Positions 1-64,000 of a stretch of DNA of 64,000 nucleotides are shown piece after piece; within the stretch, counting starts at the first letter, position 1, and each line of letters begins with the position of its first letter. The DNA is taken from positions 106,766 to 170,765 of the forward strand of contig JACQLQ010000001.1 of assembly GCA_016204045.1 (NCBI GenBank). The letters are read 5' to 3'. The stretch comes from Parcubacteria group bacterium. Its GTDB lineage: Bacteria; Patescibacteriota; Minisyncoccia; Phycocordibacterales; UBA2135. Made by a program: the position numbers and the translations under genes. A model generated the notes under the pieces. That model saw only the letters and a program-made list of their open reading frames with translations. It had not been told where the DNA came from and made no database searches.

Positions 1-119
1 AAAGGACATTTGTCCTTTATGATGTCCTTTAGAATAACAGCTATTAAATCGCAAGGCTTTAGTGTATAGTTAAGCGTAAATAAGCAGAGGTACACATGCT
101 TTGGGGTCAAGCCTCTAGT

Positions 120-190
120 CGGGGCGTAGTATAGTGGTAGTACACATGCTTTGGGAGCATGTAGTCCGAGTTCGATTCTCGGCGCCCCGA
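120..190 (+). tRNA. tRNA-Pro (anticodon TGG)
   Basis: Cloverleaf read by hand: acceptor cggggcg/cgccccg, D-arm gtat..gtac, anticodon stem catgc/gcatg with loop tttggga (anticodon TGG, G37), T-arm ccgag-ttcgatt-ctcgg, discriminator A. No encoded CCA. Confidence 0.8.
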
Positions 191-248
191 CTGGGGGATT
201 GACCAGAAGCGCCAAAGCGCTTCTGCGGAAATTTCCTCAAGAAGTTTA

Positions 249-276
249 TGTAGTCCGAGTTCGATTCTCGGCGCCT
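249..276 (+). repeat. 27-nt direct copy of the 3' part of the upstream tRNA-Pro(TGG) (tgtagtccgagttcgattctcggcgcc)
   Basis: Exact 27/27 match to positions 160-186 of the tRNA, 60 bp downstream. The two copies are separated by a hairpin (cagaagcgc-caaa-gcgcttctg). Looks like an att-site-style duplication or integrative-element footprint. Confidence 0.7.
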
Positions 277-300
277 CGTCATTGGAATTAATCAGGTGAG

Positions 301-371
301 CGGGCCGTAGTATAGTGGTAGTACGTATGCATGGGGTGCATATAGTGGGAGTTCGATTCTCCCCGGCCCGA
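301..371 (+). tRNA. tRNA-Pro (anticodon GGG)
   Basis: Acceptor cgggccg/cggcccg, anticodon stem tatgc/gcata with loop atggggt (anticodon GGG, G37), T-arm gggag-ttcgatt-ctccc, discriminator A. Confidence 0.75.
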
Positions 372-413
372 TTTCAAAGTAACAAAAACACTTAGCATTG
401 CTAAGTGTTTTTG

Positions 414-965
414 TTACTCAATCACCTCGTCTTTGATAAGGACCCACCATTGTCGTGTGTCGCCCTTAAGCTTTTCATACTCGCGGTCGTAAATGGGACG
501 GAAGTATTCGTTACCCGCCTTCACCTCTTCGTTGCACTTGGCGAGGAGGGACAAGCGGTCAGCGGCTTTCACAATCTGTGCCTCGATTGACTTTTGCTCG
601 CTCTCTTCATTCCAGAGCGCAATGTAGTACTCCTGGAGTTCTTTTGGAAGATCGCTCCAAATACCGTGCACCAGAACTTTGTTTACTTTGCGAATGGCAA
701 GGTTAACTTCTTTTGAATGATGTTTGAAGGGGCTTAAGATGTCGCCGGAGAAACGTTCCTCCATGTCGTGAATGAGCGCCATGGAAGTTACCTTTTCTCG
801 GTTTACTCTTTTACCGTTTTTTTCGAGGAGAAGACAAAGCAGAGAGGCGATGTAGGCGACGAAGAAGGAATGGTCGGCGACGGACTCCTCGAAGTGCTGG
901 GGGTGTCCGCTAAAGCGCACAATGTGTGCGAGTGATCGATCACGAATGTGGTCGAAGATGGGCAT
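414..965 (-). CDS. HD-domain phosphohydrolase (YfbR-like 5'-deoxynucleotidase family)
   Basis: The ORF-track protein carries an H..HD metal-binding signature (ADHSFFV...HDMEE). The likely real start is the internal Met (MPIFDHIRD), because the upstream extension overlaps the divergent PLP-enzyme gene. Confidence 0.6.
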   Translation of the reverse strand: MPIFDHIRDRSLAHIVRFSGHPQHFEESVADHSFFVAYIASLLCLLLEKNGKRVNREKVTSMALIHDMEERFSGDILSPFKHHSKEVNLAIRKVNKVLVHGIWSDLPKELQEYYIALWNEESEQKSIEAQIVKAADRLSLLAKCNEEVKAGNEYFRPIYDREYEKLKGDTRQWWVLIKDEVIE

Positions 966-1069
966 GTCTTCAGTATATCGTATTTGGTATTTGGTATGTA
1001 GTACTTCGTGGTTTGACTTTTTCTGTTTTGAGTAGTATGGTCTGTTCAGACGCAACCACGGGAGTAACC

Positions 1070-2254
1070 ATGGCACGCAAACCTGTTGACGCACATGGCT
1101 CTATTGTGCCGCCCATTCACTTGGGCGTGACGTATGCTCACGCATCTCTCGCAAGTGCTCGCGAGGCCTTTGAAACACTTGGGCATGGATATGCCTATGG
1201 TCGCATGGGTAATCCGACTGTCACAGAGTTCGAGCGTTTCTTGGGGGAGATCGAGGGAGTTCCACAGGCCAATGTTTGGGCTACCAGCTCCGGGCTTTCT
1301 GCTTTGACGCTTCTCGTTTTCGGTTTGACGGCCAAGAGCGCGGGAGGCAAGAAGCGCATTGTTACCTCCTCCTACATTTACGGCGGAGCGTATCACCAAC
1401 TCAAGTTGTGGGCCGATGAGCACGGCTATGACATCGTCTTCCTAAACAACCCCTTCTCACTTGAAGCATGGGATAGTGCTCTTGCAGCAACTCCTGCGGC
1501 ATTTGCACTTCTTGAGACCCCGTGTAACCCGACAATTGACGTTTTTGACATTAGGGCAATTGCCGAAGTCACGAGTCGGTATGGAGTTCCGCTTGTGGTA
1601 GATAATACCCTGGGTGTTGCCCTGCAGAGGCCGCTTGAACTCGGAGCGGATGTTGTCCTGCACTCAACAACCAAAGCAATCAACCGCCAATCCACAGGAC
1701 TGGGCGGGGCACTCATTGCGAGCGCCGCTTTTGTGGCTCGATTCGAAAGTCTGCTCAATGATTTTGACGTCTCAAACGGCCTCATTGCCCACCCGATGTC
1801 GGCGTGGACATCGCTCAATAGCAGAAAAACGCTACGGCGTGACATGCTCGACTTCTCGCGCATCGCCCTCGGTGTTGCCACGTTCCTCAACAAGCATCCA
1901 AAAATCAGAGAAGTGTATTATCCACTTCTACCGTCGAGTCGGAGCTATGACATTGCTCTGCGGCAAATGCCAGATGGTGCTGGCGGACTCTTCTCGTTTA
2001 GAGTCAAGAGTTTCGAGTCAGCCCAAAAGCTTGTCGAACTGCTCAAGGTGCCCTATCTCGCACCACACTTGGGACACAGCGAGTCACTCGTGATCCATCC
2101 GGCTTCAACCACGCACGGTAAGCTTACCCCCGAGCAGTTGGCTAGTGTAAACATCGCTCCAGAAATGGTTCGGTACTCTGTCGGCCTCGGCGTGCCCGAA
2201 GATGTCATCAGAGAAATTACGGAAGACTTCGCCCAGGCGCTTGATCAAATCTAA
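1070..2254 (+). CDS. PLP-dependent Cys/Met-metabolism (trans-sulfuration) enzyme: cystathionine gamma-synthase/beta-lyase, O-acetylhomoserine sulfhydrylase or methionine gamma-lyase family
   Basis: GNPT motif, PLP-lysine context HSTTKAINRQSTGLGG, about 395 aa counted from the internal Met MARKPVD. Confidence 0.75.
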   Translation: MARKPVDAHGSIVPPIHLGVTYAHASLASAREAFETLGHGYAYGRMGNPTVTEFERFLGEIEGVPQANVWATSSGLSALTLLVFGLTAKSAGGKKRIVTSSYIYGGAYHQLKLWADEHGYDIVFLNNPFSLEAWDSALAATPAAFALLETPCNPTIDVFDIRAIAEVTSRYGVPLVVDNTLGVALQRPLELGADVVLHSTTKAINRQSTGLGGALIASAAFVARFESLLNDFDVSNGLIAHPMSAWTSLNSRKTLRRDMLDFSRIALGVATFLNKHPKIREVYYPLLPSSRSYDIALRQMPDGAGGLFSFRVKSFESAQKLVELLKVPYLAPHLGHSESLVIHPASTTHGKLTPEQLASVNIAPEMVRYSVGLGVPEDVIREITEDFAQALDQI

Positions 2255-2261
2255 TTTTAAG

Positions 2262-2292
2262 TTACGGTCGGGTTCCCCCCGGCCGTTTTTTG
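2262..2292 (+). terminator. rho-independent terminator (acggtcgggttccccccggccgtttttt)
   Basis: GC hairpin followed by a T-run immediately after the stop codon. Confidence 0.6.
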
Positions 2293-2589
2293 TTGCCTCC
2301 TGAACACGCGCGGAGTTATTCACAGTATTTGCATTTTTGCAGAGTATGCTATAGTTTATTTCAACACCCTTTTTAGGGGTTAATTTGTTCTCCCTACCGA
2401 GCTACTCCGGCTTTCGCCTCTGCCAAATAGCGGAGACGGAATTGCTACGGGGCAAGAGACAGCACATTGGTATTATCCATTAATGAGGGTTCATTTCGAA
2501 TTCTGTTTTTGGAAAAGATTTTCGAAATGGGCTCTTTCACCCCACCACATTTCGACGCAAGGAGAAATGTCTCAAGGTCTTCATCTGAG

Positions 2590-3018
2590 ATGAAACAGTC
2601 GGGGAGCGTTGATCAGGCGTTTGATTTTTTCAATTGCGAAAATATCGACGCGCTGGTCCAGAGCACTATTCGTCAAAAACTCGAACGGTGCATACAAGAG
2701 TCGGGGTTTACGTTTATCGAGTCGGTATTTCACAAGTTTAAGGGATTTGGCGAAGGGTATAGCTTTCTCGCTATTATCGGAGAATCACACGTTGCCATAC
2801 ACACATGGCCCGAGAAGGGGGCGGCGGAAATAACGCTTCATTATTGCGATTTCTCTCGTAACAACGGAGAAAAGGCGGAAGAACTCATCAAGCTTTACAA
2901 AGAGATTTTTCGGCCGGCACGCATAAGCGCTTACAAGACAAGGATTCGTTGTGTTGTGGAGCCAATACAAACAACATGGAACAAAAAAAGACAAACAATG
3001 AAAAAGAGTTTGGCGTAG
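2590..3018 (+). CDS. S-adenosylmethionine decarboxylase-family proenzyme, paralog 1 (class 1b, SpeH-like)
   Basis: FHKF...SFLAIIGESHVAIHTWPE matches the pyruvoyl-enzyme ES-H self-cleavage motif of the SpeH/AdoMetDC family. Start taken at the internal Met MKQSGS. Confidence 0.65.
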   Translation: MKQSGSVDQAFDFFNCENIDALVQSTIRQKLERCIQESGFTFIESVFHKFKGFGEGYSFLAIIGESHVAIHTWPEKGAAEITLHYCDFSRNNGEKAEELIKLYKEIFRPARISAYKTRIRCVVEPIQTTWNKKRQTMKKSLA

Positions 3019-3356
3019 AGCTCATCCTCGACCTTATTGATTGTGATAAGGATGCCATTAGCTCAAAAGAGCATATCACTGCGTACGCAAAAGAACTTTG
3101 CCGCGTTATTGAGATGAAGCCATTTGGCGAGCCATTTGTTGAGCGGTTTGGACTCGGTAAGGACTTCACAGCCGGATACTCATTGGTGCAACTTATCGAG
3201 ACGAGCTCAATCACTGGACACTTCTCCGAGCTCTGGGGAAGGGCGTATATCAACATTTTCTCGTGTGCAGAGTTCGACACCAATCGGGCCGCAGAGTTTA
3301 CGATGAAACACTTTGGGGCGAAAGATGCCAACAAGCACGTGTTGCATCGTGGGTAG
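2976..3356 (+). CDS. speH: S-adenosylmethionine decarboxylase proenzyme, paralog 2 (SpeH-like)
   Basis: GVELILDLIDCD...LVQLIETSSITGHFSE...AYINIFSCAEFD is a classic small bacterial/archaeal AdoMetDC. The start may be 2949 or 2976. Confidence 0.7.
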   Translation: MEQKKTNNEKEFGVELILDLIDCDKDAISSKEHITAYAKELCRVIEMKPFGEPFVERFGLGKDFTAGYSLVQLIETSSITGHFSELWGRAYINIFSCAEFDTNRAAEFTMKHFGAKDANKHVLHRG

Positions 3357-3433
3357 GGAAAGGGACGGACGCGACAGAATGAGTCTGTTATACTAATAAC
3401 AGAAACTTGATGGACAACTGACGGAGACCAATC

Positions 3434-3703
3434 ATGGCCGTTTTTCTTGCCGCGGTACTTTGTGTCGTAGATAACGAAGGTGAGAATGCTCGTTTTGATG
3501 TACGCACCTCTGTTATCCTCGCCGACTCGGCTAAGGATGCCGAGGCTACTGCGCTCGTCGAGTGGCGGGAGACGAACCCTGAGTGGGCTAAACCAACAGA
3601 CGAGATCATTCAGAGGGTGCACGCTACGGAACTTTCAGTAGAGCAGTTGTCCCAATGCGCTTCCTGTGCGCGGAGGGAAGCGGAGATCACAAGAAAATCT
3701 TGA
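3434..3703 (+). CDS. hypothetical protein (89 aa)
   Basis: ORF in a coding-dense context with a bidirectional terminator downstream. No recognisable motif. Confidence 0.35.
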   Translation: MAVFLAAVLCVVDNEGENARFDVRTSVILADSAKDAEATALVEWRETNPEWAKPTDEIIQRVHATELSVEQLSQCASCARREAEITRKS

Positions 3704-3745
3704 GAAACTTTGGTTACTCACAACAAACAAACCCGACACTAGTCG
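3704..3745. terminator. bidirectional terminator hairpin (aaacccgacactagtcgggcttttt)
   Basis: Perfect hairpin flanked by A- and T-runs between convergent genes. Confidence 0.6.
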
Positions 3746-3772
3746 GGCTTTTTGTTGGCACTTACATAAGGT

Positions 3773-4816
3773 CTAATATGGCCGCTCTTTTTCCATGTCG
3801 CTCGAATACTCGCCCTTGGTGGCCAAGGCGTTCATCTTGGAGCGGAAGAGAAGTGCTTCTACGGCTTTTGCGCTGTTTTTGTCAGGATTTTGAGCCCAGA
3901 TTTTAAGCACGGGGTTTTGGATGGCGCGGGAATATGAGAATGAAAGCGGCCACGGTAATTTGTCTGCCGTGAGCGCAGTCGAACGGTTCATTTCGTTCAA
4001 GTTCTCTGTTGCCTGTTCGTCACCTTGACCCCCAGAAAGGAAGACGACACCCGCAAGTTCGCTTGGTACTGCCTCCTTTAGGGCGCGCACGGTCTCTCGC
4101 GCCACCTCTTCAGGAGTTGACTGTCGTGCTGCTTCTTTACCAGCAATAACCATACTTGCCTTCAAGATAACACCAGGCAAAAAGACATCTTGTCCCGCGA
4201 GCTCTTCGAAAAGCTTTTTTTGTGTTTTCACCGTTACCTCGTAGCATGTTTCAATAGAATGATCTCCGTCGATCAAAACTTCTGGCTCAACGATGGGGAC
4301 GATGTCCACTTCCTGGCAGAGCGCTGCGTAGCGTGCCATTGCGTGGGCATGGGCGTGGATACACGCGTCGGTTGGGATACTGCTTCCTATGGTAATCACA
4401 GCACGCCATTTTGCGAATGTCGCACCGAGGGTCTTGTATTCTGCAAGTCGCTCGCGCAACCCGTCTAATCCTTCTGTAATTTTTTCGCCTGGATGTAGTG
4501 CTAACTCTTTTAGTCCAGCATCAACCTTGATACCAGGGAGGATACCTTTATCGACAAGAACTTTGGCAAAGGGTCTGCCATCGGAAGTTCTTTGGCGAAT
4601 AGTTTCATCAAAAAGAATGATACCGCTCACGTACTCTTCGAGACCGTCGGCCGTGATGATGATTTCCCTATAACGTCTACGGTTTTCTTCTGTTGAGGGA
4701 ATTCCTACCGCATCAAATCGCTTTTTCGAGGTTGAGGCACTTTCGTCTGCCGCAATAATCCCTTTTCCAGGTGCGACCATTTGTTTCGCAACCCTTTGCA
4801 ACACGTCTTGGTTCAT
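3773..4816 (-). CDS. fructose-bisphosphate aldolase, class I
   Basis: GKGIIAADES near the N-terminus, which is the class I FBA hallmark (GILAADES). About 347 aa from the MNQDV start. Confidence 0.8.
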   Translation of the reverse strand: MNQDVLQRVAKQMVAPGKGIIAADESASTSKKRFDAVGIPSTEENRRRYREIIITADGLEEYVSGIILFDETIRQRTSDGRPFAKVLVDKGILPGIKVDAGLKELALHPGEKITEGLDGLRERLAEYKTLGATFAKWRAVITIGSSIPTDACIHAHAHAMARYAALCQEVDIVPIVEPEVLIDGDHSIETCYEVTVKTQKKLFEELAGQDVFLPGVILKASMVIAGKEAARQSTPEEVARETVRALKEAVPSELAGVVFLSGGQGDEQATENLNEMNRSTALTADKLPWPLSFSYSRAIQNPVLKIWAQNPDKNSAKAVEALLFRSKMNALATKGEYSSDMEKERPY

Positions 4817-4851
4817 AGATTCTTTCTTTTGTTTATAAACTAGCAAATGTA

Positions 4852-5637
4852 TTAAGAAATTTTCCCGCTTTGTATAAGTGAGAGCAACTCTTCATGGAGT
4901 ATGCCATTAGAACAGAGCTGCCCGTCCATCTCTGTATCATACCGCTTGGGAACGTTTCCGTGTAGGTCAGTAACCACACCACCAGCTTCCCGGACGATGA
5001 TTGCCGAGGCCGCCATGTCGTGTGGGGGTCTGCCGCCGAAGAAAGAGGCGGCAAACTCGCCTTGAGCAACCAAACCGGCCATGTAGTGGGTAGAGAGACC
5101 AGTGATGAAGGAAATACCCTTGTCATAGCCCTCTTCCATGGCGGGGAAGAAATTAAACACTTTCTTCATCTTGCCCATGCCGATAAGAGCGCTTTTAAGT
5201 GAAGCGTGCTTCGAGACAGTAATGCGCTTACCATTCACGTATGCTCCCTTTCCTTTTTCTGCGCTCCACATTCGATCAAGGAATGGGTCGTAGATAATAC
5301 CGAGCACAGGTTCACCATTTTGGATGAGCGCAAGCGCAAACGTTGCCGTGGGTATGCCGTGCGCAAAGTTGTGCGTTCCGTCCACAGGGTCGCAGATCCA
5401 AACATTGTCGCTATTCTCTAGACAGTCATTACCTTCCTCTGAAAGTATGCTACAGGTCGGGTAGCAGCTTCGGAGTTTCTTCAGAACCATCTCGTTCACG
5501 AGGAGATCGGTCGCAGTGACGGGGGAGCGCTCGTCCTTCCACTCCTTCGCCATGTTACTCGAAAAGTTTTTGCGAATAACCTCACCAGCTGCGCGGGCAA
5601 GGGAGGAGGCCACTTCCATGGGTATGGGGTTCGGCAT
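4852..5637 (-). CDS. inositol monophosphatase family protein (possible bifunctional IMPase/FBPase)
   Basis: WICDPVDGTHNFAHGIP fits the IMPase-family metal-binding motifs (DPIDGT, WDxAAG-like). Adjacent to the class I FBA, as in archaeal-type gluconeogenic pairs. Confidence 0.7.
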   Translation of the reverse strand: MPNPIPMEVASSLARAAGEVIRKNFSSNMAKEWKDERSPVTATDLLVNEMVLKKLRSCYPTCSILSEEGNDCLENSDNVWICDPVDGTHNFAHGIPTATFALALIQNGEPVLGIIYDPFLDRMWSAEKGKGAYVNGKRITVSKHASLKSALIGMGKMKKVFNFFPAMEEGYDKGISFITGLSTHYMAGLVAQGEFAASFFGGRPPHDMAASAIIVREAGGVVTDLHGNVPKRYDTEMDGQLCSNGILHEELLSLIQSGKIS

Positions 5638-5710
5638 AGAGATAACTATAAGTATAACCCGTAACTCGATTCCCGAGTCACCTAGCCGGAAATGGGAAAG
5701 TATTGTTATG

Positions 5711-5781
5711 TGGACTCACCGGGAATCGAACCCGGGCCTCGGCAATGCGAATGCCGCGTAATACCACTTTACTATGAGCCC
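5711..5781 (-). tRNA. tRNA-Ala (anticodon CGC)
   Basis: Minus-strand cloverleaf: acceptor gggctca/tgagtcc (one G-U pair), anticodon stem cggca/tgccg with loop ttcgcat (anticodon CGC), T-arm cccgg-gttcgattc-ccggg. The anticodon call is less certain than the tRNA call. Confidence 0.6.
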
Positions 5782-5790
5782 CCCTACCTC

Positions 5791-6014
5791 TAATCGGGGT
5801 GGGCAGACGCTTCGCTATCTCACTCTTTGGAAACCCACGTCCCTATTGCCTGCCAGCATACGCTGGCAACGGCAATTTCGCTTTGCGAATCGGATGAAAA
5901 GCAAAGCAGTTTGCTTTTCATTTCTACTCCGCCCCTCGACGGGCTCGGGGCTGCCTTCCTCCACGGGAAAACTACAGTTTTCCCGACCCCTTTCGTGTTC
6001 GGTTCTGCCCACCC
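5791..6014 (-). ncRNA. tRNA-linked structured RNA element, copy L1 (~224 nt, unknown family)
   Basis: Minus strand. The 5' end ggtgggcagaaccgaac is the reverse complement (16/17) of the T-arm/acceptor 3' region of the upstream tRNA-Pro(CGG). The 3' end tctgcccaccccgatta is an exact 17-nt direct copy of that tRNA's 3' end plus 3-nt trailer. The core shares blocks with copy L2, including a covarying hairpin (gggaaaac/gttttccc here against ggggaaaca/tgtttcccc in L2), gaggaaggcag and gtttccaaagagtgagatagcgaagcgtct. A -10-like tagtatatt lies just upstream. Confidence 0.6.
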
Positions 6015-6064
6015 TCTAAAAATATACTACACAAACAAAAAAGTTTGTTTCGTCATTTTTATAA

Positions 6065-6135
6065 TCGGGGTGGGCAGAATCGAACTGCCGCTACGGAGTC
6101 CCGAACCCCGCGTACTACCACTATACTACACCCCG
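6065..6135 (-). tRNA. tRNA-Pro (anticodon CGG)
   Basis: Acceptor cggggtg/caccccg, anticodon stem cgggg/ctccg with loop ttcggga (anticodon CGG, G37), T-arm ggcag-ttcgatt-ctgcc. Confidence 0.75.
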
Positions 6136-6136
6136 A

Positions 6137-6210
6137 TGGGCGATGGAGGATTCGAACCTCCGACCTCTGCAATGTGAATGCAGCGCTCTAACCAGCTGAG
6201 CTAATCGCCC
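6137..6210 (-). tRNA. tRNA-Val (anticodon CAC)
   Basis: Acceptor gggcgat/atcgccc, D-arm tagctcagctggttagagc, anticodon stem ctgca/tgcag with loop ttcacat, T-arm cggag-gttcgaat-cctcc. Starts 1 nt after tRNA-Pro(CGG). Confidence 0.7.
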
Positions 6211-6339
6211 TGTTTCGCAAAAAGAATACCAAAAAATCCACGGTTTTACAATGAACGATACCGCGCTGTCTTCTACAAGATTGCGCGTTGATAATACTTC
6301 GTGTATGGTCTTTGGTAGAAACATCTCGTAGGGGATGTC

Positions 6340-6603
6340 ATGGCTACGCAAGAACAGGCTCGTGCAGTTTTGAATTCTATGAAAAAAGATCTTCGCGAGA
6401 AACGTGTTGGTAGTAGTTTGAGCCGAGACGCTCGTGGGAATTGGTTCATAACACTCCGGGTAACGCGGCCCCTTAAGGATGGGACTTTTCCGAAACAGAA
6501 AGACGGCGTACGGATTGAACAGAAGTTTGTCGGGAGGATTCGCGCTCTGCCGAAGGATTCGGAGACAAAGAAAAAGCGTCCGACAAGACGAAGACGAGCG
6601 TAA
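6340..6603 (+). CDS. small basic hypothetical protein (87 aa), possible DNA-binding or integrase-arm-like
   Basis: Lys/Arg-rich. The stretch RDARGNWFITLRVTRPLKDG...KDGVRIEQKFVG weakly resembles AP2-like arm-type N-terminal domains of tyrosine integrases. A terminator hairpin follows. Confidence 0.4.
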   Translation: MATQEQARAVLNSMKKDLREKRVGSSLSRDARGNWFITLRVTRPLKDGTFPKQKDGVRIEQKFVGRIRALPKDSETKKKRPTRRRRA

Positions 6604-6767
6604 CAATTCAACATAAAAAAGCCAAAGGTCGTCTTCGGACGTCCTTTTTGTTATGATAAAGAGCCCAATCGGGAGTAATCCACAGGACGCTTGTGGCAAT
6701 CTCTTAGGAGGGGTATACTACGGAAGTACATAAAAAGTGCCTATAAACTAACCCCAAAATCTTTTTT

Positions 6768-7016
6768 ATGGCGAATGCAGCCCTAACAAAACCATTGAAC
6801 TTATCTGCTGACCTCGAGGCCGTTGTGGGCAAGGGTCCAATGCCGCGTTCAGAAGTTGTTAAGCAAATATGGGTCTACATTAAGAAGCATGACCTACAGA
6901 ACCCTAAGAACAAACGCAATATTTTGGCCGACGAAAAACTCAAGGCTGTGTTCGGGGGCAAGAGCGAAGTTACGATGTTTGAGATGACAAAGCTTGTGTC
7001 AGCCCACATGAAATAA
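6768..7016 (+). CDS. SWIB/MDM2-domain protein
   Basis: PMPRSEVVKQIWVYIKKHDLQNPKNKRNILADEKLKAVFG...MFEMTKLVSAHM matches the SWIB domain consensus. Confidence 0.8.
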   Translation: MANAALTKPLNLSADLEAVVGKGPMPRSEVVKQIWVYIKKHDLQNPKNKRNILADEKLKAVFGGKSEVTMFEMTKLVSAHMK

Positions 7017-7080
7017 GGGTATTTTAGAGACGTTAAGCAAAAAACAAAAAACTCTGCCAACTGGTGGGGTTTTTTGTTTT

Positions 7081-7112
7081 ACTAAATATCAAAATCCCCC
7101 AGAATTATCCGG
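7081..7112. terminator. bidirectional terminator hairpin (aatccccc...gggggatt)
   Basis: 8-bp GC stem with flanking A/T runs between convergent genes. Confidence 0.55.
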
Positions 7113-7120
7113 GGGATTCT

Positions 7121-7786
7121 CTACTGCTTAAGACGAAGCGTCACGAATTCAATGACTGCAACAGTGGGAATGCCACATGAATTGAGCCACATGCGCATCT
7201 CTCGCACAATGTTTCCGTAAAGACCAGAGGGCAATGTGACCAGGAATACCGAATCTCGCGCTCCAGGGTTGTCCTTTGCGCGGTACCAGAGGGCATCATC
7301 CGCTGTTCCCATTTGCATTCTCACTTCACGGCTTGAGGCATCGCGATCACGCAGTTGCACAACAGGGATACTGCGCTCTCCTCCGGGGTTCATCGGACCG
7401 TATCGTCCAGTCATCATGTTCAGCGCTACGGTGAGAGGATCACCTTCACCACTCCGCGGAATATATTCTTTAACCTCGGTTTTGTCGTCGCTACGCGTTG
7501 TTCGTATGCGAAAGAGCCTGCTTCTAAAGGTGTTGTCCGGAGCAAGAAACATTTCTGAGGTGTATTCGTATGTGGCATTCTTCAAGGGTCCACTTACTTC
7601 TAGCTTGAGCCGCGCGCCAGAAACACCCGCTGCGGTCCCCTCAAAAATAAATGCTCCCTCGATTGTGTGCCCGAGGAAAGAGTCAGACACGTACTCAAGC
7701 CGCTGCGGGACGACGCATTGGGCAAATGCTTCAAGCGGCCAGATAAAAAACAAAAGAAGAGCATACAAGAAGGCGCCGCGTTTCAT
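7121..7786 (-). CDS. secreted hypothetical protein
   Basis: Signal peptide MKRGAFLYALLLFFIWPLEAFA at the internal Met. No recognisable catalytic motif. Confidence 0.5.
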   Translation of the reverse strand: MKRGAFLYALLLFFIWPLEAFAQCVVPQRLEYVSDSFLGHTIEGAFIFEGTAAGVSGARLKLEVSGPLKNATYEYTSEMFLAPDNTFRSRLFRIRTTRSDDKTEVKEYIPRSGEGDPLTVALNMMTGRYGPMNPGGERSIPVVQLRDRDASSREVRMQMGTADDALWYRAKDNPGARDSVFLVTLPSGLYGNIVREMRMWLNSCGIPTVAVIEFVTLRLKQ

Positions 7787-7891
7787 GACAATTCCATCGC
7801 TACATTCTTCGCGTAGTATAGCCCGCGCCAATAGTGTGTCAACAAAAACCCCGCGTCATGAGACACGGAGTTACGAAATAAATATGGCGAC

Positions 7892-10318
7892 TTAAGCTTT
7901 TTCTCCTTGCTCTGCTGCAAGAACGTTTTGGATTGTCTGCGGCACAGCATCGGGCATGACCGAAATAGAGTCGATGCCACAATCGACAAGGAACGCTGCG
8001 TAGTCGGGATGGTTTGAAGGGGCTTGGCCACAAATGCCGATCGGCTTGCCGAGGGCGTGTGCTTTCTCAATTGCCATTTTCATTAACTTCTTGACGCTTG
8101 GGTTGCGCTCATCCGCAATGTGGGCAAGCGCGCCGGAGTCACGATCAATGCCAACAGTCAATTGTGTCAGATCATTTGATCCAATAGAGAAGCCGTCAAA
8201 GTGAGGAGCAAATGATTCAAGATCAATGACATTAGTCGGAATTTCGACCATCATATACACCTCAAGATTATTTTCTCCGCGCACGAGACCGGACTTCTCC
8301 ATTTCCCTGATGACGCGCTCGCCTTCATCGGGCGTTCGGCAGAAGGGGACCATCACCTTTACATTTGTGAAGCCGTATTCATCGCGAACACGTTTGATTG
8401 CCTCACATTCAAGTGCGAACGCTTTGCGATAGCGCTCATCTGCGTACCGTGATGCACCTCGCCAACCCAGCATAGGGTTTTCCTCATGCGGCTCGAAGAG
8501 GTGTCCACCCAAAAGGCGGCGGTACTCGTTCGTCTTGAAATCGGAGAAACGGACAATAATCGGGTTCGGATACATTGCTCCAGCGAGTAGGGCAATGCCT
8601 TGGGTTAGTGTGCCCACCACATATTCGCGGAGTGTATCGTATCCCGCCGTAAGCTGCGCAACTCTCTTGCGCTCCTCGTCTGCAAGCGGAAGAAGTTGAA
8701 GGTCTTGTGTGGCGAGTGAAGGATGAAGCCGAATCAGGTTCTCCATGACAAACTCGAGCCGTACCAGACCAATGCCATCATTGGGGTACGCATAGAATCG
8801 TTCGGCGCTTGCCGGATCCGCCATGATGAACATCACTTTCGTGCGAGTTTGCTTCTTTGCCTCAAGGGCAGGACGGAGATCGGTAGTCTTGGTCTCAAGG
8901 ATCAATGTTCCTTTGAAAATAGTACCCTCGCCGCGCTCATTCTGATTTGCGTCAACAGTGACATCGCTCTTGCCTTGAAGGACCTCGGTCGCATGCTTTG
9001 CGCCAACAATACACGGAATACCAAGTTCGCGAGCAACAATTGCCGCGTGCGAGGTTTTGCCGCCTTCGTCAGTGACCACTGCCTTGGCTCTCCGCATAGC
9101 AGGAAGCCAATCTGGATCAGTCATCTTCGCAACAAGAATATTGCCAGTGCTAAACTGCGAAATGTCTTCGGGAGAATCAACGACTTGCGGGACACCACAG
9201 ACGGCTCCGGGGGAGGCTGCTGCACCGATAGCAAGCACTTGAGCAGACTGGCCAACCTTGACCAGCGTCGTTATTTGAATAAACGGATCTCGAAGTGCTG
9301 TCGCGGGACGCGTTTGGACAATATAGATTTTGCCGTCACCAATCTTCTCGCCATCACCAAACTTTGCCCACTCGACATCAATGGGGCGGCCGTAGTGCTC
9401 CTCAAGGAGAATCACTTGTTCAGCGAGGTACATCATTTCTTCTTGAGAAAGGCAGAAATGCTCGCGCTCTTCTTTTGTCGTATCCACAAGACGGACTGGT
9501 CCATGCTCGCCATATCCATAAATACGCTTGACAGTCTTGGTGCCGAGCTCTTTGCGAGCAAGTATGGGACGCGCGCCCTTCGTCGGCGGCTTCAAGAGCA
9601 TAAACGTATCCGGAGTGACTTCACCCTTAACCACAGTTTCGCCGAGCCCCCAACTTCCTTGGATACAAACGAGGAAGGGTGCTTGGGTCACTGGTTCGTG
9701 TGAGAACGCAACACCGGACGACGCTTTGTCGGAGCGAACCATCTTTTGCACGACAACGGCGATGCCATCTTCTGGGAAGAGTGGAATGCCACGTTCGTGT
9801 CGATACGCGATTGAACGTGCGGTAAAGAGGGACGCGAAACACTTGATAATGTGTTCAATCACATTCTTTGTACCGCGAATGTTCAAGTATGTCTCGTGCT
9901 GTCCGGCAAATGAAGAGTCATTACTGTCTTCACATACTGCCGAAGATCGCACGGCGACATCGGTGTTTTGGTCTCTGCTGTATTCTCTATCCAAAAGAAG
10001 GTACGCCCGGTGTACGGCCTTTTTCAAGCGCTCTGACATTTCTGTGTTTGCAATGTCTCGCCAAATGTAGCTTGCGTATTGACCGAGAGAACCGTCATTT
10101 GCGTCGAAGTTGATATGTCTCAAGTGCTCCTTGATAGTTGCTACGAGGTTTCCTTCCTCCATGAAGAACCGCCACAACACAGTAGTGACTGTGAAGCCAT
10201 TTGGAACGGCAACACCCTTTGACACCAACTCTCCCAGATTTGCACCCTTACCACCAGCAAGGTTGAGAGAATCTCTCGTCATGTCCTTAAACCAGAGAAT
10301 GAGTGGCTCCCTTTTCAT
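7892..10318 (-). CDS. ppsA: phosphoenolpyruvate synthase (pyruvate, water dikinase)
   Basis: N-terminal LAGGKGANLGEL ATP-grasp motif, a central phospho-histidine domain and a C-terminal PEP-utilizing domain (GICGQAPSNHPD). About 808 aa from MKREPLILWF. Confidence 0.85.
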   Translation of the reverse strand: MKREPLILWFKDMTRDSLNLAGGKGANLGELVSKGVAVPNGFTVTTVLWRFFMEEGNLVATIKEHLRHINFDANDGSLGQYASYIWRDIANTEMSERLKKAVHRAYLLLDREYSRDQNTDVAVRSSAVCEDSNDSSFAGQHETYLNIRGTKNVIEHIIKCFASLFTARSIAYRHERGIPLFPEDGIAVVVQKMVRSDKASSGVAFSHEPVTQAPFLVCIQGSWGLGETVVKGEVTPDTFMLLKPPTKGARPILARKELGTKTVKRIYGYGEHGPVRLVDTTKEEREHFCLSQEEMMYLAEQVILLEEHYGRPIDVEWAKFGDGEKIGDGKIYIVQTRPATALRDPFIQITTLVKVGQSAQVLAIGAAASPGAVCGVPQVVDSPEDISQFSTGNILVAKMTDPDWLPAMRRAKAVVTDEGGKTSHAAIVARELGIPCIVGAKHATEVLQGKSDVTVDANQNERGEGTIFKGTLILETKTTDLRPALEAKKQTRTKVMFIMADPASAERFYAYPNDGIGLVRLEFVMENLIRLHPSLATQDLQLLPLADEERKRVAQLTAGYDTLREYVVGTLTQGIALLAGAMYPNPIIVRFSDFKTNEYRRLLGGHLFEPHEENPMLGWRGASRYADERYRKAFALECEAIKRVRDEYGFTNVKVMVPFCRTPDEGERVIREMEKSGLVRGENNLEVYMMVEIPTNVIDLESFAPHFDGFSIGSNDLTQLTVGIDRDSGALAHIADERNPSVKKLMKMAIEKAHALGKPIGICGQAPSNHPDYAAFLVDCGIDSISVMPDAVPQTIQNVLAAEQGEKA

Positions 10319-10449
10319 CTGTGCCTCTTTCAAACATCTGTCTCTCCACACTATAACTAGAAGATAAGGGTGTAGAATACTTGCCCCCACACCTTTCAGT
10401 GTGTTGTGTTTTGGTCAAGTAGGAGAGTTGTCGTGCTACAATATTTCTA

Positions 10450-11022
10450 ATGAAAGGATATAACGCAACACTTTTTCTCATCATTCTTTTCCTCATCATT
10501 GGCGCCTGGTTTATTCAGGTGTTAGGGGAAATCCTTCATGTTTCGATATCAGTTCCCACAGAGACGATGATAACCAGTTTTGAAGAATGCGCTAAAGCCG
10601 GAAACCCTATTATGGAGTCATACCCTCGGCAATGTCGCGCGGGCGGAGAGACGTTTGTGGAAAACATCGGAGACGAACTCGAAAAGCAAGACCTGGTTCG
10701 TATTGCCGCGCCGCGGCCAAATATAATTATCAATAGCCCGCTTGTTGTAGAGGGTGAGGCACGAGGCTTTTGGTTTTTTGAGGCGACATTTCCTTTGGTA
10801 CTTGTAGACTGGGACGGTAAAATAATTGCGGAGTCATACGCACAAGCAGATGGGGAGTGGATGACCGAAGAGTTCGTGCCGTATAAAGGCACGATCGTAT
10901 TTGAAAAACCGATTTTTGTCGGCGATTTCTCCAAACGAGGTGCGCTCATCCTCAAAAAATCAAACGCATCGGGACTTCCGGAACATGATGATGCTCTAGA
11001 AATCCCCGTTAGATTTGAGTAA
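10450..11022 (+). CDS. membrane-anchored hypothetical protein
   Basis: N-terminal transmembrane helix followed by a soluble domain of about 150 aa. No motif I can name confidently. Confidence 0.45.
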   Translation: MKGYNATLFLIILFLIIGAWFIQVLGEILHVSISVPTETMITSFEECAKAGNPIMESYPRQCRAGGETFVENIGDELEKQDLVRIAAPRPNIIINSPLVVEGEARGFWFFEATFPLVLVDWDGKIIAESYAQADGEWMTEEFVPYKGTIVFEKPIFVGDFSKRGALILKKSNASGLPEHDDALEIPVRFE

Positions 11023-11806
11023 AAACATTTTTGCAATGAAACTACTTTCGTGGAACGTTAATGGTCTTCGTTCGGTGCATCGAAACGGCTACTGGCCCGC
11101 GTTTTTGAAAGAGGCCCCGGACATTTTTTGTTTTCAGGAAACAAAAGCAGAGGTAGAACAACTACCACTCGAAGTCAGGGATGTGCCCGGTTATTTTTCG
11201 TACTTTTCCTCTTCAAAAATTAAGAAGGGGTACAGCGGTGTTGCAACATATACAAAAAAAGAGCCGGATAAGGTGGAATACGGAATGGGGATTGAGCGTT
11301 TTGATTCCGAAGGGCGTCTGCTCGCTGTGTATTTCGGCAAAACAGTACTTTTCAACGTGTACTTTCCAAATGGTGGAGGTGGACCAGAACGCCTGGCGTA
11401 TAAGTTCGACTTCTATGATGCATTTTTAGAGCACATTGAAGCTTTACGCAATGATGGGTACAAAATTATTTTCTGTGGCGATGTGAATACTGCGCATGAG
11501 GCAATTGACCTGGCTCGGCCCAAAGAGAACGAGATGAATACCGGCTTTCTCCCGGAAGAGCGCGCATGGATTGACGGGGTGGTGAACCATGGATATCTCG
11601 ACACCTTTCGCCTTCTCCACCCACGCGACGCAGGTGCGTACTCCTACTGGGACATGAAGACACGCGCACGTGATAGAAATGTCGGTTGGCGTATCGACTA
11701 CTTTTTCATAAGCAGTAATCTGCGACCTCGATTAAAGGATGCTTTTATTTTGCCCAACATCCTCGGTTCTGACCATGCTCCCGTTGGGATAGATATTGAT
11801 CTATGA
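11015..11806 (+). CDS. xth: exodeoxyribonuclease III (AP endonuclease)
   Basis: LLSWNVNGLRS...FCFQETK...GDVNTAHE...SDHAPVGIDIDL are the ExoIII/APE1 family catalytic motifs. Confidence 0.85.
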   Translation: MSKNIFAMKLLSWNVNGLRSVHRNGYWPAFLKEAPDIFCFQETKAEVEQLPLEVRDVPGYFSYFSSSKIKKGYSGVATYTKKEPDKVEYGMGIERFDSEGRLLAVYFGKTVLFNVYFPNGGGGPERLAYKFDFYDAFLEHIEALRNDGYKIIFCGDVNTAHEAIDLARPKENEMNTGFLPEERAWIDGVVNHGYLDTFRLLHPRDAGAYSYWDMKTRARDRNVGWRIDYFFISSNLRPRLKDAFILPNILGSDHAPVGIDIDL

Positions 11807-12690
11807 ATAAGCTTTCGTCTCGAGACATCGCGCGATTTCAAACTAAAATCTGGCAGTATTACAAAAAACACGGGCGCGATCTCCCTTGGAGACACACAGT
11901 ACACCCCTACAGAATCGTCGTTTCGGAGATAATGCTTCAGCAGACGCAGGTGAAGCGGGGACTTGCGAAGTACCCCTTGTTTATCAAAGCGTTTCCCTCG
12001 TTTCGTGCGCTTGCGCGAGTCCCTCTTGCTCGGGTACTCCAGGAGTGGAGTGGTCTCGGCTACAATCGCCGAGCAGTCAATCTTCATCGCCTCGCGAACA
12101 TAGTTGTAAAAGACTATTCTGGGCGATTGCCGAGCGATTTTGAATCGCTCAAAAACCTTCCCGGCATTGGCAGTGCAACAGCCGCGTCCATTCGCGCTTT
12201 CGCTTTTAATGAACCCACCCCGTTCATCGAGACCAACATACGAACAGTTTTTATTCACCACTTTTTTGAGAATCGTACACGACAAAAAATAAAAGTAGAC
12301 GACAAAGATATTTTAAAATTGGTAGAGCAAACGCTTCCCGCGGACAATCCGCGTGAGTGGTATTGGGCGCTTATGGACTACGGCACTCATATCAAAGAAA
12401 TGTATGGAAATCCGAATGTGATCGCGCGAGCGTACAAGAAACAATCTCGTTTTAAAGGTTCAGACCGAGAGATTCGTGGAGCGGTACTCAAGGCCCTTAT
12501 TGGGAAACCCGAGGCTCTTTCTTTGAATACAATTATCAAATATGTAGGAGGGGAGAAACTTCGTATACAAAAACAACTCTCAGCGCTCATTCGCGAAGGA
12601 TTTCTTGAGGTCACTAAGAGAAAAGGCCTGCTTCTGTATTCGCTGTCGACCTCTACAAACACAAAGCCCTCCACCCGCATTCTCTCTTGA
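11803..12690 (+). CDS. HhH-GPD DNA glycosylase, MutY/EndoIII-like, apparently lacking the Fe-S cluster loop
   Basis: LPWR...PYRIVVSEIMLQQTQV, helix-hairpin-helix LKNLPGIGSATAASI and a catalytic Asp region, but no CX6CX2CX5C cysteine cluster. Overlaps the xth stop by 4 nt, so translational coupling is likely. Confidence 0.65.
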   Translation: MNKLSSRDIARFQTKIWQYYKKHGRDLPWRHTVHPYRIVVSEIMLQQTQVKRGLAKYPLFIKAFPSFRALARVPLARVLQEWSGLGYNRRAVNLHRLANIVVKDYSGRLPSDFESLKNLPGIGSATAASIRAFAFNEPTPFIETNIRTVFIHHFFENRTRQKIKVDDKDILKLVEQTLPADNPREWYWALMDYGTHIKEMYGNPNVIARAYKKQSRFKGSDREIRGAVLKALIGKPEALSLNTIIKYVGGEKLRIQKQLSALIREGFLEVTKRKGLLLYSLSTSTNTKPSTRILS

Positions 12691-12752
12691 ATGCTTACGG
12701 TGGAGGGCTTCCTACGTTCCCCAACATGGTTTCTCCTTTCGTTGGGTGCTGG

Positions 12753-13343
12753 TTAGGGTTCGACGCCGCGCTGTCGCCACGCAGGCGTCTGGTCACGGAT
12801 CCACTCGAGGCAGGTGTCCAGATTGCTCTCGGCGCCCAACTCAATCGGCGGAAGCTCTGGAACCCCAAGCCACAGGCTCTGCACTCGACGCGCTTGATGC
12901 TCCATCAAACTCCAGTTTTCGCGCTTCAGCCACGAGAGGTTTCTTTCCTCTTCCTTGGCAAGGCGCGTGAGGGCATGCATCTGCGCGTGGTGTGTCAGTT
13001 CGTGCACGAATACTGCGCGCGCGCACGGATTCCCAACGATGTCGAGACCACTACGGATGTAGATTGTCCAAGTGGTGTCGTTGTAGACCCCCAGGGCGTG
13101 TCCGGCTGCGGGGTCGTACCCCGGGATCTCCTCGACGTTCTCGAAGATTTCCAAGCGGAATGGTCCTGGGTCGGTAAAGGGACCCCTGGGGCCGGGCGCG
13201 TGGAGTACGCTCGCGCGCAGGATGAATGTCATCTCCGCGGCGTACTCGACGAGCGGATCAACGTTCTGCGCCTCGGCTTCGAGACGCGGAACAAGTACGG
13301 CGATCGTTGTGGCGACCACCAGGGCGCAAGCTATTCGGAACAT
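12753..13343 (-). CDS. secreted putative zinc metallopeptidase (HExxH) encoded on a high-GC island
   Basis: Signal peptide MFRIACALVVATTIAVLV plus VFVHELTHHAQM (HExxH). Local GC is about 60% against about 49% in the flanks. A long ORF is also open on the opposite strand (12687..13373) but has no features, so the minus strand is preferred. Confidence 0.45.
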   Translation of the reverse strand: MFRIACALVVATTIAVLVPRLEAEAQNVDPLVEYAAEMTFILRASVLHAPGPRGPFTDPGPFRLEIFENVEEIPGYDPAAGHALGVYNDTTWTIYIRSGLDIVGNPCARAVFVHELTHHAQMHALTRLAKEEERNLSWLKRENWSLMEHQARRVQSLWLGVPELPPIELGAESNLDTCLEWIRDQTPAWRQRGVEP

Positions 13344-13476
13344 GATTTCTCCAATTCTTCCGTTCTGGGTTGATGTGGCTCAAAAACCTAACCAAAAATC
13401 AAACAACGCTTACTGGTTCCATTATACCAAAAAATAATCAGTTTGTCAATCATTTTTAGGCTCCCAAACAAAGGCT

Positions 13477-14673
13477 TTAATTGCTATCGCCGCCAAGAGA
13501 GTCCTCGAGGAGTTTTTTTAGTCGTGGAGCGTCGTGTTCGTCAAAAACATGCTGTATTTCCACCATGTCTTTTTCGAGAAATGCTTTTAATGTAAGCCCT
13601 ATACTTGCCTGCAGGCTCTCGTCTATATGGAACAGTGTTATTGCTCGTAGTTCGCGTTCGGATGTCGTCTCTCCTTCTGTGCGGGCAGTGATGAGCCCCA
13701 CGAGTGTTCCATCTTCCAAGCTTACAACGGCGCCACCCGAAGATCCCTCTTGGGCACCAACAGTACCTGCTATGCCAAAAATATCGGGGGTATATGGTTC
13801 TGTTTCTCGAAAGGTGTATACACCCAAGACTGTTGTGACACTAGAGATTCCCCACAAATCGCGGTTTATGGTCGTGCCACCCAGGAAGCCTGCAGGGTAG
13901 CTTGCGACGAGAACAGGGAGCCCCTTCAAATCCGCGTCATTCTTTATGGCAGGAGTGAGTGTGGGCACAGATGAAGGAAGTGCGTCTTCTTCCAATATTC
14001 TCCCCGTAATGCGGAGAAAGGCGTAGTCATCTTTTCCGGTGCCTCTATTGTCGTCTTGGGAAAGTTTTTGCGCACTCCTCTCGACCCACGAGGGTGAGAG
14101 ATAGACCAACTCTGCGCGATAGGTGGGGTGCGCAGGGCTTCCCGTGCGGATGATGCAGTCAATGAAATCCTTAATACCCAAGTAATCACGGAGCAGAAAA
14201 TATTGCCCAACATGGGCGTTGGTCAGGATGATGCCGCGCGGGTCGATCAAGACCCCACTTCCCGAGAGTGGTTCAAATAATCCTCCGCTTTGCGACAGGC
14301 AAAATACATTCACAACAGCACTGCGCGCATCGGTGTTAATCTCCGGAATCGAAACGCGCACTTCGTGTTTAGGTGCACGAATGCGACTCAAGGCTTCGTC
14401 GATAAGCGCCTGAGAGATTAACTCTTGTTGTGGCAGTACCTCCGCCGAGACAACAGAAGCCGATGGTTCGCTTGGCGTACTCTCTTTCACAGGAGTTTCT
14501 TTTGCGGCCTGTTCGGTCACGGCTTCGCTTTGCACCTCCGTTCCCACGACAGAGACCGGTTGGAAATGAGCCACCGGGTCTGTTGTAGCATTGCCTCCAA
14601 TACCTAAAAAAAGGGCGATAGTTGCCACAAATGTCGCAAGCCCCTTTAAAATGGTAAGAAAAAAGGTTTCCAT
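13477..14673 (-). CDS. membrane-anchored trypsin-like serine protease (S1 family, HtrA-like core without an obvious PDZ domain)
   Basis: Catalytic triad context: TNAHV (His), D, GSSGGAV (Ser). N-terminal transmembrane segment. Confidence 0.65.
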   Translation of the reverse strand: METFFLTILKGLATFVATIALFLGIGGNATTDPVAHFQPVSVVGTEVQSEAVTEQAAKETPVKESTPSEPSASVVSAEVLPQQELISQALIDEALSRIRAPKHEVRVSIPEINTDARSAVVNVFCLSQSGGLFEPLSGSGVLIDPRGIILTNAHVGQYFLLRDYLGIKDFIDCIIRTGSPAHPTYRAELVYLSPSWVERSAQKLSQDDNRGTGKDDYAFLRITGRILEEDALPSSVPTLTPAIKNDADLKGLPVLVASYPAGFLGGTTINRDLWGISSVTTVLGVYTFRETEPYTPDIFGIAGTVGAQEGSSGGAVVSLEDGTLVGLITARTEGETTSERELRAITLFHIDESLQASIGLTLKAFLEKDMVEIQHVFDEHDAPRLKKLLEDSLGGDSN

Positions 14674-14812
14674 AGAAGGGTTTTCTGCTATTTCTCGGGG
14701 ACAGAAAAGTTATACCCAGCACAATACCACGGATTAAGAGAAAAATCTATTCAAGCATTGAAAAATAAAGAGGTTTTGTTTATTGACAGAAATATTTTTT
14801 AGTAATCTAATA

Positions 14813-14847
14813 TTGACAAATGTGATCAAATAGAGTAAAATGCAACT
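14813..14847 (+). promoter_or_regulatory. sigma70-type promoter (TTGACA - 17 nt - TAAAAT)
   Basis: Near-consensus -35 and -10 at optimal spacing. A second TTGACA lies 30 nt upstream. Confidence 0.5.
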
Positions 14848-14961
14848 ACAGCTTGGACATACCAAGTTGTTTGCTTTTTACCAGCTGGTTTGGGGCCTAG
14901 CGTTTGCTACGCCCTTGGCTTGTCCCAAGCCGTCGAGGGACTGTAACGCAAGCAATTTACC

Positions 14962-15057
14962 ATGATTTACAACGACGAAGTAACGAAGGCAGGAGATGTG
15001 GCAACTGAAGGAGCACAAACTGAAGCTCCTGAAGCTACGGAGGCAGAGAACGCCTAA
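14962..15057 (+). CDS. candidate small ORF (31 aa, acidic: MIYNDEVTKAGDVATEGAQTEAPEATEAENA)
   Basis: Preceded by a strong promoter and a ~110-nt hairpin-rich leader, and followed by a strong terminator (cccccgaccagaggtcggggg + T-run). May be a small RNA rather than a coding gene. Confidence 0.3.
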   Translation: MIYNDEVTKAGDVATEGAQTEAPEATEAENA

Positions 15058-15144
15058 CACAAAACACCCCCGACCAGAGGTCGGGGGTGTTTTGTGTTAG
15101 CTGTATGTCGCCTCAAATGTGTGATATATAGTATGACTAAGGAA

Positions 15145-15215
15145 GCGGGATTAGTTAAATGGTATAACATCAGTTTTCCAAACTGAGGTCGGGAGTTCGA
15201 TTCTCCCATCCCGCA
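15145..15215 (+). tRNA. tRNA-Gly (anticodon TCC)
   Basis: Acceptor gcgggat/atcccgc, anticodon stem tcagt/actga with loop tttccaa (anticodon TCC), T-arm gggag-ttcgatt-ctccc. Confidence 0.7.
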
Positions 15216-15270
15216 TTAAATGAAATTTTCGTACCTTTAGGTACCGAAATTTTATCTCATTGGGTATAAT

Positions 15271-15396
15271 GGGAGAATCGAACGGGAAGGGGGTCGGGGA
15301 AACACATGTTTCCCCGTAGAGGAAGGCAGGGCGAAGCCCGTTGGAAAACCGCAGGTTTCCAAAGAGTGAGATAGCGAAGCGTCTCCCATCCCGCAT
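15271..15396 (+). ncRNA. tRNA-linked structured RNA element, copy L2 (~125 nt)
   Basis: Extended -10 tgggtataat sits immediately upstream. The 5' end tgggagaatcgaac is the perfect reverse complement of tRNA-Gly positions ~53-66. The 3' end tctcccatcccgcatcaaatg is a direct copy of the tRNA-Gly 3' end plus trailer (tctcccatcccgcattaaatg). The core is homologous to L1 with a compensatory hairpin. It ends 3-4 nt before the start of the downstream HAD-phosphatase gene. Confidence 0.6.
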
Positions 15397-15399
15397 CAA

Positions 15400-15903
15400 A
15401 TGCAAAAATACGCCTTTTTAGACAGAGATGGAACATTCCTTTGGGAACCAGAGCGTCCCGAGGGTGTCGATCCGCGAGAAACTTTTCCATTGAAATCCAT
15501 GGATGAGTTTAAGTTCATGGAGGGTGCTATTGAGGGCATTCGTAAACTCGCGGATAAGGAATACAAACTCGTTATGGTAACGAACCAAACTTTCCTCGGG
15601 ACACCAAAACATCCCAAAGAAATGTTTGATAAAGTTATGGAAAAAATTGACGAGGAGTTGGCGAAATATACTATCACTTTCGAGTTCAAAATGGTCTGTC
15701 CACACGGACCGGATGAAGGGTGCGATTGTCGAAAACCGCAAATTGGCGGCTTGGAAGATTTTTTACGAGAGCATGAGGTCGATTTCACGCACTCGATCAT
15801 GTTCGGAGACAGAACAACCGACGAGGAGTTCGCAAAAAACATTGGTATACGATTTGTAAAAGTGAAGACAAACGAACACTTTGTTGTTCCGGACGATATT
15901 TAA
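15400..15903 (+). CDS. HAD-superfamily phosphatase, GmhB/histidinol-phosphatase-like (D,D-heptose 1,7-bisphosphate phosphatase family)
   Basis: FLDRDGT (motif I), VTNQ, CDCRKPQ and FGDRTTDEEFAKNIG are the family motifs. Confidence 0.7.
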   Translation: MQKYAFLDRDGTFLWEPERPEGVDPRETFPLKSMDEFKFMEGAIEGIRKLADKEYKLVMVTNQTFLGTPKHPKEMFDKVMEKIDEELAKYTITFEFKMVCPHGPDEGCDCRKPQIGGLEDFLREHEVDFTHSIMFGDRTTDEEFAKNIGIRFVKVKTNEHFVVPDDI

Positions 15904-15918
15904 GTACATAATGAGGAT

Positions 15919-16452
15919 GTGAAAGACTTTAGTCTCAAATTCCTTGATGTCATGATTGGGCTCGTGCTCGGTTTGGGTTTCCAGTGGTGGCCCAACCTCG
16001 TGGAGCCGTGGCAGTACATCGCATTCGTATTCGTGTATTTTGATATCGTCGACCATTGGATTGACTATAGTCCGCAACTTAGGAAATTCCCCCCCAAAAG
16101 AGAGCTCGATATTTTGTTGAACATCGGGCTCATGTTCGCATTCTTCCTCTACATATATACAACACAACTCACACTCGTACATTTTTTGGCCGCCTTCGTC
16201 TTGTTCCGTGTCCTCGACTTTTTCTGGCTCCTTAGTTCAAAGCGCGAATATCATCCTACGGGGAATGACAAGTCCTATGTCGATGTGTGGTTAAGATATA
16301 ACGTCTTTGAAATAGTGACCACTCTCGGATTACTTGCGGTCGCCTATTTCTATACATTTCCCACGCTCTACCTCCTACTTGCATATATAGGGATACGAGT
16401 ACTAGTGAGGGTCTTTGCAAGCTGGCAGTACAAAAAGGTACATTTTGTTTGA
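15919..16452 (+). CDS. integral membrane hypothetical protein
   Basis: Four to five hydrophobic helices and no recognisable motif. Confidence 0.45.
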   Translation: MKDFSLKFLDVMIGLVLGLGFQWWPNLVEPWQYIAFVFVYFDIVDHWIDYSPQLRKFPPKRELDILLNIGLMFAFFLYIYTTQLTLVHFLAAFVLFRVLDFFWLLSSKREYHPTGNDKSYVDVWLRYNVFEIVTTLGLLAVAYFYTFPTLYLLLAYIGIRVLVRVFASWQYKKVHFV

Positions 16453-16573
16453 TTAAATAATGCCAGCAAGAGAAGTGTAAAATAGTCCGCCCCGCCCTAT
16501 TTTTGGTGGGGCGGCAAGGCGTCGTCATACCTTTCTTGCGTCGTCAAGGAAAGCGCGCTACACTACGAAAACT

Positions 16574-17710
16574 ATGCAAACTGTTGAGGTCAAACCACTC
16601 GATAATTCTGAAGTGGAAATCACCGTAGAGATTGCTACAGAAGAATTTGAAAAGCACCGGGCAAAAGCATTGAAAACGCTTGGTCTACACGTCGAGATTT
16701 CTGGGTTTAGAAAGGGTCATGTACCGGACGATGTGCTCTTGAAGCACGTTGGAGAGGGGACCATCTTAGAGGAGATGGCCGAGCGAACCATTAACGAGTG
16801 GTACCCAAAGATTATTATCGAAAAGAATATACACGCGATTGGTCAACCGTCGATTACGATAACAAAGCTCGCGACTGGCAATCCTCTCGGTTTTAAAGCA
16901 AAGACTGCCGTAGTACCAGAGGTTGCTCTCCCCGACTACAAGCGACTCGGAGAAGATATTCGCAAAGAGCCAACAGAGGCAATCATCGTGACTGATGAGG
17001 AGGTGGAAAAGGCTATTCAGCAGATACAGGAGAACTTTGCGCGGCACGACGCGCACGCACATGACGAAGCCGAGGGGGGCGAAAATGGTCCCATGCTTTT
17101 AGGCGCGGATGGTAAGCCTATAAAAAAAGAGGAAAAGAAACTTCCAGAACTCACGGATGACTGGGTGAAGAAATTGGGGAAGTTTGAGAACGTTCAAGGT
17201 TTCAAAAACAAAATACGCCAGAATCTTGAGGAAGAGAAGCGTGGACGCGAGAAGGAAAAACAGCGCGCCAAACTCGTCGAGAAACTTCTAGAAAAGACGA
17301 GCGCAACCCTCCCGGAAATTTTGATTGGGCACGAACAAGACCGCATGCTCGCCCAGTTCAAGGACCATATTGCGCTCGCGGGAATGCAGCCAGACGAATA
17401 CTTCAAAAAGGCGGGCAAGAGGGAGGTGGACATTAGAGAAGAAATGCACGCGGAAGCACTCAAGCGAGTGAAAACGCAACTTGTGCTCGCCAAAATTGCG
17501 GAGGCAGAGAAACTTGTCGCCGCGAAAGACGACATCGAGAAAGAGGTAACGCGTCTTCGTGAATACTATCAAGGGGCGCCAGAGGAGAACATTCGCTCCT
17601 ACGTCGAGAATATTCTCATCAACGAGAAACTCTTTGAGACGCTGTTGGGGGGTGCGCCCGAAAACGAGGAGCCTTCCCAGGACAATGCAACAAAAAACAC
17701 TGATGCCTAA
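16574..17710 (+). CDS. tig: trigger factor
   Basis: The N-terminal ribosome-binding domain has the GFRKGHVP signature, and the C-terminal chaperone arm is present. Its position upstream of clpP is conserved. Confidence 0.75.
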   Translation: MQTVEVKPLDNSEVEITVEIATEEFEKHRAKALKTLGLHVEISGFRKGHVPDDVLLKHVGEGTILEEMAERTINEWYPKIIIEKNIHAIGQPSITITKLATGNPLGFKAKTAVVPEVALPDYKRLGEDIRKEPTEAIIVTDEEVEKAIQQIQENFARHDAHAHDEAEGGENGPMLLGADGKPIKKEEKKLPELTDDWVKKLGKFENVQGFKNKIRQNLEEEKRGREKEKQRAKLVEKLLEKTSATLPEILIGHEQDRMLAQFKDHIALAGMQPDEYFKKAGKREVDIREEMHAEALKRVKTQLVLAKIAEAEKLVAAKDDIEKEVTRLREYYQGAPEENIRSYVENILINEKLFETLLGGAPENEEPSQDNATKNTDA

Positions 17711-18033
17711 TTGGCAATCAGTGTGTGGCCGTATTCGCGTGCCATCCACCAAATAAGTAGGGCGAAAACAGGCGCGACCGCGACCAATCTTTCGATAGTA
17801 ATGGAGAATACTGGGCTCCCATCACGCACAATCCCGGCTTCGTCGTACTTTATTGGTCCGTTGATAAGGTAATCCCAAAGTTCGTCAGTCATGCCGCTCA
17901 ATTGTACCTGTTCTCGTATGTGGTGGTATCTGCGAATGAGTGCCGCAACAAACATCAGGAGAATACACGCGGCAATGAGTGAAAATAAGAGTACGATTAT
18001 TTGTAACGCCCCAAGGACTTCTGTAAAAAACAT
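17707..18033 (-). CDS. small membrane hypothetical protein
   Basis: Two hydrophobic segments. Convergent with tig, overlapping by 4 nt. Confidence 0.3.
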   Translation of the reverse strand: MFFTEVLGALQIIVLLFSLIAACILLMFVAALIRRYHHIREQVQLSGMTDELWDYLINGPIKYDEAGIVRDGSPVFSITIERLVAVAPVFALLIWWMAREYGHTLIAN

Positions 18034-18143
18034 TGCGACACCTCCGCCTTCTTGCTTGACAGTAGCACATTTTATGATACAGTCAAGTCATTGTAAAACC
18101 CAAATACTACTAAGACCGAAAATACTGTATACTATTTAAACAT

Positions 18144-18740
18144 ATGAGTATCTTAATTCCCACAGTTATAGAAAAGTCCCCGTTTGGGGAGCGTGCTTAT
18201 GACATTTACTCGCGCCTCCTTCGTGAGCGCATCGTCTTTTTGGGCGGGCCCATTGACGATCATGTTGCAAATCTAGTGATAGCCCAACTTCTGTTTCTTG
18301 AGTCGGAAGACCCAAAGAAAGATATTAGTCTCTATATCAACTCACCCGGTGGTTCTGTAACTGCAACGCTCGCCATTCACGACACCATGAAGCACATTAA
18401 GCCCGATGTTGGCACAATGTGCATCGGTATCGCCGCATCGGGTGCCTCTGTCATCCTTTCGTCGGGTGCAAAGGGCAAACGCTACATCTTGCCGAATGCG
18501 GAAGTGATGATTCATCAACCGCTTGGGGGTGCCGAGGGACAGGCCTCCGACATCATCATCACCGCGAAGCACATCCTTAGTGTCAAAGAAAACCTGAACA
18601 AAATACTTGCCGAAAACACGGGTCAACCACTTGAGAGGATAGAAAAAGACGTTGACCGCGACTTCTTCATGACCGCAGATGAAGCAAAGAAGTACGGCAT
18701 CGTTGATGAGATATTAAAACCAAAGAATCACAGAAAATAA
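18144..18740 (+). CDS. clpP: ATP-dependent Clp protease proteolytic subunit
   Basis: [11 protein letters not shown] (catalytic Ser) and MIHQP (His). About 198 aa, typical length. Confidence 0.9.
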
Positions 18741-18875
18741 CTAAAAAATCCTCCCAGCGGAGGATTTTTTAGTTATTTACCGGGGGGCTTGCCATTAAGA
18801 ATTTGACATTAACAATTTTCTATTGTAGAGTAGAAACATAGTTCTTCCGGTAGACAAGTACAAGGGGATAACCGA

Positions 18876-19337
18876 ATGGCAGCAGTGTTTGTTCTTTGTG
18901 CACGCAACGGTCCGGGTGGCCTAGAAGTTCTTTTGGGCGAAAAACTCGATGACAGGAAACAAGACCAAGGACTTACGGTTCCAACTGGGCATATCCGGGG
19001 CAAGCAGGAAAGAAAAAGTCGGGTGTTCGCAGCAACGCGCGAGCTTCGTGAAGAAACGGGTATCGCTCTTTCTCACGAAAGATTTCTTGGGTTTCGCATA
19101 AAAGGCGGTGATTACTGGTTTTGGTCCATGCTGACATGCGAAGAACCAAGGCCTGAACCAGAATTCGACCGTTTTGGACGTGCGGTATGGGGACCCGCTC
19201 GATTTTATCCGATACAGGAACTTCCAAAATTACCAATTGCCCGGTGGCACAGAAAGAAGTTGTTGAGAGCCGTGGGGCACCTTTTAGAAGAGGCATCTGT
19301 CGGAGAGATCGCTCAAATAGAGCCGCCCAAAACATGA
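18876..19337 (+). CDS. Nudix hydrolase
   Basis: Nudix box GHIRGKQERKSRVFAATRELREETGI (Gx5Ex7REUxEExGU). Confidence 0.75.
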   Translation: MAAVFVLCARNGPGGLEVLLGEKLDDRKQDQGLTVPTGHIRGKQERKSRVFAATRELREETGIALSHERFLGFRIKGGDYWFWSMLTCEEPRPEPEFDRFGRAVWGPARFYPIQELPKLPIARWHRKKLLRAVGHLLEEASVGEIAQIEPPKT

Positions 19338-19766
19338 GGCGGCTTTTGCTTGTAGGAAAAATACAAAAAACCAACAAAATTGGACAGATTATTTTCTGCG
19401 TGCTACGCTCAAAATATACTGATTGATTGACTTTGGATGAACGATATCTTTAGCTTTTTACCAACAAATTAAGGCGGATAAGCCCTCGCAGTTGCTCAAA
19501 GAACGGCTTTCCGCTTCGTGTCAGTGCTTTCAGAGAACGGTTTTCTCTTGAAACAGAACAGCTTCGAACTCTTGCCTGACGGTTCCTCATGGGAAATTTC
19601 TTCATAGCTTTTCAAAAGACCATTTCCTCTTCGGGGCGAGCACTCGTGGCCCCCAAGCATACGCGCACTCCCGTGCGCGCCTTTCCGTTTTTGTAGTCCT
19701 ACGTGAGAGAAGGACGCTCATAAGCTCGAGAATGCATAGTTCTGAAAGCACTCATACCACATTCGT

Positions 19767-21296
19767 ATGGGTCTGAAATTATTTGTGCTTATTGCAGGTA
19801 GTGCGGGGATCGCCGGCATTCTTGTCGGCTACTTCCTCCGCTGGCTTGTGTCGCTCGGCAAACAAGGCTCAATCGAGCTTCGGGTTAAGCAGATGGAGCT
19901 GGATGCCAAAGAGAACGCAAAAACAGTGATAGCTGAAGCTGAGCGAAAAGTGCTTCAGCTGATGGAAGAACAGAAAAAGGTGGAGCGTGAGAAGACTACG
20001 GACTTCAAAAAAACAGAAGAACGCCTTGTAAAAAAGGAGGATTTTCTCGACAAGCGACAAGGGGACATAGACAAGGAAGCAGAAGCTATAAAAGCAAAAA
20101 TTGAAGAGGTAAAAGCCATCCGAGAGCAAGCATTAGCCCTTGAGGAGACAAAGAAGAAGGAGCTCGGGCGAATAGCGAACCTTTCGGTTGAAGAGGCAAA
20201 GAAAGAACTACTTGGGGTCTTGGAAAAGAACCACCAGGAGGATTTGCTCATTCGCATGCAAAAACTCGAGATCGGTGGCATGGAACAGTTTGAGAAGCGA
20301 GCAAAAGAGATTTTGGCAACGGCGATACACCGTCTCGGGAATGCTGTTCCAAACGAGGTGTTCACAACAAACATCCCAATCCCAAACGATGAAGTAAAGG
20401 GCAAGATTATTGGAAAGGAGGGGCGAAACATTCGTGCTTTTGAACGTGCCGCGGGAGTTGAGCTTATTGTCGACGACACCCCCGGGATGGTCATCATCTC
20501 TTCCTTTGACCCGCTTCGTCGTCAGATAGCTCGTATTGCGCTCGAGAATTTAATCTTGGACGGTAGAATACAGCCAGCGCGCATCGAAGAGATTGTCCAA
20601 AAAGCTCGAGAAGAAATCGGCCGCATTGTAAAGGAGAAGGGGGAGCAGGCGGCATATGAGTGTGGTGTTCACAATATGGACCCTCGGCTTATTGCCATTT
20701 TGGGACGTCTCTATTTCCGAACGAGTTATGGCCAAAACGTCCTTCAGCACTCAACTGAAATGGCGCATATTGCGGGAATGCTTGCCCAGGAACTCGGTGG
20801 AGATGTCGCCATAGCACGAGCGGGTGCATTATTTCACGATATCGGCAAGGCTGTTGACCACGAGGTCGAGGGAACCCATGTGGCGATTGGAAGGAGAATA
20901 CTCCAAAAGTTCGGGGCTGATGAACGAATCATCAAGGCGATGCAGTCACACCATGAAGAGTATCCATACGAAACACTCGAATCAATCATTGTTCAAGTAG
21001 CCGACGCCATTTCCGGCGGACGTCCCGGTGCTCGCCGTGATACAGTCGAAAATTATCTCAAGCGACTCCAGGACCTCGAAGCGATAGCAAACACCTTCCC
21101 AGGCATTGAGCGATCTTTTGCCATTCAAGCCGGACGAGAGATTCGCATTTTCGTCTACCCCGATAAAGTCTCCGATCTTGAGGCGCGCAACATGGCCCGC
21201 GAAATCGCCAAAAAAATCGAACAAGAGCTTAAATATCCCGGTGAAATCAAGGTAACCGTGATCCGCGAGACAAAAGTCATAGAATTTGCCAGATAA
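19767..21296 (+). CDS. rny: ribonuclease Y
   Basis: N-terminal transmembrane helix, coiled coil, KH domain (KGKIIGKEGRNIRAFE) and HD domain (HSTEMAHIAG...HHE). Confidence 0.85.
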   Translation: MGLKLFVLIAGSAGIAGILVGYFLRWLVSLGKQGSIELRVKQMELDAKENAKTVIAEAERKVLQLMEEQKKVEREKTTDFKKTEERLVKKEDFLDKRQGDIDKEAEAIKAKIEEVKAIREQALALEETKKKELGRIANLSVEEAKKELLGVLEKNHQEDLLIRMQKLEIGGMEQFEKRAKEILATAIHRLGNAVPNEVFTTNIPIPNDEVKGKIIGKEGRNIRAFERAAGVELIVDDTPGMVIISSFDPLRRQIARIALENLILDGRIQPARIEEIVQKAREEIGRIVKEKGEQAAYECGVHNMDPRLIAILGRLYFRTSYGQNVLQHSTEMAHIAGMLAQELGGDVAIARAGALFHDIGKAVDHEVEGTHVAIGRRILQKFGADERIIKAMQSHHEEYPYETLESIIVQVADAISGGRPGARRDTVENYLKRLQDLEAIANTFPGIERSFAIQAGREIRIFVYPDKVSDLEARNMAREIAKKIEQELKYPGEIKVTVIRETKVIEFAR

Positions 21297-21418
21297 TCTG
21301 CAACATACTTGTTTTTGTGTCAAAATATCCGTGTGGACACCAAAATGCTTGTTATTATTAGGCCTCCTGGCTATAATTGGGCCAGGTCATATTAAGCGGT
21401 AAGCTTTTATCAATCTAA

Positions 21419-21712
21419 ATGTTTGTTATGGCGCACAAAAACAAAAACACACTTGTCGAAAAGGTTCACGAAGTACTCGGCACCTCAAAGGCAGACGCTG
21501 AGCGAGCAGTTGATGCGGTGATCGACACTATCGTCAACGCGCTTAAGGCGGGAGAAGAGGTGTCTATCGCAGGGTTGGGTATCTTTGTTACCAAGCAGCG
21601 CGCTGCTCGCATGGCAAGAAACCCAAAGACGGGAGCACAGGTACATGTTCCCGCAACACGCGTTCCGAAGTTTAAGCCAGCAAAGGCGCTCAAGGAAGCG
21701 GTGAAGCAGTAA
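21419..21712 (+). CDS. hup: DNA-binding protein HU
   Basis: LGIFVTKQRAARMARNPKTGAQVHVPATRVPKFKPAKALKEAV is the HU/IHF arm and signature. A terminator follows at 21728-21765. Confidence 0.85.
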   Translation: MFVMAHKNKNTLVEKVHEVLGTSKADAERAVDAVIDTIVNALKAGEEVSIAGLGIFVTKQRAARMARNPKTGAQVHVPATRVPKFKPAKALKEAVKQ

Positions 21713-21778
21713 ACTAGAAAGGTAATTAAAAGAAAACACTCGCCTAGGCGAGTGTTTTCTTTTGGATTTGGGACGCTA

Positions 21779-22126
21779 TTACAGATTTCCGAGCTCTGCT
21801 TCGATTTGTTGTAGTTCTGTGTCTAGGCCACCAAGTTCAGTTCCGCTCAAGTCTGCTTCTATGGCGGTTATCTCATCGGACGTACCCTGACTCTCAAGAG
21901 CTTCTTGTACTGGGTCTACTGCGCCGAGGATTGCTTCTTCAGTTGGGGGAGGGGTTAAGGATTCCTGTTCCACCAACTTCTTTCCCCAGAAATAGAGGCC
22001 GCCAAGGACGAGGACAAGGACGACGATAACGATGCCAATGGTTGCCCCTACTCCACCCCGCCTTCCACTCGAGGACGGGACAGGAGTTGGGGTACCGCTT
22101 TGAGGAGTATACATTTCTTCTGCCAT
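21779..22126 (-). CDS. small membrane-anchored hypothetical protein
   Basis: Pro/Ser-rich N-terminus, one transmembrane helix (IGIVIVVLVLVLGGLYFW) and an acidic C-terminus. Confidence 0.4.
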   Translation of the reverse strand: MAEEMYTPQSGTPTPVPSSSGRRGGVGATIGIVIVVLVLVLGGLYFWGKKLVEQESLTPPPTEEAILGAVDPVQEALESQGTSDEITAIEADLSGTELGGLDTELQQIEAELGNL

Positions 22127-22156
22127 GGAAAAGTATTGTTGATTAGTTATTAAAAC

Positions 22157-23176
22157 CTATTCTTCTTCTGTCTCAACTCTGTCATCTGCCTTTAGGGCGC
22201 TAATGGCTTCTATCAATGCTTTGTGCGCCATTTGTATTGCCTCAACGGCTTCCTCTTGTATCCTTTTCTTCAGTTCTCCAAAGAGTTCGCGAGCGGTAGA
22301 ACCCTCTTCTGCAAGAGTGGGAACTTCTTCTCGAAGTGTTTTCAGAATTGTTCTTGCCTTTACTATCGCATCCCTTGCTTCCCCAAGTTTTTCTCGCGCC
22401 TCGCTTACGTCAACACCGCGCTCTGCGAGTTTTTCTGCGCGAGACTCGACGCGGTCGGCGAGTATTGTGAGGCGATCGAGAGCGGCGTCCAAGCGGCGGA
22501 ACATTTTTTCAAAGTATGCCTTAATTGCCGTCCTGCGTTCTTCTTGTAATTGCTCACGCTTTTCAGCACGCTCCTTTTCTTGTTCAAGACGCTTTTCCTC
22601 TTGTTCTGCTCGCTTCTTTTCTTGTTCAATGCGACGTTCGTTCTGGAGTTTCTCTCGTTCCGATTGTTCTTTGCGGAGCTTTTCTACGCGATCAGTTTCG
22701 GCGGCAGCATCGTCAGTCTTGTTTTCTCTGCGGATTACGGGAGTTGGTCCGCGCACCTCGGAGGTCCTGGTCTCTACGGCGTTTACACGTTTGATCTCTG
22801 GTATAGCGCGGACTGGGACTGGCTCTGTCCTTGCTTTTGTTTCCTCCGCCTTCTCTTCGGCGGCATTTTGCATACGCAGAAGAATCGCACGTTTTTCTTC
22901 TGCCGTGACCGACACCTCTGTCCTAACCCCCTCAACACCTTCAATCTGGGCAGATTGACGAGATGCATCAATGGCCGCCTTGGGTTTCTCCACTCGATTA
23001 AAAAGAGAAAATGCTCGTTTCTCTACTGGTTCTTCGGCGCGAACGCTTACTTCTCGAGTTTCTGTTGGGGCGGCGATTGCTGCATTGTCGGTGCCACGCT
23101 CTTGTGCCTCAGTTGTAAGTGGGGAGAGAAGCACAAGGAGGGCCATGGTCGCGATGATACTTTGTGTTGGTCGCAT
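22157..23176 (-). CDS. secreted coiled-coil (Glu/Arg/Lys-rich) hypothetical protein
   Basis: Signal peptide at MRPTQSIIATMALLVLLSPL, followed by a long E/K/R heptad-like region. Confidence 0.45.
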   Translation of the reverse strand: MRPTQSIIATMALLVLLSPLTTEAQERGTDNAAIAAPTETREVSVRAEEPVEKRAFSLFNRVEKPKAAIDASRQSAQIEGVEGVRTEVSVTAEEKRAILLRMQNAAEEKAEETKARTEPVPVRAIPEIKRVNAVETRTSEVRGPTPVIRRENKTDDAAAETDRVEKLRKEQSEREKLQNERRIEQEKKRAEQEEKRLEQEKERAEKREQLQEERRTAIKAYFEKMFRRLDAALDRLTILADRVESRAEKLAERGVDVSEAREKLGEARDAIVKARTILKTLREEVPTLAEEGSTARELFGELKKRIQEEAVEAIQMAHKALIEAISALKADDRVETEEE

Positions 23177-23305
23177 AGATACTAAGTTAGTTAAATAGGT
23201 TACCAATAATGGATAGCATAAGTGTATCGCGGAGCTCTACCAAATTCAATCCCCAGTCGTTTCAGGCGACTGGGGATTGAATTTGGTAGCTATTTCGTTT
23301 TCTCT

Positions 23306-23833
23306 CTATGCAGGAAACTTGTCTTTATAGAGGGCAATTGCTCTTTCAACCACTTTCTTGGCGGCAGTTTTGTCTTGCCACTCTCCTACTTTCACTTCTT
23401 TTCCCTGGAGATCCTTGTAGACAGTAAAGAAATGTTTGATTTCAGCAAGAAGGTGTTGCTCAAGGTCTTTGAGATCAACCGTTTCTTTGAAACGAGGGTC
23501 TTTCGCTGGTACGCTCAACACTTTTGCGTCGTCTTCTCCGCCGTCAACCATGGGGAGCACGCCTATCGGGCGCACCTCAACCAATGCACCAGGAATAATC
23601 TCTTCGTGCGTCATTACCAATACATCAAGAGGATCGCCATCATCCCACAATGTTTTCGGCACAAAGCCGTAGTTTGCGGGGTAGTGCATTGGTGAGTAGA
23701 GGACGCGGTCAAACTTAATCAACCCCGTCTCTTTGTCGAGTTCGTATTTAATGCGCGAAAGCTTCGGGATTTCAATGATGACATTGAGACTATCGGGTGT
23801 GCCTGGTTCAATTGAATGCCACAAATTGCTCAT
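23306..23833 (-). CDS. ppa: inorganic pyrophosphatase (family I)
   Basis: IIEIPK..KYE...DGDPLDVLV...YGFVPKT carries the family I PPase active-site motifs. Confidence 0.85.
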   Translation of the reverse strand: MSNLWHSIEPGTPDSLNVIIEIPKLSRIKYELDKETGLIKFDRVLYSPMHYPANYGFVPKTLWDDGDPLDVLVMTHEEIIPGALVEVRPIGVLPMVDGGEDDAKVLSVPAKDPRFKETVDLKDLEQHLLAEIKHFFTVYKDLQGKEVKVGEWQDKTAAKKVVERAIALYKDKFPA

Positions 23834-23879
23834 ACAATGAGTATATAGTATTTAGTATCTGGTATATAGTATTCCGACC

Positions 23880-25142
23880 TTACTCACTTTTCTCATTAGC
23901 TTTTGACTCCTCCTTCGTTTTCTCCGCATCCACCGTTACATCCCCCGTCTTGAGTTCTTGTTTACCCGTCGACTCCTTAATATCAATTCTCCAGCCCGTA
24001 AGACGTGCAGCCAGTCTCGCGTTTTGACCGCCCTTGCCAATCGCAAGAGAGTATTGGTCCGGGGAGACCATTATTTCTGCACGACGCTCCTCACTTTTTA
24101 GTGTTACATCAATGACATCTGCCGGCGAAAGCGCGCGTGCGATGAACTGTTCTTCTTGGGCCGCCCACTCGATGATATCGATCTTTTCCCCTCCGAGCTC
24201 GTTCATCACGGCGGTGATGCGGACGCCTCGTTGTCCGACACACGAACCGACTGGGTCTATGTGTTCATCATTTGAGGCGACAGCAACCTTGGAACGGCTC
24301 CCTGGTTCGCGAACGATACCCTTAATCTCCACTGCGCCGTTTGCGATTTCGGGGACTTCAATTTCCATTAGCTTGTGGAGAAAGCGAGGGTGCGACCGCG
24401 AAAGGCGGAGAGTAATCTCTCGTGCCCCCTCCTCGATGTCGTAAAGATATGCGCGGATCCGGTCTCCTTGGCGGAAGTACTCACCCGGGATTTGCTCATC
24501 TCGTGGCAAAACACCAGTTGTTCTTCCCAGGTCAACAAAGATGGTCCCACGCTCAATGCGTTGCACGGTCCCGTTCACAACCTCCCCGCGTCGCTTGCCG
24601 TATTCTTCAAATGCAGATGTTCGCTCTGCTTCTCTGATGCGTTGGATAATCACTTGTTTTGCAGTTTGCGCGGCGATGCGGCCGTAGTCGTCCTTGCTCT
24701 CAAGGGGGAAGATGATCTCATCTCCGATCTCCGCGTCCTTCTTCATTCTGCGCGCTTCCTCGGGGAAAAGGTGCTGTTCTGGATTGTAGCGAATTTTTGT
24801 CTCTTCTTCTGCTTCCACACCCTCGCCCGCAACCTTCGTTTCATCAAGCACTCGTCCGCGCCTTTCTGGTGTCTGCGGAAACACATCAATCTCTTCTTCT
24901 CCTTCTTCAGGCATGCGCACCTGTTCTTCGTCCACAACAGTCTTCACCTGTGAAAATTCTATAGAACCCGTGTCGGAATCAAAACGGGCACGAATAACTT
25001 GCCCACGTTTTCCGTAGTCTTTTTTGTATGCGGCGGCAAGGGCATCTTCGATTGCCGCAATAATCTTTTCTCGTGGGATACCGCGCTCTCCCTGGAGTTG
25101 GTCAAGAGCAACGTTTAACGCCTTCAAGTCAAGCATGGCCAT
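23880..25142 (-). CDS. nusA: transcription termination/antitermination factor NusA
   Basis: N-terminal NusA domain, S1 and two KH domains, acidic C-terminal tail. Confidence 0.8.
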   Translation of the reverse strand: MAMLDLKALNVALDQLQGERGIPREKIIAAIEDALAAAYKKDYGKRGQVIRARFDSDTGSIEFSQVKTVVDEEQVRMPEEGEEEIDVFPQTPERRGRVLDETKVAGEGVEAEEETKIRYNPEQHLFPEEARRMKKDAEIGDEIIFPLESKDDYGRIAAQTAKQVIIQRIREAERTSAFEEYGKRRGEVVNGTVQRIERGTIFVDLGRTTGVLPRDEQIPGEYFRQGDRIRAYLYDIEEGAREITLRLSRSHPRFLHKLMEIEVPEIANGAVEIKGIVREPGSRSKVAVASNDEHIDPVGSCVGQRGVRITAVMNELGGEKIDIIEWAAQEEQFIARALSPADVIDVTLKSEERRAEIMVSPDQYSLAIGKGGQNARLAARLTGWRIDIKESTGKQELKTGDVTVDAEKTKEESKANEKSE

Positions 25143-25338
25143 AAAAATGAAACAATGATTATTAAATGAGTCCGCTTTTGGGCGGACATAGAGTATTTTT
25201 CAAGTATACCAGATACCAACCCAGTTTGTCAACAGGTTGGGTTATGCACACATTTGTTTTTAAGTATATTTCGTTCTGCGATATAATAATGATATCTCCT
25301 TTTCTCTATAGTTATTCCCTATCCCAATCCCCAACTTT

Positions 25339-25614
25339 ATGCAGCACCCCTTCGCACTCAATGAAGATGGACGAAGAAACATAGTTGCTTGGCTCATCCT
25401 TCTTGTCGTGCTCATTGTTGTCGCGTGGTATACACTCATCCGTGATAGTGTCCCTCTTCCCATCGAGACTGGCACGCTCTTTACCAAAGATGAGAAACTT
25501 CACGTTCTTCAAGCGATTTCAGAGAGGAGTCAGGACAACGGTCTTACGCGCGCTGACAAGCAAGCAATCCTCGAAAGCATCGCGCGGGACAAGGAGCGCA
25601 CTGCGCAAGAGTAG
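25339..25614 (+). CDS. small membrane-anchored hypothetical protein
   Basis: One transmembrane helix (IVAWLILLVVLIVVAWY). Confidence 0.35.
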   Translation: MQHPFALNEDGRRNIVAWLILLVVLIVVAWYTLIRDSVPLPIETGTLFTKDEKLHVLQAISERSQDNGLTRADKQAILESIARDKERTAQE

Positions 25615-25644
25615 GACTCTACGCACTAGAACTGCCTCTATCAT

Positions 25645-26772
25645 ATGCCCAAGACAATCTCATTCTTTATCCTTGCCCTCTTAGTAATCAGCGCAGTCGC
25701 CTTTTTGGGGGGTGCTGATACTACAAACGCTCAATCGGGCAGTATCCCGCTTAATGGGTGGGCGTGGAGCTCCAATGTCGGGTGGGTTAGTTTTAATTGC
25801 GCCACGACAGGCACATGTTCAGGTGTGAACTATGGAGTGACCGTGGATTCAAATAACGGTCAGTTTTCAGGATATGCGTGGAGTCCTACCATTGGGTGGA
25901 TTAGTTTTCGCGGGAGCGATACAACAGGCTGTCCAGCGTCTTCTTGTCAGGCAACACTCACAAACGGCGTAGTTTCTGGTTGGGCAAAAGCGCTTGCGGG
26001 GTCTGTTTCAAACGATGACTGGGATGGATGGATCAGGCTTGCCGGGTCAAATTACGGAGTAACATTAAGCGGTAGCAACTTTAGTGGATATGCATGGGGT
26101 GACGATGTTGTGGGTTGGATGAAATGGAACCCAGTCACCTACGGGGGTGTTACTTTGGCAGCAAATCCACCCACAGTGACTATGAGCGGCGATCCTCTTT
26201 CGGTGCCCGCCGGTGATACTGCGACATTGACGTGGAGTTCCACAAACGCAAATGCGTGTACGGGTACCGTGGGTACGGCTGATTGGCTTGGCGCTAAAGC
26301 GCTCTCAGGGTCTGAAGTCGTTGGCCCCGTTGATCAGACAACCACGTATACGATTGAGTGTACAGGGCTTGCAGGAAGTGATTCAAAAAGCGTCGTTATC
26401 AATGTACTTCCACCGGATTTTGCACTCACCCACACCAATGACCCAGTCCTTAATTTTGTGGGTGCCGGTAGTGATACCTCCAACCCGACGAGAATTAGGG
26501 TGACGGCACTCTATGGGTTTAGCGGTGACGTAGCACTCTCCGCATCGCCGAGTTCACTTGATGGTGAAAGTGCTACCTACACATTTGGTGATGCCACACT
26601 TTCCTCAAGTGAATACAATGCCGGTTCGTCCTTGACCATCACCCTCAATAACCCAATTTCAGAAGGAATATACACCATTACTGTTCGAGGAGAGGCGGCT
26701 GGGGGGCTTGTCCGAACAGTGAGTATCCCCGTGGAGGTCAATGTGTTTACGCCGGGCTTTGAAGAAATCTGA
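25645..26772 (+). CDS. secreted repeat protein with C-terminal Ig-like domain and PGFEEI tail
   Basis: Signal peptide. Three ~45-aa repeats of the form G(Y/W)AWS..(V/I)GW(V/I)SF. An Ig-like TLTWSSTNANACTG...TYTIECTG domain. The extreme C-terminus is FTPGFEEI-stop. Confidence 0.55.
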   Translation: MPKTISFFILALLVISAVAFLGGADTTNAQSGSIPLNGWAWSSNVGWVSFNCATTGTCSGVNYGVTVDSNNGQFSGYAWSPTIGWISFRGSDTTGCPASSCQATLTNGVVSGWAKALAGSVSNDDWDGWIRLAGSNYGVTLSGSNFSGYAWGDDVVGWMKWNPVTYGGVTLAANPPTVTMSGDPLSVPAGDTATLTWSSTNANACTGTVGTADWLGAKALSGSEVVGPVDQTTTYTIECTGLAGSDSKSVVINVLPPDFALTHTNDPVLNFVGAGSDTSNPTRIRVTALYGFSGDVALSASPSSLDGESATYTFGDATLSSSEYNAGSSLTITLNNPISEGIYTITVRGEAAGGLVRTVSIPVEVNVFTPGFEEI

Positions 26773-26840
26773 GTTTTCTACGTAACGTTAAAGTTTTTAA
26801 AAATTAATTTCTAATCGCTAACAGCTAATAGTTCAATACT

Positions 26841-27674
26841 ATGTCCCACACCATCATCCACTTCGCTAAAGGATTCCTACTCGCCCTCATTTTGGTCGTC
26901 GGTATCTCCTACGTCCATGCCGCATGGTCAGAGCCGACAGCGACACCCCCCAACAACAACACCGCTCCTCCCATTAACGAAGGTGCTGTGGACCAAGTGA
27001 AGGACGCGGGTCTCTCGGTAGACGCACTCACCGTCTTCGGTGACTCCTATATCACAGGAAAGGTTGGTGTCGGTGTTGTGCCCTCTGGCTCAACACAGAA
27101 GATCGAAGCTGCTGGGTATGTGAAGGGGACAGGCCTTTGTATTGGTAGCGATTGTCGAACCTCATGGCCATCAAGCGGCATTGGCTCTGAAACAGATCCA
27201 ACCGTAACCTCAAGCGTGAAGGATGGTGTCTCATGGAGCGAAATCCAGAGCATGCCCGGTGGTTTCTCTGATAACGTCGACAACACAGGTGTGACTTCAG
27301 AGTCCGATCCGACCGTCACCGCATCAGTGAAAGACGGCGTCAGTTGGGGTGAGATCTCAGGACGCCCTTCTGGACTTGATGACGGTGACCAGATTGGTCT
27401 CACGTCTGAATCTGACCCCACCGTTCCGGGGAACATCAAGGATGGTATAAGTTGGTCAGAGATTAGCAGTCGTCCCTCGGGCCTTGATGATGGTGATCAA
27501 GTCGGGCTTACGAGAGTTTCGCCAAGTGATGTGGACTTTCGGATCGCAAAATGTACTGATACCAAAAACAACTGCACTCCCTCTTGTCCCGGGGGATATA
27601 CTAAAGTCTCCAATGATATGGGGATCTCTGGGTACACACAATGGTCTCGCATTGCAATTTGCATGAGGAACTAA
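26841..27674 (+). CDS. secreted protein with three tandem ~47-aa repeats (SE(T/S)DPTVT.SVKDGVSW.EI)
   Basis: N-terminal hydrophobic anchor or signal, tandem DNA repeats at ~27181-27480, and a Cys-containing C-terminal module. Confidence 0.5.
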   Translation: MSHTIIHFAKGFLLALILVVGISYVHAAWSEPTATPPNNNTAPPINEGAVDQVKDAGLSVDALTVFGDSYITGKVGVGVVPSGSTQKIEAAGYVKGTGLCIGSDCRTSWPSSGIGSETDPTVTSSVKDGVSWSEIQSMPGGFSDNVDNTGVTSESDPTVTASVKDGVSWGEISGRPSGLDDGDQIGLTSESDPTVPGNIKDGISWSEISSRPSGLDDGDQVGLTRVSPSDVDFRIAKCTDTKNNCTPSCPGGYTKVSNDMGISGYTQWSRIAICMRN

Positions 27675-27869
27675 AATCCTGGTTCAAAGGATTGCAGATT
27701 TAATAAATAGGAAAGTACGAAAAACACACTGGAAACAGCGTGTTTTTCGTCTTTTGAAAGAAATACCTTGATTTTCCATAGAAAGTATGCTATAATTGAC
27801 TTAGAAACTGCGGCGTGGTGTTGCGTGCTGGTGCATGCAAACTAGAACCGCAATGAATGAAGGAGCACG

Positions 27870-28589
27870 TTGATGAGAATCGTTCTATCGCTTTTCGCTG
27901 CGGCGCTTCTCGCCGCATGCGCAGGAAGTATCGATATCCCCCCGCCGCGAGGAAATATCGTTCCCATGACCTTCGAGCGTAACGAGCTCGACGGCAAGCT
28001 CCACAAAGTCGGCGAGGAAGAGTCCATCCAAGCAGGCGTTGTGGTGCCGCTTTTCGAGTTCGACAATCTCCCCGGTGAGTGGGGCGAGTCCTGCATGGTA
28101 GGCGCGAGACGGGTGGCCAAGCAGACGGACTGGTACAACATAGGTGAGATCTGTGCCCCCGACTTCCACGGTGTCTACCGTCTCGGGGGCGGCAAAAACA
28201 AGGATGTTTGGATTACCGTGCGTCCGCTTGTCGCTACGGGGCAGGTCCCTGCTGCAACAGTCAAAAGCTTCGCGCTCGACTTTGTCAGCAAAGCATTTGC
28301 CGACCTCAACGGCCGCCAAGGCCCAGTCACAGTGTTGGTCGCGCCTTCGGTGCAGGAGCTTCCAATTGCTGGCCACATCGCTTACTGTGCTACGGTTGAC
28401 GCGGTGTGGGAGGCAACATCGCGCGACGGCCAATTCGTTCGTCGCTTCTATGACTGGTGTCACGTTTTTGTCGGTAAAAACGCGATCCTCGCCTTCACGT
28501 TTGAGTATCGCGCGACCGACGGGGATGTCCCGCTCGACTTCAAGGCGTACATTGAAGCGACGATTCGCGATCTCCGCTTTTTCGACTGA
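27870..28589 (+). CDS. lipoprotein of unknown function on a high-GC island
   Basis: Lipobox LLAAC|AG after the signal peptide. Local GC is about 58-60%. A native-looking AT-rich promoter lies upstream and a strong terminator downstream. Confidence 0.5.
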   Translation: MMRIVLSLFAAALLAACAGSIDIPPPRGNIVPMTFERNELDGKLHKVGEEESIQAGVVVPLFEFDNLPGEWGESCMVGARRVAKQTDWYNIGEICAPDFHGVYRLGGGKNKDVWITVRPLVATGQVPAATVKSFALDFVSKAFADLNGRQGPVTVLVAPSVQELPIAGHIAYCATVDAVWEATSRDGQFVRRFYDWCHVFVGKNAILAFTFEYRATDGDVPLDFKAYIEATIRDLRFFD

Positions 28590-28717
28590 AAGCTAACACG
28601 TTACAACAAAAGATGAATGACTGTGTCCGCCGGCCCAACTCGGGATCGGCGGACTTTTTTATCCAATTATCCACACACCACGTTCTCCCCATTCCTTATT
28701 TCCTGTAGTATGGAGGT

Positions 28718-30115
28718 ATGCATTACATGGGGCATGTTGCTGTTTGGGGTTTTGTGCTCACTCTTTTTTTCTTTGCACCCACCTCTCCAGAAGAGCGTTT
28801 AGAGGTTTTCTCTTTTGAAAATCAAAGTAGTTTTAACGTTTTTGCCGCTCTTGGGGATGTGGATGAGCAATTAGATGAGTTAGGAGCGCCGCCTGACCCG
28901 GAGGGACCACCACTTTTAGATGAGCCAGTCATCATAGTCACTAACGAAGACGGTGGATGCCAAGGTTTCTTTGATTGTTTAGGAGATTTTCTTGATGATA
29001 TAGGTGATGCAATATCTGGCCTTTTTGGCGGCGGAGGCGATACTGGTGGAGGTGGTGATGAAGGAAGGGGGTTTGGCGAGGGAGGAGGTACGGGAGCTGC
29101 TCCAACGAGCCCCCAGGGTGTTGCATGGAATGCGCCACAAGTGGGGCGAGGCACAGATGGGTGTCCTTTGGAGGATTGCCACCTTGTTTCGCGGTCATTC
29201 GTCACAGAAACTGGTGATCGCGCGGTTGTGTACTCTGGCTATAATACTAAGGGCGATCTTGTTTATATTACACCCGTTGAGCCCCCCGAAGCGGGGGAGG
29301 CCCCAGGAGGTGACGAACCCTCGTGTATATTCTTTGGTCTCATATGCCCAGATACCGGTACTGAAACTACTACCACGACTACTACCACCACAGATGATGA
29401 CGATGATGATACTAACACCACCACAAATGGCAACGGGACTAACAACACCGTAGACACCGATGGTGATGGAATTAACGACGCTATAGACACCGACGACGAT
29501 GGTGATGGAATTAACGATACTGTAGACACTGACGACGATGGTGACGGGATTGACGACGCCGTGGACACCAATGGTAGGGCCACAAGCGGAACACCCGGAG
29601 GAGGCACTAGTGGCAGTAGCGGTGGATGCAACCCTCTAACACAGGACTGTGACGGTGGTAATACCACGAACGTGAGTGGATGCGACCCAGCAACAGCAGA
29701 TTGTGATGGCGGAATTGCTGGTGGGACATCGTGTGTCTCAAACTACAATGGGAACTGCACAGGGACACCAAATGCATGTGGAATGTCTTATTCTGGACGA
29801 ATCACCTGCACGGGTTCTTGCAACGCGCCAATGCGTCCCAATACCGACTGCCCAAGGCCGACTATCTCATTAAGTGCATCTCCGGATTTTGTCGAGCGAG
29901 GGAATGCGTGCACACTTACGTGGAGTGCGCAAAACGCAACCGAATGTGTAATCACTGGTTTTGGTGTCAATCACACAGGCGGACCCTCTGGTTCCACCCT
30001 GACCCCAGGCCTTGATCGTCAAGAAACGTATACCGCCCGTTGTTTCAATGGCCCCGATGTCTCTGGAACTGCCCAAACCACCTGCCGGCTCAATCCTGAA
30101 TTTGAAGAGATCTAA
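28718..30115 (+). CDS. secreted protein with thrombospondin type-3-like Ca-binding repeats, Thr/Asp-rich linker, Cys-rich domain and PEFEEI tail
   Basis: DTDGDGINDAIDTDDDGDGINDTVDTDDDGDGIDDAVD matches the DxDxDGxxDxxD repeat. A poly-Thr/poly-Asp run and an Ig-like TLTWSAQNATEC...TYTARC domain are present. The C-terminus is NPEFEEI-stop. Confidence 0.55.
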   Translation: MHYMGHVAVWGFVLTLFFFAPTSPEERLEVFSFENQSSFNVFAALGDVDEQLDELGAPPDPEGPPLLDEPVIIVTNEDGGCQGFFDCLGDFLDDIGDAISGLFGGGGDTGGGGDEGRGFGEGGGTGAAPTSPQGVAWNAPQVGRGTDGCPLEDCHLVSRSFVTETGDRAVVYSGYNTKGDLVYITPVEPPEAGEAPGGDEPSCIFFGLICPDTGTETTTTTTTTTDDDDDDTNTTTNGNGTNNTVDTDGDGINDAIDTDDDGDGINDTVDTDDDGDGIDDAVDTNGRATSGTPGGGTSGSSGGCNPLTQDCDGGNTTNVSGCDPATADCDGGIAGGTSCVSNYNGNCTGTPNACGMSYSGRITCTGSCNAPMRPNTDCPRPTISLSASPDFVERGNACTLTWSAQNATECVITGFGVNHTGGPSGSTLTPGLDRQETYTARCFNGPDVSGTAQTTCRLNPEFEEI

Positions 30116-30189
30116 ATCCAACTAAAACAGAAAGGCGCCTTCTCCACAGCTTGAAAGGGAGAAAGGCGCTTTTTTGCTATACTTAAAGC

Positions 30190-31938
30190 ATGCTAGTGAG
30201 CCAAGACAAACTCAAGGAGTTTCTTGTTGATTCGGATCTTGTAAGCCGCAATGATGTGGAACGCGCCGCGAAAGAGGCAGAGGAAAAGCACACTCCTCTT
30301 GCAGAAATACTTGTACGCGGAGGAGTTCTTTCGGAAGACGAAATCCGGCGTGCGCAGGCGTATGTCATCGGTATCCCCTTCATATCTCTACAAGGGGAAA
30401 AGATTCCTTTTGAGATACTTTCGCTCATCCCGGAACCGATTGCGCGAAGCCACAACGTCATTGCGCTCAAGAAGAATGACAATGCTCTTGAGGTGGCGAT
30501 GCTCGATACCGACGACCTCGGAGCAATTGACTTTGTGAAGAAAAAGGTTGGCTTGAAGATACTTCCTCGCCTCACTGACAAAGAATCGATTAAATCAGCC
30601 CTCCTACAATACCAGAAGAGCCTGAAGGCCGAGTTTGGCGATATCATTAAAAAAGAGGCGGGCACTCTGGAAGAGATGGGGACATCCCCAGATGTTTCTG
30701 ATGCCGGGGAGTTGAAGAAACTTGCCGAAGATATCCCTATTGTCCGTATTGTAGACACCCTGACATACCACGCAATTCTCCAAGATGCCTCCGATATTCA
30801 TATTGAGCCCCAAGAAAAACTCGTACTCATTCGGTACCGCATTGATGGGATTCTGCACGATGCGATGGAGTTGCCGAAAAATGCTGCGTCCGGGATTATA
30901 GCCCGTATCAAAGTTCTCGCGGACCTAAAACTCGATGAGAAGCGTTTGCCACAGGACGGGAGATTTAGGATTGAGAAAGAGGGACAAAGAGTTTCGTTTC
31001 GTGTTTCGATACTTCCGACCTTTTACGGTGAGAAAGCCGTTATGCGGCTACTCAAGGAAGATATTAAGGGATTTACCCTCGAAGAACTGGGTTTTCATGG
31101 CGAGGGTCTCGAGCGTATTCACAAAGCGTTGCGCAAGACCACAGGTATGATTTTGGCAACGGGACCGACGGGGTCGGGCAAGACGACAACACTCTACACA
31201 GCTCTCGAAATTTTGAATACCCCGAAAGTCAACATCTCCACTATTGAGGACCCTATTGAATACCAACTACCACGCATCAACCAGACCCAGGTCAGACCGG
31301 AAATAGGGTTTATGTTTGCAAACGGACTGCGCTCGCTTGTCCGCCAAGACCCAGACATTATTATGGTCGGTGAGATCCGGGATAGAGAAACGGCGGGGCT
31401 CGCTATTAACGCCTCACTAACGGGGCACCTCGTATTATCGACACTGCACACTAATTCTGCCGCAGGGGCTATTCCCCGGCTCCTCGACATGCAGGTCGAG
31501 TCCTTCCTCCTCACCTCAACCGTCGATGTCATCATAGCGCAACGTCTTGTGCGTCAACTCTGCCCTGACAAAGAGAAATATTTTCTCACAAAAGAAGAAA
31601 TCAAGAATCTTGCAGAAAAAGCGGATCTAGACAAAGTCCTGTCAGTGCTCAAAGAAGAGCATGTTGTTCCAGCTGAAGCAGAGTGGGAGACAGTACCTTT
31701 TTATCGCCCCAAAGAAACAGCAGATTGTAAAGAGGGGTATCGGAGTCGCAAGGGCATACACGAGGTGTTGAAAGTGACCCCGTCTATTAAAGAGCTCATT
31801 ATGCGAGGAGCGAGTACAGATGAGATTGAAGCACAGGCACGAAAAGAGGGAATGCTCACCATGATCGAAGACGGGCTTTTTAAAGCGGCTGGGGGGATCA
31901 CTACCATAGAAGAGGTGTTGCGCGTTATTTCTGAGTAG
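30190..31938 (+). CDS. pilB: type IV pilus / type II secretion assembly ATPase (PilB/GspE family)
   Basis: Walker A LATGPTGSGKTTTLY, Asp box, Walker B VGEIRD and a His box LSTLHTN. Confidence 0.85.
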   Translation: MLVSQDKLKEFLVDSDLVSRNDVERAAKEAEEKHTPLAEILVRGGVLSEDEIRRAQAYVIGIPFISLQGEKIPFEILSLIPEPIARSHNVIALKKNDNALEVAMLDTDDLGAIDFVKKKVGLKILPRLTDKESIKSALLQYQKSLKAEFGDIIKKEAGTLEEMGTSPDVSDAGELKKLAEDIPIVRIVDTLTYHAILQDASDIHIEPQEKLVLIRYRIDGILHDAMELPKNAASGIIARIKVLADLKLDEKRLPQDGRFRIEKEGQRVSFRVSILPTFYGEKAVMRLLKEDIKGFTLEELGFHGEGLERIHKALRKTTGMILATGPTGSGKTTTLYTALEILNTPKVNISTIEDPIEYQLPRINQTQVRPEIGFMFANGLRSLVRQDPDIIMVGEIRDRETAGLAINASLTGHLVLSTLHTNSAAGAIPRLLDMQVESFLLTSTVDVIIAQRLVRQLCPDKEKYFLTKEEIKNLAEKADLDKVLSVLKEEHVVPAEAEWETVPFYRPKETADCKEGYRSRKGIHEVLKVTPSIKELIMRGASTDEIEAQARKEGMLTMIEDGLFKAAGGITTIEEVLRVISE

Positions 31939-31942
31939 TACT

Positions 31943-33157
31943 ATGCGTTTTACATACAAGGCACAAACCAGAGAGGGCGAAATCACGCAGGGCGAAGCTG
32001 AAGCCGCTGATCGTTTTGCATTGGCTCGCTCACTACATGAGGGCGGGAAAACGGTAATCACCGTGGAGCCACTTCACGATGATGAGGAAAACCTTTTTAC
32101 GCGCATAGAGAGCTTCTTGGGAAGCATTCATCTTCGCGACAAGATACTCTTTGCGCGCAATCTCTCGTCGATGATTGAGGCGGGGCTACCACTTTCGCGT
32201 GCACTTAGTATCTTAAAGCGTCAAACACGGAACGAAACACTGAGGAATGTTACAAGTTCTCTTGAAGGAGATATCGCGAAGGGCTCCTCTTTCCATGGAG
32301 CTCTCCGCGCATTTCCTGATGTTTTTTCACCACTCTTCGTCGCTATGGTGAAGGCGGGCGAGGAGAGTGGTAAGTTGTCGCCCTCGCTTGCAATCGTCGG
32401 TGAGCACCTTGAGCGTGTCTATATCTTACAAAGACGTATTCGCGGCGCGCTTGTGTATCCGGCTATCATTGTTATCGCGATGGTTATTGTCGGTGTTTTG
32501 ATGCTTACGTATGTAGTGCCCTCGCTAGCAGCGACATTCAAAGATTTGAACGTTGATCTGCCCGCGAGTACGCAATTCATCATCATAGTGAGTGATTTTT
32601 TTTCAGAAATGCCCCTCCTTTCATTCACACTTCTCTTTATTGTAGGGCTCGCAATATTCTTTGCGCTCCGATCACGTGTGGGGCGTGCAAAATTGGCCGA
32701 ATTCTCCATGAGAATCCCAGTTATTGGGGAAATCATTAAAAACATAAACTCTGCCCGTACTGCCAGGACACTCTCTTCGCTACTTGCTTCCGGGGTCAAT
32801 ATGGTTGAGGCCATCACGATTACAGAAGAGGTGCTCCAAAATCGAGAATATAAAGAGGTAATGCGCGAAGCAAAAGAGCGCATCCAAAAAGGCGAGACGC
32901 TTTCAAAAGTATTCATTGAACACGAAGATGTGTACCCGGTCCTCATTGCGGAGATGACTGCCGTCGGGGAGGAGACAGGCGCTCTTTCAGGGATGCTCCT
33001 TAAGGCCGCGACGTTTTATGAAGACGAAGTTGAGCAGGCGACAAAAAATCTTTCGACAATCATTGAGCCAGTTTTGATGGTCGTCATCGGAGTCGCTGTC
33101 GGCTTCTTTGCTTTTTCCATGATAACTCCTCTCTATTCAGTCTTAGGCGGTATCTAA
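31943..33157 (+). CDS. pilC: type IV pilus assembly platform protein (PilC/GspF family)
   Basis: Two GspF repeats and three transmembrane helices. Immediately downstream of pilB. Confidence 0.8.
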   Translation: MRFTYKAQTREGEITQGEAEAADRFALARSLHEGGKTVITVEPLHDDEENLFTRIESFLGSIHLRDKILFARNLSSMIEAGLPLSRALSILKRQTRNETLRNVTSSLEGDIAKGSSFHGALRAFPDVFSPLFVAMVKAGEESGKLSPSLAIVGEHLERVYILQRRIRGALVYPAIIVIAMVIVGVLMLTYVVPSLAATFKDLNVDLPASTQFIIIVSDFFSEMPLLSFTLLFIVGLAIFFALRSRVGRAKLAEFSMRIPVIGEIIKNINSARTARTLSSLLASGVNMVEAITITEEVLQNREYKEVMREAKERIQKGETLSKVFIEHEDVYPVLIAEMTAVGEETGALSGMLLKAATFYEDEVEQATKNLSTIIEPVLMVVIGVAVGFFAFSMITPLYSVLGGI

Positions 33158-33162
33158 ATACC

Positions 33163-33615
33163 ATGAGAGGAATTACCTTACTCGAAATACTTGTTGCTCT
33201 AAGCATCTTCGGGCTGCTCGGCACATTTGGTGTCACGACGCTATCAGGATTTAAGAAAGCAATTGATCTCAGTGGAGCAGCAGATACAACAATTGCGATG
33301 CTTGAAGATGCGCGATCTCGCACCCGGTTTTCGAACGATCGTTCGCAATACGGTATTCACTTTGCGACAAACAGAGTGACACTCTTTCGCGGCGTGTCGT
33401 ATGTGGAGGGGGCTCCAGAGAATGAGAGTACAACCCTACCGCAAACGGTTGAGATTTCTACCGTAACACTAACCGGAGGGGGTTCAGACGTTCTATTTGA
33501 AGTATTAACCGGAGAGGCAAATAAGACAGGTACCGTTATCATACGACTCAAAAGTGACGTTTCAAAAACACGCATCGTCGAGATACAACAATCCGGAGTT
33601 GCTGGAATACAATGA
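33163..33615 (+). CDS. prepilin-type N-terminal cleavage/methylation domain protein (pilin or pseudopilin)
   Basis: MRGITLLEILVALSIFGLLG fits the class III signal (G|xTLxE + hydrophobic helix). Confidence 0.75.
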   Translation: MRGITLLEILVALSIFGLLGTFGVTTLSGFKKAIDLSGAADTTIAMLEDARSRTRFSNDRSQYGIHFATNRVTLFRGVSYVEGAPENESTTLPQTVEISTVTLTGGGSDVLFEVLTGEANKTGTVIIRLKSDVSKTRIVEIQQSGVAGIQ

Positions 33616-33645
33616 ATTACTGGCGCATAGGAGCCACAACCGAAC

Positions 33646-34176
33646 ATGTTCGTTCAACATTTACTAAAAACCATACGCTATAGACCAAAGACTAAACAAG
33701 GGTTTGGTCTGTTGGAGATTGTCATTTCATCGGCCATCATCTCAGCTTCGCTCATCGCGCTCGTTACAGCAACCCAACTTTCGTACAGGGCAGTGGAAGA
33801 GGTTTTGCAAAGGACGCAAGCGGAGTTCCTCGCAGAAGAAGGCTTTGAAGCGGTGCGGGTATTGCGCGGGGCAGGATGGTCCCTTGTTATTACCCCGCTT
33901 ATTAACGGAACGGTTTATTATCCAACGTTTGCTACCTCAACATCGGCCTGGTCACTCTCACTCTCTAATCCGGGCTTAATAAACAATCTTTTTACTCGCA
34001 CTGTTGTTTTTGCGGCCGTGTGTCGGAAAAACGCTGATGATGACATTGTCGCTTGCAACGCTCCCGACCCACACTATACAGACACTGGCACACGAGAGGT
34101 GTTGTCCCGTGTGACATGGGGGGTGAATGAGGAGGTTGAATTCCAGGGCTACATTACAGATTTGTTTGATAACTAG
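33646..34176 (+). CDS. prepilin-type minor pilin
   Basis: KQGFGLLEIVISSAIISASLIALV prepilin motif. Confidence 0.7.
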   Translation: MFVQHLLKTIRYRPKTKQGFGLLEIVISSAIISASLIALVTATQLSYRAVEEVLQRTQAEFLAEEGFEAVRVLRGAGWSLVITPLINGTVYYPTFATSTSAWSLSLSNPGLINNLFTRTVVFAAVCRKNADDDIVACNAPDPHYTDTGTREVLSRVTWGVNEEVEFQGYITDLFDN

Positions 34177-34207
34177 TCTTCTAGGTATTGTTTTGGCGTG
34201 CATATCT

Positions 34208-34738
34208 ATGCAAAAAAAAAGGCACAATCAAAGACACGAAGGAGTTTCCCTTATTGAGGCGGTAGTTTACGTCGCTATTTTTGCAATGGTGTTTGCAATC
34301 GTCGTAAACACCGCGGTGGTGCTTGCTGACTTGCACGGCAAAACGAGGGCAAAAAAAGAGATCTTAACCGAGACGCGTCTTGGGGTTGAGCGCATGTTGC
34401 AAGAAATTCGTTTTGCCCAAAGCATTGATGTCGCTGGGAGTTCGTTCGGAGTTAACCCGGGGACATTGAAGCTAAACACAACAGTTGCTTCTGACGATGA
34501 TACGCCGATTACCCGGGCATTCTTTGTCCAAAACGGCGCCCTTATAATGAGGGAGGGGGTCTCAAATGATATTGCACTTACATCTGGTATTACGTTTTCT
34601 CGTCTTGTTTTTTACAATATTACGCAGGCGTCTACTTCGGAAGCCGTCCGCCTTGAGGTTACGGGAGAAAGAGGGATCGGGGTGCGTAGGGCCGAGCGTA
34701 AGTTTGAAAGCACAGCGGTACTTCGAAGGAGTTATTAA
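34208..34738 (+). CDS. prepilin-type minor pilin
   Basis: HEGVSLIEAVVYVAIFAMVFAIVV at the internal Met (MQKKR). The longer upstream ORF extension overlaps the previous gene. Confidence 0.65.
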   Translation: MQKKRHNQRHEGVSLIEAVVYVAIFAMVFAIVVNTAVVLADLHGKTRAKKEILTETRLGVERMLQEIRFAQSIDVAGSSFGVNPGTLKLNTTVASDDDTPITRAFFVQNGALIMREGVSNDIALTSGITFSRLVFYNITQASTSEAVRLEVTGERGIGVRRAERKFESTAVLRRSY

Positions 34739-34747
34739 TGACAAAAC

Positions 34748-36046
34748 ATGCTCGCGTATACGCAATCCAAAGATTTACATAGGGGGCAAGCGGCACTTAT
34801 CGGTGTGTTCCTTTTTGTCGGCGTTACGTTCTCAATCGCTTTTGGAGCCTCAACCATTGCTCTTAAAGAGACCGAATTAGTTCGCGACAATGCTCTCGCT
34901 AAGCAGGGATATTATGTGTCAGAGTCTGCGCAAGAAGATGTCGTGTATCGCCTACGCACAGGCATGGATGTCAGTAGTCAGGAAGTGCTCAACGTCGGTG
35001 ACTTCTATGCCACAAGCACAGTGGTTGATGATGATGGTACCAAGACGACGACAACAAGTGCCTATGTTGGGGAAAACTTACGAAAGACAGAAACAATAGT
35101 TTCTATAGCTGATGGGGTCACGTTTAATTACGGTGTTCATATTGGGCTTGGAGGGCTCCTTCTCGAGAACTCCTCGTCTATAGCCGGAAATGCACTCTCG
35201 AATGGCCCGGTGACAGGTAGTGGCAACCTCATCAAAGGGGATGTGATTTCAACTGGTGCAGTCGGATTAGTTGATGATATCCACGCAACATCAACAGTCT
35301 ATGCAAACACGATTCGCGACTCGTACATTGAAAAGGATGCATATTATCAAACTAAACAAAACACCACGGTGCTCGGCACAAGCTACCCAGGAAGCCCCAA
35401 CCAATCAGCGGTTCCTCTCCCCATCTCGGATGTGCTTATCACAGAATGGGAGGCGGCCGCGGCTGCGGGTGGTACCCTCACGTGTAACGAGGGTGACGAG
35501 CATGAAATTAAAACAGATACCACACTCGGTCCTGCCAAAATCCCCTGTGATCTAGAAATTACGGGATCTCCAACAGTCACCTTGAACGGCCCCATTTGGG
35601 TAACTGGTAACATTGAAATAGCCAACTCATCCCGCCTTATCACCAACGTGTCCCTTGGGACCGATGACGTCGTCGTAATTGCAGACAATCCTTCTAACCA
35701 ATTATCTTCAAGCAAGATTGACATCAAAAACTCTGCTTCTTTCGAAAGTGGCACAACCGGCTCCTACATCCTCCTTCTTTCACAAAACAAAAGCACTGAA
35801 CAAGGGGGTGGCGAGACAGCGATTGAATTTCAAAATACCGCTACCGGATTGAACTCGTTGCTCCTCTATGCTGGTCATGGCGCCATTCTCATTCACAACT
35901 CGGCGAAACTTCGAGAAGTCTCCGCATACAAATTGCATTTAAAGAATACCTCTCAGGTAGAATACGAATCAGGCGTCGCGAACTCTATCTTTGAAAGCGG
36001 CCCTGGCGGCTCGTATGATATTATTGATTGGAAAGAAATAGAGTAA
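34748..36046 (+). CDS. large pilus-associated protein (PilX/tip-adhesin-like), N-terminally anchored
   Basis: N-terminal hydrophobic segment (GQAALIGVFLFVGVTFSIAFG) resembling a pseudopilin anchor, then a ~400-aa Thr/Ser/Gly-rich beta-type domain. Last gene of the pilus operon. Confidence 0.5.
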   Translation: MLAYTQSKDLHRGQAALIGVFLFVGVTFSIAFGASTIALKETELVRDNALAKQGYYVSESAQEDVVYRLRTGMDVSSQEVLNVGDFYATSTVVDDDGTKTTTTSAYVGENLRKTETIVSIADGVTFNYGVHIGLGGLLLENSSSIAGNALSNGPVTGSGNLIKGDVISTGAVGLVDDIHATSTVYANTIRDSYIEKDAYYQTKQNTTVLGTSYPGSPNQSAVPLPISDVLITEWEAAAAAGGTLTCNEGDEHEIKTDTTLGPAKIPCDLEITGSPTVTLNGPIWVTGNIEIANSSRLITNVSLGTDDVVVIADNPSNQLSSSKIDIKNSASFESGTTGSYILLLSQNKSTEQGGGETAIEFQNTATGLNSLLLYAGHGAILIHNSAKLREVSAYKLHLKNTSQVEYESGVANSIFESGPGGSYDIIDWKEIE

Positions 36047-36061
36047 GTACTATCTGGTTGC

Positions 36062-36844
36062 ATGGCCCAAAACAAGGTAATTGTTGCTAACTGGAAAATG
36101 AATCCCGCTTCAGTAGGAGAAGCGGTGAAGCTTTTTGCTGCAATACAGAGGACAGCAAAGGATTTAAGAAGGACACAGGCAATCGTATGCTCGCCATCCA
36201 TATTTTTACAGGCGCTTTCTAAACGTCTTAAAACAGCGAAATGTGTGCTTGGTGCACAAAATGTTTTTTGGGAACCCGATGGTGCCTTCACTGGAGAGAC
36301 CTCACTCCCACAACTCGAGCGATTCGATGTCGGATTTGTTATTGTCGGGCATTCGGAGCGTCGATCCCTCGGAGAGACCGATGATGTGGTGGCAAAAAAG
36401 GTTAGGGCATGCCTCGTGCGTAACTTCACTCCAATCCTATGCATTGGTGAACGCGTGCGAGACGTAGACGGAGACTATCTTTCTTTTGTTAGAGGAGAAT
36501 TGGTGAAATCTCTCGAAGGCATTTCGGCAGAAAGACTTTCGAGAATAGTGATTGCGTATGAACCCGTTTGGGCTGTTGGCCCAGAGGCAAAGGCAGCCGA
36601 TACACCCCATGCATTTTTTGAGATGTCAGTCTTTATCCGCAAGACACTCGTCGATATGTTTGGAAGGAAACACAAGACAATGATTATGGGGATCCCCATT
36701 CTCTACGGGGGTTCTGTTGATGAAGATAATGCAGAAGGGTTTCTGAAGGAAGGAAACGCAGCGGGACTCTTGGTGGGCAGGGCTAGTTTAGATGCAAAGC
36801 AATTCTCTCTAATTTTGAAAATAGCGGAACGTATACGTTCTTAA
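36062..36844 (+). CDS. tpiA: triosephosphate isomerase
   Basis: VANWKMN, IVGHSERR and AYEPVWAVG motifs. Confidence 0.85.
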   Translation: MAQNKVIVANWKMNPASVGEAVKLFAAIQRTAKDLRRTQAIVCSPSIFLQALSKRLKTAKCVLGAQNVFWEPDGAFTGETSLPQLERFDVGFVIVGHSERRSLGETDDVVAKKVRACLVRNFTPILCIGERVRDVDGDYLSFVRGELVKSLEGISAERLSRIVIAYEPVWAVGPEAKAADTPHAFFEMSVFIRKTLVDMFGRKHKTMIMGIPILYGGSVDEDNAEGFLKEGNAAGLLVGRASLDAKQFSLILKIAERIRS

Positions 36845-36852
36845 ATCAAACC

Positions 36853-37986
36853 ATGAACATACCACCCCTTAAAGACATCTCAGATCTAAAAGGAAAGCGA
36901 GTACTCTTGCGTGCTGATTTCAACTTGCCGATTGTTGGAGGTGAGGTAAGAGACGATTTCCGTCTTAAGAAAGCTCTTCCGACGATAGCGTTCCTCCAAG
37001 AAAAGGGGGCAGAGATTATCATTCTTTCGCACCACTCTGATGCGGCACAAACACTCCATCCTGTTGCGAGACGTTTAAACGAAGAGTTTCCAACATACTT
37101 CGTAGAAGACATTTATAATGAAAACGAATTTGCAAAAGCGCGTGATATTGGAAAAAGAGGGACGAAGCACATTATTTTTTGTGAGAACCTTCGAAAGTGG
37201 CCTGGCGAAAAGGGGAATGATCCTGCTTTTGCGGGCCACCTCGCATCACTAGGTGATGTATATGTTAATGACGCATTTTCGGCATCGCACAGGAAACACG
37301 CCTCCGTGGTACTCCTCCCAACACTCCTGCCGTCGTATGCGGGAATGCTTTTTGAGGCGGAAGTGGAGGCGCTTTCTCGTGCATTTACACCGGAGCATCC
37401 CTTTCTTTTTATTCTTGGGGGTGCCAAAACTTCAACAAAACTTCCTGTAGCCGTGAAGCTTCTTTCCACCGCAGACTCCGTTTTTATCGGTGGCGCTTTA
37501 GCCAATACTTTTTTTAAAAAAATGGGATATGAAATCGGACGCTCCGTCTATGAAGATATGGACAAAGAAGTAGCTCTTCTCCTCGAGAGCAAAAAACTTA
37601 CGTTGCCCGTGGATGTTCTTGTTGACAATGAAGATGGCATTTTTGCCAAAAAACCAGATGAAGTTCTGCTAGGAGACAAAATATTGGATGCGGGCCCTGA
37701 AGCGGTTAAATTTCTTGAAGAAGAAATACGCAAAGCCGCATTTGTACTTTGGAATGGTCCACTGGGAGCGTATGAAGAAAAAGGGTTCGCGCATACTACA
37801 GAAGTATTGATTCAAGCAATCACAAAGAGCAAGGCATACTCCGTTGTTGGCGGCGGTGACACAATCGCAGTTATTTCTAGCATGGGCTTGGAAGACAAGT
37901 TTGGTTTTCTCTCAACCGCCGGGGGCGCAATGCTCGTCTTTTTGTCAGAGGGGACATTGCCAGGTATAGAAGCGTTAAAAAAGTAA
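36853..37986 (+). CDS. pgk: phosphoglycerate kinase
   Basis: RADFNLP N-terminal motif, and the GGA...GGG hinge and nucleotide motifs. Confidence 0.85.
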   Translation: MNIPPLKDISDLKGKRVLLRADFNLPIVGGEVRDDFRLKKALPTIAFLQEKGAEIIILSHHSDAAQTLHPVARRLNEEFPTYFVEDIYNENEFAKARDIGKRGTKHIIFCENLRKWPGEKGNDPAFAGHLASLGDVYVNDAFSASHRKHASVVLLPTLLPSYAGMLFEAEVEALSRAFTPEHPFLFILGGAKTSTKLPVAVKLLSTADSVFIGGALANTFFKKMGYEIGRSVYEDMDKEVALLLESKKLTLPVDVLVDNEDGIFAKKPDEVLLGDKILDAGPEAVKFLEEEIRKAAFVLWNGPLGAYEEKGFAHTTEVLIQAITKSKAYSVVGGGDTIAVISSMGLEDKFGFLSTAGGAMLVFLSEGTLPGIEALKK

Positions 37987-38064
37987 CAAAGGACGGCGTG
38001 TAATCGCATTGACACACAGGCCCCTCAAGCGCATACTCCATCCAGACGGATAGGGGTTGCAAAC

Positions 38065-38526
38065 ATGAGAAGCGCTGGTTTTTTCGCTGTCTCCGTGATC
38101 AGATCCTTTCTGGTAGTGACCGCCTGTTTTCTGTTGCTATCTTTTTGGAGGGTTGTTTTCCCTGAAACGATTATCTCTCCGGAAAGCGGATTTCGCATTA
38201 CCAGAGCTGATACGCCCTACATCTTGTGGACTGAAGTTGAGTATCGTTTTGACGGAGTGAATGGACGGGGCACAGTTTCAAGACATGGCCTCGGTCCTAG
38301 CTTTTACGTAACGTACGATTACATGTGCGCGTGCGTAACCTATTTTTATGACTACCGGAGCGAGCGTACAGTGAGTTATCATCCGTCGAGCCGCACTTAT
38401 CGGCTTGACGATGGAATTTCTGACAGAGAAGTGCCGTTCGATGTTGTGAGAGATGATCTCGATCGTGCGATATTGTTCTACGCAAGATACTCGACCAAAT
38501 ATTGGCCCAAAGAATACACGGTTTAG
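38065..38526 (+). CDS. secreted or membrane-anchored hypothetical protein
   Basis: N-terminal hydrophobic region. A strong terminator (ctcggtccgattatggtcggaccgag) follows. Confidence 0.4.
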   Translation: MRSAGFFAVSVIRSFLVVTACFLLLSFWRVVFPETIISPESGFRITRADTPYILWTEVEYRFDGVNGRGTVSRHGLGPSFYVTYDYMCACVTYFYDYRSERTVSYHPSSRTYRLDDGISDREVPFDVVRDDLDRAILFYARYSTKYWPKEYTV

Positions 38527-38581
38527 TACAAACACAAAACTCGGTCCGATTATGGTCGGACCGAGTTTTTATAAGAGTGTT

Positions 38582-38950
38582 TTACAAAGCAAGATTCTGT
38601 CGTATTTTCTCTGCATTGCCGGCAAAATCTTTTTTGTCCCCCGTCGCTTCATATGCCATCGGGAAGAGCCATACATGTGCGTGTGGCACCTCTTCTCCCA
38701 TCACTTTCATCCACACCGTGTCTGTCCCAAATGTTCCCTGAATTGCACGGGCAATTTTTTTAACAAGAAGAAAATATTCTGCAAAGTTCTCTACGTCCCA
38801 CACATAGCGCACATGTTTTTTTGGAATCACTTGCACGTGCCCAGGCGCTTGCGGGTTGATGTCCATAAACGACACAAAGTCGTCGTTTTCGTACACAACT
38901 TCTGCGGGGATTTCTTTGTTTGCGATTTTGCAGAAAATACAATTTTCCAT
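38582..38950 (-). CDS. HIT-family (histidine triad) protein
   Basis: CIFCKI N-terminal zinc-motif-like, PQAPGHVQVIPKKH and a C-terminal histidine motif VPHAHVWLFP. Confidence 0.65.
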   Translation of the reverse strand: MENCIFCKIANKEIPAEVVYENDDFVSFMDINPQAPGHVQVIPKKHVRYVWDVENFAEYFLLVKKIARAIQGTFGTDTVWMKVMGEEVPHAHVWLFPMAYEATGDKKDFAGNAEKIRQNLAL

Positions 38951-39082
38951 GTACTAAGTATCTCGCAGAAGACCACTCCCATGCAAGCGTCAGGGGTGGC
39001 TTGTCTCTGGAACCACGCCATATGAACCCTGCACCTAATCAAAAACCACTCGCGCGAGGCGAGTGGTGTGTTATGAGTGCCG

Positions 39083-39808
39083 TTAACCAACCCTTGACGT
39101 TTGACGATCTTCGCGCCAAATAATCTTCATGCTCGCCGTGGAGCCGATACGATTTGCTCCCGCCTCTATCATTTTGAGAGCATCACCATACGTTTTAATG
39201 CCACCTGATGCTTTGATACCCATATCTGGTCCAACAATTTTTCGTATGAGGCGGACATCTTCCAGCGTGGCGCCCGCAGTAGAAAATCCAGTTGATGTTT
39301 TCACAAAATCAGCCCCAGCCCTTTGAGCGATCTCACACGCAAGCTTTTTTTCGATCGCATTTAGGAGACAGGTTTCAATAATTGCCTTGAGGACCACCTT
39401 GTCTGGAGGAGCATTGCCACGATAGGTTTCTCGATACGTCTCGTCAATCCTTCTCCGCACTTCTCGAATTTCGTCTTCAACAGTGTCCACATCACCGTTT
39501 TTCAAGGCGCCGATATTTATGACCATATCGATTTCTTGCGCCCCATCTCGAACAGCAACGGCTGCCTCCAACGCCTTCGCATACTTCCCGTTCATTCCAA
39601 GGGGAAAGCCGATCACCGCGCATACTTTTGTGCTGTCTCCGTTCAGAAGATCTGCGCAGACCCGCACCCAATAGGGGTGTACGCAGACAGCAGCAAATCC
39701 CAAGCCAAAACCAAGTCCGCGGCTTTCCATGCAAAGACCTCTGATTTGCTGCTCCTTTGCATCGGGTCTAAGGAGTGTGTGATCAATGTAGCGCGCAATG
39801 TTCGACAT
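39083..39808 (-). CDS. deoC: deoxyribose-phosphate aldolase
   Basis: IDHTLLRPDA, VCV.P and the catalytic lysine context FVKTSTGF...GIKASGGI. Confidence 0.8.
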   Translation of the reverse strand: MSNIARYIDHTLLRPDAKEQQIRGLCMESRGLGFGLGFAAVCVHPYWVRVCADLLNGDSTKVCAVIGFPLGMNGKYAKALEAAVAVRDGAQEIDMVINIGALKNGDVDTVEDEIREVRRRIDETYRETYRGNAPPDKVVLKAIIETCLLNAIEKKLACEIAQRAGADFVKTSTGFSTAGATLEDVRLIRKIVGPDMGIKASGGIKTYGDALKMIEAGANRIGSTASMKIIWREDRQTSRVG

Positions 39809-40038
39809 TTCGTGTCGCACCCGTGCCGTATCTACTGAGAACGTATCAGGATTATTGTGGGAACACAATAGCCGCAAAGCTCTCACCTCTAGATGCCTGT
39901 AGAAGGCAACCAAATGATTACGCAGTGCCCCCACAGTTGACTTTCTTGCTATATAGGAGTAGTATAGAAAGTAAGAAAAAGATTGCCCCCAGGGGCAGTT
40001 TTTTAGAGGTTTAGTGGTATAATCTAGAGAAGCTTTTT

Positions 40039-40221
40039 ATGGCAAAAATACTCAATTATCTCAAGGAAACCAAGATGGAAATGCGACACGTATCCTGGCC
40101 AACCAGGAAACAGGTTACGTATTTTACGATTCTCATTATTGTGATTTCACTTTTAACAGCGATTTTTCTCGGCTCCTTTGATGTAGCGTTAACACTACTT
40201 ATAGAGAAGTTTATTCTCTAG
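40039..40221 (+). CDS. secE: preprotein translocase subunit SecE
   Basis: 60 aa with a single transmembrane helix, directly upstream of nusG (conserved order). Confidence 0.75.
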   Translation: MAKILNYLKETKMEMRHVSWPTRKQVTYFTILIIVISLLTAIFLGSFDVALTLLIEKFIL

Positions 40222-40231
40222 CGGCTAACTT

Positions 40232-40777
40232 ATGAGTAGACAGCAACCAACACAAGAGAGAAGCTGGTACGCAATTCATACCTATTCCGGGTACGAAGAT
40301 GCTGTCGCCAGGAACTTAAAACAGCGTATCGAATCCCTCGGCATGGAGGACAAGATTTTTAATGTGGTCGTCCCCAAGGAAAAGAAAATTAAGATCAAGG
40401 GCGGTAAGCGCGTCGAAGAAGAAGAGAAGATTTACCCAGGATATGTCCTCGTCGACATGACGGTTACTGACGATTCGTGGTACGTTGTTCGTAACACGCC
40501 GCGCGTGACCGGGTTCGTTGGCACGGGTGTGTATCCGGTACCGCTTCGCAAGGATGAAGTTGACTTCTTCTTCAAGCAAATGCAAACTGATGTAACGAAG
40601 CACGCCATTGATTTGGGAGTAGGCGAGCCCGTGGTCATCATCGACGGACCATTTAAAGAACAGGAGGGGAAGGTAAGCGAAGTAGACGAAGAGCGCGGCA
40701 AGGTAAAGGTCCTCGTCCCCATTTTCGGACGTGAGACACCCGTTGAACTCGACTTCCTCCAAGTAAAGAAAATCTAG
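40232..40777 (+). CDS. nusG: transcription termination/antitermination factor NusG
   Basis: [14 protein letters not shown] domain and a C-terminal KOW ([18 protein letters not shown]). Confidence 0.85.
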
Positions 40778-40787
40778 CAATCACTAT

Positions 40788-41210
40788 ATGGCAAAACTTA
40801 CACGTAAACTCAAACTACAACTTCCTGCTGGTGCAGCAACTCCTGCTCCGCCAGTTGGTACGGCATTAGGTCCTGCCGGTATTAACATTGGTGAATTTGT
40901 CACACGCTTTAACCAAGCGACACAGGACAAGAGAGGAAGCATCATTCCCGTAGAGATTTCTGTCTACGACGACCGAAGTTTCGATTTCATCTTAAAGACC
41001 CCTCCCGCTTCTGACCTATTGAAAAAGGCCGCTGGCGTAGAGAAGGGATCTGGCAAGAACACACTCGTTAAGGCAGGCAAAGTCAGCAAGGCGCAAGTTC
41101 GTGCTATTGCAGAAGAAAAAATGTCAGATCTGAACGCAAACGATGTGGATCAGGCGGCAAAAATCATTGCCGGAACAGCACGCTCGATGGGTATTGATGT
41201 AACTGAATAA
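40788..41210 (+). CDS. rplK: 50S ribosomal protein L11
   Basis: [27 protein letters not shown]11 signature. A terminator follows at 41222-41252. Confidence 0.9.
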
Positions 41211-41320
41211 CTTTTTAACAAAACACGGTCCGACGATCGTCGGACCGTGTTTTGTTAAGGCGTTGTCTTTGTCTCAAAGATATAGTACCTTTGCCGTAGA
41301 AATAGTCGCGGGAGCTTACT

Positions 41321-42583
41321 GTGACTACGCGAACGGAAGTGTCAGTGCCAAGGCTAGAGGACTTCAACATCGCTCCTCGATGCGGGTTCCTGCCAGAGCG
41401 AGAGCCGCTCGAATTTTTTCAAGAAGATGGTGCGGGCGGTTACTGGCCATGGGCACGCGGAATTCAAGATGTCGCAAACGTACTCCCGAAACTTTTGACG
41501 ACAAAACATGTGCGCAGGTGTATTGCAGAGGAGGTCGAAGGCAAGTGGTCTTCACGCGATAATGAAAGAATCCTCAAGCTTTCCAAATCCGCCCAGCACT
41601 GCTTAATGCGCGTAGTCTCTTTTGTTGGCAATGCGTGGGTTCATGGTGGCATCATTGATATGTGGGGCAGTAAGGCAGAGGCGCATGTGCCAGAGTGGCT
41701 TGCTCAACCTTGGTGTCTCCTCGCAGAAGAGCTGGGCACTACGCCAACACTTTCATATGCGTGGTACGCGCTTCACAATTGGAAGCTTACCGATCCTTCA
41801 GGTCCGATCTCGCTTGAAAACGTCGTGCTCATCAATAATTTCCTTGGGGGACTCGACGAAGAGGGATTTGTGAAGGTTCATATCGCCGTCGAGGCCGCTT
41901 GGGCCAACCTTCCGCTTGCGACGACGCGTGCTATCAAGGCTGTTTTCGATGACGACCCGAGAGAGCTCGAAGATGCGCTTAAGAGCGTACGAGACGGGCA
42001 AAAAGCTGCTCTTCAAGAAATGGAGAAAATGTGGCAATGGTGTTCGCCAAAAGTGTATTATGACCGCGTGCGCCTTCACATTGCAGGATGGCATAACAAT
42101 CCCGCACTCCCGAATGGTATTGTCTATGAAGGGGTGGAAAAATTTGGAGGGAAGCCGCAGCAATTTGGCGGTGAAACGGGTGCGCAGAGCTCGGGTGTGC
42201 CTCTACAATACGCCTTACTCGGTGTTCAGCACGAGGATGATGCATTCCTCAAGTATCTCCTTGGGATGCGGCAACACATGCCGCGCGAACACCGAATGTT
42301 TATTGAGAAAATAGAAGAAGTGAGTCGATCAGGGCTTTCTATCCGTGAATACGTGCTCGTGCATAGGATTTCGCATCACTCACTCCTCAAGGTGTATCGA
42401 GAGTGCCTCGCCATGCTCGAAGCGTTTCTTGCGCTCCACTACCGGTTTGTTGAGGAATATATTGCTGCGCAGGAGCAAACACTTGCTTTCAACACCACAA
42501 AGTACGGGACCGGGGGCACACACGCGCTTCCGTACCTCATGAAGCACCTTGATCGCATCCGAGTATTAAGGGAGGAAACATAA
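41321..42583 (+). CDS. indoleamine 2,3-dioxygenase-like heme dioxygenase
   Basis: GGETGAQSSGVPLQYALLGV aligns with the IDO GGSAGQSS motif, and MRQHMPREHRMFIEKIEE with the IDO MRxYMPPAHRNF region around the proximal His. About 420 aa. Confidence 0.6.
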   Translation: MTTRTEVSVPRLEDFNIAPRCGFLPEREPLEFFQEDGAGGYWPWARGIQDVANVLPKLLTTKHVRRCIAEEVEGKWSSRDNERILKLSKSAQHCLMRVVSFVGNAWVHGGIIDMWGSKAEAHVPEWLAQPWCLLAEELGTTPTLSYAWYALHNWKLTDPSGPISLENVVLINNFLGGLDEEGFVKVHIAVEAAWANLPLATTRAIKAVFDDDPRELEDALKSVRDGQKAALQEMEKMWQWCSPKVYYDRVRLHIAGWHNNPALPNGIVYEGVEKFGGKPQQFGGETGAQSSGVPLQYALLGVQHEDDAFLKYLLGMRQHMPREHRMFIEKIEEVSRSGLSIREYVLVHRISHHSLLKVYRECLAMLEAFLALHYRFVEEYIAAQEQTLAFNTTKYGTGGTHALPYLMKHLDRIRVLREET

Positions 42584-42800
42584 CCACCGCCCACGGCACA
42601 TCCGTGGGTTTTTTATTGACCACGTACGAAGTCGCGAATGCCAATTACAAAGTGATGCAACACGGCATACACCACCTCCTCCTATTTTTTATCAAGAAAT
42701 TTCTATTTGTCTGTTCGCGTTCTACTTTGTACGTGGTTGACACCGTTATCGCAACTCTATACATTTGAAAAAGAAAAGTAGCAATGAAAAGAGAAAAAAG

Positions 42801-43697
42801 ATGCAACAGTATCTGGATGTCGTCAGAACTGTTTTGACAGAAGGGCAGTGGAAAATGCCGCCGCACGGCATACGTCGTCTCTCCGTCCCGGGGCTTACCA
42901 TGCGTTTCGATTTGGACGAGGGTTTCCCACTCATCACAACTCGCGATGTGAGGGGTTCGTGGAAGGCAATGCGCGCGGAGCTTCTCTGGCTTCTCTCGGG
43001 AAGCACGGATGCGAATGAACTTGCCGAAAGATTCGGCATCAAATTGTGGAAACAATGGGCAACCAAAGAAATTTGCTCGGCGTTTGGTCGTCCGGAAGGG
43101 CAGCTCGGCCCTCTTTACGGGCATCAGTGGCGCAATTTCGGGGCAACAGTAAAGAAGACAACTGCTACCGGACATACGCTTGAATACAATCAAGACGGTT
43201 TTGATCAGATTGCTTACATGATCAAACTCTTGAAGACGAATCCCGATTCGAGCCGCATTCGCGTGAGTGCTTGGAATCCAAGGGATGTTTGGAAAGAACC
43301 AGTGGAAGACTTCAACGAGAACGTATTCATTACCCCGTGCCACGGCACTTTCCAGATTTTTCACGCGCAAGGCGAATTGACGCTCATTCTTACCCAAAAC
43401 AGTGCTGACGTACCAGTCGGCGTTCCTTTCAACATTGCTGAATACGCGCTACTTCTTAAGATGATCGCACATGTGGTTGGGATGAAGGCAAAATGTCTTG
43501 TTCATGTGCTCAATGACGCCCAAATCTACGAGGATCAGATTGATAACATGAAGGAGCTCTTAGGGCGTGAGCCGCTTTCCCTGCCACAGGTGAACATAGT
43601 CCGCGATGTAAAAGACATCTTTTCCTTTGCTCCGGATGATTTCGAGCTCGTGGGGTACAACGCGCGTCCAAAGATGAACATTCCGGTCGCTGTATGA
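42801..43697 (+). CDS. thyA: thymidylate synthase (ThyA, folate-dependent)
   Basis: LGPLYGHQWR and the catalytic Cys in ITPCHGTFQ (PCH). About 298 aa from MQQYLDVV. Confidence 0.85.
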   Translation: MQQYLDVVRTVLTEGQWKMPPHGIRRLSVPGLTMRFDLDEGFPLITTRDVRGSWKAMRAELLWLLSGSTDANELAERFGIKLWKQWATKEICSAFGRPEGQLGPLYGHQWRNFGATVKKTTATGHTLEYNQDGFDQIAYMIKLLKTNPDSSRIRVSAWNPRDVWKEPVEDFNENVFITPCHGTFQIFHAQGELTLILTQNSADVPVGVPFNIAEYALLLKMIAHVVGMKAKCLVHVLNDAQIYEDQIDNMKELLGREPLSLPQVNIVRDVKDIFSFAPDDFELVGYNARPKMNIPVAV

Positions 43698-44149
43698 GCG
43701 AGGCAACACGCGATGCGGTACACATTAATGACTCTTCGCCGAACGAGGATTACAAAAAGGTTCTCCGGAGGATATTGAAAGATGGTGTGTGTCCCTTTTG
43801 CGAAGAGCACTTCAAGTACCATGACGAGGCTATTCTTCATCGGGTTGGCGATTGGGTTATCACCAGGAACCAATATTCGTATAAAAACGCGAAGTTAGCA
43901 CTTCTCATTTTGAATCCAAAGCGGCATCTTGAGAGGTATGAAGAACTTAGCCCCGCGGATCACCTTGCTATCTCAGAGCTCGTCTCTTGGGCAATCCGTG
44001 AGTTCCGTATCGAAGGTGGTGGTGTTGCACTTCGCTTTGGCGAGCCCAAGCACACAGGTGCATCAGTGCGCCATCTGCACGCACACCTCATTGTTCCAGA
44101 GATTGGGAAAGATGGTAAAGCGATCCCAGTGTACTTTCCGTTTGGATAA
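43694..44149 (+). CDS. HIT-family protein (GalT/Ap4A-phosphorylase-like branch)
   Basis: C-terminal HLHAHLIV histidine triad and an N-terminal CPFCEEH zinc-ribbon-like motif. Overlaps the thyA stop by 4 nt. Confidence 0.55.
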   Translation: MSEATRDAVHINDSSPNEDYKKVLRRILKDGVCPFCEEHFKYHDEAILHRVGDWVITRNQYSYKNAKLALLILNPKRHLERYEELSPADHLAISELVSWAIREFRIEGGGVALRFGEPKHTGASVRHLHAHLIVPEIGKDGKAIPVYFPFG

Positions 44150-44194
44150 CAAACATACAACAAAACTCCGTCATTACGACGGAGCTTTTTTAAA

Positions 44195-45046
44195 TCAGAT
44201 AACCTGCACAATCTCGACACCCTGTGAACGCATGACTGTTTCGCCGTCTAAGCTCGCGTGGCCTGAGCCGAAGAAACATTTGGTGATTCCAGAGAATGCA
44301 ATAAACTTTGCACACACTGGGCAAGGAAAGGTGGTCACATAGATGTGTGCTCCCTTGAGCGACACCCCTTCACGCGCGGCGCGGACGATCAAGGCCCACT
44401 CCCCATGTAGTGTTGTGGAGAGGTCGCTTCTCTGCCCTGCCTTAATGTAGTCTCGTGGATCCCCAAGAGCATACGGCATGTGTTCACTTGGAACATGACG
44501 GTTATGTTCCGCAAAGAGGACTGTCTTTCCGGAGACGGCTACTGCCCCCACATGTCTCCACCAGTCGGATGATTTTTCCGCCTCCCCTTTAGCGAGCTCC
44601 ATCATGGAGCGGTCAAATGCGTCATCAGATGTCCTATCGTGCGTGACGACTTTCTGCGAGAAGACAGAAGCCTCATCCCACCTCAAGAATACTTTGTCGA
44701 AGACGGGAGAGGCGTCAGCAAGATATTTTTCGGCGAACTTCCTGGAGATCTCTTCTTGGGGCAATATCACTCTTTTGCCCGCTAAACGCGTTAGTTCGTC
44801 CTTTGTAAGAACGCTGACGTTGGCTAGGAACAACGTGGAAATCAGTACTTTTACAACCGCCGGATTCAGTCCGCGTATCTCGGTATGGAGCGGCATTAAC
44901 TCTCCGACAAAATCTGCCCCAAGGATGAATACTTCACGTCCTCCATCCCCCAGAATCGTACCTGTCACGTTTCTATCGAAGAAATCAACGTACCCCTGAT
45001 GAAGAACAGGTACGTACGCGACGATCGCAATCTTCTTTTCACTCAC
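44195..45046 (-). CDS. dCMP/cytidine deaminase-family protein with a ~150-aa N-terminal extension
   Basis: The C-terminal half has the HAEHN...PCPVCAKFI zinc-binding deaminase motifs (H-A-E / PC-x-x-C). The N-terminal domain is of unknown function. Confidence 0.6.
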   Translation of the reverse strand: MSEKKIAIVAYVPVLHQGYVDFFDRNVTGTILGDGGREVFILGADFVGELMPLHTEIRGLNPAVVKVLISTLFLANVSVLTKDELTRLAGKRVILPQEEISRKFAEKYLADASPVFDKVFLRWDEASVFSQKVVTHDRTSDDAFDRSMMELAKGEAEKSSDWWRHVGAVAVSGKTVLFAEHNRHVPSEHMPYALGDPRDYIKAGQRSDLSTTLHGEWALIVRAAREGVSLKGAHIYVTTFPCPVCAKFIAFSGITKCFFGSGHASLDGETVMRSQGVEIVQVI

Positions 45047-45609
45047 AGCTTGCCCAAAAGTTTGGCAATATTGTTTTTCAGGAGATTGCGGATCATGTCA
45101 GAGGTAGAAGTCTTCGCCTGCCGAGGAAGGACAATAACTTCTTTTGCTCCGTTGGCTTTGATTTCCTGAATCTGCCAGTCGGGGTAGCTGTCTTCCACCG
45201 CGATGAATACATCAGGTTGGACGAGCTTAAGAAGAGCGTATTGCCACTTACCCGCATCATCAACGTCGTCAATCAATGTGACGAGGTCAACGTTCAAGTA
45301 GCACAGAAGCTCCATTCTCTCGTCTTCGGGAACAGCTGGGCGGCCCGGGTCCTTGTATAGTTTCATGGTTCTGTCACTATCTACTCCGGCTATCAGCACG
45401 TCTCCGTGCTCTAACGCGGCCGCTAGGTAGCGTGCGTGGCCGATGTGATACAGATCCCAAGAGCCGATGGTCATGACGATTCTGTGACCCAACATTCGCC
45501 ACACCTCTACAACTTGGCGCACCTTATCGTAATCCAGTACGATCTTTCTGCGAAGATGCTTCACTGTATCGCATACCTGAGGTTCTTCCCGTGTCTCGGT
45601 CGTACTCAC
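45043..45609 (-). CDS. cytidylyltransferase-like nucleotidyltransferase (HxGH class)
   Basis: TIGSWDLYHIGHARYL is the (T/H)xGH nucleotidyltransferase motif. Family-level call only. Confidence 0.5.
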   Translation of the reverse strand: MSTTETREEPQVCDTVKHLRRKIVLDYDKVRQVVEVWRMLGHRIVMTIGSWDLYHIGHARYLAAALEHGDVLIAGVDSDRTMKLYKDPGRPAVPEDERMELLCYLNVDLVTLIDDVDDAGKWQYALLKLVQPDVFIAVEDSYPDWQIQEIKANGAKEVIVLPRQAKTSTSDMIRNLLKNNIAKLLGKL

Positions 45610-45680
45610 AGTATCCTCTTTTGCTAAGGGTCTAGCAGCATCTTATGGGTAGAAAAAAACGGCGTCAAGATTGACGTCGT

Positions 45681-46208
45681 TTAACTAACAGCACCCTTTC
45701 GTTCGTAGAGAATAAGCGTTGCGCTATGCTCACTTTTGTCATATCGGTTCGCAAAGGCGGCCTTATACGCGATATTCCACTCCGAAGGGTCAAGTTCCGG
45801 AAAGAATGCGTCACCTTCCGGCTCGGCATTAACAAGTGTGTAGTAGATGCGCGTGGCGTATGGCAAGAGGAGTTTGTAGATCTCTCCGCCACCAATGACA
45901 AAAACCTCACCCGCCTCATTTTCAAGGAGCGTTTCCAATTCTTCGATTGAGTGGGCAACAATACAGCCCGGTGCCGCAAAGTTTGCTTCACGAGCGAGCA
46001 CAATATTCTTTCTCTTGGGAAGCGGTTTTCCTAACTTTTCTACGATTGATTCATACGTCTTTCGTCCCTGTACCACCGTGCTCTCGGGTTGTCTAGTAGT
46101 GAGCCATTTGAAGTGCGCCATGTCATCGGGGAGATGCCATGGAATCTCGCCCTTATTGCCAATGCAACGATTCCTCGCGGCTGCTACGACGATCGAAAGA
46201 TTTCTCAT
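45681..46208 (-). CDS. folA: dihydrofolate reductase
   Basis: IVVAAARNRCIGNKGEIPWHLPDDMAHFK and VIGGGEIY DHFR motifs. Start at MRNLSIV. Confidence 0.8.
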   Translation of the reverse strand: MRNLSIVVAAARNRCIGNKGEIPWHLPDDMAHFKWLTTRQPESTVVQGRKTYESIVEKLGKPLPKRKNIVLAREANFAAPGCIVAHSIEELETLLENEAGEVFVIGGGEIYKLLLPYATRIYYTLVNAEPEGDAFFPELDPSEWNIAYKAAFANRYDKSEHSATLILYERKGAVS

Positions 46209-46437
46209 TCTCGCTCCCTCAACCACACTACGTTCTGTAGTAAGCGTATGGTTTTTTGAAATAAGGTCAAGCCCCCACACCTTTCATGCTGTCGTTGTGC
46301 GGAGGACGATGATGCACTGACCAGTATGGAGCTCCGCAGACCGACGTGGAATATATAATTGTTCCCAAAAACAACAGTCCGCAACAGCACGAAAGGTGTG
46401 GGGTCAAGTTTAGCACCCCAATAGTGTTAGTGGTATT

Positions 46438-48117
46438 ATGGTACTATCGGTTCAAGTCATGATTCAGGAAAAACTTAAAGAGATGATACAAGAAACGTTG
46501 CGTGAACTCGGCATTGAAGCTGGGGACATTCACTTGGAACATCCGACGGAGTTTGTGCATGGAGATTTTGCGACAAACGTCGCTATGTCCGTGGCAAAAA
46601 AGGCAAAAACAAATCCTAAGGCGCTTGCAGAGCAGATTGTCGCAAAGATAAATGAGAGCAAAGATAAAGATATCGAAAAAGTTGAAGTGGCTGGTCCCGG
46701 CTTCATTAATATCCACCTTTCGCCAGCTTTTTTTGCGGACAGCGTTAAAAAAATCGTGGACCAAGGAGATGTGTGGGGCAAGAATGATGCATTTGTGGGA
46801 AAAAAGGTGATGGTGGAATACACAGACCCAAACCCGTTTAAGGAGTTTCATATCGGACACCTCATGTCGAATGCGATTGGAGAATCCATTGCCCGGCTTA
46901 TTGTATTTGGTGGCGCAGAAGTTAAGAGATCAAATTGGCAGGGTGATGTTGGTCCTCATGTTGCGAAAGCTATTTGGGGAAAGATGCAAAAGCCTGAACT
47001 GAAATGGGGCGAGGCGTATACATATGGAGCAGAACACTATGAAGAGCGGAAAGAAGAAATTAATGGGATCAACGAGAGGGTGTATGCCAAAAGCGACCCG
47101 ACGGTTAACGAGTTATATGAAGAAGGCCGCGCCTCTTCGCTCGCACACTTTGAAGAACTCTATAAAATACTGGGGACATCTTTTGATTATTACTTCTTTG
47201 AGGGAAAAGAGGGACTCTTGGGAAAACCAATTGTCGAAGAGTTTCTAAAGAAAGGCATTTTTGAGGAGAGTGACGGAGCGGTCATTTTTAAGGGCGAGCA
47301 ACACGGTCTCCATACACGTGTCTTCGTGACTTCGCGCGGATTGCCGACCTATGAGGCGAAAGAACTCGGGCTCAACAAAGTAAAGTTTGAAAGGGAGCCG
47401 GATTTGGACCTCTCAATTATCGTAACCGCGAACGAGCAAACTGATTACTTCAGAGTGCTGCTTAAAGTGATTGAGCTTATTTTTCCTATTATTGCTGCAA
47501 AGACAAAACACATTGCTCACGGTGTCATGAAACTTGCCTCGGGCAAGATGTCCTCGCGCAAGGGGAACGTGATAACAGGCGAGTCGCTCATCTCCGACGT
47601 GAGAGCATTGGCGCGGGAAAAGGTTCGAGAGGGAAATCGTGCCCAAGACAATACCGAGGCCCTTGCTGAAGCAATAGCAGTTGCCGCGATCAAATACTCG
47701 ATATTGAGACAAGGAACAGGCAGAGACATCGTCTTCGATTTTGAACAATCCCTCTCCTTTGAGGGCGATTCGGGTCCCTATCTCCAATACACCCATGCGC
47801 GGGCGAAATCGATCTTACGTAAAGCAGGAGAACGCGGGACGGTGTCCACCAAGGAAAACAGAGATGTGGGCGAAGTCGAACGACTACTATATCGTTTCTC
47901 AGAAGTTACAGCGCGCGCTGCGAAAGAGTATGAACCGCATTATGTCACGACGTATCTTACAGAACTCGCGGGAGCGTTCAACACTTTCTATGCGAAAGAA
48001 CGTATTTTAGACGCGGGAGAAGATGCGCCCTATCGCTTGCTTTTGACGCAGGCGGTGGCAACGACACTCAAGAATGGTCTCCACCTCCTGGGCATTAAAG
48101 CACCGGAGGTAATGTAA
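46438..48117 (+). CDS. argS: arginyl-tRNA synthetase
   Basis: EYTDPNPFKEFHIGH (HIGH motif) and a C-terminal anticodon-binding domain, about 559 aa. Confidence 0.85.
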   Translation: MVLSVQVMIQEKLKEMIQETLRELGIEAGDIHLEHPTEFVHGDFATNVAMSVAKKAKTNPKALAEQIVAKINESKDKDIEKVEVAGPGFINIHLSPAFFADSVKKIVDQGDVWGKNDAFVGKKVMVEYTDPNPFKEFHIGHLMSNAIGESIARLIVFGGAEVKRSNWQGDVGPHVAKAIWGKMQKPELKWGEAYTYGAEHYEERKEEINGINERVYAKSDPTVNELYEEGRASSLAHFEELYKILGTSFDYYFFEGKEGLLGKPIVEEFLKKGIFEESDGAVIFKGEQHGLHTRVFVTSRGLPTYEAKELGLNKVKFEREPDLDLSIIVTANEQTDYFRVLLKVIELIFPIIAAKTKHIAHGVMKLASGKMSSRKGNVITGESLISDVRALAREKVREGNRAQDNTEALAEAIAVAAIKYSILRQGTGRDIVFDFEQSLSFEGDSGPYLQYTHARAKSILRKAGERGTVSTKENRDVGEVERLLYRFSEVTARAAKEYEPHYVTTYLTELAGAFNTFYAKERILDAGEDAPYRLLLTQAVATTLKNGLHLLGIKAPEVM

Positions 48118-48237
48118 TCCCGATAGTGTTAACACGAGTATAGAGCGTTCGCTCACTTGGGGCGTATACTATTGGGTAGGATGTTTTACAAGGTATGAAA
48201 ATTACGGTCGTGCAAGCACGACCTAACACTATCGGGA
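48118..48237. repeat. inverted-repeat element, copy 1 (arms tcccgatagtgtta / taacactatcggga flanking ~92 bp)
   Basis: 14-15-nt perfect inverted arms starting at the argS stop codon, with an internal hairpin (cgtgcaagcacg). The arms match those of the element at 58444-58565. Confidence 0.55.
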
Positions 48238-48278
48238 TGTAACAGCACACTTGCAAAAAACGGTTCGAGGCCGATAAT

Positions 48279-48602
48279 GTGGAAAGAGGGTACATGGGGG
48301 CGTATATGGCTGATAAGACCCCAGTTGTTAGATTGCAGTGGGGAAGCAACGGATGGGTTGTCGAAGACGTCACGGAGACGTCTCTCGAGGGGGTTATAGC
48401 CATCCTTACTTTTCTCGTAACCAAAGCGCCACGTTTTGTTGCCTCTTATGGGAACATTCGATTTGCAATGGAATCTCCATTCCCCATTGCAGAGAAGATT
48501 CGCTCCGTGCTTATACCCGTTGTAGAAGGGTGGGCTCTTTGGAGGGCGAACGATAGTTGTCGCGACGATCTTATTTTTACTTTTGAGAAAGGGCCCCAGT
48601 AA
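48279..48602 (+). CDS. hypothetical protein (107 aa)
   Basis: ORF between argS and ileS on the same strand. No motif. Confidence 0.35.
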   Translation: MERGYMGAYMADKTPVVRLQWGSNGWVVEDVTETSLEGVIAILTFLVTKAPRFVASYGNIRFAMESPFPIAEKIRSVLIPVVEGWALWRANDSCRDDLIFTFEKGPQ

Positions 48603-48650
48603 GGCCTTTTTTGTTTTTGCATAATGTCTCGAAACTGGTAGTATTTTAAT

Positions 48651-51600
48651 ATGTCGAAGGCAGAAGATTCTCAAAAAAAGAGCATTGCTGACCTCGAAAG
48701 AGGAATACTCCGCTTCTGGAGTGATAACAAGATTTTTGAGAAGTCCCTTGCCAAGAAGTCTCCTAAGGGCGAGTTTACTTTTTATGATGGCCCTCCTTTT
48801 GCGAATGGCTTGCCCCACTACGGTCACATCCTCACTGGTGTTATTAAAGACGCGATACCTCGTTTCCAAACGATGCGTGGCTATCATGTTAACCGTCGCT
48901 GGGGATGGGATTGCCACGGCCTTCCTGTCGAGTATGAGATAGAAAAAGAACTTGGACTCAAGACAAAGCGCGAGATTGAGGAATACGGCATAGAAAACTT
49001 TAACAAAAAAGCCCGCGAGGCAATCATGCGCTATGCGGGTGATTGGCGCCAAATCATCCCAAAAACAGGGCGGTGGGTTGATATGGATCGCGACTACCGT
49101 ACGATGGACTCGTCGTACACCGAATCAGTGTGGTGGGTCTTCAAGTCGCTCTATGATAAGGGACTCGTTTACGAAGGCTTCAAGCCAATGCACCTTTGTC
49201 CTCGCTGTGAGACAACGCTCTCGAACTTCGAGGTGAGCCAGGGATACAAAGACGTGACCGACATTTCTGTGACGGTGAAGCTACCGTTAAAAAAAGAGCC
49301 GGAAACCTCCCTCCTTATTTGGACTACAACGCCGTGGACACTTCCTGGCAATATGGCTGCGGCGGTTAATCCGAGTACCTCATATATCAAATACAAACTT
49401 CTTGATACCGAGGTCCCCGCGGGGGAGTTTGTTATTATCGCCAAAGATCGAGGTGCCGAGATCCTCAGAGATAAGAAGTACGAAATAGTCGAAGAATTTA
49501 CAGGTGACAAACTTGTAGGTCTTTCTTACACCCCACCCTTTGCCTACTACACGGACGCCACACTAAAGCACAAAGGGCATGCATGGAAGGTATACGCAGC
49601 AGACTATGTTACAACGACTGATGGCACTGGAATTGTGCATCTGGCGCCAGCGTTCGGAGAAGATGACCTAAGGCTCGCAAAAGAAAACGACATACCTGTC
49701 GTGCATCATATTGGAACAGACGGAAGATTCAAAAAAGAAGTTACTGACTTTGTCGGTGAAATGGTAAAGCCCATACAGGATTTGCAGGCAACTGACGTGC
49801 TCGTCTTGAAGAACTTATCTCACCGAGGACTTCTTTTCGCAAAAGAGAAGATTACTCACTCGTATCCGCATTGTTGGCGATGCGATACACCGCTTTTGAA
49901 TTACGCCGCAAGTTCATGGTTTGTAAAAGTGACCGCCATCAAAGATGATCTCATAAAAGCAAACAAGAAAGTTTCATGGGTCCCGGAAGATATTCGTGAC
50001 GGTAGGTTTGGAAAATGGCTCGAGGGTGCGCGCGACTGGGCAGTGTCTCGTTCGCGGTTTTGGGGAGCGCCAATCCCCGCATGGAGATGTCAAAAATGTG
50101 AACGCTTAGAGATCGTCGGCTCACTCACTGAACTGCGAGAGAAGAGTGCGGATTCAGGTAATACGTTCTTCATCATGCGGCACGGCGAGGCGCGAAGTAA
50201 CAAAGAAGGATTTGTGAGCGCCTCCATCCATGCAGGCAACCACCTTACGGAAAAAGGCAAAAAAGAAGTTGATAAAGCAGCGAAGTTTCTGCGGAGACAA
50301 AATATCGATCTCATCATTGCCTCTCCACTCGAACGTACCAAAGAGACAGCGCTTCGCACAGCAAAAAACATCGGGCTCAAAAAAGATAAAGTTATCTTCT
50401 CCGACCTCATTCGAGAGGTGGGCGTTGGTGTGTATGAAGGGAGGCCACTTTCAGAATGGCGTTTACAATTCCCTTCATTGGAAGATAAATTTAAAGTGCG
50501 TCCGGATGGTGGCGAGAACCTGCCCGACTTGAAGGGGCGCGTTACATCTTTCCTCTACGAACTTGAGCGTAAATATACAAATAAGAACATTCTTATTGTT
50601 TCCCATGCTGATCCGCTTTGGGCGCTTTACACGGGGGCACTCGGGTACACGGAAAAACAAGCGATTGAAGCGCATGGGAGAAAGAAGGATTTCATAAAAA
50701 CAGCAGAAGTAAAAAAACTTCCTTTTGCACCATTACCGCATGACGAAATGCATGCACTCGATTTGCACCGCCCCTACGTCGACGAGGTGAAGTTTAAATG
50801 TCTCTGTGGAGGGAAAATGAAGCGCGTACCAGAAGTCTTTGACTGCTGGTTTGAGTCTGGCGCAATGCCGTATGGGCAAATGCACTACCCGTTTGAAAAC
50901 AAAGACACCTTCGATCCAGAAAAGAAACGGGGATTTCCTGCGAACTTTATTGCAGAGGGACTTGATCAAACAAGAGGCTGGTTCTACTCACTTATCGTCC
51001 TTGGGGTTGCGCTCTTTGGAGAGAGCCCATACAAAAACGTCATCACCAACGGTCTCGTTCTCGCGGAAGATGGACGAAAGATGTCGAAACGACTCAAGAA
51101 TTACCCTGAGCCAACAGATATTATGGCGAAGTATGGTGCGGATGCATTGCGTCTCTATCTCATCTCATCTCCTGTAGTACGCGCAGAAGATCTTCGCTTT
51201 AGTGAAGATGGTGTTCGAGAAATACAAAACAAAATAGTGAGTCGCCTTCGAAATGTGGCATCTTTTTACCACACGTATGCCCTTGATGCAGTGAAAGGGA
51301 CGAGTGTTCCAAAGTCAAACAACGTTCTGGATACATGGATCCGTGTGCGTCTTACTGAAGTAGTCAACAAGGTCACAGAGGCGATGGAGCACTACGAGCT
51401 TGATAAAGCCATCCGTCCGATTGGCGAATTTATCGAAGATCTATCGACGTGGTATCTCCGAAGATCGCGCGACCGCTTTAAGTCAAAAGACGATCTTGAC
51501 CGCAAGAATGCAATAGCAACGACGAGCTATGTGCTGACAGAAATTGCCAAACTCATTGCTCCGTTTGCGCCTTTTGTTGCCGAAGAAATATATCAATCTA

Positions 51601-52244
51601 TTACCTCCAACATGGAGAGTGTTCACCTCGAAACGTGGCCCAAGTATGAACCTCGTTTCCCAATCTGGCCCAATCCGATGGCGCTTTTTCACCGTATTTT
51701 CAGATCCCATGGTGACATAAAGATTCTCGAAGACATGGCAGAGGTGCGACGCATTGTGTCAGTGGCTCTCGAAGCTCGCGCAAGCGCGGGTATTAAGGTG
51801 CGTCAACCATTAGGGAAACTTACTGTTAAGAACAGTAAGACAAAAATTGCGGGTAATGAAGATCTGCTCACGCTCATTAAGGATGAGGTTAATGTAAAAG
51901 AAGTTATTTTTGACGCCGCTCTTGTTACAGATGTCGCACTAGACACAGAAATTACCGAGGAGCTTAGAGAGGAAGGAGTCCTTCGCGACCTCGTTCGCGT
52001 TGTGCAAGATCTGCGTAAAAAAGAAGGATTGCATCCTGGAGACTCTGCGACGCTCTTTATACGCGGGGGTGTCCAAGAAGTTCAGTTTATCAAGAAGTTT
52101 GAAGAGCAACTTAAAGACTCAACAACCGTCGGCGTCATTGAGTTTCGAGATGATGTACAAGGGGAGGAGGCGAAGATCGACACATTTTTGTTTGCTTTAG
52201 CTCTAAACACTCCGACGCTTTCGGCATCTACTAAAAACGAATAG
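48651..52244 (+). CDS. ileS: isoleucyl-tRNA synthetase with an inserted histidine-phosphatase (PGAM-like) domain
   Basis: PHYGHILTG (HIGH), editing CP1 domain, KMSKRL (KMSKS) and anticodon-binding domain are all present. An extra ~192 aa (nt ~50156-50730) carries IMRHGEARSN (RHGxxxN) and IVSHADPLW (second catalytic His). It lies between the conserved WRCQKCERLE...ELREKSADS and DLHRPYVDE...VFDCWFESG blocks. Confidence 0.8.
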   Translation: MSKAEDSQKKSIADLERGILRFWSDNKIFEKSLAKKSPKGEFTFYDGPPFANGLPHYGHILTGVIKDAIPRFQTMRGYHVNRRWGWDCHGLPVEYEIEKELGLKTKREIEEYGIENFNKKAREAIMRYAGDWRQIIPKTGRWVDMDRDYRTMDSSYTESVWWVFKSLYDKGLVYEGFKPMHLCPRCETTLSNFEVSQGYKDVTDISVTVKLPLKKEPETSLLIWTTTPWTLPGNMAAAVNPSTSYIKYKLLDTEVPAGEFVIIAKDRGAEILRDKKYEIVEEFTGDKLVGLSYTPPFAYYTDATLKHKGHAWKVYAADYVTTTDGTGIVHLAPAFGEDDLRLAKENDIPVVHHIGTDGRFKKEVTDFVGEMVKPIQDLQATDVLVLKNLSHRGLLFAKEKITHSYPHCWRCDTPLLNYAASSWFVKVTAIKDDLIKANKKVSWVPEDIRDGRFGKWLEGARDWAVSRSRFWGAPIPAWRCQKCERLEIVGSLTELREKSADSGNTFFIMRHGEARSNKEGFVSASIHAGNHLTEKGKKEVDKAAKFLRRQNIDLIIASPLERTKETALRTAKNIGLKKDKVIFSDLIREVGVGVYEGRPLSEWRLQFPSLEDKFKVRPDGGENLPDLKGRVTSFLYELERKYTNKNILIVSHADPLWALYTGALGYTEKQAIEAHGRKKDFIKTAEVKKLPFAPLPHDEMHALDLHRPYVDEVKFKCLCGGKMKRVPEVFDCWFESGAMPYGQMHYPFENKDTFDPEKKRGFPANFIAEGLDQTRGWFYSLIVLGVALFGESPYKNVITNGLVLAEDGRKMSKRLKNYPEPTDIMAKYGADALRLYLISSPVVRAEDLRFSEDGVREIQNKIVSRLRNVASFYHTYALDAVKGTSVPKSNNVLDTWIRVRLTEVVNKVTEAMEHYELDKAIRPIGEFIEDLSTWYLRRSRDRFKSKDDLDRKNAIATTSYVLTEIAKLIAPFAPFVAEEIYQSITSNMESVHLETWPKYEPRFPIWPNPMALFHRIFRSHGDIKILEDMAEVRRIVSVALEARASAGIKVRQPLGKLTVKNSKTKIAGNEDLLTLIKDEVNVKEVIFDAALVTDVALDTEITEELREEGVLRDLVRVVQDLRKKEGLHPGDSATLFIRGGVQEVQFIKKFEEQLKDSTTVGVIEFRDDVQGEEAKIDTFLFALALNTPTLSASTKNE

Positions 52245-52248
52245 TCTT

Positions 52249-52836
52249 GTGTATACCATCTTTCACACTGACGCCATTGTGCTTGGGGGTCAAGATCGCG
52301 GTGAAGCAAGCCGCACACTCGCACTTTTTACACGTGAGCACGGGCTCATACATGCCCACACCCAAGGCCTTCGTGAGCTCAAGTCAAAACTGCGCTACGC
52401 ACTACAGGATTTTTCGTGTGCCCACGTTAACCTTGTACACGGCAAAAACGGTTGGAAAGTGACAAGCGCCATCCACAAGCGCTCATTTCTACCTGGGGGT
52501 GAAGAGAAGGCGCGACTAGGGGCTATTGTACGTGTCTCAAAACTTCTACGTCGCTTGCTTCCAGGAGAAGAGAAAAACGAAACGTTATATGACGAGATTC
52601 TTGAGACTTTTTCCGTAATTAAAAACACACCTCTTAGTGCTGAATATGTTTTTAACATCGAAGTAATACTTGTCATGCGCATCCTCGCGCTCCTTGGGTA
52701 TTGGGGCGACGATGCTCGGTTTGCTCCTTTTTTGGAAAAAGGCACAACAAGGGAGGAGTTACTCCAACAAATGATGAATATAAAACCTTTTGCTATTCGC
52801 GAAATCAACAAAGCGCTTAAGGAGACACAATTATAG
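52249..52836 (+). CDS. recO: DNA repair protein RecO-like
   Basis: N-terminal OB-fold pattern (DAIVLGGQDRGEASRTLALFTREHGLI). Shorter than canonical RecO, with no obvious zinc finger. Confidence 0.55.
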   Translation: MYTIFHTDAIVLGGQDRGEASRTLALFTREHGLIHAHTQGLRELKSKLRYALQDFSCAHVNLVHGKNGWKVTSAIHKRSFLPGGEEKARLGAIVRVSKLLRRLLPGEEKNETLYDEILETFSVIKNTPLSAEYVFNIEVILVMRILALLGYWGDDARFAPFLEKGTTREELLQQMMNIKPFAIREINKALKETQL

Positions 52837-52916
52837 TTGGCCCTGGGGGGTCGTATTCAAAACAGTCGCCTTAGTTAGGCGACTGTTTTTAAATTAAAAA
52901 CCCGCCTGTAGCGGGG

Positions 52917-53351
52917 TTATGGGGCGGGGAGAACTTTCGTATTCTCTCCCCACGTGAGGATGTATACATTTTTTTGGACATAGACTTCGAAGCGCGTCGC
53001 GCCTGGGTCTGCGTAGCGGCCGTGCACAAAGCGGAAAGGCACAAGCTCATCATCGATCGTCACGACGACATCTTCACCCAGTTGCCGTACAATCGTAATC
53101 ACGCCATTGACCGTTTGACACCCAGATTCTTCGAATACCGAGCGCATTGCATTGAGCCCAAAACGTTTTAGGGTGTTTAGCACGCTGGAGGCCGCTTCTT
53201 CATCGAAACAGGCAAAATAGACGTCATCGGTTAAATGTTTTTGTTGACCGATGATATAAGGACCTTCGTGTTCAGCATTTACGACCGGTGTCCAGAGTAG
53301 CATCGCGATGCCAACGACCGTCACCTTGAGCAGGGACTGCAAGATGCGCAC
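52917..53351 (-). CDS. secreted hypothetical protein
   Basis: Signal peptide MRILQSLLKVTVVGIAMLLWTPVVNA. Flanked by terminators. Confidence 0.4.
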   Translation of the reverse strand: MRILQSLLKVTVVGIAMLLWTPVVNAEHEGPYIIGQQKHLTDDVYFACFDEEAASSVLNTLKRFGLNAMRSVFEESGCQTVNGVITIVRQLGEDVVVTIDDELVPFRFVHGRYADPGATRFEVYVQKNVYILTWGENTKVLPAP

Positions 53352-53442
53352 GGCTTTTCCTCAAGACCAGTACCTAAAAGTTAGCGTATACCCACACTAA
53401 GGCTTTTGCAAACAAAAACCACTACGCAGGGGCGTAATGGTT

Positions 53443-53643
53443 TTAGCGGATTGAAAGGTGCTTCCCTGCCTTAATACACTTTGTGCAGGCCTTCATTCTC
53501 TTACCTGAAAGTAATTTTGCCCATTGCAAATTAGGCTGTCTTCGACGCTTTCCTGTTGGGTTGAACTGTGTCGCACGGACCCTGTTAGAGTAACCGCCGC
53601 CCATACTAGATTTTTTTTCGCACAATGGACAGATTTTTGCCAT
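53443..53643 (-). CDS. rpmB: 50S ribosomal protein L28
   Basis: MAKICPLCEKK...NRVRATQFNPTGKRRRQPNLQ fits the L28 pattern (C-x-x-C, N.S, RRF.PNL). Confidence 0.65.
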   Translation of the reverse strand: MAKICPLCEKKSSMGGGYSNRVRATQFNPTGKRRRQPNLQWAKLLSGKRMKACTKCIKAGKHLSIR

Positions 53644-53720
53644 AGAAGACTTGGCGGGCAAGTTAGTACGTTCTCTGCTTTGCCCGTTCGTTCCCAAGAT
53701 GCTATCATACCTAAGTAAAT

Positions 53721-54392
53721 ATGGCAATTGAGCTTCTCATTCCCCTTGTTTTGATCCTCATTATCTCGGTCGTCGCACATGAGGTGTCGCACGGGTATAT
53801 GGCCGAGATGTTGGGAGATCCCACCGCTCGTCTAGAGGGACGCCTCACCCTCAATCCACTGAAGCATCTTGATTTGTGGGGCTCCATCTTGATCCCGCTT
53901 CTCCTTATCGTCACGAAGGCCGGGTTTCTTATTGGGTGGGCAAAACCAGTACCGTATAATCCATATAATCTTCGCGACCAGAGGTGGGGAGAGGCAAAGG
54001 TGGCCATTGCGGGCCCCCTCGTCAATCTGTGTATCGCGCTTGTTTTCGGACTCCTAATTCGTTTTGGTGCACAAGGTGGGCTTCTCTCAAGTGTTGCCCC
54101 TGAAGTAGTGCATCTGCTCGCGTTCGTGGTGTACATAAACCTCTTGCTCGCATTTTTTAACCTCATCCCAATCCCGCCGCTCGACGGGTCAAAGGTGTTG
54201 GCGGCAATTTTACCCTTTCATCTAGCAGAGCGATATCGCGCGTTAATGGAGTGGGCACTACAATACGGCTTTTTTGTCACCATTGCGTTTGTTTTCTTAT
54301 TCCTCTATTTCCTCTGGCCGTTCTTCTTCGCATTTCTCACAATGCTTTTCGAGATCATTACAGACATTCCTTTCGAGGTGTTTTTGGGGTAG
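53721..54392 (+). CDS. site-2 protease family (M50) membrane zinc metalloprotease
   Basis: HEVSHG (HExxH) inside the first transmembrane helix, multiple transmembrane segments and the LDG motif (PIPPLDGSK). Confidence 0.75.
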   Translation: MAIELLIPLVLILIISVVAHEVSHGYMAEMLGDPTARLEGRLTLNPLKHLDLWGSILIPLLLIVTKAGFLIGWAKPVPYNPYNLRDQRWGEAKVAIAGPLVNLCIALVFGLLIRFGAQGGLLSSVAPEVVHLLAFVVYINLLLAFFNLIPIPPLDGSKVLAAILPFHLAERYRALMEWALQYGFFVTIAFVFLFLYFLWPFFFAFLTMLFEIITDIPFEVFLG

Positions 54393-54466
54393 GGGGTTTG
54401 CATTTTGAAACGCCTTGCTTTATAGTACCTAGTACTTGGCTTCCGTGCCGAGTTTTGTTTTAGCGC

Positions 54467-54877
54467 ATGGCAACAATAAACCAACTGATTAAAAGACCGA
54501 GAAGGACACCAAAGAGAAAGTCCAAAACACCCGCAATCGCGCGTGGTTTCAACACGCTCAAGAACAGGCCGGTCTTTTACCCATCTCCTTTTAAGCGTGG
54601 TGTGTGTGTGCAGGTTCGTACCACAACCCCTCGTAAACCGAACTCTGCGGTCCGAAAGATTGCACGTGTACGCCTTACTAATGGTCAGGAAATTACAGCG
54701 TACATCCCCGGAGAAGGACACAACCTTCAGGAACACTCCGTGGTCCTAGTTCGCGGCGGAAAGGTTAAGGACATCGGCGTTCGCTACACGATCGTTCGCG
54801 GTATTCTTGATGCGGCCGGTGTTGATAAGAGGCGCCAGGCAAGAAGTCTGTACGGCGCGAAGCGTCCCAAGAAATAA
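54467..54877 (+). CDS. rpsL: 30S ribosomal protein S12
   Basis: [12 protein letters not shown]..., KPNSAVRK and [11 protein letters not shown]. Confidence 0.95.
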
Positions 54878-54897
54878 ATCAAAACTCCTAAGTAACA

Positions 54898-55368
54898 ATG
54901 AGGCGTCCAGTAAAAAAACGACATATCGTACCAGCCGATTACAAATACAATTCTCAAAAGATTGAGAAGTTTGTTAACTATGTAATGAAAGACGGCGAAA
55001 AGACCGTTGCAAGGAAAGTCGTATACGGAGCACTCGACGAGATTGCCAAGAAGGTTAAGACAGACAACCCACTTGAGGTGTTTGATAAGGCAATCAAAAA
55101 CATTGGTCCGACAGTCGAGGTGAGAACGCGCCGCATTGGTGGCGCGAACTACCAAGTACCACGCGAGGTCAAAACCGATCGACGTCTCGCGCTTGCTATG
55201 CGCTGGCTTCTTCTCGCCGCGCGTGGCAAGAAAGGGCGCCCCATACACATAAAGCTTGCCGATGAGATTATCGCCGCTTCAAACAACGAAGGTGAGGCGG
55301 TGCAGAAGAAAGCGAATGTTCACAAAATGGCCGAAGCCAACAAGGCGTTTGCCCACTTTACGTGGTAA
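54898..55368 (+). CDS. rpsG: 30S ribosomal protein S7
   Basis: Conserved S7 sequence and the str-operon position. Confidence 0.9.
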   Translation: MRRPVKKRHIVPADYKYNSQKIEKFVNYVMKDGEKTVARKVVYGALDEIAKKVKTDNPLEVFDKAIKNIGPTVEVRTRRIGGANYQVPREVKTDRRLALAMRWLLLAARGKKGRPIHIKLADEIIAASNNEGEAVQKKANVHKMAEANKAFAHFTW

Positions 55369-55397
55369 TTTGAACGGCTTTACGACCGAATATTTTT

Positions 55398-57542
55398 ATG
55401 CAACGCGACTATCCTCTTGAACGAGTTAGAAACTTCGGAATTATCGCACACATTGACGCAGGAAAAACCACCACATCGGAGCGGGTCCTTTTTTATACAG
55501 GGATGACGCACAAGATTGGTGAGGTGCACGAGGGAGATACTGTTACTGACTGGATGGAACAAGAGCGCGAGCGTGGCATTACCATCACAGCCGCCGCTAT
55601 TACGTGTTTTTGGACGAAGACCGACGAGGCAGACAAGAGCATCAACAAGAAGTATCGTTTCAATATCATCGACACTCCCGGTCACATCGACTTTACCGCA
55701 GAAGTGAAGCGTTCTCTTCGTGTGCTGGACGGCGCCGTCGTCGTCTTCGACGGAGTGGCGGGCGTTGAGCCACAATCAGAAACAAACTGGCGTTATGCAG
55801 ACGAAGCGCAGGTGCCCCGTCTCTGTTTCATAAACAAACTCGACCGTACGGGAGCATCTTTCGAAAGATCCTACGCGAGCATTCTTGATCGTTTGAATAA
55901 AAACGCTATACGTATGCAGATTCCGATTGGCGAAGAGAGTGGTTTTGAGGGAGTTGTGGATCTCTTGAAGATGAAGGCATACCACTTTGTGGGGGAAATG
56001 GGGGCAAAAGTCGTTGAAGTCGAGATTCCAGAAAACCTCAAGGCCTCGGCAGAGAAGTTCCGACATGAGCTAGTCGAAAAGATTGCTGGAGAAAACGATG
56101 AGTTAATGAGCGCGTACCTCGAGGGCAAAGAAATTCCCATTGCTGATTTGAAAAAGGTGCTTCGCGAACTGGTTATTAAAAATAAGATTTTTCCAGTGTT
56201 TGTTGGTTCTGCACTTAAAAATAAAGGAGTGCAACTGGTGCTCGATGCCGTTGTCGATTATTTGCCAGGACCTCTCGACATCCCTGCGGTTGTTGGAACT
56301 GATCCGAAAACTGGAGAAAAAATTGAGCGTCACCCTTCCGACGAAGAGCCCTTTACCGCACTTGCTTTCAAATTACAAAGCGATCCGTTTGTTGGCCAGC
56401 TCACATTCTTCCGTGTGTATTCCGGTTCTGTTGAGGCGGGTTCATATATTTACAACTCCACAACTGGTGAAAAAGAGCGCCTCGGCCGTATCGTGCGTCT
56501 CCAGGCAAATGAACGTGAAGAGGTGAAAAAAGTTTTTGCCGGGGAAATTGCCGCAGCCGTCGGGCTCAAAGGCACAAAGACATCTCATACGCTTTGTGAT
56601 GAAAACAACCCTGTTGTTCTTGAAAAAATAGTATTTGCAGAGCCAGTTGTCTCCATGAAGGTTGAACCAAAAACAAAAGCCGACCAGGAACGTCTTGGTA
56701 TGGCGCTCTCGCGACTTGTTGATGAAGACCCGACATTTCGTGTTAAGACAGACACGGAAACACTTGAGACCATTATTTCCGGAATGGGCGAACTCCATTT
56801 GGAAATTCTCGTTGATCGCATGAAGCGCGAGTTTAAGGTCGAGGTAAATGTCGGCGCACCGCAGGTTGCATACCATGAGACAGTTACAACTCTTGCAGAA
56901 GCAGAGTCTAAATACATTCGTCAGACAGGTGGCCGTGGTCAATATGGTCACGTCAAGATTCGCGTTAAGCCGCTTGAGCCAATTGCAGAAGGCGAGAAGA
57001 TCCCAAAGAACGTGAAGCGAGGTGATCATTTCGAATTCGTCAACTCGATTAAGGGAGGTGTTGTTCCACAAGAATATATTGCACCAGTTGAAAAGGGTGT
57101 TAAAGAAGCCATGGAACGAGGCATTTTGGCAGGGTTCCCTGTAGTTGATGTGTCCGTCGATCTTTATGACGGGTCGTACCACGAAGTCGACTCTTCGGAG
57201 CTTGCCTTCAAGATTGCTGGATCCCTCGCATTCCAAGATGCTGCGAAACGCGCAAAGCCGGTACTCTTGGAGCCTATTATGAAGCTTGAGGTAATTGTGC
57301 CGAAGAAGTTCATGGGTGATGTGACTGGAAACTTGAACTCCAAACGAGGTCAGGTCACAGACATGGAGGAACGCGGGGAGCTTCAGGTCATCCACGCGCT
57401 CATTCCTCTTGCAGAAATGTTCGGCTATGTCACCACCCTCCGTTCTATGACCGAGGGCCGAGGCACATCCACGATGGAATTTGAGAAATATGAAATAGTG
57501 CCACGTCACGTTGCCGAGGAAATCATTGCAAAACGAGCGTAA
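55398..57542 (+). CDS. fusA: elongation factor G
   Basis: NFGIIAHIDAGKTTT G-domain and domains II-V. A terminator follows at 57553-57585. Confidence 0.95.
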   Translation: MQRDYPLERVRNFGIIAHIDAGKTTTSERVLFYTGMTHKIGEVHEGDTVTDWMEQERERGITITAAAITCFWTKTDEADKSINKKYRFNIIDTPGHIDFTAEVKRSLRVLDGAVVVFDGVAGVEPQSETNWRYADEAQVPRLCFINKLDRTGASFERSYASILDRLNKNAIRMQIPIGEESGFEGVVDLLKMKAYHFVGEMGAKVVEVEIPENLKASAEKFRHELVEKIAGENDELMSAYLEGKEIPIADLKKVLRELVIKNKIFPVFVGSALKNKGVQLVLDAVVDYLPGPLDIPAVVGTDPKTGEKIERHPSDEEPFTALAFKLQSDPFVGQLTFFRVYSGSVEAGSYIYNSTTGEKERLGRIVRLQANEREEVKKVFAGEIAAAVGLKGTKTSHTLCDENNPVVLEKIVFAEPVVSMKVEPKTKADQERLGMALSRLVDEDPTFRVKTDTETLETIISGMGELHLEILVDRMKREFKVEVNVGAPQVAYHETVTTLAEAESKYIRQTGGRGQYGHVKIRVKPLEPIAEGEKIPKNVKRGDHFEFVNSIKGGVVPQEYIAPVEKGVKEAMERGILAGFPVVDVSVDLYDGSYHEVDSSELAFKIAGSLAFQDAAKRAKPVLLEPIMKLEVIVPKKFMGDVTGNLNSKRGQVTDMEERGELQVIHALIPLAEMFGYVTTLRSMTEGRGTSTMEFEKYEIVPRHVAEEIIAKRA

Positions 57543-57684
57543 TAAAATAAGCACCAACAAAACCCGCCTGAAGGCGGGTTTTGTGTTAGCGGTCTTCGCG
57601 TAAGTGGGGAGCATATCTTGACTCGTATATTTATATGTGCTACTATTTTGCCGGAAGTACCAGGATTTGCCACAAGGGAGTTTC

Positions 57685-57996
57685 ATGGCAAAAGTGACAA
57701 AAAAAGATTGTGTTATGAACCTTTCTGCGTTGGGCGCGCTTGTACATGGCGAACCGGGCGAGAGTAAACAGGTGTTTGAGCAAAGGAAAGAAGCATTTAG
57801 GCGTAAGTTTTCGAGGCAACCAGCTAGAGTGCTTCGTAGAAAGGTGAGGGCCATAACAATACAGACGCTCTCAGATGATCCCGAAGAACAGAGAAAGCTT
57901 AGGCGTCTATCGACCCCGAGGCTTCGTGCAAAAGCATTGAGATTTGCACAAAGCGCTTTGAAGCAAAGTCAGGAGCGGGCTAATGGCCAGGTATAG
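57685..57996 (+). CDS. basic hypothetical protein (~103 aa) inserted between fusA and tuf
   Basis: Arg/Lys-rich. Overlaps the next ORF by 14 nt. Start taken at MAKVTKKD. Confidence 0.4.
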   Translation: MAKVTKKDCVMNLSALGALVHGEPGESKQVFEQRKEAFRRKFSRQPARVLRRKVRAITIQTLSDDPEEQRKLRRLSTPRLRAKALRFAQSALKQSQERANGQV

Positions 57997-58381
57997 TCCT
58001 GAACAAATCGAAACCTTACGTCAACTTCGCGCATCGCTTCTTTTGCTCTCTGGATACATGGAGAGTAAACCGTTTGGGACGTTTGGTTTAAGGCCATCCA
58101 GACGTAAGCACTTGCTCGAGTTCGTATTCGTACAGCCGCACGGTAATGAGGTGTTTAACACGGCGGCAGTCGTGCGCCTCTATCGGGGGAAGGTGCGTAT
58201 CCAGTTCTTTTACGCAAATACGTGGCCACGTATAGTAACAAGGGCTCTTGTGAAAGAATTTGGTGAACGCGTTCAATTTGCTGAAAAACCAATATGGGGG
58301 CATCGTGAGCTCCTCTCATCGGGGCCGGCAAGGACATGGAAGGAATATGCCGACCCCGAACAGATTAAGAGCTTCATTTAG
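57983..58381 (+). CDS. hypothetical protein (132 aa), translationally coupled to the preceding gene
   Basis: No motif. A terminator (ccgaggtttcccctcggttttt) follows. Confidence 0.4.
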   Translation: MARYSPEQIETLRQLRASLLLLSGYMESKPFGTFGLRPSRRKHLLEFVFVQPHGNEVFNTAAVVRLYRGKVRIQFFYANTWPRIVTRALVKEFGERVQFAEKPIWGHRELLSSGPARTWKEYADPEQIKSFI

Positions 58382-58443
58382 CTAATAAAGAGTACGCAAC
58401 CGAGGTTTCCCCTCGGTTTTTCTATTGAAATGATAGGGATTGA

Positions 58444-58565
58444 CCCCGATAGTGTTAGCGGACGTCTTATTGATTGTGGTGAGTAAAGATAAAGGGGTTG
58501 TGGAGCACCACAAAAGATGAGAAAACGGACTTAAATCCTGCATCCGCGTCCTAACACTATCGGGG
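58444..58565. repeat. inverted-repeat element, copy 2 (arms ccccgatagtgttag / ctaacactatcgggg flanking ~92 bp)
   Basis: 15-nt perfect inverted arms. The internal sequence is unrelated to copy 1 but also forms a hairpin (ttgtggtg...caccacaa). Confidence 0.55.
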
Positions 58566-58685
58566 TTGACTCTTTCTTGCAGTTTGCTATAGTGGTAGAA
58601 ATCGCAATCGGTGCGCGTTTTTCGTTTTGAAGGTAGCGCCGAATAAGCATTAATAAGTAATTAATTATTAGTAAAAAACATTTTT

Positions 58686-59879
58686 ATGGCAGAACAATTT
58701 AAGCGAGACAAGCCACACGTGAACGTCGGTACTATCGGCCACGTCGACCACGGTAAGACAACTCTCACCGCGGCTATTCTTCACGTCCTGAACCTTTTGG
58801 GACACAAGGTGAAGTTGCGTGGCGTTGACGAAATCGACAACGCACCAGAGGAAAGGGAGCGTGGTATTACTATTGCGCTTTCGCACAACGAATACGAGAC
58901 CGCAAAGCGCCACTACGCGCACATCGATGCTCCAGGACACGCAGACTACGTCAAGAACATGATCACGGGTGCTGCGCAAATGGACGGCGCCATACTTGTC
59001 GTTGCCGCGACTGACGGTGCAATGCCCCAGACACGTGAGCACATTCTCCTTGCAAAGCAGGTTGGTGTTCCAAAAATCATTATCTTCTTGAACAAATGCG
59101 ACATGGTAGACGACAAGGACATGATTGACCTTGTTGAAGAAGAAGTACGCGAGCTTTTGACAAAGTACGGTTACAACGGCAAAGAAGTGCCTGTAATCCG
59201 TGGTTCAGCACTCAAGGCTCTTGAGGCAACCTCCAAAGATGATGAATGGGTAAAGCGCATTGCTGAATTGGCAAACGCTCTTGATGAATACATCCCACAG
59301 CCGGATCGTGACCTCGACAAGCCATTTCTCATGCCTGTTGAAGACATCTTCTCCATTGAAGGTCGTGGTACAGTCGTTACGGGCCGTATCGAACGTGGCA
59401 GGATCAAGGTTGGTTCTGACATTGAAATCGTTGGTATTAAGCCAACAACAAAGACCACAGTCACAGGTATTGAAATGTTCAACAAGTCTCTTGACGAGGG
59501 TCAGGCAGGTGACAACGCAGGCATTCTCCTTCGAGGTAGCAAGAAAGAAGACATCACGCGTGGTCAAGTTCTTGCGGCTCCTGGTTCTGTTACACCTCAC
59601 ACAGAATTTGACGCAGAGATCTACGTTTTGACAAAAGAAGAAGGTGGTCGTCACACCCCGTTCTTCACGGGCTACAAGCCACAGTTCTACATTCGTACTA
59701 CAGACGTAACAGGCGAGGCCATGCTTCCTGAAAATGTGAAGATGGTTATGCCTGGTGACACAATTACTATCAAAGTGAAACTCATTGCTCCGGTTGCACT
59801 TGAGGAACAGCAACGCTTTGCCGTTCGCGAAGGTGGCAAGACCGTCGGTGCGGGAGTGGTAACCAAGATTACCGTATAA
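58686..59879 (+). CDS. tuf: elongation factor Tu
   Basis: [13 protein letters not shown] and DAPGHADY. 397 aa. Confidence 0.95.
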
Positions 59880-59948
59880 GGCTCTAGGCCTTAGGCACTA
59901 GGCGCTAGGGCGGTGCCCCTAGCACCTAGACTTAAGTTCTCGAACACT

Positions 59949-60317
59949 ATGGCAACAGAAACAAAACAACCCAAAACAGCACGTCCTCGAAAGAAGAAAG
60001 AGGAAGCGCAAGTGCACCGCCTTCGCATACGCGTCATGGCATATGAAAACAAAGTGCTCGACGCAAGCGTGAAGCAAATCATTGACACCGCAATGCGCTA
60101 TGGAGCAGAGCTCCACGGGCCAGTGCCTCTTCCAACAGAAATCAAGAAATACACCGTTAACCGCTCAACGTTTGTGCACAAAAATGCCCGCGAACAGTTT
60201 GAGATGCGTATTCACAAACGACTGATTGATATTGTGAATCCATCACCGCAGGTGATTGAGTCATTAACCAATCTTACGCTGCCGTCAGGTGTTAATATCG
60301 ACGTCAAAATGATCTAA
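59949..60317 (+). CDS. rpsJ: 30S ribosomal protein S10 (with a short basic N-terminal extension)
   Basis: RIRVMAYENKVLD...GPVPLPT...NRSTFVHKNAREQFEMRIHKRLIDI. Confidence 0.9.
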   Translation: MATETKQPKTARPRKKKEEAQVHRLRIRVMAYENKVLDASVKQIIDTAMRYGAELHGPVPLPTEIKKYTVNRSTFVHKNAREQFEMRIHKRLIDIVNPSPQVIESLTNLTLPSGVNIDVKMI

Positions 60318-60318
60318 C

Positions 60319-60939
60319 ATGTCGTTCCTACTCGCAAAAAAACAGAATATGATTCAGTACTTTGACGAAGACGGGCGGGCATACCCCGCTACTGTTTTAG
60401 TTGTGGGACCAACGACAGTGCTGCAAGTCAAGAATGTTGAAACCGATGGTTACAACGCCGTACAAGTTGGCTTTGGTGAGCAGACCCACACACGCCTCTC
60501 AAAAGCGCAGAGAGGGCACTTCAAGAAATCGGGCACAAACCCACGCCATGTTAAGGAATTCCGCACACCTGAAGCCCCGACACAAGCTGTTGGTGAAGTG
60601 GTACGAGTCGCCGATGCTTTTAAGGTGGGTGAGCGTATTGTGGTCACCGGAGTTTCCAAAGGTAAGGGTTTCCAGGGTGTTGTTAAGCGGCATGGATTTG
60701 GCGGCGGACCTCGTTCTCATGGACAGAAACACTCGGAGCGCGAGCCCGGTTCTATTGGCGCTACGTGGCCCCAGCGTGTTATTAAGGGCATGAGAATGGC
60801 GGGCAGAATGGGGGGTGATCGCGTGACGGTAAAAGGCCTCAAGGTTTTGAGCATTGATGCAGAAAACAACCTTTTGGTAGTGAGCGGTGCAGTGCCAGGA
60901 AGGCGGGGCACACTCTTAGAAGTCAGGAGCACAAAGTAG
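60319..60939 (+). CDS. rplC: 50S ribosomal protein L3
   Basis: S10-operon order, GKGFQGVVKRHGF. Confidence 0.9.
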   Translation: MSFLLAKKQNMIQYFDEDGRAYPATVLVVGPTTVLQVKNVETDGYNAVQVGFGEQTHTRLSKAQRGHFKKSGTNPRHVKEFRTPEAPTQAVGEVVRVADAFKVGERIVVTGVSKGKGFQGVVKRHGFGGGPRSHGQKHSEREPGSIGATWPQRVIKGMRMAGRMGGDRVTVKGLKVLSIDAENNLLVVSGAVPGRRGTLLEVRSTK

Positions 60940-60962
60940 TGCCTTGAGTATCATGTAACAAA

Positions 60963-61640
60963 ATGGAATCATCAATTTACAACCAAAAAGGGGAGGAAGT
61001 CGGGAAGATCTCTCTGCCGGAGAGCATCTTTGCTTTGCCATGGAACGCCGATTTGGTGCATAGGGCTTTTGTTTCCTACACCGTTAACGACCGGATGTCG
61101 ATTGCGCATACGAAAAACCGAGCAGAAGTAGCTGGTGGAGGCAGGAAGCCATGGCGACAAAAAGGCACGGGTCGTGCACGGCACGGGTCAATCCGGTCGC
61201 CCTTATGGGTTGGGGGTGGTATTACGTTCGGGCCTCGCAGTGAGCGAGTGTATGAAGCAAAGATAAACAAGAAAGAAAAAACAAAGGCGCTCTACGTCGC
61301 GCTCTCTGAAAAGATGCGCCGGGGACAAATTTTCTTTGTCGACACACTCTCTTTTTCAGAACCAAAGACACGAGAGGCAAAAAATCTCCTCACAACACTC
61401 GGTACTGCGTTGGGGAATGATATGGGGGGCACTCGTACACATGGGGCGCTGTTTCTTACTGAGAAACATGAAGCAGCGCTGGCGCGCAGTTTTCGCAATA
61501 TTGGAAACGCAGAGATTAAGAATATTTCTGATGTGAATCTACCCGATGTTTTGCGCTCTAAGTATCTTGTCGTTGTCGATCCGAACAAAAGCCTCTCTAT
61601 ATTGGAGGGGAGGAAGCTACACCGTCGCGCAAATGCCTAA
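60963..61640 (+). CDS. rplD: 50S ribosomal protein L4
   Basis: S10-operon order, KPWRQKGTGRAR. Confidence 0.9.
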   Translation: MESSIYNQKGEEVGKISLPESIFALPWNADLVHRAFVSYTVNDRMSIAHTKNRAEVAGGGRKPWRQKGTGRARHGSIRSPLWVGGGITFGPRSERVYEAKINKKEKTKALYVALSEKMRRGQIFFVDTLSFSEPKTREAKNLLTTLGTALGNDMGGTRTHGALFLTEKHEAALARSFRNIGNAEIKNISDVNLPDVLRSKYLVVVDPNKSLSILEGRKLHRRANA

Positions 61641-61656
61641 TCATTAACTTCTATCC

Positions 61657-62136
61657 ATGGCTTTATTTGATTTATTCAAAAATAAGAAGAAAGGTAAGGG
61701 AGATGACGCGGTAACCGCGAAACCGGCTCGTGAGACAGCGACCGCTGAAACACGCGCGCGCGCAAAGCAATCGGGCACGAGTGCGGAGGCAAAAGAGAAA
61801 AAGCAAAACCGTGCGACGAAGGCAGCGGTAGCTAACACCCGTGATGCCGCAGAAGGTGGCGAAGTATACGCCCCGCTTATCTTGAAGCCATTTATCACAG
61901 AAAAATCTTCTTTTATGAGTGCCGACGGTGCATATGTTTTTGCAGTGAGTAATGACGCTACGAAAAACGAGATCAAAAAGGCCATCAAAGAAATGTACAA
62001 GGTTACTCCAAGGCGAGTAAACATTATGACCCAGACATCTAAGACCCGTTATCTTCGCGGTCGCATAGGTGTTCGCGCACGTCCCAAGAAGGCGATTGTC
62101 TTTTTGAAGAAGGGTGATAGAATCGAATTCGTGTAA
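61657..62136 (+). CDS. rplW: 50S ribosomal protein L23 with a ~60-aa Ala/Lys-rich N-terminal extension
   Basis: The C-terminal ~95 aa match L23 (LKPFITEKS...YVFAVSNDATKNEIKKAIKEMYKV). The N-terminal extension is low complexity. Confidence 0.8.
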   Translation: MALFDLFKNKKKGKGDDAVTAKPARETATAETRARAKQSGTSAEAKEKKQNRATKAAVANTRDAAEGGEVYAPLILKPFITEKSSFMSADGAYVFAVSNDATKNEIKKAIKEMYKVTPRRVNIMTQTSKTRYLRGRIGVRARPKKAIVFLKKGDRIEFV

Positions 62137-62147
62137 AACCTTAGTCT

Positions 62148-62996
62148 ATGAAGAAATTACGACCAACAACACCAGGGCAACGAGCCACCATTCTCCCCAG
62201 CTATAACGCTGTTTTGACTGCAAGCAAGCCTTTCAAGGCTCTTGTACGTGGCGGCAAAAGACATGGAGGTCGCGGCAATACTGGCCGTATCACAACCCGG
62301 CACAAAGGAGGTGGGCACAAGAGACGTCGTCGTCTTATTGATTTTCGTTTTGATAAAAAAGACATCCCTGCTCGCATCGAGACCATTGAGTACGACCCAG
62401 ACCGCAGCGCGTTTATCGCTCTCGTTCTTTACAATGACGGAGAACGCCGCTATATCCTCGCGCCAAAAGGTATGCGCCCCGGAGACGCGTTTATTGTTTC
62501 TAAGACCGCAGAGTTAAAGCCGGGCAACCGTACTGTTTTAGGAAATATTCCCGTTGGTACTTTTGTACACAATGTTGAGCTCCAACCAGACGGGGGTGGC
62601 AAAATCGCAAGATCGGCGGGAGGTTCTGCGCAAGTGATTGCACACGCAGGAGCGCACACGCAACTCAAAATGCCTTCAGGAGAAATACGCAAGGTTTCAC
62701 GTGTGGGATGGGCGACTTTGGGTGAGGTATCTCACGATGAGCACAAATTGCGAAGTCTCGGCAAGGCTGGGCGTTCGCGCTGGAAAGGTATTCGTCCGAC
62801 TGTTCGTGGCGTTGCCATGAACCCTGTTGACCACCCACACGGTGGTGGTGAAGCACACCACTCGATAGGGTTAAGATCAGGTCCCAAGACGCAACAAGGA
62901 AAGCGCGTTGGAGGAGTGAAGACTCGCCACGTCAAGAAGTATTCCCGCAACCTTATCATGCAAAGACGCAAGAATGCCCGCGAGCGTAGGCGCTAA
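62148..62996 (+). CDS. rplB: 50S ribosomal protein L2
   Basis: GRNNTGRITTRHKGGGHKR and VDHPHGGGEA. Confidence 0.95.
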   Translation: MKKLRPTTPGQRATILPSYNAVLTASKPFKALVRGGKRHGGRGNTGRITTRHKGGGHKRRRRLIDFRFDKKDIPARIETIEYDPDRSAFIALVLYNDGERRYILAPKGMRPGDAFIVSKTAELKPGNRTVLGNIPVGTFVHNVELQPDGGGKIARSAGGSAQVIAHAGAHTQLKMPSGEIRKVSRVGWATLGEVSHDEHKLRSLGKAGRSRWKGIRPTVRGVAMNPVDHPHGGGEAHHSIGLRSGPKTQQGKRVGGVKTRHVKKYSRNLIMQRRKNARERRR

Positions 62997-63142
62997 AACT
63001 CTTTCTTTTGTTTCTAGCATACTCACAAAATCACAAAACCAGGGTCCGGCTATAGCCGGACCCTGGTTTTGTATTGACTTTTACCTAGGCGTCATATAGG
63101 ATACCCTGAAGGCCCGCAAGGGCTCATTTTAACTGATTTGCT

Positions 63143-63490
63143 ATGGTGCGTTCATCCTATAAAGGTCCCTACGTTGACCCAAAGCTCATAAAGAAAGTTG
63201 AACAGCAGAAACCTCAGGGCGGGGTTATTAAGACATGGTCACGCGACAGCCAAATTGCACCCGAAATGGTCGGGTACACCTTTGGTGTTTACAACGGCAA
63301 AGAACACCTTCCAGTTCAGGTTACGGAAGAAATGGTGGGGCATCGTTTGGGTGAATTCTCGCCAACGAAGAAGTTCTTGCGGCACGGAGGCAAGATGCAG
63401 AAGGAGTTGGAACAGAAGAAGCGTGAGTCAGAGATTGCTGCGGCTGCAGCGGCGAAGGTTGAAAAAGCTCCTGCTGAGAAGAAGAAATAA
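63143..63490 (+). CDS. rpsS: 30S ribosomal protein S19 (with a Lys/Glu/Ala-rich C-terminal extension)
   Basis: [20 protein letters not shown]. Confidence 0.9.
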
Positions 63491-63501
63491 TCTAGAAAAC
63501 C

Positions 63502-63870
63502 ATGAAGGCCTTTTTACGAAACTATCGACAGTCACCAAGAAAAGTTCGGCTTCTCGCCGATCTTGTTCGTGGCAAGGAAGTTTCCGATGCTCTCGTTGTC
63601 TTGGAAGCGGCAGTGAAGCGTGGCGCGCTTCCCTTGCGAAAACTCTTGAGCTCAGCGATCGCTAACGCAAAAAAGAATAACGGCGCTAACGAAGGGGCGC
63701 TGTATATTAAGGAGATTCGTGTTGATGAAGGGCCGACAATGAAGCGTGGAATGCCTCGCGCATTTGGTCGTTCAGCGATTATTCGCAAGCGAACATCCCA
63801 TATCTCTCTTGTCCTTGGAGAAAAGATGCAAAAGGCAGAAACCAAACAACCCGCTACGTTAAAAAGTTAA
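63502..63870 (+). CDS. rplV: 50S ribosomal protein L22
   Basis: Position in the operon and the KRG..MPRAFGRSA L22 signature. Confidence 0.9.
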   Translation: MKAFLRNYRQSPRKVRLLADLVRGKEVSDALVVLEAAVKRGALPLRKLLSSAIANAKKNNGANEGALYIKEIRVDEGPTMKRGMPRAFGRSAIIRKRTSHISLVLGEKMQKAETKQPATLKS

Positions 63871-63882
63871 CAGCTTTATTTC

Positions 63883-64000
63883 ATGACACACGTCGTCCAT
63901 CCATACGCACACAGATTAGGCATACTCCGTGACTGGAAGTCGCGCTGGTTTAAAAGTGGTCCGCAGTATAGAGAGCAGTTGCGTGGCGACACACTCTTGC
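63883..64000 (+). CDS. rpsC: 30S ribosomal protein S3 (5' partial, runs off the window)
   Basis: MTHVVHPYAHRLGILRDWKSRWF is the S3 N-terminus. Confidence 0.8.
   Translation, partial: MTHVVHPYAHRLGILRDWKSRWFKSGPQYREQLRGDTLL

Follow-up and report, generated by a model that had tools for sequence, protein, structure and literature searches.

RtT-like structured elements appended to tRNA and tmRNA genes in Paceibacteria

What are the two stretches of DNA that follow tRNA-Pro(CGG) and tRNA-Gly(TCC) in this 64-kb piece of a Parcubacteria genome (the whole 64,000 nucleotides analysed here are called the window below), and how did they come by ends that mirror the 3' end of the tRNA gene in front of them? 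A first-pass annotation described them as two homologous elements, L1 and L2, with tRNA-specific termini and a shared core, and offered three explanations: a structured RNA closed by a tRNA-minihelix-like stem, a miniature integrative or mobile element with an attP-arm-like core by which the 3' end of the tRNA is rebuilt, or an antisense regulator of tRNA 3' processing.

The two elements and their host tRNA genes

ARAGORN and Rfam place six tRNA genes in the window, two of which precede L1 and L2. The L1 host, tRNA-Pro(CGG), lies on the minus strand at 6064–6136 (ARAGORN; 62.4 bits with the Rfam tRNA model), and L1 occupies 5791–6014 of the same strand; both of its end repeats derive from the part of tRNA-Pro(CGG) that runs from the T-loop to the 3' end. 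The 49-nt spacer between them (6015–6063, minus strand) is A/T-rich with a weak hairpin, and it forms the tip of an imperfect foldback that extends from the tRNA T-loop to its inverted copy. That copy, GGGTGGGCAGAACCGAAC (5997–6014, minus strand), bears out the claim that the 5' ends reverse-complement the neighbouring tRNA: it is an 18-nt inverted repeat, 94% complementary to 6068–6085, and corresponds to the reverse complement of tRNA-Pro positions ~53–70 (T-loop, T-stem 3' strand and part of the acceptor 3' strand). In the modelled fold it is the 5' strand of the L1 closing helix, P1. There follow, all on the minus strand, helix P2, identified by covariation and folding (CGGGAAAAC / GTTTTCCCG, with a TGTA loop; 5964–5985), the purine-rich conserved junction J2/3 (TGGAGGAAGGCAG; 5951–5963), a variable hairpin P3 (5932–5950), and an L1-specific insertion of three hairpins in P4 that was delimited by blastn and folding (5846–5920). 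This extra segment had been put at ~110 nt; it is instead ~75–95 nt long and sits in the apical part of P4. Beyond it lie the P4 3' strand, the junction AAGA and the conserved GTGAGAT (5817–5835), the last of which pairs with the T-loop complement through tandem G.A, and then an optional mini-hairpin, AGCGAAGCG (5808–5816), which covaries (ATGAAAT and ACGAAGT are found elsewhere in the family). The element ends with the direct copy TCTGCCCACCCCGATTA (5791–5807), which reproduces the 3' end of tRNA-Pro together with three trailer nucleotides and is identical to 6062–6078 at 17/17 positions. A tRNA-Ala gene starts at 5781, nine nt downstream, and L1 thus sits inside a tRNA cluster, Val-Pro-[L1]-Ala.

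L2 (15269–15395, plus strand) follows tRNA-Gly(TCC) (15145–15215, plus strand; ARAGORN and Rfam). The spacer between them (15216–15268, plus strand) has a terminator-like hairpin, GAAATTTTCGTACC / GGTACCGAAATTTT, and is again the tip of the foldback; the left arm of its hairpin is similar to the duplicated start of the downstream ORF. The 5' inverted copy, ATGGGAGAATCGAAC (15269–15283, plus strand), is complementary to 15195–15209 at 15/15 positions; it covers, in reverse complement, tRNA-Gly from the T-loop through the 3' strand of the T-stem to the second nucleotide of the acceptor. The conserved core (15284–15381, plus strand) scores 141.7 bits with the covariance model described below, compared with 113.5 bits for L1; it opens with J1/2 and continues through P2 (15295–15316), J2/3 (15317–15329), P3 (15330–15338), P4 (15342–15361), AAGA plus GTGAGAT (15362–15372) and the mini-hairpin (15373–15381). 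The terminal direct copy of the tRNA-Gly 3' end and trailer (15382–15405, plus strand; 24 nt, 92% identical to 15202–15225) takes in the ATG (15400) of a downstream HAD-family gene. Both elements therefore end in a copy of the neighbouring tRNA 3' end and trailer, as first described.

The homology of L1 and L2 was also correctly recognized: besides similarly placed hosts and repeats, their bodies share an exact 30-mer, GTTTCCAAAGAGTGAGATAGCGAAGCGTCT, which occurs exactly twice in the window and in 0/100 shuffles of it. The "-10-like boxes" reported at the starts of the two elements fared less well and are not a feature of the family: a promoter scan of the L1 and L2 regions gave no sigma-70-like site, no conserved -10 box was found upstream of other family members, and the "tgggtataat" of L2 stands where other members have the acceptor-strand complement.

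Rfam 15, a search of which had been suggested for both elements, returned no family match to L1 or L2 at E ≤ 10, whether among the housekeeping and catalytic RNAs (tmRNA, RNase P, SRP, 6S, 5S) or among group I/II introns and small self-cleaving ribozymes, and with the whole window it returned tRNAs and noise only. ARAGORN likewise finds no tmRNA in the window, in agreement with the original statement that neither element matches tmRNA, RNase P or SRP. A likeness of GGAGGAAGGCAG to SRP domain IV and looser resemblances to RNase P P4 and 5S loop E were dropped for want of covariance-model support. Group II introns have been reported to be absent from Patescibacteria (PMC13011429).

A family with a conserved fold and host-derived ends

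A covariance model was built from 12 copies, and known copies score 35–151 bits with it. L1 and L2 are its only matches in the window; the search for further copies gave ~38 more that are non-redundant, every one in a Parcubacteria/Paceibacterota assembly. The proteins encoded in the window put its organism close to Kaiserbacteria, within the Parcubacteria group. An exact 18-mer from the conserved block, which recognises ~60% of known copies, has 17 matches in 185,579 species-representative genomes; 11 of the 17 are the element, in Parcubacteria, Paceibacterota, Yonathbacteria and Lloydbacteria, and the other six are chance matches in unrelated DNA. A degenerate pattern retrieved 42 metagenome stretches (39/42 are the element). 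Three scans of viral contigs did not detect it, and 80 of at least 120 chance pattern matches in those contigs, which gave no covariance-model match, serve as a 667-kb negative control. Where present the family is frequently multi-copy, and overall it is sporadic and rare. They make up a new family, specific to Paceibacteria and RtT-like in design, of structured units attached behind tRNA and tmRNA genes, and the family has no Rfam entry. The finding is thus more general than the two loci first noted, and it adds to the candidate phyla radiation (CPR) a covarying, well-supported structured RNA family that is absent from Rfam.

The element is ~130 nt long and its core ~95 nt, with ~90% conservation (in P4 and J4/1 some of this conservation follows from the search patterns, which covered those parts). 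In an alignment of 38 copies fitted to the covariance model, standard pairs fill 90–92% of the cells, compared with 77–80% after shuffling and 33–61% when the partners are slid, and 20–21 pairs are changed on both sides. For the model-based alignment of the 38 copies the figures are 90.4%, 76.7% and 34–61%, with 20/28 pairs changed on both sides. The hairpin in which compensatory changes had been seen between L1 and L2 is the family helix P2, which covaries across the 38 copies and contains 15 G.U versus 3 A.C pairs; this excess of G.U over A.C indicates that the structured strand is the tRNA-sense one. The core is a covariation-supported folded single strand of the tRNA-sense side. Its fold is a three- or four-way junction of P1, P2, P3, P4 and the optional mini-hairpin, in which P2 is a 9-bp hairpin, P4 has 8 bp and a bulged A, P3 is variable and absent in some copies, and the mini-hairpin (C-GNA-G, two base pairs) covaries. 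The junction strands AGGAARGGGG, GUGGAGGAAGGCAG and AAGA are purine-rich and near-invariant. Big modules are accommodated in P2 or P4, and the 75-nt three-hairpin module of L1 recurs in P2 of another member, L048 (blastn, 85% over 60 nt).

P1 has two parts of different character. The outer part is host-derived and its pairs are retained in just 60–75% of copies; the inner part is a conserved AAUCGAAC/GUGAGAUU helix with tandem G.A, in which the T-loop complement AAUCGAAC and the invariant GUGAGAU(U) are 99% paired, and host T-loop variants are taken up there as U.G wobbles plus one compensatory change. The description of the termini as tRNA-specific needs correction in that only the outer closing helix derives from the tRNA; in the inner part the T-loop complement pairs with the GUGAGAU of the core. 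The first of the original explanations, a structured RNA with a minihelix-like closing stem, is supported by the covarying helices, by the tRNA-sense wobbles, by a closing helix made of antisense and sense copies of T-stem and acceptor, and by RtT, which is closed identically (below).

For 35/39 non-redundant elements (L1 and L2 counted) a tRNA or tmRNA gene could be named as host, with the element immediately on its 3' side and pointing the same way; three of these 35 hosts were assigned by eye. The hosts are tRNA-Arg (11 copies, including by eye L008, whose tRNA is cut by a contig end), tRNA-Gly (8), tRNA-Glu (6), tRNA-His (2), tRNA-Pro (2), tRNA-Phe, tRNA-Ile and tRNA-Gln (1 each) and tmRNA (1 copy and 2 probable ones). 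Whether the end repeats always match the adjacent gene had been raised as a check; they do in almost all copies.

The layout of the unit is A - A' - core - A, where A is a host 3' segment that spans the T-loop through the 3' end into the trailer and A' is its inverted copy. The direct copy always starts at the last T-loop positions (~59/60), passes the discriminator and then runs for a variable length into the trailer; it is 9 to 43 nt long when ungapped (52 nt at 85% identity in L021), and L020 carries a 43-mer without mismatch that takes in the tRNA terminator. The 5' arm is the reverse complement from position 53 onward, and it tracks the host T-loop variants TTCGACT, TTCGAGA, TTCAATT and TTCGAAT (and TTCGAGT at 6/7 positions). 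Its reach into the acceptor complement varies, from a perfect 20–23 nt in L009 and L049 to the T-stem only in L2; it is interrupted by a hairpin in L001, L003 and L023, and where it reaches the trailer (L023 and L039) it matches the trailer of the real tRNA and not that of the distal copy. From the T-loop through to its inverted copy the whole sequence folds back on itself imperfectly (~70% identity), with a "terminator" hairpin at the tip, and such a terminator-like hairpin separates the tRNA from the element in most copies.

Several ideas about the source of these parts were tried and given up. Derivation of the 5' arm from a previous host tRNA was not supported, since the T-loop complement always follows the present host; greater decay of the acceptor complement than of the rest of the foldback was unsupported (68% versus 68–78%, in a noisy register); and descent from tRNA-Gly(UCC) was rejected, the consensus being no nearer to tRNA-Gly than to other tRNAs and 332/2000 shuffles scoring as high. 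P4 of L2 itself matches the anticodon arm in register at 14/17 positions.

Comparison with E. coli RtT and other known systems

The closest known parallel in layout is the E. coli RtT element (RF00391), which, like the CPR elements, follows a tRNA gene immediately on the 3' side, is oriented as that gene is, and has the same order of parts: tRNA, spacer, antisense T-arm, core, sense 3' end. We checked the 178-bp repeats of E. coli tyrT/tyrV directly, and they consist of a 59-nt spacer, a 22-nt antisense T-arm/acceptor segment (86% complementary), a core, and a terminal direct copy of the last 19 nt of tRNA-Tyr from the T-loop, AATCCTTCCCCCACCACCA. The curated Rfam structure of RtT is closed by an antisense/sense helix, as the CPR elements are, with the acceptor tail unpaired, and the two therefore have the same architecture; position 3' of a tRNA gene with a terminal direct copy, and an antisense/sense closing helix, are found in both. 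The RF00391 model, which gave 134–138 bits on E. coli as a positive control, has no match in the window at its gathering score and none in L1 or L2 at E ≤ 10, and the CPR covariance model scores only 8.9 bits on the tyrT–tyrV spacer unit, so we have not filed the CPR elements under RF00391. They resemble RtT in layout, and at the level of sequence models homology to RtT is undetectable. The two also differ in habit: at the one E. coli locus that was examined, RtT goes with tRNA-Tyr, is tandem, includes CCA and overlaps a small ORF (tpr), whereas the CPR family is associated with at least nine tRNA types and tmRNA, is mostly single, does not include CCA and shows signs of mobility.

Across enterobacteria generally RtT is, so far as is known, tied to tRNA-Tyr. 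Bosl and Kersten are said to have found in 1991 that RtT RNA is processed out of the tyrT transcript, and to our knowledge the origin and function of RtT have been unclear since ~1980. Its odd layout now proves to be no one-off, since in a distant phylum many tRNA genes, and tmRNA, are followed by units of the same design; a curiosity becomes a class, with ~40 natural variants through which tRNA-end mimicry (of substrates for RNase P, RNase Z and the CCA-adding enzyme) could be probed. A preprint reports that RtT RNA is released from the tyrT operon transcript by processing (bioRxiv 10.1101/2024.07.17.603846).

Integrase-encoding islands and prophages share other features with the CPR elements: they target tRNA and tmRNA genes, rebuild the tRNA, and leave a direct repeat that begins in the T-loop and reaches a variable distance past the 3' end. 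In contrast to them, the CPR elements have no integrase and no cargo, are only ~130–300 nt long, and possess an extra inverted copy, a core structured as a single strand, and many identity segments for one core. Reportedly, the T-loop sublocation of integrase islands in tRNA and tmRNA genes was described by Williams in 2002. Small RNAs derived from tRNA-operon spacers, of which 3'ETS-leuZ of E. coli is an example, are another parallel, in that a stable RNA would arise as a processing by-product and L1 lies between tRNA-Pro and tRNA-Ala; they differ in being lineage-specific trailers with no tRNA-end repeats, where the CPR elements have a family-wide fold and multiple hosts. Integron attC sites and the CTX phage attP resemble the CPR elements in being imperfect palindromes whose stem mimics the target duplex, in strand specificity and in having mismatches beside the junction, but attC sites have no conserved central core and lie in cassette arrays beside intI, while the CPR elements have no linked recombinase. 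As an aside on the motifs of the core, its GNA triloops and its GCGAAGC motif suit folded single-stranded DNA as well as RNA; GCGAAGC is an unusually stable DNA mini-hairpin.

Insertion, inheritance and the competing explanations

More than 15 different tRNA or tmRNA ends are joined to one and the same core, and the cores do not cluster by host: L2 differs by 5.8% from a copy linked to tmRNA and by 21% from L1, which shares its genome. At the syntenic tRNA-Arg(CCT) loci L009 and L020 the variants are not the same: only one has the mini-hairpin, and the duplications are 17 nt and 43 nt long, respectively. These variant syntenic loci, together with the duplication of host segments, the variety of ends per core and the sporadic multi-copy spread, support the part of the second original explanation that sees a mobile element rebuilding the tRNA 3' end. 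Its "attP-arm-like core" is not supported: the core behaves as single-stranded and folded, the copies have no linked integrase, and one core goes with many identity segments. Like a tRNA-targeting integrative element, the family has a direct repeat of the tRNA 3' segment beside an intact tRNA; there is neither an integrase in or beside the element nor one fixed attP identity segment for the family, as a tyrosine-integrase type would have, and MITEs or ISs are not a good match either, since the terminal inverted repeats are host-derived and the duplication length varies from 9 to 52 nt. Pfam finds no recombinase among the genes of the 64-kb window, which are housekeeping genes only, and no reverse transcriptase gene of the kind that marks retrons, DGRs or other retroelements adjoins the elements (flanking ORFs and window Pfam). 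All-against-all BLAST of flanking ORFs at the 38 loci gave no recurrent protein family.

Other observations bear on how long the elements stay in place. In three genomes the order 398-aa gene, tRNA-Gly(TCC), element is the same although the neighbouring protein is only 38–43% identical, which fits long vertical retention under strong constraint or repeated homing to a single conserved tRNA end, and synteny is also kept at tRNA-Gly(GCC). Locus L025 has two tandem divergent copies behind rpsI, with no tRNA, whose 3' ends are similar to the end of rpsI (14/20), a faint hint in the sequence that duplication of an upstream target may extend beyond tRNAs. No empty orthologous site was found among relatives (via HAD and inositol monophosphatase homologues), because the tRNA contexts of the relatives differ, and insertion is therefore inferred and not observed.

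We favour, at about an even chance, the explanation that the unit is an RtT-like RNA, attached to tRNA genes and probably freed when tRNA ends are processed, that also acts as a small insertion element and rebuilds the tRNA 3' end. In the fold of the tRNA-sense strand, A' and the second A make up the long closing helix P1, and P2, the optional P3 and P4 extend from it. The unit would be transcribed with, or just after, the tRNA, most plausibly so for L1 because it lies between two tRNAs with no strong terminator, and the tRNA end-processing machinery would release it and make the RNA ends, as is reported for E. coli RtT RNA; this release is suggested by the way the unit ends, with a tRNA 3' end reproduced inside a helix that resembles T-stem and acceptor. 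Over evolutionary time it would behave as a protein-less insertion element that enters behind tRNA and tmRNA genes, with the near-universal T-loop as the entry junction, and the flanking host segment would be re-copied on entry in both orientations, so that the tRNA stays intact. The responsible enzyme or enzymes would act in trans. Against this reading, no promoter consensus was found, a terminator-like hairpin stands between tRNA and element in most copies, and the three genomes that keep the order at tRNA-Gly(TCC) fit old vertical retention equally well. Spread might proceed by Campbell-type recombination of a small circle or of a hybrid cDNA with a tRNA 3' fragment, by template switching or foldback synthesis, or through a folded single-strand recombination site; we know of no mechanism that copies a host segment both inverted and direct. 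The possibility is thereby raised of a non-coding element that spreads among tRNA genes with no enzyme of its own.

Much of the same evidence might be read as inheritance. The element could be a small RNA or RNP scaffold that acts in trans, benefits its host and is inherited vertically, and whose purine-rich junctions GGAGGAAGG, AGGAAAGGGG and AAGAGUGAG bind a conserved partner, its tRNA-derived ends being maturation or stability signals only and its host variety reflecting old paralogues rather than mobility. A core that is ~90% conserved beside syntenic proteins of 38–43% identity would be expected of such an RNA, as would the synteny at tRNA-Gly(TCC) and tRNA-Gly(GCC), the tolerance of peripheral expansion modules (seen in other functional RNAs) and the two divergent copies that lie behind rpsI with no tRNA. 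Nonetheless, we consider this unlikely: the distribution is very sporadic (the 18-mer that detects ~60% of copies finds 11 in 185,579 species representatives, and the metagenome scan only 42 stretches, 39 of them the element), near-identical cores occur at different hosts and different cores at syntenic hosts, L020 has its perfect 43-nt duplication, and assemblies break at the element.

Alternatively, recombination might proceed through folded single-stranded DNA, as in integron attC sites and CTX phage. The element would then be a satellite integrative element in whose small circle the A + A' hairpin mimics the duplex tRNA 3' region, and exchange of a single strand within the T-loop would fall to a tyrosine or HUH enzyme supplied in trans. 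Hosts that are tRNA and tmRNA genes and a duplication that starts in the T-loop are hallmarks of integrase targets; a single long, imperfect palindrome spans the T-loop and its inverted copy; a tandem G.A mismatch lies beside the junction; the structure is strand-specific; and the many C-GNA-G triloops, with GCGAAGC a stable mini-hairpin in DNA, would serve such a substrate. We hold this alternative to be quite improbable nevertheless, since no recombinase or Rep gene is in or near any copy, the scanned viral contigs do not contain the element, more than 15 identity segments on one core is unlike any known att system, and the identically arranged RtT of E. coli has been described as an RNA.

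The third original explanation, antisense regulation of tRNA maturation in cis or trans, would have the 5' segment bind the neighbouring pre-tRNA along its T-loop, T-stem and acceptor 3' strand, with the 3' copy as an internal competitor to form a switch. The better fit of the 5' copy to the real tRNA and trailer than to the distal copy (L023 and L039) is what such pairing predicts, and the 5' copy does reach four nucleotides deeper into the T-loop (positions 53–56) than the direct copy; Rfam, moreover, classes RtT as cis-regulatory. The acceptor complement, however, is degenerate or hairpin-interrupted in most copies, L2 included, outer P1 pairs are kept in 60–75% of copies, the T-loop complement has a conserved intramolecular partner with which it is 99% paired, and antisense pairing has no need of a ~95-nt conserved core. 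In the predicted fold the antisense segment is held within the closing helix, and we rate regulation of this kind as very unlikely. That the repeats are attL/attR scars of past integrase-mediated prophages or islands, as the duplicated tRNA 3' ends downstream of tRNA and tmRNA genes and a relative's serine recombinase beside tRNA-Ala might suggest, is largely refuted and scarcely credible, given uniform and precise boundaries on both sides, a conserved covarying core with G.U pairs, one core with many tRNA ends, and no integrase remnants in the flanking ORFs.

A bolder form of the favoured reading, which we regard as a long shot, would unite the family with E. coli RtT (a distant, perhaps fossil, cousin) as protein-less mobile RNA elements that enter at the T-loop. 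Acting as a ribozyme, or as a scaffold to which a polymerase or ligase of the host is diverted, the core would join itself to the 3' portion of a tmRNA or pre-tRNA transcript, or prime on tDNA from its two T-loop-like termini, after which recombination at the tRNA gene would fix the chimera in DNA. If true, this would be a bacterial analogue of SINEs, retrozymes and the hybrid-cDNA pathway of the Neurospora retroplasmid.

The elements also have a practical effect, in that at tRNA loci such repeats interrupt the assembly of uncultured genomes and give rise to spurious ORFs. Several contigs terminate within the element, a second assembly of the organism studied here has a contig break inside L2, and the flanking-ORF BLAST (above) returned only spurious ORFs over the element itself and local synteny.

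Tandem, truncated and expanded copies of the element

The extra segment of L1, the copy behind tRNA-Pro(CGG), is a three-hairpin module (window 5846–5920, minus strand) that recurs in L048 (761–817), which holds another copy of the element. The two are 85% identical and are placed in different helices of the fold (P4 in L1 and P2 in L048); this module is possibly a mini-insertion nested in the element, or else an expansion segment that can move.

Two tandem divergent copies (L025, 1968–2243, minus strand) have rpsI and no tRNA as their upstream neighbour; their closing helices are short, and at their 3′ ends they are similar to the final 20 nt of that gene (14/20). The truncated copy at L045 (2290–2433) has neither its 5′ half nor an upstream tRNA, its P4 hairpin is lengthened by an inverted duplicate of AAAGAGTGAGATAGAG, and it is a rearranged relic. 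Immediately 3′ of the L046 element lies a different unit of ~140 nt (3700–3860, minus strand), whose start is likewise a T-loop complement and whose end repeats the tRNA-Arg 3′ end for the third time, suggesting that the family's layout is shared by other cores.

Likeness to tRNA arms and comparison loci

P4 of L2, the copy behind tRNA-Gly(TCC), resembles the anticodon arm of that tRNA: 14 of 17 positions match (window 15347–15363 and 15166–15182, respectively), TTTCCAAA is present in both, and their spacing (181) keeps register with that of the 3′ end repeat (180). The consensus of the element family was also tested for tRNA-Gly likeness, which was not significant.

In E. coli K-12 (1286400–1287800) the tRNA-Tyr T-arm is present in antisense (22 nt, 86%) within every RtT repeat; the covariance model built from our element copies scores best there on the diverged unit that separates tyrT from tyrV, a weak match of 8.9 bits. 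At a relative's locus (L192, 4395–5683), where the inositol monophosphatase is 72% identical, a large serine recombinase gene comes after tRNA-Ala(CGC). This is an integrative element of the ordinary kind, sited at a tRNA, and it differs from the protein-less units described here.

A second structured module

Another small module, about 110–150 nt long with the pattern GCAAGACCTTTTGAG...CCAAAAGGTGTAC...CTGTAAG, is present at L009 (2297–2560) and L053 (1037–1137) and is nested within P2 of two elements (L047 and L053); comparison with Rfam gave no match. tRNA-Phe is preceded by this module plus a duplicate of the tRNA leader and positions 1–41, the mirror image of the elements' tRNA 3′ duplication.

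Other genes of the window

None of the six tRNA genes in the window encodes CCA, and two of them, tRNA-Val and tRNA-Pro, adjoin each other with zero spacer (window 6136/6137). In related loci, CA(A) follows many of the tRNA genes. The isoleucyl-tRNA synthetase (1197 aa; window 48651–52244, plus strand) has an inserted histidine-phosphatase (His_Phos_1) domain, residues 507–671, that separates the two halves of its catalytic domain. This CPR genome also has an indoleamine 2,3-dioxygenase homologue (window 41321–42583, plus strand; Pfam IDO, E = 2e-63), which adjoins thymidylate synthase and DHFR genes.

Follow-up and report, generated by a model that had tools for sequence, protein, structure and literature searches.

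What is the structured element, here called L2, that lies between a tRNA-Gly gene and a gene for a HAD family hydrolase in the genome of a Parcubacteria group bacterium: a leader that serves the hydrolase mRNA, or an insertion that ends at the hydrolase gene? We addressed this question in the whole 64,000-nucleotide stretch of DNA around the locus (the window), which also contains a second element of the same kind, L1. The parts of the L2 locus are the following.

15145-15215, forward strand: tRNA-Gly(UCC), the host gene of L2 (ARAGORN; Rfam tRNA model, 72.1 bits), with T-loop 15196-15202, T-stem 3' strand 15203-15207, acceptor 3' strand 15208-15214 and discriminator 15215.
15202-15225, forward strand: copy 1 of the direct repeat (X), made up of the tRNA-Gly 3' end in use and 10 nt of trailer (exact 15-mer, extending into the trailer).
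15222-15253, forward strand: terminator-like hairpin GAAATTTTCGTACC-TTTA-GGTACCGAAATTTT with a T run at its end (read from the sequence).
15240-15283, forward strand: X', an antisense copy of the tRNA-Gly 3' region and trailer, perfect over 15269-15283 and decayed further 5', which supplies the P1 5' strand (15269-15276) and the P1b 5' strand (15277-15283, AUCGAAC).
15265-15270, forward strand: TATAAT box where X' is decayed, sharing two bases with the start of the P1 5' strand (sequence match).
15282-15364, forward strand: conserved core, made up of J1 GGGAAGGGGGU, P2 (15295-15316), J2 UAGAGGAAGGCA, P3 (15329-15339), P4 (15343-15360) and then AAAG.
15366-15381, forward strand: P1b 3' strand GUGAGAU (partner AUCGAAC, with tandem G.A in the helix) and mini-hairpin AGCGAAGCG.
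15382-15405, forward strand: direct repeat copy 2 (X''), with the P1 3' strand at 15382-15389, the rest of the tRNA end to 15395 and a trailer that holds the HAD gene's ATG.
15400-15903, forward strand: HAD-IIIA family hydrolase gene, 167 aa (open reading frame; PF08645, PF13242; DxDGT motif from residue 8).

The structured part of L2 spans about 15269-15395 and the whole of L2 15216-15395; the HAD gene is its neighbour and lies outside it. Within the window the 15-mer TCTCCCATCCCGCAT has exactly two occurrences, at the tRNA-Gly 3' end (15202-15216) and at 15382-15396, with no such repeat expected in shuffled sequence, and the terminal 14 nt of L2 are an exact repeat of the tRNA-Gly 3' end. 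This confirms the duplication and the structured element that a preliminary description of this DNA had placed beside tRNA-Gly. The repeat extends imperfectly (TTAAATGAAA at 15216-15225 against TCAAATGCAA at 15396-15405) and in its extended form takes in the HAD start codon (15400-15402); the element ends 4 nt before that ATG and, by abutting it, leaves the HAD gene no room for a promoter of its own. On these three points as well the preliminary description was correct. Absent from that description is a further feature: the stretch 15269-15283 is a perfect reverse complement of tRNA-Gly 15195-15209, a segment that begins in the T-loop and reaches the acceptor 3' strand. The hairpin at 15222-15253, which is too A+T-rich for a terminator scan that needs at least three G-C pairs, is the centre of a decayed palindrome, X-loop-X', and equivalent hairpins stand at most other loci of the family described below. 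The P1b 3' strand and the mini-hairpin (15366-15381) together are a remodelled T-loop copy, a reading based on the intermediate forms GGTTCGATAGCGAAGCG and GGTTCGATAACGGAGTG found at other loci.

L1, on the other strand, is arranged in the same way around a different tRNA.

6064-6136, reverse strand: tRNA-Pro(CGG), the host gene of L1 (tRNA calls; repeat of its 3' end).
5791-6014, reverse strand: element L1, with the P1 5' strand GGGUGGGCAGA at 6014-6004, the block AGAGUGAGAUAGCGAAGCG and X'' TCTGCCCACCCCGATTA at 5807-5791.
5710-5781, reverse strand: tRNA-Ala(CGC), merely a downstream neighbour of L1 (tRNA call).

The L1 core matches at 5927-5998 on the reverse strand, within an element delimited to 5794-6014, with a covariance model score of 52.4 bits, and its P4 5' strand carries an 85-nt insertion of three hairpins (5927-5843). 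The terminal repeat TCTGCCCACCCCGATTA (5791-5807) is a copy of the 3' end of tRNA-Pro(CGG) at 6062-6078, and no part of it is copied from tRNA-Ala. L1 had been taken for a precursor leader of tRNA-Ala; this assignment is not supported, since both arms of L1 tie it to tRNA-Pro(CGG), which lies upstream. When the window was searched in full with the covariance model and without filters, L1 and L2 were the only members of the family returned. A weak covariance-model match at 191-241 was left outside it.

The core consists of about 85 nt that form three hairpins joined by purine-rich strands, is highly conserved across the family and is closed by helix P1, in which X' pairs with X''. On the L2 core the covariance model R1 scores 88.6 bits (E 4e-22). 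Compensatory changes are present in seven of the nine pairs of P2, which has G.U pairs in addition, and also in P3; both pairs of the mini-hairpin of the L2 subtype covary; and P1b (helix 2) is 100% paired, with wobble pairs as its only variants. Pairing holds for 92% of cells in the L2 subtype, as against 33-51% when the partners are slid. The core thus has the strand-specific base-pair covariation of a structured RNA, which would fit single-stranded DNA of the same polarity equally well. The terminal helix P1 is formed by the T-stem 3' strand and acceptor 3' strand paired to one continuous antisense strand, and its 3' overhang consists of the remaining acceptor strand and the discriminator; by reading of the sequences, a mid-helix mismatch or internal loop in P1 recurs in several subtypes. 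The single-sequence minimum free energy fold of L2, which pairs CGGGAAGGGGG with CUCCCAUCCCG, was discarded, as neither L1 nor the rest of the family supports it. Rfam searches of the window and of 12 other loci gave only tRNAs and noise; no model matched the element on its own strand, either at gathering score or with the threshold relaxed to E 10 around L2 and to E 1 at the 12 loci. Riboswitch and other leader, ribozyme and intron models, Intron_gpI among them, gave no match at these thresholds, and neither did RF00391 in the window.

Searches with an L2 20-mer matched 11 Parcubacteria/Paceibacterota genome contigs and searches with a pattern for the core 116 metagenome contigs, which combine to 114 distinct copies in Parcubacteria/Paceibacterota DNA. 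Fifty-eight of these lie behind a tRNA (15 species) or tmRNA gene on the same strand, 17 behind rpsI, nine behind rpmG and 19 in other contexts that include pyrG and rnhA; the remaining 11 are too close to a contig end to be classified. The L2 subtype by itself was found behind at least seven different tRNA species and tmRNA. The order of parts is nearly universal: X at the gene end, a short and often terminator-like hairpin, X' in antisense, the core, and X'' as the other sense copy. The host gene end X is intact and in use in each copy, and most of the roughly 85 distinct loci scored have both the direct and the inverted repeat of the host gene end. Individual elements are about 130-300 bp long and have no protein-coding open reading frame. 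At 48 tRNA loci the identity of the two sense copies is 0.8-0.98 from the final base of the T-loop up to the final base of the tRNA, and drops to about 0.3 just past it; a repeat of the tRNA 3' end thus flanks the insert and the tRNA is left intact, as with elements that target tRNA genes. The inverted arms differ at every host gene and are derived from the target, and the duplication runs from 14 to more than 50 bp; conserved terminal inverted repeats and a target duplication of fixed length, the marks of MITEs and insertion sequences, are absent. Downstream of the cores lie terminators, tRNAs and unrelated genes. Two departures from the common layout were seen. At L077 it is the 5' end of rnhA that is duplicated, and it lies on the other strand from the core, an orientation consistent with insertion as DNA and inconsistent with splicing. 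In a tRNA-Glu group (L042, L068, L071 and L102) X' is lost and X'' is still a perfect copy of the tRNA end, which a view of the element as a pure insertion scar does not predict. Three patterns found no match in 2.9 million viral contigs, so in that collection the element is not phage-borne. Literature searches returned nothing that describes the element, which is apparently undescribed; another system that they turned up is TIGR-Tas. Group I introns have been reported in Patescibacteria tRNAs (PMC13011429).

Loci with and without the element could be compared for the rpmG subfamily, where L137, L138/139 and L140/141 lack the element and L096, L126, L110 and L142 have it. Alignment of the empty locus L137 with the occupied locus L096 places the gene end of L137 against copy 2 of L096 and continues in colinear order through the trailer and tRNA-Trp, which are roughly 90% identical between the two. 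This colinearity shows that the rpmG element is an insertion of about 190 nt within the gene, and that it provides the gene with a replacement end: the element brought the copy that is now joined to the gene, whereas the copy that follows the core is, like its trailer, the original resident. One count weighs against insertion: the two copies at L096 are eight differences apart and each is 11 from the empty L137 (manual count). Among the closest HAD genes found, no empty tRNA-Gly/HAD site was present; these genes follow a tRNA-Glu, a pyrophosphatase gene or a SpoU methylase gene, or sit on short contigs.

At the rpmG, pyrG and rpsI loci, copy 2 departs from copy 1 by 48 synonymous and 15 non-synonymous codon differences (for example 8/0 at L110 and 9/3 at L025), and by reading of the sequences the stop codon is retained at the same position in most second copies and lost in a few (L018, L014). 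Such mostly synonymous differences indicate that both copies are real gene ends. An origin in situ, by fold-back or from a hairpin-capped break, was rejected: the copies would then start out identical and copy 2 would decay neutrally, which predicts about 40% synonymous differences where about 76% are observed; fold-back or a hairpin-capped break may be how a new host gene is first captured. The coding-like look of copy 2 led us to weigh seriously an intron reading, with copy 2 as the true 3' exon. As a general explanation it was rejected on the constant integrity of copy 1, the orientation at L077 and the empty-site alignment. Copies behind rpsI have a common P2 loop and those behind rpmG a common P1 mismatch, and some copies are probably old and vertically inherited. 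The persistence of a coding-like copy 2 is as compatible with a useful RNA of long standing as with a selfish mobile element.

Applied to L2 by analogy, the rpmG result would make copy 1 (15202-15225) the replacement end brought by the element, and copy 2 (15382-15405) is probably the tRNA end that was there first, displaced together with its old junction to the HAD gene; it is from this analogy only that we infer an insertion into tRNA-Gly. At rpmG the copy after the core is the resident one and the copy joined to the gene was brought in, and this points to the direction of copying at L2: the trailer 15216-15225 is probably a copy of the HAD start region, not the reverse. The proposal that the HAD initiation region is a copy of the tRNA-Gly trailer therefore probably has the direction backwards. 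It had also been proposed that the HAD gene is transcribed from an extended -10 promoter of the element. The TATAAT at 15265-15270 does lie at the 5' edge of L2, and is a possible promoter for both an element RNA and the HAD mRNA; it is preceded by GGG and so is not an extended -10 of the TGn kind, and a consensus scan found neither a full sigma-70 match nor a -35 for it. A start of the HAD mRNA at this edge, with the folded RNA as its leader, is plausible from the order of sequence features, a T-run hairpin (15222-15253) followed by the TATAAT. A private promoter was rejected as a feature of the family: a -10-like box precedes P1 in L2 and a few other copies and is missing from many. Several copies follow their tRNA without a hairpin.

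The insert at L2 is about 180 bp, free of open reading frames and so without an integrase. To look for a linked enzyme, all open reading frames of at least 80 aa from 127 loci were clustered. The recurrent neighbours were rpsI, rplM, rplQ and rpoA, and no recombinase, reverse transcriptase or nuclease linked to the element was found in this clustering. Small GIY-YIG reading frames are present at seven loci, at variable distance and with inconsistent position and orientation. No excised form of the element was seen.

We weighed four other explanations against these findings. That L2 is a cis-regulatory 5' leader of the HAD mRNA, riboswitch-like or dependent on processing, and L1 a tRNA-Ala precursor leader, was suggested by the end of L2 4 nt before the ATG, the TATAAT at its 5' edge and the T-run hairpin upstream. 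The same core, however, stands at 114 places in unrelated downstream contexts, many with a terminator of their own next, and across these places no functionally coherent set of downstream genes was found; HAD orthologues of 84-86%, 78% and 74% identity lack the element upstream; the element has no expression platform; and the arms of L1 copy tRNA-Pro, not tRNA-Ala. A dedicated regulator is thus largely refuted, and we regard the leader explanation as extremely improbable. The preliminary description as a whole is partly supported: what it observed is real, and its interpretation is mostly wrong. The repeats might instead be the leftover attL and attR of an island or prophage driven by an integrase, with the cargo lost and the core as the att arm region. 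Repeats of a tRNA 3' end that start in the T-loop, and tmRNA among the targets, are classic for tyrosine-integrase elements, and this family has both. Against such an origin, which we consider highly unlikely, are the lack of an integrase near about 120 loci, of any copy with cargo and of any match among the viral contigs, the strand-specific covariation of the core, and an antisense arm for which att sites have no counterpart.

A further possibility is that the element's RNA acts on host RNA, with X' as a guide that pairs with the 3' region of the tRNA or mRNA, the core as a small catalytic or protein-recruiting part, and X'' as a spare 3' segment joined in cis (splicing) or in trans (3'-end replacement). 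An antisense arm is indeed followed by the core and then by a sense gene end with stop codon and often its own terminator; copy 2 is still coding-like, and at tRNA loci it reproduces the tRNA end exactly to the last tRNA base, even where this is unpaired in P1; and the mismatch or internal loop in the middle of P1 recurs between subtypes. We nevertheless think this unlikely, given that the duplicated gene end at L077 is on the strand opposite the core, that copy 1 is always intact and leaves nothing for splicing to do, that three simple hairpins match no ribozyme or intron model (E up to 10 at L2, up to 1 at 12 loci), and that the empty sites show the duplication to have arisen through DNA insertion. 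A comparably doubtful proposal is a stable RNA of benefit to the host that mimics the acceptor/T-arm helix of its tRNA and is spread by ordinary recombination only. RNase P, RNase Z, tRNA-targeting toxins or the CCA-adding enzyme might meet it as a decoy or a substrate, or it might be a 3' stabiliser or terminator module for highly expressed genes. Its terminal helix, T-stem 3' and acceptor 3' strands against an antisense strand with acceptor remainder and discriminator overhanging, has the form that mimicry calls for, its hosts are mostly translation genes and the core sequence is very strongly conserved; but pyrG and the 5' end of rnhA are hosts too, where tRNA mimicry is irrelevant, and the retained, coding-like second copy of a protein gene end is left unaccounted for.

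Several known systems have features in common with this family. Prophages and islands insert into the 3' ends of tRNA or tmRNA genes by means of tyrosine integrases, and one class crosses over in the T-loop. Like them, the present elements insert in the 3' part of a gene, keep it intact with a replacement end and leave the displaced end as a distal direct repeat, which for tRNAs starts in the T-loop; unlike them, they are only about 130-300 bp long without integrase or other open reading frame, have a folded core and an antisense copy that pairs with the displaced end, and are absent from the viral contigs searched. Integron attC sites and the attP hairpin of CTX-phi, a substrate of XerCD, are folded single-strand recombination substrates. 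They too are imperfect hairpins of two inverted copies of the recombining sequence with conserved central mismatches and a strand-specific structure, and their enzymes are not encoded in the mobile unit; their stems, however, are a fixed dif or attC core, whereas the stem of this family changes with the host gene and joins a conserved three-hairpin core that those systems lack. In group I introns an internal guide forms P1 and P10, and engineered trans-splicing ribozymes consist of guide, core and 3' exon. The order guide, core, 3' segment is the same here, and one antisense segment can pair with the upstream host or the downstream copy; but the core of this family has only three hairpins, lacks the group I catalytic region and matches no Rfam intron model, the upstream copy is whole and functional, as a tRNA or as a reading frame with its own stop, and one member lies on the strand opposite its host. 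The distal repeats of E. coli tyrT, which encode RtT RNA (RF00391), are units behind a tRNA gene that are set free from its transcript, each with a copy of the tRNA 3' terminus at its end. The elements described here, downstream of tRNAs, end in the same kind of copy, yet have no sequence or RF00391 match, and rtT has no antisense arm, no core in common with protein-gene hosts and no insertion polymorphism. Finally, the bridge or seek RNA of IS110 and the omega RNA of IS200/IS605 are guide RNAs encoded by mobile elements, and are similar as structured RNAs with segments that match target or flanking DNA. The difference is that no recombinase or TnpB/IscB gene is adjacent in this family, that its arms are 8-50 nt long and pair with each other, and that the target is duplicated over 14-55 bp.

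We find it somewhat probable that L1 and L2 are copies of a family of small protein-less Parcubacteria/Paceibacterota elements that insert inside gene ends. On this explanation L2 would have entered tRNA-Gly(UCC) at the end of its T-loop, given it a new 3' end and hairpin (15202-15253), and displaced the original 3' end, together with the 4-nt spacer and the HAD ATG next to it, 180 nt downstream (15382-15405). The arrangement before insertion would have been tRNA-Gly end, 4 nt and then the HAD ATG, with the contact to the HAD gene inherited from it, and the HAD mRNA would now have to start in L2 or read through it. Integration would be a single crossover of the Campbell type between the gene-end copy borne by the element and the chromosomal gene. 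A folded single-stranded or small circular form, with X paired to X', is its likely intermediate, the enzymes would be supplied in trans, and the core would be needed for the integration step or as a stable RNA made afterwards. A bolder version, which we hold to be rather unlikely, makes the core the active part of a nucleic-acid-guided mobile element, in which X' picks the host gene end by base pairing, and the core, acting on RNA (3'-end replacement or splicing of tRNA, tmRNA or mRNA) or on single-stranded DNA, catalyses strand exchange or recruits a host enzyme, so inserting the element and leaving a spare gene end.

Arms in sense and antisense that match the target, a nearly invariant core and the lack of a linked enzyme make this family a candidate for a new mechanism of guided recombination or RNA processing, and the element is small enough for direct in vitro testing. 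If it is guided in this way, it would be a minimal, protein-less and programmable module for recombination or RNA repair that is native to the reduced genomes of CPR bacteria. If the family is what we propose, a common genetic element of Parcubacteria, without open reading frame or Rfam family, has been missed entirely by current annotation, and the ends of tRNA, tmRNA and ribosomal protein genes in these genomes need to be reread: 'pseudo' gene ends, odd terminators and seemingly promoterless genes such as that of the HAD phosphatase would be by-products of the element. Its presence or absence would then also serve as a clean gain-and-loss marker with which to follow gene flow among uncultured CPR bacteria.

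The element that we call L2 lies between tRNA-Gly(UCC) and the gene for a GmhB-like phosphatase (HAD), where the following features are found.

15145-15215, plus strand: tRNA-Gly(UCC) (ARAGORN, Rfam)
15222-15253, plus strand: hairpin rich in A+T with a terminal T run, downstream of tRNA-Gly
15265-15270, plus strand: TATAAT box, read from the sequence, 3' of the T-run hairpin
Between the TATAAT box and TCTCCCATCCCGCA, plus strand: G-rich structured stretch
15382-15395, plus strand: TCTCCCATCCCGCA, followed by TCAA and then the HAD ATG
ATG at 15400, plus strand: HAD-IIIA hydrolase ORF of 167 aa

The ATG at 15400 is the true HAD start, since the DxDGT motif begins at residue 8. The 15-mer TCTCCCATCCCGCAT occurs only at the tRNA-Gly 3' end (15202-15216) and at 15382-15396 (0 expected from shuffles), and beyond it an imperfect repeat reaches past the HAD ATG (TTAAATGAAA versus TCAAATGCAA); thus the preliminary description was correct in observing that the repeated tRNA-Gly end includes this ATG. 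It overlooked the segment 15269-15283, a perfect reverse complement of tRNA-Gly 15195-15209. It also overlooked that both arms of L1, the second copy in the window (5794-6014, minus strand), match the upstream tRNA-Pro(CGG) and not the adjoining tRNA-Ala, which leaves L1 unsupported as a tRNA-Ala leader. L1 and L2 have two conserved blocks in common, and a covariance model run over the window matches only L2 (88.6 bits) and L1 (52.4 bits). By analogy, we infer that L1 is the same sort of insertion with tRNA-Pro(CGG) as its host, tRNA-Ala being merely the next gene. L1 also carries an 85-nt three-hairpin module (GUAG...AAUAG; 5843-5927, minus strand) inside the 5' strand of core hairpin P4, and a near-identical copy sits in the 5' strand of core hairpin P2 at locus L116; this looks like an insertion within an insertion, since P2 and P4 are almost identical in sequence where the module enters.

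An approximately 85-nt core is common to a much wider family than L1 and L2. A 20-mer from the 3' block of L2 matched 11 contigs in a genome collection, all of them Parcubacteria/Paceibacterota MAGs, and every match lies 3' of a tRNA or tmRNA, the 3' terminus of which it repeats at its own end; a central-block pattern matched 116 metagenome contigs. The core consensus is GGRAAGGGGUC, P2, GUGGAGGAAGGCAG, hairpin P3, GUU, P4 (GGAAAACC-GUG-GGUUUCC) and AAR. A profile search yielded 114 distinct copies: 58 come after a tRNA or tmRNA on the same strand (15 tRNA species), 17 after rpsI and 9 after rpmG; 19 are placed otherwise, pyrG and the rnhA 5' end being among their hosts, and 11 could not be classified because the contig stops too close by. 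The core was not found in three scans of viral contigs. The conserved L1/L2 blocks match no Rfam family, either at gathering score or, around L2, at E up to 10, the core at twelve further loci is likewise without a match, and the family was found neither in Rfam 15 nor in the searchable literature. Neither a recombinase nor a reverse transcriptase or nuclease is linked to the element, which was not seen in excised form. GIY-YIG/YhbQ-like ORFs of only 80-120 aa occur within a few kb at seven loci (L030, L060, L065, L076, L078, L080, L094), where their distance and orientation vary, and L010 has the end of a GIY-YIG gene upstream of its tRNA; such ORFs may simply be common in these genomes.

At most loci read or scored the order is X (the host gene end, copy 1), a short hairpin, X' (an antisense copy), the core and X'' (a second sense copy, copy 2), and X' pairs with X'' to close the core. 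In well-preserved copies (L025, L005) X, hairpin and X' form a single long palindrome, the middle of which has decayed in others. At 48 tRNA loci, identity between the sense copies is 0.8-0.98 over the stretch that begins with the final base of the T-loop and closes with that of the tRNA, and it drops to background in the trailer. In P2, 7 of 9 pairs have compensatory changes, and the G.U pairs set the strand of the fold, which could be that of RNA or equally of single-stranded DNA with the same polarity. An additional junction characterises the L2 subtype: the antisense T-loop AUCGAAC pairs with GUGAGAU via tandem G.A, next to a mini-hairpin, GCGAAGC, both of whose pairs covary (AAUGAAAUG, AACGAAGUG); 92% of cells are paired, versus 33-51% with partners slid. 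This GUGAGAU/mini-hairpin block is a remodelled T-loop copy, since relatives retain GGUUCGAU there. The closing helix carries a mid-helix mismatch of 1-3 nt that is constant inside each of several subtypes: tandem G.A in that of L2 (15280-15281 with 15368-15369), AU/UA in rpmG and C.U in rpsI loci.

Some loci depart from this plan. In three of the tRNA-Glu/Gln subtype (L016, L114, L124) the tRNA end recurs twice downstream in sense orientation, first as a degenerate copy pairing with X' and then, 40-50 nt on, as a near-perfect copy, which suggests nested or repeated insertions. Tandem two-unit loci occur at rpsI (L019, L112, L031, L048), where the second unit is degenerate, and at tRNA-Gln (L027, L080), where one of the two units is without P3. 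At L023, L035, L072 and L101 an opposite-strand tRNA gene lies downstream of the core, 16 nt past the searched motif (further off in L035), and there is only a short closing helix without clear triplication.

Relatives' rpmG loci, fetched via homologues of L33 from one occupied locus, include some without the element (L137, L138/139 and L140/141; rpmG, trailer, tRNA-Trp); L142 has it, like L096, L126 and L110. L137 aligns colinearly, from its gene end through the trailer to tRNA-Trp, with the stretch of L096 that runs from copy 2 to tRNA-Trp (trailer and tRNA-Trp roughly 90% identical); thus the occupied locus is the empty one plus about 190 nt within the coding region, and it is the gene-attached copy that arrived with the insert. 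At the element-free loci L137 and L140, rpmG is preceded at a few hundred bases by LAGLIDADG endonuclease ORFs.

Neutral decay of copy 2 after a local duplication would make about 40% of its differences from copy 1 synonymous; at rpmG, pyrG and rpsI loci there are 48 synonymous and 15 non-synonymous differences, an excess that argues against such decay and indicates that both copies lived as working gene ends. On reading the sequences, the stop codon is at the same place in most copy 2s and gone in a few (L018, L014). Two working gene ends would be the expected outcome of a single crossover between an element-borne end and the resident gene. In the rpmG subtype the 3' strand of the closing helix is always GCAAUAGG or GAGUAGG where the gene has GCAAAUGG; this constancy, read from the sequences, indicates that the segment is the element's own within copy 2 and that the crossover lay just 3' of it. 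RNA splicing is ruled out as a general explanation by L077, where the duplicated segment, the first 18 rnhA codons including the start codon, is on the strand opposite the core. The rnhA copies differ mostly synonymously and, as it is the 5' end that is duplicated, the working gene must use a promoter inside the element. We regard a family of insertions into gene ends as probable; the full explanation, mode of integration included, we favour only slightly.

Read as an insertion, L2 would have entered tRNA-Gly, by analogy, at the end of the T-loop, bringing with it a gene end (15202-15225), the hairpin (15222-15253), X' (15240-15283), the core (15282-15364) and the remodelled T-loop copy (15366-15381). 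The displaced 15382-15405 would then comprise the original tRNA-Gly end, the HAD start and the 4-nt spacer between them, so that the HAD gene would have adjoined tRNA-Gly already before the insertion and presumably was co-transcribed with it. In the decayed part of X', TATAAT stands in place of the expected GCGGGAT and may plausibly be a promoter that restores expression of the HAD gene past the new hairpin; the family does not share such a box. The preliminary description had assigned the element an extended -10 promoter, but the TATAAT at 15265-15270 does not have the extended form, and the scan passed no -35. It had also viewed L2 as a candidate regulatory leader of the HAD gene. Co-transcription of the two is likely; a dedicated role is not supported, as HAD orthologues at 84-86%, 78% and 74% identity have no core upstream. 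An identical HAD protein occurs in only one other contig, and the element is present there too.

Elsewhere in the window, 248-295, between two tRNA-Pro genes, is a partial duplicate (83% identical) of the 3' half of tRNA-Pro(UGG) (159-206); no conserved core adjoins it, the covariance model gives only a weak match nearby (191-241, E 0.28), and a lost element, or an event of another kind, may have left it as a scar. Four tandem 39-nt units (29420-29569) encode an Asp/Gly-rich repeat, roughly DTDGDGINDA, and are probably calcium-binding repeats inside a protein-coding region. Perfect 20-23-bp inverted repeats with one A-rich arm, one T-rich arm and a loop of 0-7 nt (15054-15100, 23237-23289, 41215-41258, 63033-63072, 378-418 and 18735-18778) resemble bidirectional terminators and are apparently this genome's house style.

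L2 is thus a member of a widespread family, probably one of gene-end insertions. Two resemblances serve as leads: guide, core and spare gene end are arranged as in a trans-splicing ribozyme, and the imperfect hairpin is like the folded single strands on which integron and CTX-phi recombination act. The core is near-invariant, the mid-helix mismatch is recurrent, and a tRNA-Glu group has lost X' and kept X'' perfect, all of which suggests that the folded molecule does more than mark an old insertion.

What the first reader, a model, noticed from the sequence alone, without database searches (positions are those of the whole stretch)
26740..26772. Two secreted proteins flanking the pilus locus share an extreme C-terminal P(G/E)FEEI-COOH tail after an Ig-like TLTWS...C domain
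The 25645-26772 product ends ...NVFTPGFEEI*. The 28718-30115 product ends ...RLNPEFEEI*. Both tails follow an Ig-like module of similar design (TLTWS(S/A)xNAxxC...TYT(I/A)(E/R)C). The tail is not followed by a transmembrane helix, so it is unlike PGF-CTERM or PEP-CTERM sorting signals. It could be a new C-terminal recognition tag, for secretion, for docking onto the type IV pilus encoded next door, or a PDZ-type protease-recognised C-terminus.
Basis: seen in the sequence. Interest (0 to 1): 0.5.

Follow-up and report, generated by a model that had tools for sequence, protein, structure and literature searches.

The report
Parcubacterial C-terminal surface-protein docking tag
The six-residue ending shared by the two proteins is real and belongs to a lineage-wide C-terminal tag (Pro-x-aromatic-x-Glu-hydrophobic, then stop) carried by many unrelated secreted proteins of Parcubacteria, often encoded beside type IV pilus genes, so it is probably an undescribed signal that docks surface proteins to a receptor in a large uncultured bacterial group.

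Summary
ORF 25645-26772 ends PGFEEI-stop and ORF 28718-30115 ends PEFEEI-stop; no other ORF in the window does. It is not a recent duplication: the proteins share only a 38%-identical Ig-like domain and no DNA similarity beyond the tail codons.

The tail is a modular motif, P-x-[FWY]-x-E-[FI]-COOH.
- 112 of 120 homologues of the first protein carry it, behind at least five kinds of preceding domain.
- The Ig-like domain occurs in other phyla without it.
- Outside that family, it marks 13 of 362 signal-bearing ORFs against 2 of 839 others.
- A motif-only metagenome scan found a further unrelated family at the head of the same pilus cluster.
- All named carriers are Parcubacteria.
- No Pfam or NCBIfam model or paper describes it.

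Tail genes form tandem arrays and often precede PilB, PilC, three minor pilins and a ComZ-like tip pilin. That pilin's own last strand ends W-x-E-[VIT]. Two other neighbours recur: a membrane-anchored TPR protein and a small bitopic repeat protein.

Best reading: a non-covalent docking or retention tag read by an extracytoplasmic receptor. The receptor is inferred, not shown.

The parts
25645..26772 (+). P1: secreted 375-aa protein (NCBI HY455_00775, Parcubacteria group bacterium). Signal peptide, Trp-rich N-terminal domain, two Ig-like domains, then the tail.
25744..26127 (+). P1 N-terminal domain (residues 34-161): three G[WY]AWSxxxGW[IV]SF repeats with invariant Trp. It is the most conserved part of the family and has no Pfam or PDB relative.
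26173..26409 (+). P1 Ig-like domain 1 (residues 177-255), the TLTWS...C module shared with P2.
26419..26748 (+). P1 Ig-like domain 2 (residues 259-368). It lies between the TLTWS module and the tail.
   Evidence: (Big_13, sub-threshold)
26752..26769 (+). P1 tail PGFEEI (residues 370-375); stop codon TGA at 26770-26772. Unstructured in the AF2 monomer, pLDDT about 76.
28718..30115 (+). P2: secreted 465-aa protein. Signal or anchor sequence, acidic and Thr/Asp-rich repeats, Cys-rich module, one Ig-like domain, then the tail.
29858..30088 (+). P2 Ig-like TLTWS...C domain (residues 381-457), directly preceding the tail.
30095..30112 (+). P2 tail PEFEEI (residues 460-465); stop codon TAA at 30113-30115. 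A hairpin plus T-run follows at about 30132-30178.
25339..25614 (+). Small bitopic membrane protein (91 aa): N-in TM helix, then two T-x-[DA]-[ED]-K-x-x-[IV]-L-x-x-I repeats. Its family lies directly next to tail-bearing P1 genes in at least 25 loci. Candidate receptor or anchor (inferred).
26841..27674 (+). Conserved partner gene: secreted protein whose mature N-terminus is AWSEPTATPPNNNTAPPINEG. It belongs to a large family with this N-terminal motif.
30190..33157 (+). PilB/GspE-type ATPase (30190-31938) and PilC/GspF platform protein (31943-33157).
33163..34738 (+). Three small prepilin-type (N_methyl) minor pilins: 33163-33615, 33646-34176 and 34127-34738.
34748..36046 (+). ComZ-like tip pilin (432 aa): pilin helix and sheet with an inserted beta-solenoid. 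It lacks Glu5.
36014..36043 (+). C-terminal strand YDIIDWKEIE of the ComZ-like pilin (residues 423-432), after a disordered loop. W428 and E430 are invariant, and 116 of 120 homologues end W-x-E-[VIT](-x).

Best explanation
The tail is a short, modular C-terminal recognition tag with consensus P-x-[F/W/Y]-x-E-[F/I]-COOH. It is appended to Sec-exported surface proteins of Parcubacteria.

Proposed mechanism:
1. After export and signal-peptide cleavage, the tail hangs free behind the last beta-sandwich domain (shown for the monomer model only).
2. An extracytoplasmic receptor binds it non-covalently as an extended peptide (inferred).
3. This keeps the otherwise soluble protein on the cell surface and/or loads it onto the priming or tip complex of the type IV pilus encoded next door (inferred).

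The variable adhesin-like domains are thereby displayed with the anchoring end at the C-terminus, as in LPXTG proteins but without a TM helix or covalent step.

Candidate receptors, in order of my preference:
- (a) A membrane-anchored TPR protein found directly upstream of tail genes. Precedents are PEX5/PTS1, HOP/EEVD and BamD/OMP C-terminal signal.
- (b) The small bitopic repeat protein encoded at 25339-25614.
- (c) The minor-pilin/ComZ-like tip complex, whose own last pilin-fold strand carries the same aromatic-x-Glu-hydrophobic signature.

Shown: existence, conservation, modularity, restriction to signal-bearing proteins, and the gene neighbourhoods. Inferred: binding, the identity of the receptor, and the consequence for localisation.
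For: Conservation. 112 of 120 best P1 homologues carry the motif at or within a few residues of the C-terminus. E374 is near-invariant in an alignment whose middle region is hypervariable. The logo from 199 distinct tails is P(-5) 70%, F/Y/W(-3) 81%, F/I(0) 66%.

Modularity. The tail follows TLTWS Ig, CARDB/Big-like, Cys-rich CGNxxCE and DGxxDYPxDPGC modules, and also PKD, Big_2, InlB-B-repeat and TSP1 architectures. The same Ig domain in 118 of 150 HMMER hits from other contexts lacks the tail.

Protein-level selection. All Pro codons occur, TTT/TTC are 11/11 and GAA/GAG 21/16. P1 and P2 share no DNA similarity beyond the tail codons.

Restriction to exported proteins. Outside the P1 family, 13 of 362 signal-bearing ORFs carry it against 2 of 839 others; both of those two are 5'-truncated at contig ends. 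Fisher p = 8e-6.

Motif-only metagenome scan. 7 of 11 long ORFs ending PxFEEF are secreted Parcubacteria-type proteins. One is a new family at the head of a cluster of PilB, PilC, three pilins, a ComZ-like pilin, tpiA and pgk.

Synteny and tandem arrays. 18 loci have P1 followed by PilB/PilC, pilins and a ComZ-like pilin. Tandem arrays of tail genes occur in L035, L049, L036, L065, L146 and L203.

ComZ-like pilin. 116 of 120 homologues end W-x-E-[VIT](-x). This segment is predicted as a beta-strand after a disordered loop. The fold matches ComZ, Foldseek E 1e-7. In ComZ the last strand of the pilin fold follows the inserted solenoid (PMC6561018).

TPR neighbour. A homologous membrane-anchored TPR gene lies directly upstream of tail genes of three architectures in L081, L203, L053/L060 and L207. 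BamD, a periplasmic TPR lipoprotein, binds OMP C-terminal targeting peptides (PMC4262575).

Small bitopic neighbour. It is adjacent to 25 of 56 tail-bearing P1 genes and 0 of 14 tail-less ones, Fisher p = 0.0012.

Linker. Gly-rich linkers of variable length precede the tail in several homologues, and the tail is coil in the P1 model. Both fit a tethered peptide ligand.
Against: - No binding or localisation has been shown, and only monomer models could be made.
- No TPR homologue lies in this 64-kb window, and the TPR family was seen in only 6 of about 95 loci.
- Tail genes also sit in ribosomal and EF operons and near rpsB-tsf, with no pilus genes within 10 kb. One nusA-to-tpiA slot has a tail gene but no PilB or PilC.
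- In the P2 family the last residue is variable (I, F, D, H, Q, N, E).
- About 10% of P1 homologues extend a few residues beyond the motif, or carry an amphipathic helix after it. A free hydrophobic C-terminus is therefore not strictly required.
- The neighbour statistics are not corrected for phylogeny, and most loci were chosen by homology to P1.
- The resemblance to the ComZ-like strand rests on three positions and could be coincidence.
Confidence: 0.5

Rival explanations
1. Donor-strand element. The tail is a beta-strand that completes or extends a beta-sheet of another subunit. The acceptor could be the edge of a minor-pilin fold or the Trp-rich N-terminal domain of P1-type proteins. The tagged proteins would then become structural parts of a fibre or tip complex rather than ligands of a separate receptor.
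For: - The same aromatic-x-Glu-hydrophobic signature forms the last strand of the ComZ-like pilin, after a flexible loop.
- Conserved positions alternate (-5, -3, -1), as on one face of a strand.
- In P1 the N-terminal domain and the tail are conserved while the middle is hypervariable.
- Tail genes lie at the head of the pilus cluster.
Against: - The tail stays coil in the full-length P1 monomer model, although its own N-domain is available.
- Many tail proteins lack the Trp-rich domain and are encoded far from pilus genes.
- No multimer model could be run.
Confidence: 0.15
2. Processing or sorting signal of a covalent system. The motif is what remains of, or is the cleavage site for, a tripartite C-terminal signal handled by an unknown sortase-, exosortase- or protease-like enzyme. 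Most members have lost the TM segment.
For: - A minority carry the motif followed by x-P-P and an amphipathic or hydrophobic helix (P0091, P0116, P0102, L038), or by short extensions such as PKWKEVIPR.
- The Pro-containing signature resembles PEP, PGF and PEF motifs.
Against: - About 90% end right after the motif and have no membrane segment to hold them at an intramembrane or membrane-bound enzyme.
- The extensions lack the basic cluster and contain charged residues.
- No NCBIfam sorting-signal model matches, even for extended forms.
- No sortase or exosortase gene was seen in the neighbourhoods examined.
Confidence: 0.12
3. Structural cap with no partner. The tail only stabilises the last domain or protects the C-terminus from carboxypeptidases in a protease-rich environment.
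For: - It is short, rich in Pro and acidic residues, and sits right after the last strand.
- The last residue is variable in the P2 family.
Against: - The same motif follows at least five unrelated folds.
- It is sometimes separated from the last domain by long Gly-rich linkers.
- It has no secondary structure in the model.
- Its genes cluster with specific neighbours.
Confidence: 0.1
4. PDZ-type recognition. The free C-terminus is read by a PDZ protease or regulator (DegS-, Tsp- or CtpA-like) for quality control or signalling.
For: - The tail has a hydrophobic C-terminal residue with conserved upstream positions.
- A trypsin-like peptidase is encoded at 13477-14673.
Against: - Conserved positions are 0, -1, -3 and -5, whereas PDZ ligands typically rely on 0 and -2 (my knowledge).
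- No PDZ domain was detected in that peptidase or in conserved neighbours.
- The tag marks stable adhesin-like proteins in tandem arrays.
Confidence: 0.06
5. Chance, or recent duplication or gene conversion between two neighbouring genes.
For: The two genes are 2 kb apart and share an Ig-like module.
Against: - The shared module is only 38% identical and sits at different positions in the two proteins.
- There is no flanking DNA similarity.
- Hundreds of other proteins carry the tail.
Confidence: 0.01

Closest known systems
PTS1 (SKL-COOH) read by PEX5, and EEVD-COOH read by HOP/CHIP/TOM70 TPR domains (my knowledge)
   Same: A very short, transferable tag at the extreme C-terminus, acidic/hydrophobic in the EEVD case. 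It is read non-covalently by a TPR domain. Here a TPR protein is a recurrent neighbour of tail genes.
   Different: Those systems are eukaryotic and cytosolic, and they read 3-5 residues. This tag is extracytoplasmic, bacterial, has Pro(-5)/aromatic(-3)/Glu(-1), and its binding to a TPR is untested.
OMP C-terminal beta-signal recognised by BamD (TPR lipoprotein) and by the DegS PDZ domain (PMC4262575; my knowledge for DegS)
   Same: An envelope-located C-terminal aromatic/hydrophobic signal on Sec-exported proteins. BamD binds peptides based on that signal.
   Different: The beta-signal is the last strand of a membrane barrel, with the pattern aromatic-x-Phe. The proteins here are soluble beta-sandwich proteins, the register differs (aromatic at -3, Glu at -1), and no Bam components are present.
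PEP-CTERM/exosortase, PGF-CTERM and PEF-CTERM/archaeosortase, LPXTG/sortase, MYXO-CTERM/myxosortase
   Same: Lineage-specific C-terminal tags on many unrelated secreted proteins, with a short Pro-containing signature. The anchoring end is C-terminal, behind Ig-like stalks.
   Different: All of these are tripartite (signature, TM helix, basic cluster) and are processed by a membrane enzyme. About 90% of the tails here stop right after the signature, and no library model matches.
ComZ/PilA2 tip complex of Thermus thermophilus, and PilY1 or large PilX-type tip adhesins (PMC6561018, PMC11623550)
   Same: The cluster encodes a ComZ-like solenoid-bearing pilin with minor pilins. Non-pilin or large adhesin-like proteins encoded alongside are expected at the pilus tip.
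   Different: No C-terminal hexapeptide tag has been described for loading proteins onto such tips. ComZ is a DNA receptor in a diderm.
C-terminal donor strands of Bacteroidota type V pili (my knowledge)
   Same: A C-terminal strand is used for subunit-subunit strand complementation.
   Different: Those strands are longer, and the systems are lipoprotein-derived, protease-activated and unrelated to type IV machinery.

Membership tests
PGF-CTERM / PEF-CTERM / PEP-CTERM sorting domains | Signature motif followed by a hydrophobic TM helix and a basic cluster at the extreme C-terminus | tested here: not met
   The stop codon follows the motif directly in P1 and P2 and in 46 related ORFs, with no consistent read-through TM.
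PGF-CTERM / PEF-CTERM / PEP-CTERM sorting domains | Match to the curated NCBIfam/TIGRFAM sorting-signal HMMs | tested here: not met
   No NCBIfam hit for P1, P2 or the extended variants at E up to 1.
PGF-CTERM / PEF-CTERM / PEP-CTERM sorting domains | Cognate archaeosortase or exosortase in the genome | not testable with these tools
   Only 64 kb of the genome and 10-kb flanks of relatives could be read; none was seen there.
LPXTG / sortase substrates | LPXTG-like motif plus TM helix plus positive tail | tested here: not met
   No such motif or TM helix.
Ig-like (beta-sandwich) domains preceding the tail | Beta-sandwich fold | tested here: met
Type IV pilus / T2SS-like gene cluster (neighbourhood) | GspE/PilB ATPase, GspF/PilC platform, prepilin-type N-terminal methylation motifs | tested here: met
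   T2SSE E 1.7e-125, T2SSF E 5.8e-57. N_methyl motif in three small ORFs, just below the gathering score.
ComZ-like tip pilin (34748-36046) | Pilin helix and sheet with a beta-solenoid inserted before the last strand | tested here: met
   AF2: helix 12-70, sheet 78-120, solenoid 130-405, terminal strand 423-431. Foldseek top hit 6qvi ComZ, E 1e-7, probability 1.0. Topology as described in PMC6561018.
TPR-read C-terminal tags (PTS1-, EEVD- or BamD-type) | Direct binding of the free C-terminal peptide in a TPR groove | not testable with these tools
   Only gene adjacency of a TPR family to tail genes in 5-6 loci. NCBIfam gives generic TPR hits below cut-off. Multimer modelling was not available.
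PDZ ligands | Recognition of positions 0 and -2 by a PDZ domain encoded in the system | tested here: inconclusive
   Conserved positions are 0, -1, -3 and -5. No PDZ domain was found in conserved neighbours. The whole genome was not searchable.

The most novel reading that the evidence does not exclude
Parcubacteria may use a PTS1-like system outside the cytoplasmic membrane. A hexapeptide at the extreme C-terminus would be read by a membrane-anchored TPR (or small repeat) receptor, which selects Sec-exported adhesins and loads them onto the ComZ-like tip complex of a type IV pilus. This would be a linear cargo signal for a type IV filament machine, and it would define the host-contact surfaceome of an uncultured phylum from sequence alone.
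Probability: 0.2. Interest if true: 0.8.

Novelty: new variant of a known kind. Interest (0 to 1): 0.62.

Why it matters
Parcubacteria (Paceibacteria/Minisyncoccia) are abundant, uncultured, ultrasmall bacteria thought to live attached to hosts. How they display adhesins is unknown.

- A sequence-readable C-terminal tag would let their surface or pilus-associated proteome be listed directly from metagenomes.
- It would point to candidate receptors: the TPR protein, the bitopic repeat protein and the tip-pilin complex.
- It would give a simple peptide-binding experiment.
- If the tag loads cargo onto a type IV filament, it would be the first linear signal of that kind.

Tried and rejected
- **Word-index homology search with the P2 C-terminal 164 aa.** It found nothing. 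The full HMMER search was needed.
- **Curated libraries.** Pfam, NCBIfam and PDB sequence searches gave nothing for P1, P2, the partner genes, the extended variants or the small bitopic protein.
- **AF2.** Only monomers could be modelled and no coordinates are returned, so tail-receptor docking could not be tested. Both jobs are used.
- **Read-through or alternative genetic code.** Rejected: all three stop codons are used and nothing consistent lies downstream. An in-frame small TM gene after one tail gene (L167) is not in frame elsewhere.
- **Recent duplication or DNA repeat.** Rejected.
- **Repeat number versus tail-gene number.** The number of repeats in the bitopic protein does not track the number of tail genes per locus.
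- **Metagenome pattern scan.** Most of the 120 hits were chance out-of-frame matches; only 11 ended long ORFs.
- **Extending the window.** Exact-protein look-up failed or returned a 2.7-kb contig, so no genome-wide census was possible.
- **Single-operon claim.** Softened: a 15-bp palindrome at 27717-27750 and a strong hairpin plus T-run after P2 suggest several transcripts.
- **Literature.** Four full-text searches, plus term look-ups in a Parcubacteria genome paper and a Saccharibacteria pilus paper, found no description of the tag.
Full report
**1. Observation**

The window is from a Parcubacteria-group MAG: P1 is identical to NCBI HY455_00775. GC content is 48.8% and standard stop codons are used.

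ORF 25645-26772 (P1, 375 aa) ends ...EVNVFTPGFEEI-TGA. ORF 28718-30115 (P2, 465 aa) ends ...TTCRLNPEFEEI-TAA. No other ORF of at least 30 aa in the six frames of the window has such an ending. Both proteins start with a hydrophobic signal sequence. Nothing hydrophobic follows either stop codon.

The shared 'TLTWS...C' module is a genuine but distant similarity: 38% identity over 64 aa, E 4e-7. It sits in the middle of P1 (residues 176-239) and at the end of P2 (residues 381-442). The DNA of the two ends is alike only in the FEEI codons.

Two details of the finding are wrong. Both genes lie upstream of the pilus genes rather than flanking them. In P1 a second Ig-like domain separates the TLTWS module from the tail.

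**2. The tail is a conserved, modular motif**

- **P1 homologues.** Of the 120 best (all named ones are Parcubacteria, Paceibacteria, Giovannonibacteria, Niyogibacteria and similar), 89 end aromatic-x-E-x. The count is 100 when any hydrophobic residue is allowed at -3. Twelve more carry P-x-[FWY]-x-E-[IVT] followed by a short extension.
- **Alignment.** In 25 full-length orthologues the N-terminal Trp-rich domain and the tail align while the middle is hypervariable; E374 is near-invariant.
- **Logo.** From 199 distinct tails: Pro at -5 (70%), F/Y/W at -3 (81%), Glu at -1 (fixed by the selection pattern, so not an independent result), F or I at 0 (66%).
- **Preceding domains.** At least five kinds precede the tail: TLTWS-Ig, CARDB/Big-like, the Cys-rich 'CGNxxCE...DC' module, 'DGxxDYPxDPGC', and PKD, Big_2, InlB-B-repeat or TSP1 architectures.
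- **Linkers.** The tail is sometimes preceded by Gly-rich linkers.
- **Codons.** Synonymous codons vary freely at the conserved positions, so selection acts on the peptide.

**3. The tail is not part of the Ig-like domain**

An exhaustive HMMER search with P2 found 1283 proteins. Among the best 150, 118 are mostly large multi-repeat proteins with the same Ig-like domain but other endings, including TM/Arg-rich tails. Only 32 mostly shorter proteins end in the tail. Those with names are Parcubacteria, Minisyncoccia or Adlerbacteria.

The P2 family proper consists of a signal sequence, a variable region, a Cys-rich module, the Ig domain and then 'C-x-[LI]-N-P-x-[FY]-x-E-x'. Its last residue is variable.

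**4. Enrichment and restriction to exported proteins**

The sample was the window plus 80 related genome loci (1.24 Mb, 1277 crude ORFs).
- 46 ORFs end [FWY]xE[FILMV], against 1.9 expected.
- 37 also have Pro at -5, against 0.2 expected.

These loci were chosen by homology to P1, so the fairer test excludes that family. There, 13 of 362 ORFs with an N-terminal hydrophobic signal carry the tail, against 2 of 839 others. Both exceptions are 5'-truncated at contig ends. Fisher p = 8e-6.

A motif-only scan of metagenome contigs used CCNNNNTTYGARGAATTYTAA and gave 120 hits, mostly chance. Eleven ended ORFs of at least 250 aa:
- Seven were secreted Parcubacteria-type proteins.
- Four were ordinary cytoplasmic proteins.

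One of the seven defines a new family ('...CPAxxVxIxF[DN]PxFEEF'; L191, L174, L102).

**5. Genomic context**

In 18 loci the arrangement is nusA (opposite strand), then P1-type gene(s), PilB, PilC, three small pilins, a large pilin, tpiA and pgk. L191 and L167, both found by motif alone, show the same cluster. In L191 the unrelated tail family takes the P1 position.

Tail genes form tandem arrays: three in a row in L035 and L049, pairs in L036, L065, L146, L010 and L012, and three in L203.

The association with pilus genes is not universal.
- P2-type and other tail genes sit near rpsB-tsf (L081, L203, L209).
- Some sit inside str/S10 ribosomal operons (L205, L208).
- One sits beside recA (L204).
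- One sits in a nusA-to-tpiA slot without PilB or PilC (L206).

In the window, hairpins at 27717-27750 and after P2 (-20 kcal/mol, z -4.05, followed by a T-run) suggest several transcripts rather than one operon.

**6. The large pilin shares the signature**

ORF 34748-36046 (432 aa) has a prepilin-like N-terminus without Glu5. Of 120 homologues, 116 end W-x-E-[VIT], usually with one further residue. W428 and E430 are invariant.

AF2 (pLDDT 85) predicts these elements:
- a pilin helix (12-70);
- a four-stranded sheet (78-120);
- a beta-solenoid (130-405);
- a disordered loop (408-422);
- a terminal strand (423-431).

The best PDB match is the Thermus tip pilin ComZ: 6qvi, E 1e-7, probability 1.0. 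[quoted passage not shown] In this protein, therefore, the aromatic-x-Glu-hydrophobic ending is most likely the last strand of the pilin fold.

The resemblance to the appended tails is limited to three positions. It is suggestive, not proof of a shared binding mode.

**7. Two further recurrent neighbours**

*(a) A small bitopic membrane protein.* In the window it is 25339-25614, 91 aa. It overlaps a spurious ORF that my crude gene caller preferred. It has an N-in TM helix followed by 1-3 repeats of [ST]-x-[ED]-E-K-x-x-I-L-x-x-[LI].

It lies directly beside 25 of 56 tail-bearing P1-type genes and beside none of 14 tail-less ones, Fisher p = 0.0012 with phylogeny not controlled. A similar small TM protein follows the unrelated tail family in L191 and L174. 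It has no Pfam family.

*(b) A membrane-anchored TPR protein family.* Members are 35-40% identical to each other. The gene lies immediately upstream of tail genes of three architectures:
- P2-type in L081 and L203;
- P1-type in L053 and L060;
- a third type in L207.

A sixth copy (L070) precedes a secreted protein that is cut by the contig end. NCBIfam gives only generic TPR similarity below cut-offs. No copy lies within this window.

**8. Mechanism**

*Shown:*
- The tag is lineage-specific, transferable, selected at the peptide level and extracytoplasmic.
- It is unstructured in the P1 monomer model (tail residues 369-375 are coil, pLDDT about 76).
- Its genes cluster with each other, with a type IV pilus minor-pilin cluster, and with two kinds of membrane-anchored proteins.

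*Inferred:* the tail is bound non-covalently by an extracytoplasmic receptor. This retains the protein on the surface and/or loads it onto the pilus priming or tip complex.

Among receptor candidates, the TPR protein has the best mechanistic precedent. TPR domains read PTS1 and EEVD C-termini (my knowledge). [quoted passage not shown] The bitopic repeat protein has the widest adjacency. The tip-pilin complex has the synteny and the shared signature.

*Rivals:* donor-strand complementation (a variant of docking), a degenerate covalent sorting signal, a structural cap, and PDZ recognition.

Against a covalent system: the TM segment is absent in about 90% of members, and no curated sorting-signal model matches. 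In its favour: rare variants have the motif followed by x-P-P and an amphipathic helix.

**9. Comparison and novelty**

The tag fails the defining features of PGF-, PEF- and PEP-CTERM and of LPXTG: no TM helix, no basic cluster and no HMM match. It works most like C-terminal peptide tags read by TPR domains, or like a non-covalent analogue of wall-anchor signals.

No Pfam-A (2025) or NCBIfam 20.0 model describes it. Neither do the papers retrieved by four full-text searches, nor a Parcubacteria genome paper and a Saccharibacteria pilus paper queried for C-terminal, sortase and minor-pilin terms.

I rate it a new variant of a known kind (C-terminal sorting or docking tags), with interest 0.62. 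The existence and distribution of the tag are solid. The receptor and the function remain to be shown.

Noticed in passing
window 25339-25614 (+): 91-aa bitopic membrane protein with two T-x-[DA]-[ED]-K-x-x-[IV]-L-x-x-I repeats. Its family (1-3 repeats) lies directly beside tail-bearing P1-type genes in at least 25 loci and beside none of 14 tail-less ones. No Pfam family.
   Followed up: partly
window 26841-27674 (+); 43 ORFs in 32 related loci: Secreted proteins whose mature N-terminus is (A)W[TS]xP[TS]xxPPxxNxxxP[ILV]N, often in tandem arrays next to tail genes. This is a second conserved terminal motif of unknown role.
   Followed up: partly
window 34748-36046 (+): ComZ-like tip pilin with an inserted beta-solenoid. 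116 of 120 homologues end W-x-E-[VIT](-x), and this segment is predicted as a strand after a disordered loop.
   Followed up: yes
L081 8673-9449; L203 about 9060-9883; L053 8275-9192; L060 3565-4422; L207 1790-2524; L070 19134-19958: A membrane-anchored TPR protein family lies immediately upstream of tail-bearing genes of three different architectures. Library hits are only generic TPR matches.
   Followed up: partly
window 25744-26127 (P1 residues 34-161): Trp-rich domain with three G[WY]AWSxxxGW[IV]SF repeats and invariant Trp/Gly. It is more conserved than the rest of the protein and has no Pfam or PDB relative.
   Followed up: partly
window about 29360-29590 (P2 residues about 215-290): Poly-Thr and poly-Asp runs plus repeated DTDDDGDGI[ND]D units that look like calcium-binding thrombospondin-type-3 repeats. 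No Pfam hit.
   Followed up: no
window 27717-27750 and 30132-30178: A 15-bp perfect palindrome lies between the partner gene and the lipoprotein gene. A strong hairpin (-20 kcal/mol, z -4.05) plus T-run follows P2. The cluster is probably transcribed in several units.
   Followed up: partly
P0091, P0116, P0102; L038 9311-11182; L050, L051, L058, L074: Variants in which the motif is followed by x-P(-P) and either 1-8 residues or an amphipathic/hydrophobic helix, for example LPKWKEIPPIIWLKNFFASIGRIFGMIL. They may be an ancestral or membrane-tethered form of the tag.
   Followed up: partly
L123 2-1306 (GC 65%): A TSP1 + PKD protein ending ...ANVIPGFEEF on a high-GC contig. The tag may occur outside typical Parcubacteria.
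   Followed up: no
L205, L208, L206: Tail genes are inserted inside ribosomal-protein/EF operons (between fusA and tuf; after rplB). One sits in a nusA-to-tpiA slot that lacks PilB and PilC.
   Followed up: no
window 27873-28589 (+): Putative lipoprotein (LAAC lipobox) between the two tail genes. It is conserved only in the closest relative, L001.
   Followed up: no
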